A stretch of DNA of 21,214 nucleotides. It comes from an uncultured archaeon. GTDB lineage: Archaea > Thermoplasmatota > Penumbrarchaeia > JASLWR01. The notes under the pieces were generated by a model that did no database searches, had not been told where the DNA came from, and worked only from the letters and a program-made list of their open reading frames with translations. The position numbers were made by a program, and so were the translations under genes. The stretch lies in the NCBI GenBank assembly GCA_964342815.1, contig CAYFHS010000020.1, positions 16,580 through 37,793 on the forward strand. Reading direction: 5' to 3'. This document shows positions 1-21,214 of this stretch, one piece after another; positions within the stretch are counted from its first letter, which is position 1; the number at the start of each line of letters is the position of its first letter.

Positions 1-1
1 T

Positions 2-274
2 GAAAGTATTGAGGATACGGTTGATGAAAGTATTGAGGATACGGTTGATGAAAGTATTGAGGATACGGTTGATGAAAGTCTTGAGGATACGGTTGATGAA
101 AGTATTGAGGAAACGGTGGATGAAGGTATTGAGGAAACGGTGGATGAAAGTATTGAGGAAACGGTGGATGAAAGTATTGAGGAAACGGTGGATGAAAGTA
201 TTGAGGAAACGGTGGATGAAGGTATTGAGGAAACGGTGGATGAAGGTATTGAGGAAACGGTGGATGAAAGTATT
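2..274 (+). repeat. 24-bp coding tandem repeat, 11 complete units plus a partial unit
   Basis: Unit GAAAGTATTGAGGA(T/A)ACGGT(T/G)GAT is contiguous from 2 to 265 with no spacers. Units 1-4 carry GAT-ACG-GTT and units 5-11 carry GAA-ACG-GTG. Confidence 0.97.
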
Positions 275-301
275 GGGGCTGGTGTAAAAGAAATCGGGTA
301 G
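2..301 (+). CDS. 3' end of a gene running in from the left edge; acidic low-complexity tail of (E-S/G-I/L-E-D/E-T-V-D) repeats
   Basis: Frame starting at base 2 is open to TAG at 299-301, convergent with dph2 (28-bp gap). Unit variation is synonymous (GTT/GTG Val) or conservative (D/E, I/L, S/G) in this frame, which favours it over the other open frames. Confidence 0.55.
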   Translation, partial: ESIEDTVDESIEDTVDESIEDTVDESLEDTVDESIEETVDEGIEETVDESIEETVDESIEETVDESIEETVDEGIEETVDEGIEETVDESIGAGVKEIG

Positions 302-329
302 AAATCCTGTTTATTCCACTCAAAAAGTA

Positions 330-1391
330 TCAGTCCAATTCATCTATTATAAGCTGTTCAATGTCTATTTCTCCAATGGTCAATAAGAATTCTCCTGGTG
401 TTAATACCGGCACCGGATAAAGTAACCCGTCGTCATATGCTATCCTTGGACAAGCGGTGGAAACGATCCCGTCGATCTTAATACCTATGAAATGTTCCGG
501 TCTGATCTCATCCATCAGGTGAAGCTCGCACAAGTATCCCTTTTTCCGTCCCTTACGTACCAGTTCCCTGGCGATTTCCGGTCGGTACTGCCCGGGTCGG
601 GAACATAAAATAACAGAAAATCTCTTTTGATCTGAAAGCGAAAGAGCCAAGGATGCTCTTTTGTATAGAAATCCTTCTCCGGTTATCATCTCCGCTTCTC
701 CCGAGTGCGGATTTACCGAAATTACCTTTTTTCCGGTTGAGATTGCGATCCCCCGAGGATGAAATTTTCCCGTACCAATAAAAATTACCGCATCCGCATC
801 TTTCATTCTTGCAGCAGAGAAATTGCATCCAAGAACCTGACCTGCGATCCCTGCACGCCCACATGGAGTGTTGATCAGCGGGAATACGTCTTTCTTTTTC
901 AGCTCATGAGCGATATCGGTCAATGCATCTACATACTGGACCGTAGTGGTAATAACTGTTTTTTTCCCCTCGAGGGAGTATTTCTCCACGATCAGATTCA
1001 GTGCCCCCTCCAGTATTTTCATGTCAACAGGAAGTTTTATCGGAATGTATGACGTTGGTATATTATTCTCGAACGTGTCCATTTTACTATGGCCCATGTG
1101 GATGAGGTGGGTCACTCCCATTTCTTCGAGATACGCGTATGGTATATCGCAAGCTCCGTAACTTGGACGAAGTAACGTCAAAACCTCACAATTGAGCCTC
1201 TTTCGTATCAACTCTGAGAACAAAATGTTTTCCCGGACGATTCCAGAAGGCATCTGGAGGGCAATGATGGAATCCGAATTTATTTCTGTTATTTGGTCCA
1301 GTGCTTTATCTAGCTCTGAACGGGCGGTCTCGGTAATGGAGAAATCCTTCATGGGTCGGACATGCAATGAATCGGATATTATATTTCGCAT
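330..1391 (-). CDS. dph2: Diphthamide biosynthesis enzyme Dph2 (2-(3-amino-3-carboxypropyl)histidine synthase); alternative start at 1352
   Basis: Three Fe-S ligand Cys motifs YGACD, VLGCN and TACPRIAYDD, plus FIGTGKFHP; length typical of archaeal Dph2. Confidence 0.95.
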   Translation of the reverse strand: MRNIISDSLHVRPMKDFSITETARSELDKALDQITEINSDSIIALQMPSGIVRENILFSELIRKRLNCEVLTLLRPSYGACDIPYAYLEEMGVTHLIHMGHSKMDTFENNIPTSYIPIKLPVDMKILEGALNLIVEKYSLEGKKTVITTTVQYVDALTDIAHELKKKDVFPLINTPCGRAGIAGQVLGCNFSAARMKDADAVIFIGTGKFHPRGIAISTGKKVISVNPHSGEAEMITGEGFLYKRASLALSLSDQKRFSVILCSRPGQYRPEIARELVRKGRKKGYLCELHLMDEIRPEHFIGIKIDGIVSTACPRIAYDDGLLYPVPVLTPGEFLLTIGEIDIEQLIIDELD

Positions 1392-1520
1392 ATTTTTATT
1401 TATTATCGATTCCGAATCAAATAAAAAAACCCAAAAAGAGAATTATAGCAAGCTCCTTTAGCTTAGAAACGTTAAAAAATTGGCCGTGATATCATAATTG
1501 AAAAAATCTTCGCTGCGCTG

Positions 1521-2228
1521 ATGAGGAAACTCGGTCCTGGAATGCCATCAAAGGAACGCAGCAGGGTTCTTCGTGTGAAACTCATGGGTAGGGAAGAATA
1601 TTATCGTAGATTTATTGATAGTATTTCCGATAGTTTTGGGCGGAGGCTCTGGGCGCTGATAATAGATATATCTGGGATAGACATTGGATATATGGAGAGC
1701 TTTTGTGCTGATCTTCCTCACTTCACCAACTACTGCAAGAAGCGAAAAATGCCTTCCATGATCACCCTTTCCGTGGAACAGGCTGTTGCTCTCGATGGCA
1801 GAAATTGGGGGATGCTGGTAAAAGGTTTCGAGATCAAGGATCTGGTTGTTGATTGCCGCCCTGAAGGAATTATTGGGTCAGATATGAATGATGTGCATAG
1901 GTTGGTGCGTAATGTAAATGAGCAGATAAAACGGGGAAAACGCCTTAATGAGCATATGAATACTCATTATTTCCACAACGATTATATTATGACGATCCAT
2001 CTGGGTGAAACCACATGCAGTGATGACCTGAATTCAGGTATAATTGGAGAAATTGCTGGATTGGATCTGGTTAAATTCAGGTTCCATGACCGAGTTCTGG
2101 GAACCAACAAAACAGATATAAAACGTCTTATTTTTCAAAAGATGAAGAAATCCGGGAAGATATATCTAGATGAAGCCAATAACATTAAAATGAATGTACG
2201 AATTCGCGAAGAGTCCGTCGTGATCTGA
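1521..2228 (+). CDS. Hypothetical protein, 235 aa, divergent from dph2
   Basis: Long ORF filling the gap between known genes, with globular-looking composition. No family recognised; start uncertain. Confidence 0.6.
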   Translation: MRKLGPGMPSKERSRVLRVKLMGREEYYRRFIDSISDSFGRRLWALIIDISGIDIGYMESFCADLPHFTNYCKKRKMPSMITLSVEQAVALDGRNWGMLVKGFEIKDLVVDCRPEGIIGSDMNDVHRLVRNVNEQIKRGKRLNEHMNTHYFHNDYIMTIHLGETTCSDDLNSGIIGEIAGLDLVKFRFHDRVLGTNKTDIKRLIFQKMKKSGKIYLDEANNIKMNVRIREESVVI

Positions 2229-2393
2229 AAGATATATTCAGTGATCGTAAACATTTATACAAATGTGCTCGCGATTTCCGTATTTTGGGCTTTTATTTGG
2301 TTTTTTATACCCGTTTATTGCCTAAACGGTTCCAATATTTCATTCAAATCGATTCTTCTTATCCCAAGAAATTATTGGATTATACAAATAATC

Positions 2394-2401
2394 TTTAAAT
2401 A
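2394..2401 (+). promoter_or_regulatory. Putative TATA box of the first PPC/Ig gene
   Basis: TTTAAATA starting 80 nt before ATG 2474; the paralog has TTTATATA at the same offset. Confidence 0.6.
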
Positions 2402-2473
2402 ACTGTTAGTGGTTAAATTACGGAAATTTATCACATTTAGAGAATGTGGTATGTAGAAAAGCGAGGTGCAAAA

Positions 2474-4468
2474 ATGAAAAGAAATATTGTTTTATTCATA
2501 GGACTGTTGTTGTTGGGTTCGATTTTGGCAACGGCGGCAGGCGCTGTGGAAAGTAGAGCTGATGATGAAACTCCAAGTACGGCCACCGAAGTTTGGTTCG
2601 GCGATGTTAAGAATGATGATTTGAATAATACGATCGATGAATCTGACTGGTACAAAATTAATCTGAAAGCAGGTGCTGTGATCACTCTGAACCTGACGGT
2701 TCCTGCCACTGGGGATTTCGATATATACCTGTACGACGACCCTGACTATGAAGATATTATCAATAGCAGTGGAGAGGACCAATTTGAAGAGATAGTTTAT
2801 ACGGCGCCCGATCCCGGATATTATTTCATTGAATGTTGGGCAAATGATGGAAACGGCAGTTACACCCTAACCATCGATGGTGTCAATCCCCCGGATAATG
2901 ACAATGATATTGGCAACGCCACCGTGTTGGATATCGGTCAAACAAAGACTTCCACCATGTCGGTGGGAAGTGTTGATCTGCAGGATTGGTATCAGGTGAA
3001 CATTTCCGAAGGGGATCATATCACGGTCACTTTGGTGGTGCCGAATTCCGGAGAATATGATCTGGACGTATACGACCCCGATTTGATATTAATCGATGGG
3101 AGTTATAACACTGAGCTTGGAGACGATGAGGAAGTTGTATTCGTCGCGGAAAAGACAGGTGACCATTTCATTTTCTGTGAAGCATTCGAGGGATCCGGTT
3201 CCTATACGCTTACCGTGCTCAAGAATATGCCTCCTGTGATAACTTCACAAGTTCCCGCGGGAGTCAACGTGACGGTATACGAAGGGGAGATTGTTCTGTT
3301 CAACATCACTTTAGATGACGAGAACGTCGAGGCATTAACTTATGAGTGGAAAGTGGACGGAACATCGGAATCGAATGAATCCTCATTTGAAATCGTAACA
3401 ACTTTCGTAGATGAATACCGTGCCGGGAACTACGAAGTGGAGGTCCAGGTCACCGACGACATACTTGAGACCGATACATTCGTTTGGAATCTTACCGTGC
3501 TGGACGTGAACCAGATCCCCGAGATTCAAAAATTCATGCCCAACATTACAAACGTTTCCATAAATGAAGGGGAAAAACTGCCTCTTTCAATAAATGTAAC
3601 CGACATTGACGGTACCGTACCCCTTTACCAGTGGTATTTGAATGGCGCAGTCATTGTCAATGAAACTTTATCCAGCTATGATTTCATCACCGACTATGAT
3701 ATGGAAGGAATCTACACTATAGCGGTAAATGTTACAGATGGGGCGGATGACACTCTCGTGGATTCCGTGGTCTGGACGATCACAGTCTTGAATTCCGATC
3801 GACCGCCGATTGTAAGCATTTTTGGCAATGATACCGTCGTGATATACGAGGGAAACTGGGTCAATTTCTTTGTGAACGCTACTGATCCGGACGGAGACGT
3901 GCTCTCATACAAATGGTTGTTCGACGGGGAAAATCTTAGCGGCGAAGAGGGTGTAAATTATAACTACAGTTCGGACTACAGCAGTGCTGATGGAAATGTG
4001 CATGATGTAATGGTGGAAATAAGCTCTGGCGAGCATGTGATCAATTTCACATGGAAACTTACCATAATTAACGTGAACCGTCTTCCGGAGATCGACGATG
4101 GCAGCATAAAACCAACCCTAGATACGATTCTAACTGCAGGGGAAGACATAACGTTCTCCGTTGATGCTGCAGATCCGGACGGTGAGCAGTTAAGCTATAC
4201 CTGGACTTTAAATGAGACAGGGGAGAAATTCACGAACCAGAGTTTCAACCATACACTGCCTGCCGGTACCTACGTTCTTCACATAACCGTTGAAGATGGT
4301 AGTGGAGGTTCAGACAGCTTCATACTTACCATCAACGTGGCTGAAACAGCAGTCGAACCTATCGATGAGGAAGCTGAAGATTCGTATCTCTTGTGGATAA
4401 TCATAGCAATTGTCTTGGTTGTGATCATTGTGATCATAATCGTGGTTATTGTGAAGAAACGAAGTTGA
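2474..4468 (+). CDS. Secreted, C-terminally anchored surface glycoprotein: signal peptide, 2 PPC (pre-peptidase C-terminal-like) domains, 4 Ig/PKD-like domains, TM anchor
   Basis: Start moved from 2444 to 2474 (GAGGTG at 2463-2468; MKRNIVLFIGLLLLGSIL signal). PPC-type motifs DESDWYKINL and DLQDWYQVNI with DFDIYLY/EYDLDVY. Ig repeats begin NMPPVI, NQIPEI, DRPPIV, NRLPEI. Tail LLWIIIAIVLVVIIVIIIVVIVKKRS. At least 20 N-x-S/T sequons. Confidence 0.85.
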   Translation: MKRNIVLFIGLLLLGSILATAAGAVESRADDETPSTATEVWFGDVKNDDLNNTIDESDWYKINLKAGAVITLNLTVPATGDFDIYLYDDPDYEDIINSSGEDQFEEIVYTAPDPGYYFIECWANDGNGSYTLTIDGVNPPDNDNDIGNATVLDIGQTKTSTMSVGSVDLQDWYQVNISEGDHITVTLVVPNSGEYDLDVYDPDLILIDGSYNTELGDDEEVVFVAEKTGDHFIFCEAFEGSGSYTLTVLKNMPPVITSQVPAGVNVTVYEGEIVLFNITLDDENVEALTYEWKVDGTSESNESSFEIVTTFVDEYRAGNYEVEVQVTDDILETDTFVWNLTVLDVNQIPEIQKFMPNITNVSINEGEKLPLSINVTDIDGTVPLYQWYLNGAVIVNETLSSYDFITDYDMEGIYTIAVNVTDGADDTLVDSVVWTITVLNSDRPPIVSIFGNDTVVIYEGNWVNFFVNATDPDGDVLSYKWLFDGENLSGEEGVNYNYSSDYSSADGNVHDVMVEISSGEHVINFTWKLTIINVNRLPEIDDGSIKPTLDTILTAGEDITFSVDAADPDGEQLSYTWTLNETGEKFTNQSFNHTLPAGTYVLHITVEDGSGGSDSFILTINVAETAVEPIDEEAEDSYLLWIIIAIVLVVIIVIIIVVIVKKRS

Positions 4469-4500
4469 GATATAGGAAAAAAACCGTATGTTGGTAATTT

Positions 4501-4547
4501 AAGACAATACCCGAGGCTGAACTTAACGGGTATTGTCTTCTTTTTTT
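4501..4547 (+). terminator. Hairpin plus oligo-T terminator-like element
   Basis: Perfect 13-bp inverted repeat AAGACAATACCCG (4501-4513) / CGGGTATTGTCTT (4527-4539), followed by C and T7 (4541-4547), 32 nt after the stop at 4468. Confidence 0.7.
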
Positions 4548-4660
4548 CTCTCTTTTCATCCATTTTGAAACATTGTTTTATCATATTTTATCACCTCACT
4601 TTCCCGCGAGGCGGTTACGTTTCCTGAAATCACAAGGTTTTTTCGTAATTACAAGCAAGA

Positions 4661-4668
4661 TTTATATA
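4661..4668 (+). promoter_or_regulatory. Putative TATA box of the second PPC/Ig gene
   Basis: TTTATATA preceded by purine-rich GCAAGA, starting 80 nt before ATG 4741. Confidence 0.65.
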
Positions 4669-4740
4669 AGGCGTCAGGGTTTAGAGTAGGCTCAATTTCC
4701 GCAAGAATTATTGCGGATTATAGTAAGACGAGGTATGGAA

Positions 4741-7485
4741 ATGAAAAAGAATTTTGTATATATTACAGTATTGATAATGATTATTTCCGCATTGTTCGGA
4801 GTGAGCAGCGCTGAAATAACAGAAAATAGCCGGGGTGGGACTAGGGCCAATGACGATGATCCGGGTAATGCAACAACGGTCCAGTTTGGTGACACCAAGG
4901 TAGATACCTTGGATAACGAGACCGATGAGGATGATTGGTACAAGATCACCCTCAATGCAGGAGCCATTCTTATTCTGAATCTTACCGTTCCGGCAACCGG
5001 GGACCTTGATCTTTATCTTTTCGATGATCCAGAAGGTTGGTTCGTAGACGTAAGTTGGGATGAGCAACTCGGAGGATTTGAAGAGATCACCTATCAAGCC
5101 GGACAGGGGGGATTATATTATATTTTATGCAACGCCTATGATGGAAATGGGCAGTATACATTGCGTATTACAGAAGGTGTTCCGCCCGATAACGACAATA
5201 CACCCGCCACTGCAACACCTATCAATTTGGGCTCGCCTGCAAATAGCGACCTTGACAAGGATGGTTTGGATTCTCAGGACTGGTGGAAGATAGCTCTCGA
5301 GGCGGGTGATGTGATCAACGTGCATCTAACCGTACCGGGGACCGCTGATTTCGATTTATATGTCGTGGATCAATATAACTCCCTGATCGCGTACAGTGAA
5401 TCGGAGGATTCGGTGGAGGAGGTGACATTTGGGGTGTCGAATACGGAAAATTATTATATTATTGTCGGCGCCTATGGAGGATCGGGACAATATACCCTCA
5501 CTGTAACGAAGATCGGAACATTCATTCCGGATCACGATGACGATCTCGATAACGCAACATTCGTTTCTGTCCCCTATTTCATCAAGGGTGATTTGAATTC
5601 AACTGTAGATACTTTGGACTGGTATGAGTTTGAAATTGGTATTGGCCAGGAAGTAACCATATGGTTGGACGTACCCGATAATGCCGATTTTCATATGACA
5701 CTGCGAACTTATGACGATTTTGTCGAGATAATGAATACACCAGGAATTGGAGTGGATGAAGAGATCGTATACAAGGACGGATCTGTACGGAACCGGGGTA
5801 TGAACGGGTATTATATCGGTGTGTGGGTCAATTCCAGCGTTCCGTGTGAAACATCTGAATATACATTGATCATTGATTTTACGACAGATGTTGAGGAAAT
5901 GGACAATGATAACTCCTTCGAGCTGGCCACCGAGATCACCCCACCTGACAGCATACAGGATTCACTTAACTATCCCTGGGACGCGAGAGATTATTACACT
6001 ATCGATGCCGGAGGAGAGCGTGAAGAAATTATTTCAGTCGATCTCGATATTCCCGACGACAGTAATGTGGAATTTCTGGTATACGATTCTGATGAAACAT
6101 GGCTTTCCGCGGCTAACTTCTCAGAGGACGGGTATATCGAGTACGAATGTCCCGAGGAGGGAACATACTATCTGATCGCCTATATGTACCATGGCAGCGG
6201 CGCATATACCATGGATGTTGACGTTATCTCATCGAATATCCCCCCCGTGATCGCATCGCAGATACCCGTAACCGAAAATGTGAACCTTAATGAGGGAGAG
6301 GACCTCCGCTTCGAGGTAACCGTGCAGGACGAGGATCTTGCGAACCTTACCTACGAGTGGTCCGTAGGCAACGTCAAAGAAACCGGTTTTACCGGGAATT
6401 TCTTTGATGTGAATTCCACATATATTGCCGAGTTCTCTGCCGGGCTCTACGAGATCACAGTTGAGATAACCGATTCGGGTGACCTGTCAGTATCTAAGAC
6501 CTGGAACCTTACCGTCATAAACGTAAATAAATTACCCGAGATAGAAATCAAGGAACCGGTAGAAACGGACATAACAATAAACGAGACGGATACCGTCACT
6601 TTCGAGATAGACGTATCCGATATCGACGGACCCACTCCGGGTATCCAGTGGTCGCTTGACGGAATGGACCTCGAAGACGAGGACGAAGATACCTACGAAT
6701 TCATTTCGGACTATCTTTCTGCCGGTGTTCATATTATTGGTGTAAATGTCACCGACAGCGTGAATGAGAGTCTTGTCAATTCGACATTCTGGACCGTTAC
6801 TGTTATCGATAAGGACCGGGCACCCGAGCTCGCCAATATGACCCCCACGGGAAAGGCTAAGACCGATGAGTTGACCCATGTGGAGTTCAGCCTCGATGCC
6901 TATGATCCCGATGGTGATACCGTTAGCTACGAGTGGTACATGGACGGTAAAAAAATAAAGGATGCGGACGGTGATTCATATACTTTCGTTCCAGACTCGG
7001 ACAGTGCGGATGGGGAAACTCACGAGATAATGGTGATGGTATGGGCAGAGGACCTGGAGTCGAACCATACCTGGAAGCTGGACATCGATAACGTGAATCG
7101 CAGACCGGAAATAGATATTCTAGGACTGCTCCCAGCTCCAGAAGATGAGTTCACAGCCGGAGATGAGATCGAATTTATCATTTTTGCCACTGACCCCGAT
7201 GGGGACGATATCACTTACACTCTCAAAATAGTGGAAGCGAAGAAATCCGAAAGGGAACGTGAAGATGATTTCATGAATGTATTTCACAAGCTCGATGCTG
7301 GGACATATACGATCAATATAACGGCGGAAGATGGCAACGGAGGTTTTGATTATTACGAATTCTCCATAGAAGTAACGGAGGTACCAGGTACCGGGACTGA
7401 AGAAACACCGGGCTTTGGAATTGGGATATTACTACTGATATTGATTTGTTTGATGGGTTTAATAAAGACCTTTTATGGAAAATAA
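4741..7485 (+). CDS. Secreted surface glycoprotein, paralog of the upstream gene: signal peptide, 4 PPC domains, 4 Ig/PKD-like domains, PGF-CTERM-like sorting signal
   Basis: Start moved from 4711 to 4741 (GAGGT at 4730-4734; MKKNFVYITVLIMIISALFG). PPC motifs DEDDWYKITL, DSQDWWKIAL, DTLDWYEFEI, DARDYYTIDA. Shares LNLTVPATGD with the upstream gene. C-terminus ETPGFGIGILLLILICLMGLIKTFYGK. Confidence 0.85.
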   Translation: MKKNFVYITVLIMIISALFGVSSAEITENSRGGTRANDDDPGNATTVQFGDTKVDTLDNETDEDDWYKITLNAGAILILNLTVPATGDLDLYLFDDPEGWFVDVSWDEQLGGFEEITYQAGQGGLYYILCNAYDGNGQYTLRITEGVPPDNDNTPATATPINLGSPANSDLDKDGLDSQDWWKIALEAGDVINVHLTVPGTADFDLYVVDQYNSLIAYSESEDSVEEVTFGVSNTENYYIIVGAYGGSGQYTLTVTKIGTFIPDHDDDLDNATFVSVPYFIKGDLNSTVDTLDWYEFEIGIGQEVTIWLDVPDNADFHMTLRTYDDFVEIMNTPGIGVDEEIVYKDGSVRNRGMNGYYIGVWVNSSVPCETSEYTLIIDFTTDVEEMDNDNSFELATEITPPDSIQDSLNYPWDARDYYTIDAGGEREEIISVDLDIPDDSNVEFLVYDSDETWLSAANFSEDGYIEYECPEEGTYYLIAYMYHGSGAYTMDVDVISSNIPPVIASQIPVTENVNLNEGEDLRFEVTVQDEDLANLTYEWSVGNVKETGFTGNFFDVNSTYIAEFSAGLYEITVEITDSGDLSVSKTWNLTVINVNKLPEIEIKEPVETDITINETDTVTFEIDVSDIDGPTPGIQWSLDGMDLEDEDEDTYEFISDYLSAGVHIIGVNVTDSVNESLVNSTFWTVTVIDKDRAPELANMTPTGKAKTDELTHVEFSLDAYDPDGDTVSYEWYMDGKKIKDADGDSYTFVPDSDSADGETHEIMVMVWAEDLESNHTWKLDIDNVNRRPEIDILGLLPAPEDEFTAGDEIEFIIFATDPDGDDITYTLKIVEAKKSEREREDDFMNVFHKLDAGTYTINITAEDGNGGFDYYEFSIEVTEVPGTGTEETPGFGIGILLLILICLMGLIKTFYGK
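7408..7482 (+). other. PGF-CTERM-like archaeosortase sorting signal
   Basis: Pro-Gly-Phe (CCG GGC TTT, 7408-7416) after a Thr/Glu linker, then a hydrophobic helix and a short Lys-containing tail. Confidence 0.7.
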
Positions 7486-7503
7486 TATTTAAAGTATAAT
7501 CTA

Positions 7504-10500
7504 TTAATTCGGCTGATTCGGAGGCATGGTCCCCTGTGCTGGTGGAGCCTGAGGCGGCATCCTCTGCTGAGGCTGTACCGCGTGTGCTTGAGCTCCGGGT
7601 GGGGTAGATGAAATTCCCTGGGACGGTAATGCGGGCGTTTGAGTGACTCCCTGAACGGATCCTTTCTGCTGCAGCTGTTGAGCCGGTTGTGACTGAGGTC
7701 CTTTTGGGGTTTCGCTCGGCCCGGTTTGAGCTTCCGATCCCTTGCTTACGGCAGAGCTGCCGTAAAGTTTTGCATAATATTCTTCAGGTGTCGGCTGACG
7801 TTCTTCTTCCTTTTCTTCCTTGGCTTTTTCCTCTTCGAGCTCCTTGGCATTTTTCTTTTTGACAAGAAGAATTATGATAATTCCGGCTAATGTAAGGACC
7901 GCTACAACTGAGATCAGGACAGCGATCAATACCCAGTTCCCTCCCCCCTTGTTTAAGCTCCCCCCACCTGTTGTATCCGTATCATTGTTTTCGTCATCGT
8001 CATCATCGGTATCATCCCCGTCTGTGGTTGGATCCACGACCTTTACCGTGAAATTCGTGGTGTTGGAATTTCCCGCCCTGTCAGTCACGATCAATTTTAT
8101 ATTATAGGTACCCAGACTCTGGAACCTGAAAGTAGTTTCACGACCCATTAAAATCTTCGTTTTACCCTTGTACTGGAATCTCCACTGAAAGCTTACGATT
8201 CCCACATTATCCGTGCTGTTGGTTGCATTCAGGTAATAGGGAACATCGAAGTCCGCAATCTCCGCTACATCCGCCAAGGCCACAGGAACCATCCCGTCGG
8301 TTATATTGACCGTAAATAATGTCTCATCCCGGTTTCCGTTGTCGTCAGTCACTCTCAGTGTAACGTTGTAAACTCCGATGTTTACAAATGTGTAACTGGC
8401 AACCCTTTCCTTCAAAGAGATCGATTGACCGTCGTATATGAACAACCATTCATAGCTTACCAAGCCGATGTTGTCAGTGCTGTTACTAGCATTAAAAACC
8501 ACAGTGTTCCCTTGGGCAAGCGATATATTTTCTCCTGCAATTGCCACGGGTGGTTCCGTATCCTTAACGGTAACAACTATCGAATCGGTGTCCCAGTTCT
8601 CCCGCTCGTCCGAAACGTTCAATGTTATCTCGAACAAGCCGGCGTTATGGAATGTGTATTCCACTTCTTTGCCTGTAAATTGCAGCAGACTTCCGGCATC
8701 CGTAAAACTCCAACGATAGCCCGTTAATTCCATGTTGTCTGTGCTTGCGCTTCCGTCAAGGGTCAGCGTTTCGTGCTGGCCGATTGTTATATCCTTACCT
8801 GCGTCAGCTGCAGGGGGCGTAATATCATAAATCAGCACAAATGAGCTGTCCGTGGCCCAGTTGCCGGCTGCATCCGAAACGTTCAAGGTGAAATTGTACT
8901 GGCCCGCGTTGTCGAATTTGAATTCTGCCAGCTCACCGTTTATCTCTTGGGGGACGTTGTCATAATTAAATGTCCAGATAAAGTCTTCGGTCCCCACGTT
9001 ATCGGTGCATGCGCTCCCGTTGAATATAACTATCTCGTGTTGGTATGCATAATAGCCGATACCAGCATCTACCATCGGTTTTTCCGTGTCGTTCACGGTT
9101 ACTTTTACCGTATCGTTCGCCCAGTTGCCGGCGTTGTCCGTGACGTTCAGCGTAACCAAATAGGTTCCTGCCCTGTTGAATTTGTGCTGAGGTTCAATTC
9201 CGGTCAGTTTCCGCGGTACTCCATTCTCCATAAACGTCCATTCAAATCTTTCAAGTCGAAAATTATCCGTGGATGCGGTTCCATTGAACTTAGCCCTGTC
9301 ATGCTGGTATATGAAAATATCACTTCCCGCATCTGGCTCAGGCGCTTCCGCGTCCCACCGGATTATCTTTAATGATTTTTGGTCCTCATCATAATATGCG
9401 ATAGTTGGTTTTCCATTGGGATCCAGGTACATGGAGGTGTACAGCCCCTTATCACCATTACCATCCAGAGTCTCTATATTCCAGTCAGCTCCGTCATAAA
9501 AAGAATATTTCAGATCACCATTGCTTGGAGAATTGCTGTCCGTATCTCCATAATAACTGATATGGGGTCGATCGTTATCATCCAGAACCAGAGTTGAGTA
9601 ATAACCGTTGTTCCTGTCGGGATCTGCGTTCTCTATCGCCCATTGAGTTCCAGTCCATTTGGCGTACTTCAGGTACTTGTCGATACCCCCTCTTGCCGAA
9701 AAATATGTTATATGGGGATTATCCTGTGAATCTACCGCTATGGACGTGTAGTAGTTACCAGCTGTGTTTTGCGCATCGACTGTTTGTTTGACCCAAGAAT
9801 TTCCATCCCATCCGGCATAGCGCAATGTTCCTCCGGTTGTCTTCTGATAGCTTACGTGAGGGTGGTCGTTGCTGTCTAGTGCCAATGACGTATATTTTCC
9901 CGTTAGATTTTCAGAATCCAGTATATCATATAACCAGTTCCCCCCGGACTCGTGAACGTACTTAAGGTCAAAGGAGCTTACGTTCTGGTAACTGATGTGG
10001 ACCTGATCCTGTGAATCTATGGCAATTGATGAATAACACCCAGTGTAACTTCCACTGCCGCCCTCCAGGCTCTCGTTTTTCCATACAACGCCAGTCTTGT
10101 AGAACAATTTCAATTCTCTCTTCTGGCACAACGAAATATATGGATTACCGGAAGAGTCCAATGCAATTGAAGTACCGTAGTTTTTGATGGTCATGTCCCC
10201 TAGGACTTCTCTGGTCCACGATATTCCGTCCCACTTGGCATACATTAATTTCTCGTTGCTGTCATGGAAATAGCTGATGTGAATATTTCCGTTAGCCTCC
10301 TTGGCCATTGATATGTCGAATCCCGCGTTCGGTCCCCCATCCACCACCTCTATACTGTATCCACCCGGGGCATCTCTCTCGCGGTCCGTACCGTATTCGC
10401 GGAATTTCGTTTCTGTTAAGGTGCTTACCCCTTGGTCTATTCGCTCCCTGGCAGTTAGAGGTATTACTAGTACCAGAAGCATCGTGATTATCATGGTTGT

Positions 10501-10527
10501 GACGATGAGTTTGTTTGCCCTAATCAT
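7504..10527 (-). CDS. Membrane-anchored surface protein: signal peptide, 7-repeat beta-propeller, 5 PKD domains, acidic linker, TM helix, Gln/Pro-rich cytoplasmic tail
   Basis: Start moved from 10602 to 10527 (GGTGA upstream; MIRANKLIVTTMIITMLLVLVIPLTA). Seven repeats resembling S(I/L)A(L/V)DS.D.PHISY...LKY...W. Five PKD-like units such as GTYLVTLNVTDNAGNWANDT. TM WVLIAVLISVVAVLTLAGIIIILLVKKK. Confidence 0.85.
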   Translation of the reverse strand: MIRANKLIVTTMIITMLLVLVIPLTARERIDQGVSTLTETKFREYGTDRERDAPGGYSIEVVDGGPNAGFDISMAKEANGNIHISYFHDSNEKLMYAKWDGISWTREVLGDMTIKNYGTSIALDSSGNPYISLCQKRELKLFYKTGVVWKNESLEGGSGSYTGCYSSIAIDSQDQVHISYQNVSSFDLKYVHESGGNWLYDILDSENLTGKYTSLALDSNDHPHVSYQKTTGGTLRYAGWDGNSWVKQTVDAQNTAGNYYTSIAVDSQDNPHITYFSARGGIDKYLKYAKWTGTQWAIENADPDRNNGYYSTLVLDDNDRPHISYYGDTDSNSPSNGDLKYSFYDGADWNIETLDGNGDKGLYTSMYLDPNGKPTIAYYDEDQKSLKIIRWDAEAPEPDAGSDIFIYQHDRAKFNGTASTDNFRLERFEWTFMENGVPRKLTGIEPQHKFNRAGTYLVTLNVTDNAGNWANDTVKVTVNDTEKPMVDAGIGYYAYQHEIVIFNGSACTDNVGTEDFIWTFNYDNVPQEINGELAEFKFDNAGQYNFTLNVSDAAGNWATDSSFVLIYDITPPAADAGKDITIGQHETLTLDGSASTDNMELTGYRWSFTDAGSLLQFTGKEVEYTFHNAGLFEITLNVSDERENWDTDSIVVTVKDTEPPVAIAGENISLAQGNTVVFNASNSTDNIGLVSYEWLFIYDGQSISLKERVASYTFVNIGVYNVTLRVTDDNGNRDETLFTVNITDGMVPVALADVAEIADFDVPYYLNATNSTDNVGIVSFQWRFQYKGKTKILMGRETTFRFQSLGTYNIKLIVTDRAGNSNTTNFTVKVVDPTTDGDDTDDDDDENNDTDTTGGGSLNKGGGNWVLIAVLISVVAVLTLAGIIIILLVKKKNAKELEEEKAKEEKEEERQPTPEEYYAKLYGSSAVSKGSEAQTGPSETPKGPQSQPAQQLQQKGSVQGVTQTPALPSQGISSTPPGAQAHAVQPQQRMPPQAPPAQGTMPPNQPN

Positions 10528-10583
10528 ATTGATCACCGGCGGATTTGCTATTACAGGAATTAACTGATTATATTCTATAACGT

Positions 10584-10591
10584 GTTTATAA
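10584..10591 (-). promoter_or_regulatory. Putative BRE/TATA promoter of the propeller-PKD gene
   Basis: Minus strand reads GGGAAAAGA-TTATAAAC, about 57 nt upstream of ATG 10527. Confidence 0.55.
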
Positions 10592-10608
10592 TCTTTTCCC
10601 ATATTGCG

Positions 10609-11271
10609 TTAAAAATCAGTACCGAAACCATTGGTCTGGTTTTGTGAAGCATCCTTTATGATATTCCCGATGAATTTATCTATTTGAGTACGAAATCTAT
10701 CAAGCGGACCGTCGTTTACTATCATTATATCCGCAGTGGCGATGACGTTTCCAAGCCCCCATGAGAGTTCGCGTTCATCTCTGGCGACCAGTTCATCGAA
10801 ACTCAGTACATCGTCCTCTCTTTTACGTGATACAACACGTTTATAACGTTCATTCCTCCCGGCGTGGACCGCAACAACCCTGAAATAATTAAATCGCCTG
10901 CGAAACACTTTTATCTCCATGTCTCCACGGGTTCCGTCTATGAAGACTAATTCAGAGCTGGCACATTTACGGATCCGGTCTACGGTTCTCGTAGCCCAGT
11001 AACCATATCCCTCTCTTTCCATCTTTTCCTTCCTTTCACGGTGGAACATGGTGAGAGGAATATTCCTCCCGTGTATCCTGGCACGGTTCTCTTTTCTCAA
11101 TTTGGAGGCCATATTGCCTACATTTCTGTCGCTTATATCGATTCCTCTCCGCCGAGCTTCCTCCATTACGAGATCGCCCATACGTATTACAAAAAATCCT
11201 TCTTTCTTGACCCTCTCAAGGACCGTGCTCTTTCCAGCACAAGGCATACCTGCTACCGCAAATACCTTCAT
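10609..11271 (-). CDS. Archaeal dephospho-CoA kinase family (UPF0200-type) P-loop kinase with an internal basic insertion
   Basis: Start moved to 11271 (MKVFAVAGMPCAGKST, GGAG upstream). Family motifs MGDLV.EE, IDGTRG..E, R..R.DD, RDERELSWGLG..IA.AD..I.N.G. Confidence 0.85.
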   Translation of the reverse strand: MKVFAVAGMPCAGKSTVLERVKKEGFFVIRMGDLVMEEARRRGIDISDRNVGNMASKLRKENRARIHGRNIPLTMFHRERKEKMEREGYGYWATRTVDRIRKCASSELVFIDGTRGDMEIKVFRRRFNYFRVVAVHAGRNERYKRVVSRKREDDVLSFDELVARDERELSWGLGNVIATADIMIVNDGPLDRFRTQIDKFIGNIIKDASQNQTNGFGTDF

Positions 11272-11294
11272 CTTCGATACTCCAATAGAAAGGA

Positions 11295-14200
11295 TTACAA
11301 CATGGTCTTGCAATTGGGGCAGATGAACCAACCTGGTTTAGTTTCACTGCCGCACCCAGGACATTTCTTACCAGGGGTTCCCGCTTGCTGAGGAACCGAT
11401 TGAGTTGTTGGAGAAGTAACCGGTCGGGTCACCGGTTGAGTTGTTGGAGCAGTAACCGGTCGTGTTACCGGTTGAGTTGTTGGAGCAGTAACCGGTCGTG
11501 TTACCGGTTGAGTTGTTGGAGCAGTAACCGGTCGGATCACCGGTTGTGTTGTAGGCGAAACTGGACGGGTTACCGGTTGAGTAACAGGGGAGGTGAGAGG
11601 TTTGATAACCGGTTGTGTTACCGGTGCCGTTGTGGGTGGGCTTGTGGTCACGGGACTCGTAAAGGGTCTTGACACGGGTTGGCTAGTGGTGACCTGTGTA
11701 GAGGGTGGTTGTGTTACAGGGGCTGCCGTGGGATGGGTCGGTGGCGCTTTAATGGGTTGCGCAGGTTGAGAGTAGGAAGGGCCCGGGGTGGCTTGAGGGG
11801 CGCCGTACCCCTGTGCCACCGAAGAATAGTAACCCTGACCGCCAGGAGAATAGTCCTGTTTCCCCACACCACCTGCTACGTACATAACGTTATCCTTTGA
11901 CTGTCCTTCGATCTCTGCCAGCGATTTTATTTTTTTCTTTTCCTGTATTACGGTCTTCCTTTTTGCCACTTCACTCCTTTTCGCTATCTTGTTCTTCACT
12001 TTGGTGTTCTTCTTGATCATCAGGAATATCATTACCCCAAATATTAATATCAGAGCAATGAACAGAATGTCCCCCTGGGAGAAGATTTCAAAAGGAAGGT
12101 TATAATCGAAAAACCAACCTTTTTCTTCCGGTGGCGGAGGTACATATATTATCTTTATTATGATCTCATTATCCACAGTGGTCCCGCTTGTATAACCGCG
12201 GTCGTCCTTTACCTTCAGTTCAACTTTGTACTCGTGATAATCATCGCCATCATCGACCTTGAAATCTGCGAATGAATAGGTCTTTTTGAGTCCGGCGTCC
12301 ACGTTATCCAATTCTTTTTTATCAGCCATGTCAGTTACGATCCAATAGTAATTGGTTATCACAACCCCTGCATCGGGAACATTTGATCCGCTGGCATCAA
12401 AAAATATCTCCATTATGTTATTCTCATCTTCTTTCTCAATTATGTATTTTCCTTCTCCTTCGTCCCAGAAATCCCCCAGGTCGATCCCATCAATTTTTGA
12501 AATCACTGCCTTGGGATTCGATTCCAGATATATCGTTATCGGTATTGTGTGAATTTCGAAGTGATCGCTGTCTGATGTATTAAGGCTGAGAGTTCCTCTG
12601 CTGTCTCCAATGTCCACGGACATTATGTAATCCCCAACCTGGAAAAGGCTGTATCTCAAGTCCCAGTTTACCGTCCAGGTTCTGTTATCCCGGTCAATGA
12701 TCGTATTTTTCGAATCCGAGATCAGCGGTTCGGTTACCGTTTTACCGGCCTCCGAAGGGACCAATCTCACCCATACATTTCCGGGTGTGATGCTGTCTTC
12801 ATCGATATCGAAGAAGCTGCCCTCCAATACAATTCTCTTTTCTTTGATGGGAGGAAGTGTGATAGTTATTCCATCATCGCTGTCGACCTCCTCACCATCG
12901 ATCTTCATTATCATGCCGTATGGAGGATTATTGACACTGCCCTGTTTGATCATGGGGGTAATATTGGTTTCAGTTGTGAATCCGTGGCCCTCGAATGCGG
13001 CAAATCTCAACAGTATCTCTTCATTGTCGTAAAAATAATTGATTTTCGTTTTATCGCCTGTTCCCGACTTGGATTTGGAAGCAGTTTCGAACCTGTAACT
13101 CCAGCTGCTCCAGCTCCTTTCGGATCCGCTGCTTATATCATCAACCTCAATTTCACCAGCCCCGTCCACTGAAACCACTATCTTTGTTATTTCCTGAGTG
13201 CTGCTGAATATCTGCGCAGTTCCGTTTATGTAGATTATTCCACCCAGGGCCTGATTCCCATTAATAACGTCATTTTTGTTTACGTGTACCTGCTCGTCAT
13301 CACCAACGAGTACGCTTCTGTAGGAAATCGAGGATATGCCGAGTGTTAGTATCTTGAGTATCATGGCGGCCTTATTGTCAGGGACTCCAATGTGAGGATC
13401 CTCTACCAGATTTAAACTTTGGGTTAAAGGAACCTGTTTCTCAGCCTTATAGGTGTGTTTCATGGCATGTATTCTCACAGTCAGGTCTTTGCCAAGGTTA
13501 TTACCTTTTATTGTTCTTGATAATATACCTTCGAAAAACGCATAACCGTACTGATTCGTATCAGCGCTTGAAAGCATCTCCCACACGTCGCTATCGTCCT
13601 TTGCTCTGATCTCCACTTCCGCCCCTTGAATTCCTGCTTTAGTATGGTCATCCACCACCTTCACCAATATGTCCCAGTATACTTCTATCACGGATTCAAT
13701 GATGCTGTAGGGCCTTACGGGACCCTCCCTGTCGGATATTGAAACGTTATCCAGAATATTTGTATTGGCTGGACAGTCGATACCGAATGAATCTGCCGAT
13801 GTCCGTATTGTGGAATCCGATCCTTCTATGGAGTTATACAGTGCCTTTAATCTAAGTTTGTCTCCACCGAAATAACCGTCCATGTTCCGATCGCCCCCCA
13901 GGCCCAGGTCTCCGCCAAGAGAATAAATGAAACAATGGTCGAATGTAACGGACGTGTAAGCGGAGATCCTGATATTGGACTCTCCACCCCATCCTCCTTT
14001 ACCGTATAACTCATCACCGCTGGTTCTGGATGCGTCTCCCCCTCCACCGGCCATGGCGATAAAATCAGAGTTTCTCAAGGTTATGGAGCCTTTCGATTCT
14101 ATTGTCACAATACCCTTGCCGCCGACTCCACCGTCACCGCCTTTGGCATTGGAAATAGTCGGTGCTCTTTCACCCCCCTCTCCTCCGTCGCCACCACTTG

Positions 14201-14930
14201 CTTTTAGGATGCAGTCATCAGTAATATCGACTTTGGCGGATTCGATATATATCTCCGCTTCCCCACCTTTTCCTCCGTGCCCGCCATTCATTTTCTTATC
14301 GTCAATTCCAGCAGCCCCCGTTCCGCCTGTCTTTCCATAGCAGTATATCTCTGAGTTCTTGATATTAACTGGTTGGGTTGTGATTATTTCAACCACTGAA
14401 TCATTACCCGGTCTACCGTCGAGTTTCGCGCCTGTACTGCCAGGTTGTCCGGCTTCTCCCCCGGTAACGTTTACCACGGTAATTGTGGAGTCTTCCATTC
14501 TAAACTCCTTGCACCTTGCCGAGAAATTCCCCTTTTCGATATATATTTCGCTACCCATCAATATATGAATTGTTCCTCTATCGGATATGTTGAATTCTCC
14601 CTGATGTCCGTCCTCCCCCTGGGACAAATTAAGCTTACAACCCTGCAGTATCAATGATGCGTCTTCCTGTACCCATATGCCTGTATAGTCGCCGGAATCG
14701 GTAAATCCCAGGGTTTTCTGGGTACCTTTATCCACCTGTAGATATCCATGATTTGTTCCATTTGCCCTTTGATCTTCTATGGGATTATTATCGGTTTCAG
14801 CCTTGAGCGTCTTGGCTTCTTCCCCTGCCTTATGATCGGGCGTTATTGATATATTTCCTACAACCGTTAATTGGAATATTAAAAATCCGATAATCAATAT
14901 AGAAAAAATTGAACGCAATCGTTTTTTCAT
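11295..14930 (-). CDS. Large single-pass membrane protein: signal peptide, Gly-rich solenoid repeats, Ig-like/PKD-like domains, TM helix, Pro/Thr tandem repeat, C-terminal Zn ribbon; alternative start 14954
   Basis: GGTGA 5 nt before ATG 14930 (ATG 14954 overlaps the upstream stop as TAATG). Five GGxGGxGG-type blocks; VKVVD...GAEVEI...TNQYGYA beta-sandwich motif; TM ILFIALILIFGVMIFLMI; terminal CPGC-x10-CPNC. Confidence 0.85.
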   Translation of the reverse strand: MKKRLRSIFSILIIGFLIFQLTVVGNISITPDHKAGEEAKTLKAETDNNPIEDQRANGTNHGYLQVDKGTQKTLGFTDSGDYTGIWVQEDASLILQGCKLNLSQGEDGHQGEFNISDRGTIHILMGSEIYIEKGNFSARCKEFRMEDSTITVVNVTGGEAGQPGSTGAKLDGRPGNDSVVEIITTQPVNIKNSEIYCYGKTGGTGAAGIDDKKMNGGHGGKGGEAEIYIESAKVDITDDCILKASGGDGGEGGERAPTISNAKGGDGGVGGKGIVTIESKGSITLRNSDFIAMAGGGGDASRTSGDELYGKGGWGGESNIRISAYTSVTFDHCFIYSLGGDLGLGGDRNMDGYFGGDKLRLKALYNSIEGSDSTIRTSADSFGIDCPANTNILDNVSISDREGPVRPYSIIESVIEVYWDILVKVVDDHTKAGIQGAEVEIRAKDDSDVWEMLSSADTNQYGYAFFEGILSRTIKGNNLGKDLTVRIHAMKHTYKAEKQVPLTQSLNLVEDPHIGVPDNKAAMILKILTLGISSISYRSVLVGDDEQVHVNKNDVINGNQALGGIIYINGTAQIFSSTQEITKIVVSVDGAGEIEVDDISSGSERSWSSWSYRFETASKSKSGTGDKTKINYFYDNEEILLRFAAFEGHGFTTETNITPMIKQGSVNNPPYGMIMKIDGEEVDSDDGITITLPPIKEKRIVLEGSFFDIDEDSITPGNVWVRLVPSEAGKTVTEPLISDSKNTIIDRDNRTWTVNWDLRYSLFQVGDYIMSVDIGDSRGTLSLNTSDSDHFEIHTIPITIYLESNPKAVISKIDGIDLGDFWDEGEGKYIIEKEDENNIMEIFFDASGSNVPDAGVVITNYYWIVTDMADKKELDNVDAGLKKTYSFADFKVDDGDDYHEYKVELKVKDDRGYTSGTTVDNEIIIKIIYVPPPPEEKGWFFDYNLPFEIFSQGDILFIALILIFGVMIFLMIKKNTKVKNKIAKRSEVAKRKTVIQEKKKIKSLAEIEGQSKDNVMYVAGGVGKQDYSPGGQGYYSSVAQGYGAPQATPGPSYSQPAQPIKAPPTHPTAAPVTQPPSTQVTTSQPVSRPFTSPVTTSPPTTAPVTQPVIKPLTSPVTQPVTRPVSPTTQPVIRPVTAPTTQPVTRPVTAPTTQPVTRPVTAPTTQPVTRPVTSPTTQSVPQQAGTPGKKCPGCGSETKPGWFICPNCKTML
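11400..11543 (-). repeat. 36-bp coding tandem repeat (PVTRPVTAPTTQ), 4 near-identical units with degenerate copies to about 11620
   Basis: Units at 11400, 11436, 11472 and 11508 (+ strand TTGAGTTGTTGGAGCAGTAACCGGTCGTGTTACCGG), contiguous with no spacers. Confidence 0.95.
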
Positions 14931-14953
14931 ATTTTCACCTTTTACGAATTTCA

Positions 14954-15352
14954 TTAGTAGTCCGAGAGAAGTTTTCCTCCCGCCAGATCGAATTTCTTGC
15001 TTTTGAGCTTATCGAGATTCTGGTGATGGAGGTACCCGAAACCGCCCCAACCCAGTAACATCACCAAGGCTACAATCATGAAAACGATGGCAGTATTTAC
15101 GAAAAGTGCTAGGAACAGACCTGTTAAAAGCGTTATCGACGCTAGAAGAAAGGAGATATTCCTTATAAAAATCTCATTTTTGATGTCATCTTCCAGGTTG
15201 AAAATCTGGGCCCTTCTCATGAAATCCGTTTCCTCTTTATCCTCCTCGGCTGATGTCTTGCTGCCGCAGTAACGACAGTTAACCTCCGCCTCACCCAGGC
15301 TTTCAATAAGCTTCCCACAATTAGAACATTTGATAAGAGTAGTCTGTGCCAT
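14954..15352 (-). CDS. Small Zn-ribbon membrane protein (CSNC...CRYC plus two TM helices)
   Basis: Start moved from 15397 to 15352 (MAQTTLIKCSNCGK) because a TATA-like box lies at 15381-15388. Two hydrophobic segments in the C-terminal half; stop abuts the large membrane gene. Confidence 0.8.
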   Translation of the reverse strand: MAQTTLIKCSNCGKLIESLGEAEVNCRYCGSKTSAEEDKEETDFMRRAQIFNLEDDIKNEIFIRNISFLLASITLLTGLFLALFVNTAIVFMIVALVMLLGWGGFGYLHHQNLDKLKSKKFDLAGGKLLSDY

Positions 15353-15380
15353 TGTAATCCCCCGCCAAATTGTATTAATA

Positions 15381-15388
15381 TTATTTAA
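15381..15388 (-). promoter_or_regulatory. Putative BRE/TATA promoter for the Zn-ribbon gene cluster
   Basis: Minus strand GGAAAAC-TTAAATAA, 29 nt before ATG 15352, consistent with a nearly leaderless transcript. Confidence 0.55.
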
Positions 15389-15555
15389 GTTTTCCATGAA
15401 AGATATTTATGTATGACTAGACTATTTAATTCCCCAATTGCATAAAACGATGCCAACCGTGGTCCATGTGGATGGTACGGCACGACCGCAAACTGTGAAC
15501 CGGAGAACGAATGAAAGATACTGGCGTCTAATCTCAAAATTTGAGGAGATTACCG

Positions 15556-15982
15556 GTAAAGACTGGAACAAAGTGACTGTCTTCTTGGTAAAGACGTGCC
15601 CGCTTTGCTCCGCAACACTCTAAAGTGTTGCTGCGACTATCGGGTGGTTGCCCGATAGTCATGTGCAATACCCATGCTATTGCTGCACTCTCGGCAAGTA
15701 TGCCTACGGGTGACATAGAAACAGTTTCTATTAACCCTAATAGAATCTCCGATTCTATGTCGGGTGCCAGAATGGGTCGGCTTTACACGTAAAGTCAGGA
15801 ACATTTGGACTTACTTCTTGGTAAAGGTGTCCCGTACCGGGCCCTATTACTTGTTCAGCCAAGCCCATAGGTCTTGGCTTCTCAAGTAAGATGTGCCAGA
15901 ATGGATCGGCTTTACACGTAAAGTCAGGAACATTTGGACTGACTTCTTGGTAAAGTTGAGCCAGAATGGATCGGCTTTACAC
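15556..15982. mobile_element. Non-coding insertion of three head-to-tail units (15556-15788, 15789-15917, 15918-15982) with shared ends and variable structured cargo; family unknown
   Basis: Removing it restores ATT ACC GGA GTT CCT (ITGVP) in frame. Each unit is GTAAAG-N26-GTAAAG + cargo + G(T/A)GCCAGAATGG(A/G)TCGG-CTTTAC-AC. No target duplication beyond a single ambiguous G. Confidence 0.75.
15764..15955 (+). repeat. Two 63-bp direct repeats (15764-15826 and 15893-15955) that are right-end/left-end junctions, with half copies at 15556-15593 and 15958-15982
   Basis: The two full copies are 61/63 identical and centred on the inverted repeat CTTTAC-AC-GTAAAG. Confidence 0.95.
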
Positions 15983-16122
15983 GAGTTCCTTTTGTTTTAA
16001 ATACCTCATTCAACGTCCGTGGCGAACCAATAGTCAACCGACCTGAAGAGGCTGTAAGGTGTTTTTTAAAAACAGGGATGGATTGAGTTGCTATTGGAAA
16101 TTTCTTGCTGAAAAAAAGTTAA

Positions 16123-17079
16123 TCATTTTTTGGTCAAAACAGAGATACTCGCAAGGAGGGCTTCCAGCTGTATTCTCTCATTTGCACCCTCCACCATTCT
16201 GAACTCGTATTCTCCGATGGTTTCCACGAGCTTGATAATTGTCCGGTCATCCAGACTGATGTTGAATATCTCTTCATGGATCCCATTGATTATATCGATA
16301 CCGGATAGCCCTTTATTGATCATCAGTCCGCTCAATTTTCCCCTGGCCTCGAGGTACTTACCACCAATGACCTTGTATAATAAGTCCTGAATATCTCCTG
16401 GCTCAGCAATGCTCAGAACCCTGAATATTGCCTCTGGTTCCACCTTTCCTTCGGATGAAGAAACCACCTGGAGCATGGTGACGCCTCTTCTGAGATCACC
16501 GTCGGCTACCTTGGTAAGTACCTTCATTCCCTCCTCGTCAATGTCAACGTTTTCCTTTTGTGCCAGTTCAAACAGATAGCTACGGACCGCTTCTTCCTTG
16601 ATCTTCGGGAACCTGAACGTGGCGCAGCGGGATTGGATGGGATCGATTATTTTGGAGGAATAGTTGCACGAGAGTATGAAACGGCAGCTTATGGTGTATT
16701 TTTCCATAGTTCTGCGTAATGCTCCTTGTGCTTCGGGGGTTAATGCGTCTGATTCATCTAGAAAAATGATCTTGAATCCAATGGTCTGATTAAAAGCTGA
16801 GGTCCTTGCAAAATCTTTGATCTTGTGGCGAACTATGCCGATCCCCCTTTCATCGGATGCGTTCATTTCTAGAAAGTTATGTTTCCAATCTTCCCCAAAT
16901 AGTTCTTGGGCAAGTGCAATTGCAGTTGTGGTCTTGCCGGTTCCAGCCGGACCGGCAAAGAGCAGATGGGGTAAGTTCTTCTCTGCAACGTATGAACTCA
17001 AACGCTCCACTATTGCATCCTGTCCTACCACGGCATCGAGAACTTTCGGGCGGTATTTTTCGGTCCATATCTCCAACAT
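16123..17079 (-). CDS. rfcS: Replication factor C small subunit (clamp loader), no intein
   Basis: WTEKYRP, Walker A GPAGTGKT, LEMNASDERGI, Walker B IIFLDESD, CNYSSKIIDPIQSRC; 318 aa. Confidence 0.97.
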   Translation of the reverse strand: MLEIWTEKYRPKVLDAVVGQDAIVERLSSYVAEKNLPHLLFAGPAGTGKTTTAIALAQELFGEDWKHNFLEMNASDERGIGIVRHKIKDFARTSAFNQTIGFKIIFLDESDALTPEAQGALRRTMEKYTISCRFILSCNYSSKIIDPIQSRCATFRFPKIKEEAVRSYLFELAQKENVDIDEEGMKVLTKVADGDLRRGVTMLQVVSSSEGKVEPEAIFRVLSIAEPGDIQDLLYKVIGGKYLEARGKLSGLMINKGLSGIDIINGIHEEIFNISLDDRTIIKLVETIGEYEFRMVEGANERIQLEALLASISVLTKK

Positions 17080-17321
17080 CTCATTCCCCCGAATCCACTA
17101 GTCCCCTCACGGGGCTGCGATTATGGGAACATTTAACAATATCCTGGTAGATTAATCTTTTGCGGATTGTGTGCTGATTCCCGTCAGAGACCACCGGATA
17201 ACTAAAATCTTTTTTCCGAAAGATTATCTTATGAAATATTTATTATATTACACTGCTATATGTCTCTATTCGATTTGGCTGATATATTTTTTTTCGGGAA
17301 AAAAGCTCAAAGGTGATCCTT

Positions 17322-19982
17322 GTGAAGTTTAAAAATAAGAAAAAGATGATGGCTGTAGGCTTGGTTGTCATTTTGGTGATCGTGGGTTTGGGTGCTCTGT
17401 TCATTTTCGATTCGGATGACGACAGCTCCTTCGAAGATGGGATTGTATCATTGGAGATGATCCTCGCTACCAAATCAACAAGGACGCCAACTAATATATC
17501 TGCCGTGGTTGCATCATATGTTTCACCCTTTTTTCCCCTGGTAGCCACTCCCGTATCCGTATATTATGGTCCCGAGAGGATCACGGTACCGCTTCTTGTC
17601 GCAGATATCTCCAATCCATCCCGTGCGGTTGTAGATTTTCTTTCTTATTACGGGATGCCTTCTATCACATCCTTTGGACCGGTGGACGGTCTAGAGGATA
17701 TTGGGATTTCCATAGAAGAGCAATTTCCAGACACAGATGCCATTATTCTCTCGAGGAAAGTAGCGAACACATATTGGTCCTCCAGCGATGGAGTTATTCT
17801 AGTACATAATTCACAAGAAGGGTACAGCGCGGCCTTGAGCGTGGTACCCATTGCCTCATATCTAAATATACCTGTGATCATTGCAGATAAGATGGATGAC
17901 GAGCTGGCCGGATTTCTTAAATCCTTCTCATTAAAATATTCTCTTGTCTGCGGACCAATTACTGGATTTGGGAAGGTACGCCATTTTAATGACCCCAATT
18001 CACCCGTCTACACCGAGCAGCTTGTCAATATTACCAGAAAGATAATCGAGGATCGTATCGGTGAGTCGGTTAAATACATCACTCTGGCTAACCCGGACGA
18101 CACCAAGCCCATGGTAGTATTGGATTCAGTTAGCTATTCCTTTGAGGGCGAGGTATCAGACTCCAGCGCTGCAGCCTACCCCGGGGCAGCTCCCTCCACA
18201 AGTGCGGGTGACCCCATTCATTACTGGGACATACCTGTTGATTACCGTTATGCCAATGTGAAAGTCGATCTTAAGATGGATGTTTCAGGTGAAAATCTGG
18301 GGGATGCGGGAGGTTCTCGTATCTATGCATATCTCGGTGTGGACGGGGATGAGAACGGTGTGATCGAAACCTCGAAAGAAGGTGATATTTTACAGCACTT
18401 TGGTGGTTCGCCAGGCTATGATAACATAGGGTATTCATCCTCGAACGATCCTTTTGCCAAAAACCGTTACGCCCATTATTACACTGAACTTCCGTTTTTT
18501 AACGAGCAGGTTTCAACTCATGCTGCCCAGCTGCTTGCTAGACTGCCAACATCCTGGGGGCAATCATATCTGGTAAAGGAACAGGGCGATTACACATCTA
18601 CCTACAGTCTGGATATAACTGTTGAGAAGCTCTCTGAGCCGGCATATCCTCTAATGAACGATTTATCTACCATGTCACCCTACCTTACAGCTTATCGGAA
18701 GGGAATATTATTTGCGAAACCGGATTTTGGAATTTATGATGACGATCTTCTCAGTCGGTTCAATTGCAGCATGCCCTGCAGTGACGAACAATTATTACCC
18801 ATCGTCAATGCCAGGGCCGCTATGGTGAAGAAAGATCTAAATTTATTATTGGCCGATCTCGCGGATCAAACAATAACAGATCCCGTTACCGATTATATTG
18901 CCTTGGCAGATCATTATCGAGGATTACCCATAGACGGCAAGATGCATCTGGCAATTATGGCGGATACGAACATGGTGCCCTGGTTCTATTACAATACACG
19001 ACAGAATGAAGCAACACAGGGATTCGGAATGCCTTCCGATATATATTATATGGATATTGATTCGGCTCTGACCATGGACGAGGCCCCGGCCGAGATAGAC
19101 GGTCGGGCAAATCCTGATTTCGAACTTGCCGCGGGTAGAGTTGACGGCTGGGACGCTCAGGATGTTTCCGCACTGGTTGCAAGAACGCTCTTTTATCAGG
19201 ATATCATTTCACGAATCAGCGGTCCCCGGAACGGGCTTGACCTGCCCGAGTGGCAAAATAGCGGTATGACATCCATCGGGACCGAGCCACCAGTGGGTGT
19301 GGCACAGACAGCAGCGAACAAGATAGCCGAGATGTGGGAGTTGGCCGGATACGATATACACGAAGACAAATTTTTCCGTCAGGACGAGTGTCGACGGCAG
19401 AGAGCCTCGCCATATTACGAATCCTCGAATATGATATTCTTCTGCGCCCATGGCTTCTATTACTGGTACGTCCTCACCGCAGTGGAGAACGACCTTCCGG
19501 GAATGCCTCCCGTTGGGGCGGGCGGGGCATTCGACGTGGCTCATGTAAAAGAAATGCGTTTCGGCCCATCGGTCCTTTTCGGTTCTTCGTGCGTGACTGG
19601 AAAAATCGACAGCATTCAACCATATAACGCTCTTTCACAAGCATTTCTGCATGCCGGCCTCGCTGCCTATGTGGGAGCCAGCCGTTTGTCCTGGGGCTCG
19701 ATCCTGCCGGTTCCCGATGCTGTTAGCGGCGAATCTCTAGGTGATCTGTTAGCTCTTCACTTTTTCGGTTATATGTGCGGTTATCGGTATGATAAGAGCG
19801 GTGGAATGACCGGCCTGTCCATTTCCAATGTTGATACGGGTACGGCATTGATGCTTGCCAAGACGGATTTCATGAGGTCGGAGGGGAATGACGGGGGGAT
19901 GTACAATTGTGACACTGTGGAAGAGTTCAATCTTCATGGAGATCCGGCTTTCAACCCCTATGAGCCAGCCCACGGTAATTAA
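17322..19982 (+). CDS. Membrane-anchored peptidase family C25 (gingipain-like) with N-terminal cell-wall-binding-2-like repeats
   Basis: GGTGA at 17312-17316 places the start at GTG 17322. N-terminal anchor MMAVGLVVILVIVGLGALFIF. C25-type motifs PSDIYYMD, ELAAGRV, FCAHG (His codon 19449), GSSCVTG (Cys codon 19590), YVGASR and FNLHGDP. Confidence 0.8.
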   Translation: MKFKNKKKMMAVGLVVILVIVGLGALFIFDSDDDSSFEDGIVSLEMILATKSTRTPTNISAVVASYVSPFFPLVATPVSVYYGPERITVPLLVADISNPSRAVVDFLSYYGMPSITSFGPVDGLEDIGISIEEQFPDTDAIILSRKVANTYWSSSDGVILVHNSQEGYSAALSVVPIASYLNIPVIIADKMDDELAGFLKSFSLKYSLVCGPITGFGKVRHFNDPNSPVYTEQLVNITRKIIEDRIGESVKYITLANPDDTKPMVVLDSVSYSFEGEVSDSSAAAYPGAAPSTSAGDPIHYWDIPVDYRYANVKVDLKMDVSGENLGDAGGSRIYAYLGVDGDENGVIETSKEGDILQHFGGSPGYDNIGYSSSNDPFAKNRYAHYYTELPFFNEQVSTHAAQLLARLPTSWGQSYLVKEQGDYTSTYSLDITVEKLSEPAYPLMNDLSTMSPYLTAYRKGILFAKPDFGIYDDDLLSRFNCSMPCSDEQLLPIVNARAAMVKKDLNLLLADLADQTITDPVTDYIALADHYRGLPIDGKMHLAIMADTNMVPWFYYNTRQNEATQGFGMPSDIYYMDIDSALTMDEAPAEIDGRANPDFELAAGRVDGWDAQDVSALVARTLFYQDIISRISGPRNGLDLPEWQNSGMTSIGTEPPVGVAQTAANKIAEMWELAGYDIHEDKFFRQDECRRQRASPYYESSNMIFFCAHGFYYWYVLTAVENDLPGMPPVGAGGAFDVAHVKEMRFGPSVLFGSSCVTGKIDSIQPYNALSQAFLHAGLAAYVGASRLSWGSILPVPDAVSGESLGDLLALHFFGYMCGYRYDKSGGMTGLSISNVDTGTALMLAKTDFMRSEGNDGGMYNCDTVEEFNLHGDPAFNPYEPAHGN

Positions 19983-20009
19983 TCGATTTCATTCGTGGTG
20001 ATTTGATAA

Positions 20010-20483
20010 ATGGAACCTTGTGATATCGATTTGGGCGGCGTGAAACAGATCAGTCATACAGCTGACATTGGGCTCATTGCACGGGCCGATAGCTTGGAGG
20101 GATTGTTCTCGCTTTGTGGAACTGGATTGGTGGAAGTGATCGTTGGGAGATCCATTGAACAGTTTATCGGGGATTTGGAACAAAACAGTGTAAAACGGAT
20201 CAAACTGGTACAAAAAATAACTGGATTTGATCTGGAAAACCTGTTGATCACTTTTTTAACCGAAATACTTTATCGACTCGAGGCGGAGAACCTACTGGTT
20301 ATATCTTCCCAGCTAAATCTCAGAGTTGAAGAAAATGAGTTAAATGTATCTTTCGAATGTATCGAGTATGATCCTGAAAGACAGGGTTATTTCAGGGAAG
20401 TGAAGGCAGTAACGTATCACCGGCTTTCTATTGTAAATTGTAATGACGGGACCTGGGCAGCAAGAGTTATACTCGACATCTAA
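20010..20483 (+). CDS. Archease (cofactor of RtcB tRNA ligase)
   Basis: HTADIG near the N-terminus, EVKAVTYH and terminal ARVILDI; GGTGA at 19997-20001. Confidence 0.93.
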   Translation: MEPCDIDLGGVKQISHTADIGLIARADSLEGLFSLCGTGLVEVIVGRSIEQFIGDLEQNSVKRIKLVQKITGFDLENLLITFLTEILYRLEAENLLVISSQLNLRVEENELNVSFECIEYDPERQGYFREVKAVTYHRLSIVNCNDGTWAARVILDI

Positions 20484-20831
20484 ACCAATAATTTTATGAC
20501 TCTCTCAGGAGGGATCGGTGATATCCATCACGGTTAAAACGATGGCGGAAACCGATTATTTCGATACAAAAAATAAAAAGGGATACTACGATAATATTAT
20601 TTCCCGGATTCCGTGGGTTCGGGCCTTTATTGACTCTATTCCGCTGATGCCGTTATATGTTCAAACCTTTGGGAATATGATACATCCAGACCTTCCATGA
20701 CAAATCTTGAAAGGCTTCGATATTTTGTCTTGTTTGGCACTTATGACAATATAATAAAAAATAGGAAGAACTCCTTTATATGGGAAGAATTGATATATCA
20801 AAGGTTATCTCATAAAATCCGGTGCCATGTT

Positions 20832-21214
20832 ATGGGCAGTAAGGTAAATAAAAAGGGGCCCGCAAAAAGGAAACTCCTTCACCCTTTAGATGAAACGAAG
20901 GAATCCATTTCTCCAGGAAAAAGCGAGTTTGCTCCTATAATTATGGAAAAAACAATTTCAATGGAAGAAGAGGATATGTCGGTGGTTGAGGGAGATCATG
21001 AAGCAGCGGAGCAGGAAGGGGAAGTCGCGGATGTAGACAGAACAGACGAAAAGATCGAGGTGGAGTCCGCAGCAGAGGCGGATGGAGAGAGTTCCGAAGA
21101 AACTACGGAAGCAGAAACCGAGGAAGGAGAGACCAGGGAAACAGATAATAAGAAAGGAGGGGTCGAGGTAGCAGAGGCTGGGGAAGCAAAGATCGATGAA
21201 TCTGGTAAAGAGAA
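20832..21214 (+). CDS. 5' part of a gene running off the right edge, with a highly acidic, probably disordered N-terminal region; frame is open from ATG 20697
   Basis: No stop in frame from 20697 to the window end. ATG 20832 follows GGTG at 20821-20824. Translation MGSKVNKKGPAKRKLLHP...MEEEDMSVVEGDHEAAEQEGE... Confidence 0.6.
   Translation, partial: MGSKVNKKGPAKRKLLHPLDETKESISPGKSEFAPIIMEKTISMEEEDMSVVEGDHEAAEQEGEVADVDRTDEKIEVESAAEADGESSEETTEAETEEGETRETDNKKGGVEVAEAGEAKIDESGKE

Follow-up and report, generated by a model that had tools for sequence, protein, structure and literature searches.

A 65-base, two-hairpin, non-coding mobile DNA stacked head to tail in a Thermoplasmatota archaeon, with a target resembling its own junction

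What are the head-to-tail units that interrupt a gene remnant in an uncultured archaeon of the Thermoplasmatota, how do they come to be stacked at one place, and which kind of enzyme could move them? The window analysed here, a stretch of 21,214 nucleotides, lies on contig C20 of a metagenome-assembled genome (MAG) of 4.35 Mb and 45% G+C, which is 88.9% complete and whose assembly breaks at repeats. This genome (G000) was compared notably with G001, from the same genus, and with G003, from another genus of the same family (recorded as 'uncultured archaeon SRP077602_co2_347'). A first-pass annotation, made from the letters alone, had described the locus as a candidate new element with fixed ends and variable structured cargo.

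Read directly from the sequence, positions 15556-15982 consist of three head-to-tail units of 233, 129 and 65 bp, and the repeat finder returned the same register. Every unit opens with a 5' end of 38 bp (L, GTAAAG-N26-GTAAAG), continues with an interior of 170, 66 or 2 bp and closes with a 3' end of 25 bp (R), the sequence of which is G(T/A)GCCAGAATGG(G/A)TCGG-CTTTAC-AC. Unit 1 (15556-15788, + strand) is made of L1 (15556-15593), the 170 bp of cargo B (15594-15763) and R1 (15764-15788). Similarly, unit 2 (15789-15917, + strand) comprises L2 (15789-15826), the 66 bp of cargo A (15827-15892) and R2 (15893-15917), and unit 3 (15918-15982, + strand) is the minimal element, with 38 bp of L, 2 bp and 25 bp of R. 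L2 and L3 differ by one mismatch, L1 and L3 are identical at 19 of 26 internal positions, R1 harbors GGGTC where R2 and R3 have GGATC, and R3 starts with GAGCC instead of GTGCC. The three units, their fixed ends, their lengths and their mismatch counts are therefore as first described. Where two units meet, they form the 14-bp pseudo-palindrome CTTTAC-AC-GTAAAG (15781-15794, with a second copy at 15910-15923), which is imitated by the flanks of the insertion. One G is ambiguous at the ends, the termini being either GTAAAG...CACAC or TAAAG...CACACG. The order of the units within the array is known from the MAG assembly alone, as public contigs cover only its two outer junctions and are interrupted within the repeats.

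The array is located exactly at a Gly/Val codon boundary of a carbamoyltransferase remnant. On its left, the C-terminal remnant (15438-15555, + strand; ...VHVDGTARPQTV...EEITG) ends in GATTAC-CG, the left half of the target, and on its right the reading frame resumes (15983-16086, + strand) up to a stop codon at 16084-16086. Once joined, the flanks encode in frame the last 69 codons of a carbamoyltransferase, interrupted right after EEITG, and match Pfam Carbam_trans_C with an E value of 2e-28. The orthologue of G001 is an uninterrupted protein of 579 amino acids that presents GAG ATC ACC GGC GTT CCA at the corresponding point, and hence an empty site. From this orthologue and the in-frame flanks it follows that the array lies between ACCG and GAGTT with zero bases gained or lost (one G being ambiguous). 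Precise insertion without target duplication, as initially claimed, is thus borne out, and the empty site suggested as a check in related strains is found in G001 at the same codon. The remainder of the carbamoyltransferase gene is missing in G000, so that the array occupies a dead remnant. A boundary directly after TTAC, according to the rule of IS608, was considered and rejected, since it needs Thr-Arg for the conserved Thr-Gly at the window site as well as a constant first dinucleotide, yet the left NN is variable and the right AC is constant. A second empty site was sought by comparing the intergenic C6 locus with G001, but the intergenic DNA is too diverged there for alignment.

The ends are not restricted to this locus. 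With up to 3 mismatches, the R end occurs 61 times at 38 loci of G000, whereas a reversed control pattern yields 0 occurrences; the existence of other copies, on which the initial proposal depended, is thereby established. All 38 loci lie outside intact genes, in intergenic regions or in a pseudogene, and this high-copy extragenic spread includes tandem clusters, the assembled arrays having 2-4 units. The empty 65-bp form represents 37 of the 50 scored L-R pairs, the rest containing cargo A (~66 bp) or cargo B (~60 or ~175 bp), so that the third unit was rightly regarded as an empty minimal form, which is also the commonest one. None of these 50 pairs encloses more than 178 bp or an ORF, and none exceeds 300 bp; longer L...R copies with an internal ORF, which the first-pass annotation proposed to look for, were thus not encountered in G000. 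Arrays with an exact 65-bp period are present on at least a dozen contigs of G000, and many copies are situated at contig ends. In contigs from the source sample, the k-mer depth of the unit reaches ~80-140 times that of the flanks, a ratio that is not a copy number and only suggests that arrays were collapsed in assembly. Various associations of an L subtype, a cargo and an R subtype are found again as solo copies at other loci, which indicates that the array of the window was built from different family members and not by local duplication; the L-B-R composite of unit 1, for instance, is found again on C13, C14 and C18. The idea that independent members of a dispersed, non-coding and non-autonomous mobile family gathered at one site is therefore upheld. 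The element is a 65-base, two-hairpin, non-coding mobile DNA with many copies in G000.

The 65-bp unit is composed of two hairpin modules of ~32 bp, H1 on the left and H2 on the right, followed by a terminal AC. In unit 3, the H1 stem pairs 15921-15927 with 15939-15945, the H2 stem pairs 15950-15959 with 15971-15980, and the terminal AC occupies 15981-15982, all on the + strand. The stem of H1 is either AAG-TCAG / CTGA-CTT or AAG-ACGG / CCGT-CTT, L1 being of the ACGG/CCGT type with one T.T mismatch, and H2 is formed by GTAAAG and 4 nt facing 4 nt and CTTTAC, before the final AC. Among 20 distinct minimal units of the two genomes, 90% of the cells are paired as compared to 22-43% in slid-partner controls, and both-side (compensatory) changes occur at four pairs, so that covariation supports H1 and H2. 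The closing pair of H2 (box2/box3) changes from G:C to T:A in G003, and some G003 subfamilies have exchanged the entire interior of H2 while keeping its pairing. Wobble cells comprise 26 G.T versus 3 A.C, i.e., G.T almost exclusively on one strand. The predicted fold of unit 3 reaches -12.8 kcal/mol on the + strand versus -8.7 kcal/mol on the opposite strand (z -4.7), and that of unit 1 as single-stranded DNA -51.3 kcal/mol (z -7.9). Altogether, pairing, covariation, wobble excess and stability of the + strand indicate that one strand is the selected, folded form. Unit 3 scores 88.9 bits against the covariance model R1. An Rfam search of the window and of G003 cargo returned chance-level matches or none, and the units have no orientation bias with respect to neighbouring genes (16:11 upstream, 13:14 downstream), two results that argue against an RNA gene.

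The cargoes turn out to be further nested repeat modules, never ORFs. Cargo A consists of hairpin modules resembling inverted R-type ends, and its 9 near-identical copies are each enclosed within an L..R frame. Cargo B is a string of three-way-junction-like modules, seen in unit 1 as several nested hairpin modules; such modules are also present without an L..R frame on C1 of G000 as well as in G001, and they make up the interior of the long G003 elements. The initial view of the interiors as a variable structured payload is thus abandoned, these interiors being repeat modules of which cargo B also exists outside L..R. Segments absent from the shorter forms are bordered by direct repeats of 5-7 bp (GTGCC, TTGCTGC, CGGGTG), and some short units are therefore probably deletion products.

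The position of the insertions obeys a common rule. In G000, flank logos of the array borders (34 on the left, 39 on the right) read c-T-T-t-a-C-A-n^G-t-a-A-A-g (the caret marking the cut), and the 32 borders of G003, which are independent, read TTT(T/A)C-AN^G(T/A)NA. The shared target, cTTTAC-AN^GtaAAg, is the element's own end-to-start junction, CTTTAC-AC^GTAAAG. The two bases 5' of the cut are variable and hence derived from the target; the AC following CTTTAC is constant (35/39) and hence derived from the element. Although TTTAC-N2-GTAAA occurs 46 times versus 1-12 times for other spacings, this enrichment comes from unit junctions only. Unoccupied copies of TTTAC-NN-GTAAA are at background level, which led us to reject a pre-existing genomic palindrome as the target. 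A tail-to-tail pair on C9 is instructive, as the inverted unit is placed between the CTTTAC and the AC of its neighbour, the cut being moved by 2 nt. Such a shift corresponds to the target rule read on the other strand and is predicted by a strand-specific cut, but not by a fixed duplex crossover. Because the target is the element's own junction, each copy already in place provides a perfect target on either side, and head-to-tail arrays of different members accumulate.

The family has a patchy distribution. The covariance model matched 75 times in G000, 66 times in G003 and once, marginally, in G001; it had 0 matches in G002, in 33 other genomes of the class and in a sample of 150 further genomes of the phylum. 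Searches of genome, metagenome, viral, phage and plasmid collections gave matches only in G003, the others being chance matches in coding genes. The comparison of the ends with the genome and with metagenomes, recommended at first, thus revealed many copies in G000 and nothing real in the metagenome collections. Units of G000 and G003 share ~89% identity (hand count on two aligned units), as compared to ~64% for host coding DNA and 44% for XerA, and at least 10 solo copies of one subfamily are identical in G003. In two genera that are only distantly related, the family has expanded recently, and the sister species lacks it. The patchy spread, the high identity of the units and the identical copies of G003 point to recent activity, and lateral spread is probably involved.

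The enzyme was sought among the known transposases and recombinases. Y1_Tnp (PF01797) has no match in G000 (88.9% complete), but one copy in G003 and two full and two partial copies in G001; TnpB was found in none of the four genomes. The IS200-type element of G001 and G003 measures 751 bp and encodes a TnpA of 169 amino acids (Pfam Y1_Tnp). It inserts 3' of CTTTAC and ends in GTTTAC, which shows that this target code is in use in the family of these archaea. However, its hairpins (CCAGNNNC-TTTA-GNNNCTGG) bear no relation to those of the units (H1 and H2), and its presence does not track that of the repeats, as G001 has IS200 and essentially no elements. BLAST with this element, as DNA or as protein, recovered nothing in G000, and a weak tblastn match to the IS200 protein on C5 was attributed to chance. 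The sole IS110 match of G000 is encoded on a GC-rich contig of 1.6 kb, probably foreign. Likewise, IS607-type enzymes were discarded, the serine recombinases being of the ordinary invertase type, such as that of C76, located beside a ParB-like gene, or the product of a gene that the four genomes have in common; at C76, a match of 11 nt with the R end lies within coding sequence and was judged to be due to chance. IS91 (Y2_Tnp) had no match, in a search that returned nothing from its control genomes either. Tyrosine recombinases, of the XerA type and others, are encoded by each of the four genomes, and no recombinase is common to G000 and G003 only. On C16 and C18, the stretches enclosed by inverted element pairs contain ordinary genes, none of them transposase-like. 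A REPtron, i.e., a single-copy RAYT gene with REP flanks, was not found, Y1_Tnp having no match in G000. The claim that no enzyme is encoded nearby stands.

By its anatomy, the array differs from several structures that the first-pass annotation had set aside, rightly so. It is not a CRISPR, because entire units are repeated and their interiors are 2 bp or common repeat modules rather than unique spacers. A MITE mobilised by a DDE enzyme would fit the 6-bp inverted termini, but there is no target duplication and the left NN differs from the right AC. Sites of the attC type present R''/R' core sites (RYYYAAC...GTTRRRY) around an imperfect hairpin, with one site per gene cassette. The units resemble them in having folded single-strand hairpins, paired ends that are short inverted core sites and a precise insertion at G. 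An integron attC was nonetheless rejected, as the core is GTAAAG/CTTTAC and not GTTRRRY, the order of the boxes is reversed, no ORF is found between sites and the copies are dispersed rather than grouped on a platform.

Judging by analogy, the element appears to behave like hairpin mini-transposons moved by single-strand transposases, its nearest relatives probably being the PATEs of Haloquadratum, including their 52-bp forms, and the bacterial REP/BIME. The PATEs of Haloquadratum walsbyi cause no target duplication, have near-terminal palindromes, include 52-bp terminal-only forms, undergo repeat-mediated core deletion and move despite tnpA genes that are pseudogenes (PMC3119063). The units described here are similarly archaeal and non-coding, with near-terminal palindromes, a conserved terminal oligonucleotide and no target duplication; some of them have probably lost their core between direct repeats, which leaves fused ends, and they tend to insert into other elements and lack any obvious intact tnpA. 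As expected of PATEs, they have subterminal hairpins at both ends, on one strand, and are too short for a protein (65-233 bp, no ORF). They also recall the SMR-A repeats, with their terminal inverted repeats, lack of target duplication and strong target preference (PMC3119063). Conversely, the palindromes of PATEs match resident IS605-type transposons, whereas the family of G000 has no parent element: its ends do not derive from a resident IS200/IS605, since the IS200 hairpins of G001 and G003 differ and BLAST found nothing in G000. The 6-bp terminal inverted repeats, the two-sided target that mimics the junction and the Thermoplasmatota instead of haloarchaeal host are further differences, as are the regular head-to-tail arrays, which are undescribed for PATEs in the corresponding study (PMC3119063).

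REP sequences have a conserved tetranucleotide 5' of the foot of the hairpin, are cleaved at its complement and may form tandem BIME-2 arrays (PMC3333891). The family shares with them imperfect hairpins of ~30-35 nt, a short motif 5' of the foot and a complement of this motif marking the cut region (PMC3333891, PMC3733652, PMC2817692), in addition to a high copy number, an extragenic location, tandem arrays varying in unit number, G.T pairs in the stems and occasional stop codons. Although the size of the hairpins fits, the tag differs, being GTAAAG (GTGAAG in G003) and not GTAG or CGTC. Moreover, the arrays are head-to-tail pairs of two unlike hairpins instead of alternating REP and iREP, and no RAYT was found.

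A third likeness concerns IS608, in which the cleavage site is TTAC and the guide AAAG lies immediately 5' of the hairpin foot (PMC3201880, PMC5934647). As in IS608 and the IS200/IS605 elements at large, the insertion is precise and without duplication, one strand is active, hairpins are subterminal and the target is kept at the left; both tetranucleotides, TTAC in the cut region and AAAG on the 5' side of the hairpin foot, are found at corresponding places in the G000 unit. A TTAC-like motif is present on the left of the insertions in G000 and G003, 2 nt from the junction, with the right flank being equally conserved. Contrary to IS608, the cut falls 2 nt past TTAC, the right flank is conserved and the right end has the sequence of the target, hence the arrays; in addition, the family has no internal tnpA or tnpB, and none was found in G000. 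A survey reported, for Archaea, only the IS200-type subclass of Y1 enzymes (PMC6006769).

We thus favour, with a probability of about 0.5, a non-autonomous element of the single-strand, HUH/Y1 type. According to this model, the + strand would fold into H1 and H2, the 65-bp unit corresponding to the two ends only, and a small HUH/Y1-type enzyme, provided in trans, would excise the element and reinsert it in single-stranded form. The enzyme would bind the hairpins, and the AAAG/GTAAAG located 5' of each hairpin foot would pair with TTAC/CTTTAC, both in the cut region and within the target. The + strand of the unit would be cut at CTTTACAC^G, the unit-to-unit joint being CTTTACAC-GTAAAG, and some short forms may derive from longer ones through loss of the segment lying between short direct repeats. 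By analogy, precision without duplication, single-strand hairpins, a retained left target and a very small size would all be in line with a Y1-type mechanism. Several observations speak against it. No Y1, TnpB or trace of the IS200 of the relatives is present in G000, and this IS neither occurs together with the family nor has hairpins related to H1 and H2. In the family, the cut is situated 2 nt 3' of TTAC, whereas in IS608 it immediately follows this tetranucleotide. Conservation is as strong on the right flank as on the left, which the mechanism of IS608 does not predict beyond position +1. Finally, GTAAAG and CTTTAC are plain Watson-Crick partners that merely extend H2, unlike the non-canonical pairing between guide and cleavage site in IS608.

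The same observations leave room for an enzyme from a class without an established role in transposition, or one that has diverged too far to be recognised by current profiles, the likeness to Y1 systems then being convergent. We consider this tentative, despite the lack of Y1, TnpB and IS91 in G000, where the single IS110-type match is on a probably foreign GC-rich contig, and of any long L..R copy with an ORF, and despite a 2-nt offset and a two-sided target that match no described family exactly; the SMR-A repeats of Haloquadratum are likewise termed 'enigmatic' (PMC3119063). Indeed, the case is built on what is missing from two incomplete MAGs, and every positive feature is common to HUH-type systems. 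Equally tentative is a self-targeting, single-strand and junction-mimicking system with an undescribed enzyme and mechanism, devoid of Y1, TnpB, IS110, IS91 and integron-type enzymes. Recognition of the target would then involve both of its flanks, perhaps through pairing with the element's GTAAAG and CTTTAC boxes, and the cut would be made 2 nt 3' of CTTTAC. Conservative site-specific recombination is in our opinion unlikely. It would take place between a CTTTAC-NN-GTAAAG-like target and the site of the element and be catalysed by a tyrosine (Xer- or integron-like) or other recombinase; the element site would be used as a duplex or as a folded strand, in which case the stacked H1 and H2 of a unit circle could rebuild the 14-bp site as a dumbbell. 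A mimicry of duplex sites of this sort is known from the CTX phage and from attC sites. The IMEX elements, which are genomes of phages (CTX, TLC, VGJ), use XerCD at the 28-bp dif site, with a 6-bp core. Like them, the family would regenerate a usable site upon integration, which permits head-to-tail stacking, and a folded strand can be the substrate; it differs by its 65-bp units, its dozens of pseudo-sites and its 2-bp centre. The two-sided pseudo-palindromic target seen in two genomes, the insertion without gain or loss of bases, the arrays, with a site regenerated on both sides as at dif, the strand-specific folding and the XerA-type and other tyrosine recombinases of all four genomes are in agreement with recombination. 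However, tyrosine recombinases require 6-8 bp between the arms, which are here 2 bp apart. Serine recombinases have a 2-bp core, which would fit, but require identical core dinucleotides, and the left NN is variable. The inverted insertion of C9, displaced by 2 nt, is unexpected for a fixed duplex crossover, the box order (GTAAAG 5' and CTTTAC 3' of the hairpin) is opposite to that of attC, with a core other than GTTRRRY, and no recombinase is restricted to the two genomes bearing the family.

Two explanations remain. Units may chiefly serve the host, as a structured RNA or as a REP-like protein-binding DNA hairpin, with arrays growing by slippage or unequal exchange, which we regard as improbable. 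The structure is kept through compensatory changes and G.U-compatible wobbles, the units are much better conserved than host genes, and all copies are intergenic, a few giving a TAA stop to a neighbour as REPs do (PMC3733652). On the other hand, orientation is unbiased with respect to neighbouring genes (see above), the sister species and nearly all relatives lack the family, one array mixes subtypes that recur solo elsewhere, one array is inside a dead gene, and no Rfam family matches. As for an assembly artefact, with units collapsed or mis-joined, the many copies at contig ends and the public contigs that break within repeats might evoke it, but independent contigs from the source sample cover both outer junctions with the depth of the flanks, and equivalent arrays occur at many loci of G000 and in G003, a genome assembled by others. 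This explanation is hence extremely improbable, and the array is genuine, due neither to chance nor to artefact.

The designation of candidate new element is not supported as it was stated, because several features are those of the IS200/IS605-derived PATEs and of REP/BIME. An HUH/Y1 transposase was nevertheless among the enzymes that the first-pass annotation suggested seeking. What is new are the two-sided target mimicking the junction, the regular head-to-tail arrays and the lack of a parent element. In the literature, no account of such elements was found for Thermoplasmatota, and the REP studies cited here include no archaeal REPs. If the single-strand mechanism holds, REP/BIME-like and PATE-like biology would be extended to Thermoplasmatota; if no HUH enzyme exists, the element would point to an unknown transposition enzyme. 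The family offers an unusually clean natural case in which the end-to-start junction is the target, and with it a simple rule for the growth of arrays made of unrelated members. At 65 bp, the unit is near the smallest mobile DNA known, and its defined fold and sharp cut site make it testable with oligonucleotides. These repeats also break the MAG assemblies of the lineage and mimic 'ornate RNAs'.

The 170-bp interior of the first array unit (cargo B, window 15594-15763) belongs to a distinct family of modules that are arranged in tandem, measure about 60 nt each and have a CCCG/CGGG outer stem surrounding two hairpins. The single-stranded joints of these modules are conserved, e.g., CGCTTTGCTCC and TGAGCCCTCGG, and apparent compensatory changes such as GGCA..TGCC vs GGGA..TCCC are seen. 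The family is present in three genera, both inside the frame formed by the left and right ends of the 65-bp unit (L..R) and without it: modules were located on the minus strand in the source MAG (G000 C1:86100-86520), in a stretch of the related genome G001 (L043:2790-3060) and, as cargo, in three stretches of another relative, G003 (L039, L041, and L060). A search of Rfam returned no match to this family.

A comparison of window 15380-16090 with L043 (G001 C149) indicated that the carbamoyltransferase gene, which specifies 579 aa in G001, retains only the final 69 codons in G000. This remnant adjoins a minus-strand ORF of 147 aa (window 14954-15397), which has no Pfam match and to which no annotation could be assigned. 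A 1219-aa ORF (window 11295-14954, minus strand), for which Pfam gave no match with an E value of 0.001 or lower, is conserved in G001 with 74% DNA identity.

A second, sibling repeat family frequently adjoins the arrays of 65-bp units in G000, at C9:92960-93015, C16:42380-42640, C11:87798-87858, and other loci, with a copy number of 9-19. Read on one strand as GACAAG-hairpin ... GGTGA-GCCAG[A/T]ATGGG-TCACC-TTTAC-NN, it is identical to the 65-bp unit in the loop of the second hairpin (H2) and in the TTTAC end, but lacks the GTAAAG partner.

When ORFs of at least 80 codons were considered, the TAA of GTAAAG, on either strand, was the stop codon at 7 of the 72 array borders of G000 (C13:30434 on the minus strand, C17, C8, C4, C11, C3, and C56), one ORF ended in this way being 2082 codons long. 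GTAG REPs are likewise reported to supply stop codons (PMC3733652), with TAG as the triplet instead of TAA.

G001 and G003 harbor a 751-bp IS200-type element (L062:1259-2009 on G003 C1; L063 and L061 in G001) that encodes a 169-aa Y1 transposase without tnpB and was not found in the G000 assembly. Its insertion point lies 3' of CTTTAC, its terminal motif is GTTTAC, and both its hairpins have AACG on the 5' side (CCAGNNNC-TTTA-GNNNCTGG). In G000, the GC-rich, 1579-bp contig C110 consists almost entirely of one IS110-type transposase gene and is probably a bin contamination, since its composition differs from that of the remaining 45% G+C MAG. G000 also encodes a 266-aa serine recombinase with an N-terminal resolvase domain (C40:3716-4516, i.e., L087:1444-2244); the adjoining DNA is devoid of element ends, and the gene is conserved across the family's four genomes, with orthologues in G001-G003.

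Follow-up and report, generated by a model that had tools for sequence, protein, structure and literature searches.

The closest published analogues of the repeats described here are the PATEs of haloarchaea with their nested SMR-A repeats and, in bacteria, the REP/BIME sequences. PATEs of Haloquadratum walsbyi are transposase-free, carry near-terminal palindromes and insert without target duplication; terminal-only versions of approximately 52 bp have been described, as well as core deletions with short direct repeats (Dyall-Smith et al., 2011, PMC3119063). Resident IS605-type transposons carry palindromes matching those of the PATEs, and SMR-A repeats (approx. 110 bp) insert inside the near-terminal palindromes of PATEs by a mobilisation mechanism given as unknown (PMC3119063). 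REP, BIME and REPIN sequences of Proteobacteria occur together with RAYT (Y1 HUH) transposases (PMC3337134).

The DNA analysed here, referred to as the window, is a stretch of 21,214 nt from an uncultured archaeon. Its archaeal source is evident from the diphthamide synthase and RFC small subunit encoded in it, and further genes of the window specify PKD/PPC surface proteins, a kinase-like ATPase and a C25 peptidase. A sequence-only reading of positions 15594–15892 had noted two stretches of different sequence, hereafter cargo 1 and cargo 2, and had proposed that both follow one secondary-structure plan and belong to a structured RNA or ssDNA family with expandable domains. Based on the results below, the flagged stretch probably (roughly 60%) represents the variable central part of a small mobile non-coding element, present here in two copies, with the cargos as passenger modules. 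On this reading, the cargos are selfish repetitive DNA from a family not described before, and not a new RNA gene.

A row of three repeat copies inserted into a host gene

On the + strand, positions 15438–15556 and 15984–16089 together translate into the last ~80 residues of a carbamoyltransferase. The first part (...PTVVHVDGTARPQTV...ISKFEEITG) forms the left host flank and terminates in ATTACCGG; the second part forms the right host flank. In the sister species (G001), the carbamoyltransferase gene is intact and reads GAGATCACCGGC directly followed by GTTCCAATG across the empty site. On the DNA level, the empty site consists of ATCACCGGC joined to GTTCC, and the filled site in the genome of the window (G000) consists of ATTACCGG, 427 nt and AGTTCC. 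Since the gene is uninterrupted in G001 and G000 carries 427 nt without a repeat of the target, we conclude that 15557–15983 is an insertion without target duplication. Excising it restores the frame across ...ITG, matching G001. The element boundaries were taken from this single clean empty site; in a second empty-site comparison (G000:C2 versus G001:C142), additional repeat DNA was found in G000, with flanks too diverged for exact boundaries.

The remnant in the window (15438–16089) comprises only ~80 codons and lies directly after an AT-rich spacer adjoining a divergent 147-aa gene. As the sister species retains the full-length gene (L094, G001:C149), the carbamoyltransferase would have been lost by a 5′ deletion or rearrangement besides the repeat insertion. 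Pfam searches at E ≤ 0.001 gave no match for the 147-aa protein (14954–15397, − strand) or for the adjoining 1219-aa protein (11295–14954, − strand). An intron-like reading of the arrays was rejected: once they are excised, long open frames result at few sites, these sites lie in repeat-rich DNA, and the host gene is a 5′-truncated remnant.

The inserted 427 nt consist of three head-to-tail copies of one dispersed element, 233, 129 and 65 nt in length and all on the + strand. Every copy is built from a 37-nt left end (TAAAG...GGTAAAG), a middle, and a right end of 24–26 nt (GTGCCAGAATGGRTCGGCTTTACACG). A repeat named R in the sequence-only reading was found three times and corresponds to a right end plus the left end of the next copy. 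Element 1 (15557–15789; left end, cargo 1, right end) has copies with 92–94% identity and other flanks at G000:C14 and C18, and one with 84% identity at C13. Its left end, termed variant B (15557–15593), contains hairpin 1 (HP1) at 15559–15583 and closes with GTAAAG (15588–15593), the 5′ arm of hairpin 2 (HP2), which pairs with CTTTAC at 15781–15786 in the right end (GTGCCAGAATGGGTCGGCTTTACACG, 15764–15789). Element 2 (15790–15918) is composed of the left end 15790–15826, cargo 2 at 15827–15892, and the right end 15893–15918. Element 3 (15919–15983) is the minimal 65-nt unit, in which only TTGA separates the left from the right end and two hairpins are formed. There are 35 such units in G000, and units of equal length in a species of another genus (G003).

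In the minimal unit, HP1 is formed by AAGTCAG...CTGACTT and HP2 by GTAAAG-TTGAGCCA-gaa-TGGATCGG-CTTTAC. Due to two T.G wobbles, the unit folds better on the + strand (−21.8 kcal/mol, z −4.3) than on the − strand (−15.6 kcal/mol, z −2.9), and the conservation of such wobbles hints at folding of one strand, the + strand. HP1 covaries between variants and genera (GTCAG/CTGAC, GACGG/CTGTC, GACG-A-GGC/GCCCGTC). The unit of G003 is exactly 65 nt long, with compensatory changes in both HP1 (the last of these forms) and the inner part of HP2 (CGAGCC/GGCTCG), and it retains one T.G wobble. HP2 pairing is not absolute: in the common TTGAA variant, two inner pairs are broken. In a frequent minimal unit of G000, TTGAACC...GGGACGG, the 5′ and 3′ arms of HP2 correspond to different alleles and two pairs are lost, which suggests recombination or gene conversion between units.

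The insertion point of the cargos is fixed. All of them are located between GTAAAG and GCCAG in the 5′ arm of HP2. Minimal units of the AC type read GGTAAAG-AC-GTGCC-AGAATGG, and cargo-bearing copies read ...AC-GTGCC-cargo-GTGCC-AGAATGG, so that a 5-nt GTGCC repeat borders the cargo (15596–15600 and 15764–15768 in the window). Insertion with a 5-nt duplication and repeat-mediated deletion of the cargo fit this arrangement equally well.

Within the 4.35-Mb genome of the window, 61 matches to the region were found, many of them at contig ends. Among the 55 elements with a left end, 35 are minimal, 7 medium, 4 long and 9 incomplete (most of the latter at contig ends); the middle is merely AC, TTGA or TTGAA in minimal units (65 nt), 63–69 nt in medium and 173–178 nt in long ones. 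The elements form 30 arrays, each with one, two or three units. The cargo-2 element has 10 matches in G000, nine at 98–100% identity and with flanks differing between sites, and cargo-1 elements occupy at least five sites at 84–94% identity. Thus, carrier and cargo move together, since joint copies of the two occur at many loci with other flanks. The left flanks are enriched for TTTAC, TTCAC or TTTTCA-NN-G, a loose preference from which several flanks deviate. This motif resembles the unit's own end CTTTACACG; the head-to-tail stacking would be explained by each insertion regenerating a target that resembles the end of the unit. A dimer of cargo-2 element plus minimal unit (window 15764–15983) recurs with 93% identity at G000:C1:296856-297075, and rows may therefore also be mobilised as blocks via their outermost ends.

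The distribution of the region is narrow. In BLAST searches of 40 relatives, matches were found in G001 and G003 only and none in the other 38. When 185,579 species genomes were scanned for the exact pattern, one other MAG and two matches in unrelated bacteria were returned.

Hairpin modules in the two cargos

Both cargos fold far better than dinucleotide-shuffled controls; equally good folding of shuffled controls had been named among the outcomes that would refute the sequence-only reading. Cargo 1 (167 nt) reaches −67.8 kcal/mol compared to −39.9 ± 3.8 kcal/mol for shuffled sequences (z −7.4 on the + strand, −7.2 on the − strand), and cargo 2 (66 nt) reaches z −4.0 (+) and −4.2 (−). Folding both strands, as had been suggested, therefore confirms strong structure but does not allow a choice of strand by energy, as the cargos fold equally well on either. 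The stems listed in that reading are all present at their positions, and a repeat search recovers the main ones: in cargo 1, CCCG (15599–15602) and CGGG (15707–15710), GCAACACT/AGTGTTGC, GACTATCGGG/CCCGATAGTC, GCAATA/TATTGC, GGCA/TGCC, and the arms of a 9 + 8 bp hairpin (15712–15761); in cargo 2, CCCG-TAC-CGGG (15831–15841) and a 7 + 7 bp hairpin (15847–15889). Which of these helices is maintained in related copies is a different matter.

The core of cargo 1 (15596–15712, + strand) consists of two units of a family of ~65-nt repeats, M1, at 15596–15642 and 15648–15712. They score 34.8 and 50.4 bits with the covariance model R1, which was built from an alignment (A1) of 15 simple M1 units from three genomes. 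The hairpins of this core include GCAACACT/AGTGTTGC, GACTATCGGG/CCCGATAGTC, GCAATA/TATTGC and CACTC-TC-GGCA-AGTA-TGCC-TAC-GGGTG. Building such a model had been proposed as a check. With 128 candidates scored for every genome, G000, G001 and G003 each contain at least 121 full-length hits. M1 is the most abundant module of the genome; nhmmer places 59 copies on the + strand and 53 on the − strand. G002, G016 and G030 have one hit each, and 34 other relatives have none. Metagenomic occurrences of the M1 core are confined to related archaeal contigs, and a scan of viral contigs for the core produced one chance match inside a coding region.

The M1 pattern reads GCCCG-YTnnnYTmCG, a variable hairpin, CTG, and NNYCC-TC-GGCA-NGTR-TGCC-TAC-GGRNN. 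Five of the eight pairs of helix P2 show compensatory changes, and P3 and P4 are retained between two genera with compensatory changes as well. The unpaired stretches GCCCG-CTT, CTG, and TC and TAC around GGCA-NGTR-TGCC are conserved across genera. Two G003 copies retain the insertions GACTATCGGG/CCCGATAGTC and GCAATA/TATTGC as hairpins, with compensatory exchanges of A-T to T-A and A-T to G-C, and hairpin insertions are located in loops. Because palindromic modules are nested in each other, such covariation can reflect replacement of a palindrome and not selection on the fold. A bulge-helix-bulge reading of CC-TC-GGCA..TGCC-TAC-GG was discarded on inspection of the sequence, as the two bulges do not flank the 4-bp helix on the sides that such a motif requires.

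The distal closure of cargo 1 by CCCG/CGGG fails in this comparison. Among the 15 units from three genomes, none of its four pairs shows two-sided changes, and there are four to five uncompensated breaks. In contrast, the rival local helix CACYC/GGGTG is changed on both sides in three of five pairs (A-U to G-C; C-G to U-A and U-G), and RNAalifold independently selects it over the distal pairing. The long 9 + 8 bp hairpin fares no better. It coincides with a separate module, M2 (15712–15763, + strand), which can be drawn as two adjacent 8-bp hairpins with four ATAGAAWC copies (GACATAGAAAC..GTTTCTAT TAACCC TAATAGAATC..GATTCTATGTC). M2 has independent copies elsewhere in G000 and in G001, which lie within the loops of further repeats. 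Covariation is confined to a single pair (A-U to C-G in 4 of 10 M2 copies), and this change breaks one pair in each helix of the long hairpin and preserves the two adjacent 8-bp hairpins. This evidence is limited to one event common to four related copies, but it points one way, namely to two adjacent hairpins rather than a long one.

Cargo 2 has two parts, both on the + strand. Its 5′ piece, GTGTCC-CG-TAC-CGGG-CCC (15827–15846), contains the CCCG-TAC-CGGG closure reported earlier. The letters are indeed present, but the mini-hairpin alone folds no better than chance (z −0.3 on the + strand, −0.7 on the − strand). A CCC-TAC-GGG motif recurs in relatives, and the piece is possibly the stump of an M1-type hairpin. 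The second part is the hairpin TTACTTG/CAAGTAA around AGCCAAG/CTTGGCT (15847–15889), which as a 48-nt segment reaches z −5.8 (+) and −5.4 (−). It aligns with the 3′ half of a G001 unit of a family ending in CTTTTCAAG, termed family B. Own-genome copies of cargo 2 do not vary at all, and the evidence for covariation comes from family B instead, whose inner stem occurs as CCAAG/CTTGG, CCGGG/CCCGG and CCGAG/CTCGG.

Consequently, the idea of a single plan for both cargos does not hold: their 3′ hairpins stem from unrelated families, and no helix supported by covariation is common to them. Both do begin with GTG(T)CCCG, as had been pointed out, but this is no sign of a common RNA plan, since GTGCC belongs to the carrier as the duplicated HP2 arm at the insertion point. 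The similar layout of the cargos results from the common insertion point and from strings of unrelated hairpin modules. The notion of a structured family with expandable domains survives in part. There are structure-conserved modules which tolerate inserted hairpins, but they behave as dispersed insertional DNA and not as a dedicated RNA gene.

Two of the isolated M1 hits are of note. The genome of another family (G030) contains a lone unit (L143, G030:C624, ~1500–1600) whose flanks look coding. Its outer frame TTGCACATCGATGCCCG...GACGGATGCATGGGCGGGGG matches copies in L057 (G003:C94) and in a metagenome contig of 39% GC (L123); this unit could stem from horizontal spread or be an ancestral copy. 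In L145 (G016:C11, ~1480–1720; weak R1 score of 29.5 bits), a complete tRNA is preceded by hairpins, GGTTGAGGCAGGTATGCCTCAACC among them, and further upstream by an incomplete second copy of a tRNA 5′ half, an arrangement reminiscent of a scar left by integration into a tRNA gene.

Mobilising enzymes and known repeat families

Enzyme negatives in G000 refer to an assembly which is 89% complete. Within it, no Y1_Tnp domain was found using Pfam or tblastn, and no TnpB Zn-ribbon; G002 lacks Y1_Tnp as well, and there are two full and two partial Y1_Tnp matches in G001 and one in G003. IS110 is represented by a single copy in G000 on contig C110 and is absent from G001, G002 and G003. RVT_1 occurs once in G003 and in none of G000, G001 and G002. 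Y2_Tnp has two matches in G001 (one with a stop, one partial) and none in the three other genomes. In this Pfam search, no transposase family was common to the repeat-rich genomes G000, G001 and G003. Self-BLAST of G000 detected no IS-like long repeats, only paralogous genes (WD40, FGE-sulfatase), and an inspection of genes between inverted M1 units, i.e., a RAYT-like layout, gave no candidate.

An IS200-like element was observed at L107 (G003:C1, ~1250–2150) and L108 (G001:C158). The element encodes a 163-aa Y1 transposase and is highly similar in the two genera; TTTAC closes its left flank, GCCAGCTCCTTTAGGGGCTGGTAGTTTAC forms its right end, and it is absent from G000 and G002. Its insertion takes place after TTTAC and the element itself terminates in TTTAC, a pentamer which also ends the G000 units. 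Its end hairpins differ from those of the units described here, and none of them was found in G000. The common pentamer is a hint of Y1-type chemistry, and we do not take the IS200-like element as a partner of the repeats.

The carrier resembles a terminal-only PATE, and a cargo within HP2 resembles a nested SMR-A. Like PATEs, the units have near-terminal palindromes (HP1 and HP2), are too short at 65 nt to encode a transposase, and show no target duplication when the filled site of the window is compared with the empty site in G001. In contrast to PATEs, there is no resident IS605-type transposon with related ends, neither Y1_Tnp nor TnpB having been found in G000, and the carrier is not filed as a PATE because of this lack of relation. 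PATEs have a short fixed targeting oligonucleotide 5′ of the left end; for the units, a loose preference for TTTAC/TTCAC/TTTTCA-NN-G was observed, from which a number of flanks depart. The units differ from PATEs by their short terminal inverted repeat GTAAAG/CTTTAC, the head-to-tail stacking, and nested modules bordered by a 5-nt repeat, and there is no sequence similarity to PATEs. Cargos share with SMR-A the insertion inside a near-terminal palindrome, between GTAAAG and GCCAG of HP2. SMR-A have prominent terminal inverted repeats and no target duplication; the cargos have CCCG/CGGG ends, which are not maintained by covariation, and the 5-nt GTGCC repeat borders them.

RAYT genes are typically flanked by REPs, and REP palindromes carry a conserved GTAG-type head. 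The likeness to REP/BIME consists of hundreds of short hairpin repeats which are mostly outside long open frames, lineage-restricted and clustered, and whose stems are kept by compensatory changes. The units here differ in beginning with TAAAG and having no GTAG-type head, in the absence of RAYT/Y1 from G000 (Pfam, tblastn), in head-to-tail instead of alternating orientation, and in two-hairpin modules that nest in each other.

IS200/IS605 elements move by a “peel and paste” mechanism (TnpA Y1) with subterminal hairpins, no target duplication, and insertion 3′ of a short specific sequence. The units resemble them in having hairpins near the ends, in leaving the target unduplicated, in being inserted 3′ of a short sequence, and in the TTTAC pentamer. 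However, TnpA is absent from G000, the hairpins are located at the very ends and not 10–20 nt inside, the junction is 3 nt beyond TTTAC, and the end hairpins show no relation to those of the IS200-like element in G001 and G003.

Integrons have R″/R′ core sites (RYYYAAC...GTTRRRY) and form one array beside intI. The array described here is reminiscent of them in its head-to-tail unlike units, its structured separating repeat of ~60 nt, and a fold that matters more than sequence. Yet there are ~30 dispersed loci or arrays and not one platform, the cargos are gene-free (4–170 nt), the GTTRRRY/RYYYAAC core is absent from the 63-nt repeat, and no integrase lies beside the array. MITEs of DDE transposons are characterised by terminal inverted repeats and a target-site duplication; here, the inverted repeat is only the 6-nt GTAAAG/CTTTAC, and no target site is duplicated.

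Proposed mechanism, alternatives and significance

We propose that the basic element is 65 nt long, forms two hairpins on one strand, and would insert without target duplication just 3′ of TTTAC-NN-G-like sites. As each insertion would regenerate the target, copies would pile up head to tail. The cargos would be passengers recruited from a genome-wide population of ~50–65-nt hairpin modules (M1, the M2 double hairpin and the family-B hairpin); sitting at the fixed, GTGCC-bordered point in the 5′ arm of HP2, they would then travel with the carrier. Transfer may proceed through a single-stranded DNA intermediate with HP1 and HP2 as recognition structures. This is inferred from the end hairpins, the conserved T.G wobbles, the missing duplication and the analogy to IS200/IS605, PATE and REP. 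By the same analogy, a trans-acting enzyme is assumed, for which an HUH/Y1-like activity is the best guess. Several observations count against this scheme: neither a mobilising enzyme nor IS-like long repeats were found in G000, the hairpins are unlike those of the IS200-like element, HP2 pairs are lost in the TTGAA variant, and the cargos fold equally on both strands.

A more far-reaching idea is tentative. The ~65-nt double-hairpin units (carrier, M1, family B and M2; several hundred per genome in three archaea) might form one superfamily which spreads and nests without any known transposase, recombinase or reverse-transcriptase family, be it through a new enzyme or through host-driven hairpin-primed copying. 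The unpaired M1 motifs (GCCCG-CTT, CTG, and TC/TAC around GGCA-NGTR-TGCC) might then serve as a recognition or cleavage site.

The main rival to movement as a folded single strand invokes double-stranded circles and site-specific recombination by a Xer-like or other tyrosine or serine recombinase at the palindromic junction CTTTAC-AC-GTAAAG. Integration of circles into look-alike sites would regenerate the site and yield head-to-tail rows, for which IMEX elements at dif and integron cassettes are precedents. It would fit that neighbouring units meet in an inverted repeat (CTTTAC..GTAAAG), that left flanks are similar to the right end and many right flanks begin with TAAA(G), that target duplication is absent and rows contain unlike units, and that no transposase was found in G000. 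Nevertheless, we regard it as unlikely: the elements occupy ~30 dispersed loci, many of which poorly resemble the site (e.g., left flanks ending in CCTCCCGCG or CCATTTGCCG), the half-site spacer is only 2 nt, a folded single strand accords better with the T.G wobbles and the covariation of the hairpins, and a recombinase was linked to none of the arrays examined.

Slightly more doubtful still is the view of the sequence-only reading that the cargos, or the M1 units within them, are functional structured RNAs or ssDNAs with expandable domains, so that the repeats would represent many genes. Stems covary around unpaired stretches conserved across genera, folding is very strong, and hairpin insertions fall in loops, all of which speaks for this view. 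On the other hand, a search of the whole window on both strands against Rfam returned no match at E ≤ 1, the more than 100 M1 copies are spread over both strands, units are gained and lost between sister species, cargo 2 is invariant, the two cargos have no covariation-supported helix in common, and the units appear to lack a promoter-like feature.

The reading as a retron msr-msd, as another guide RNA of a neighbouring enzyme or as an IS110/IS1111 bridge RNA, which such elements encode in their non-coding end beside the DEDD transposase, draws on a loose likeness of end pairing, stems and a long hairpin. It is largely refuted and very improbable, as G000, G001 and G002 have no RVT_1 and no reverse transcriptase is adjacent, the sole IS110 transposase lies on another contig (G000:C110) with none in the repeat-carrying G001 and G003, the window neighbours are the unrelated surface proteins, kinase-like ATPase, RFC and C25 peptidase, and Rfam contains no matching retron.

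Returning to small mobile elements with passenger modules, repeats of this kind shape intergenic DNA, break assemblies (many contig ends of G000 fall in these units) and mimic RNA genes. Once the flagged stretch is recognised as being pieced together from nested repeat modules, it is no longer mistaken for a new ribozyme, retron or guide RNA. The mobilisation of PATE/SMR-like repeats has been “enigmatic” since 2011 (PMC3119063). With exact 65-nt units, self-regenerating targets, recent bursts (98–100% identity) and no known transposase, the system is a clean archaeal case which could serve in a search for the enzyme behind PATE/SMR-like repeats.
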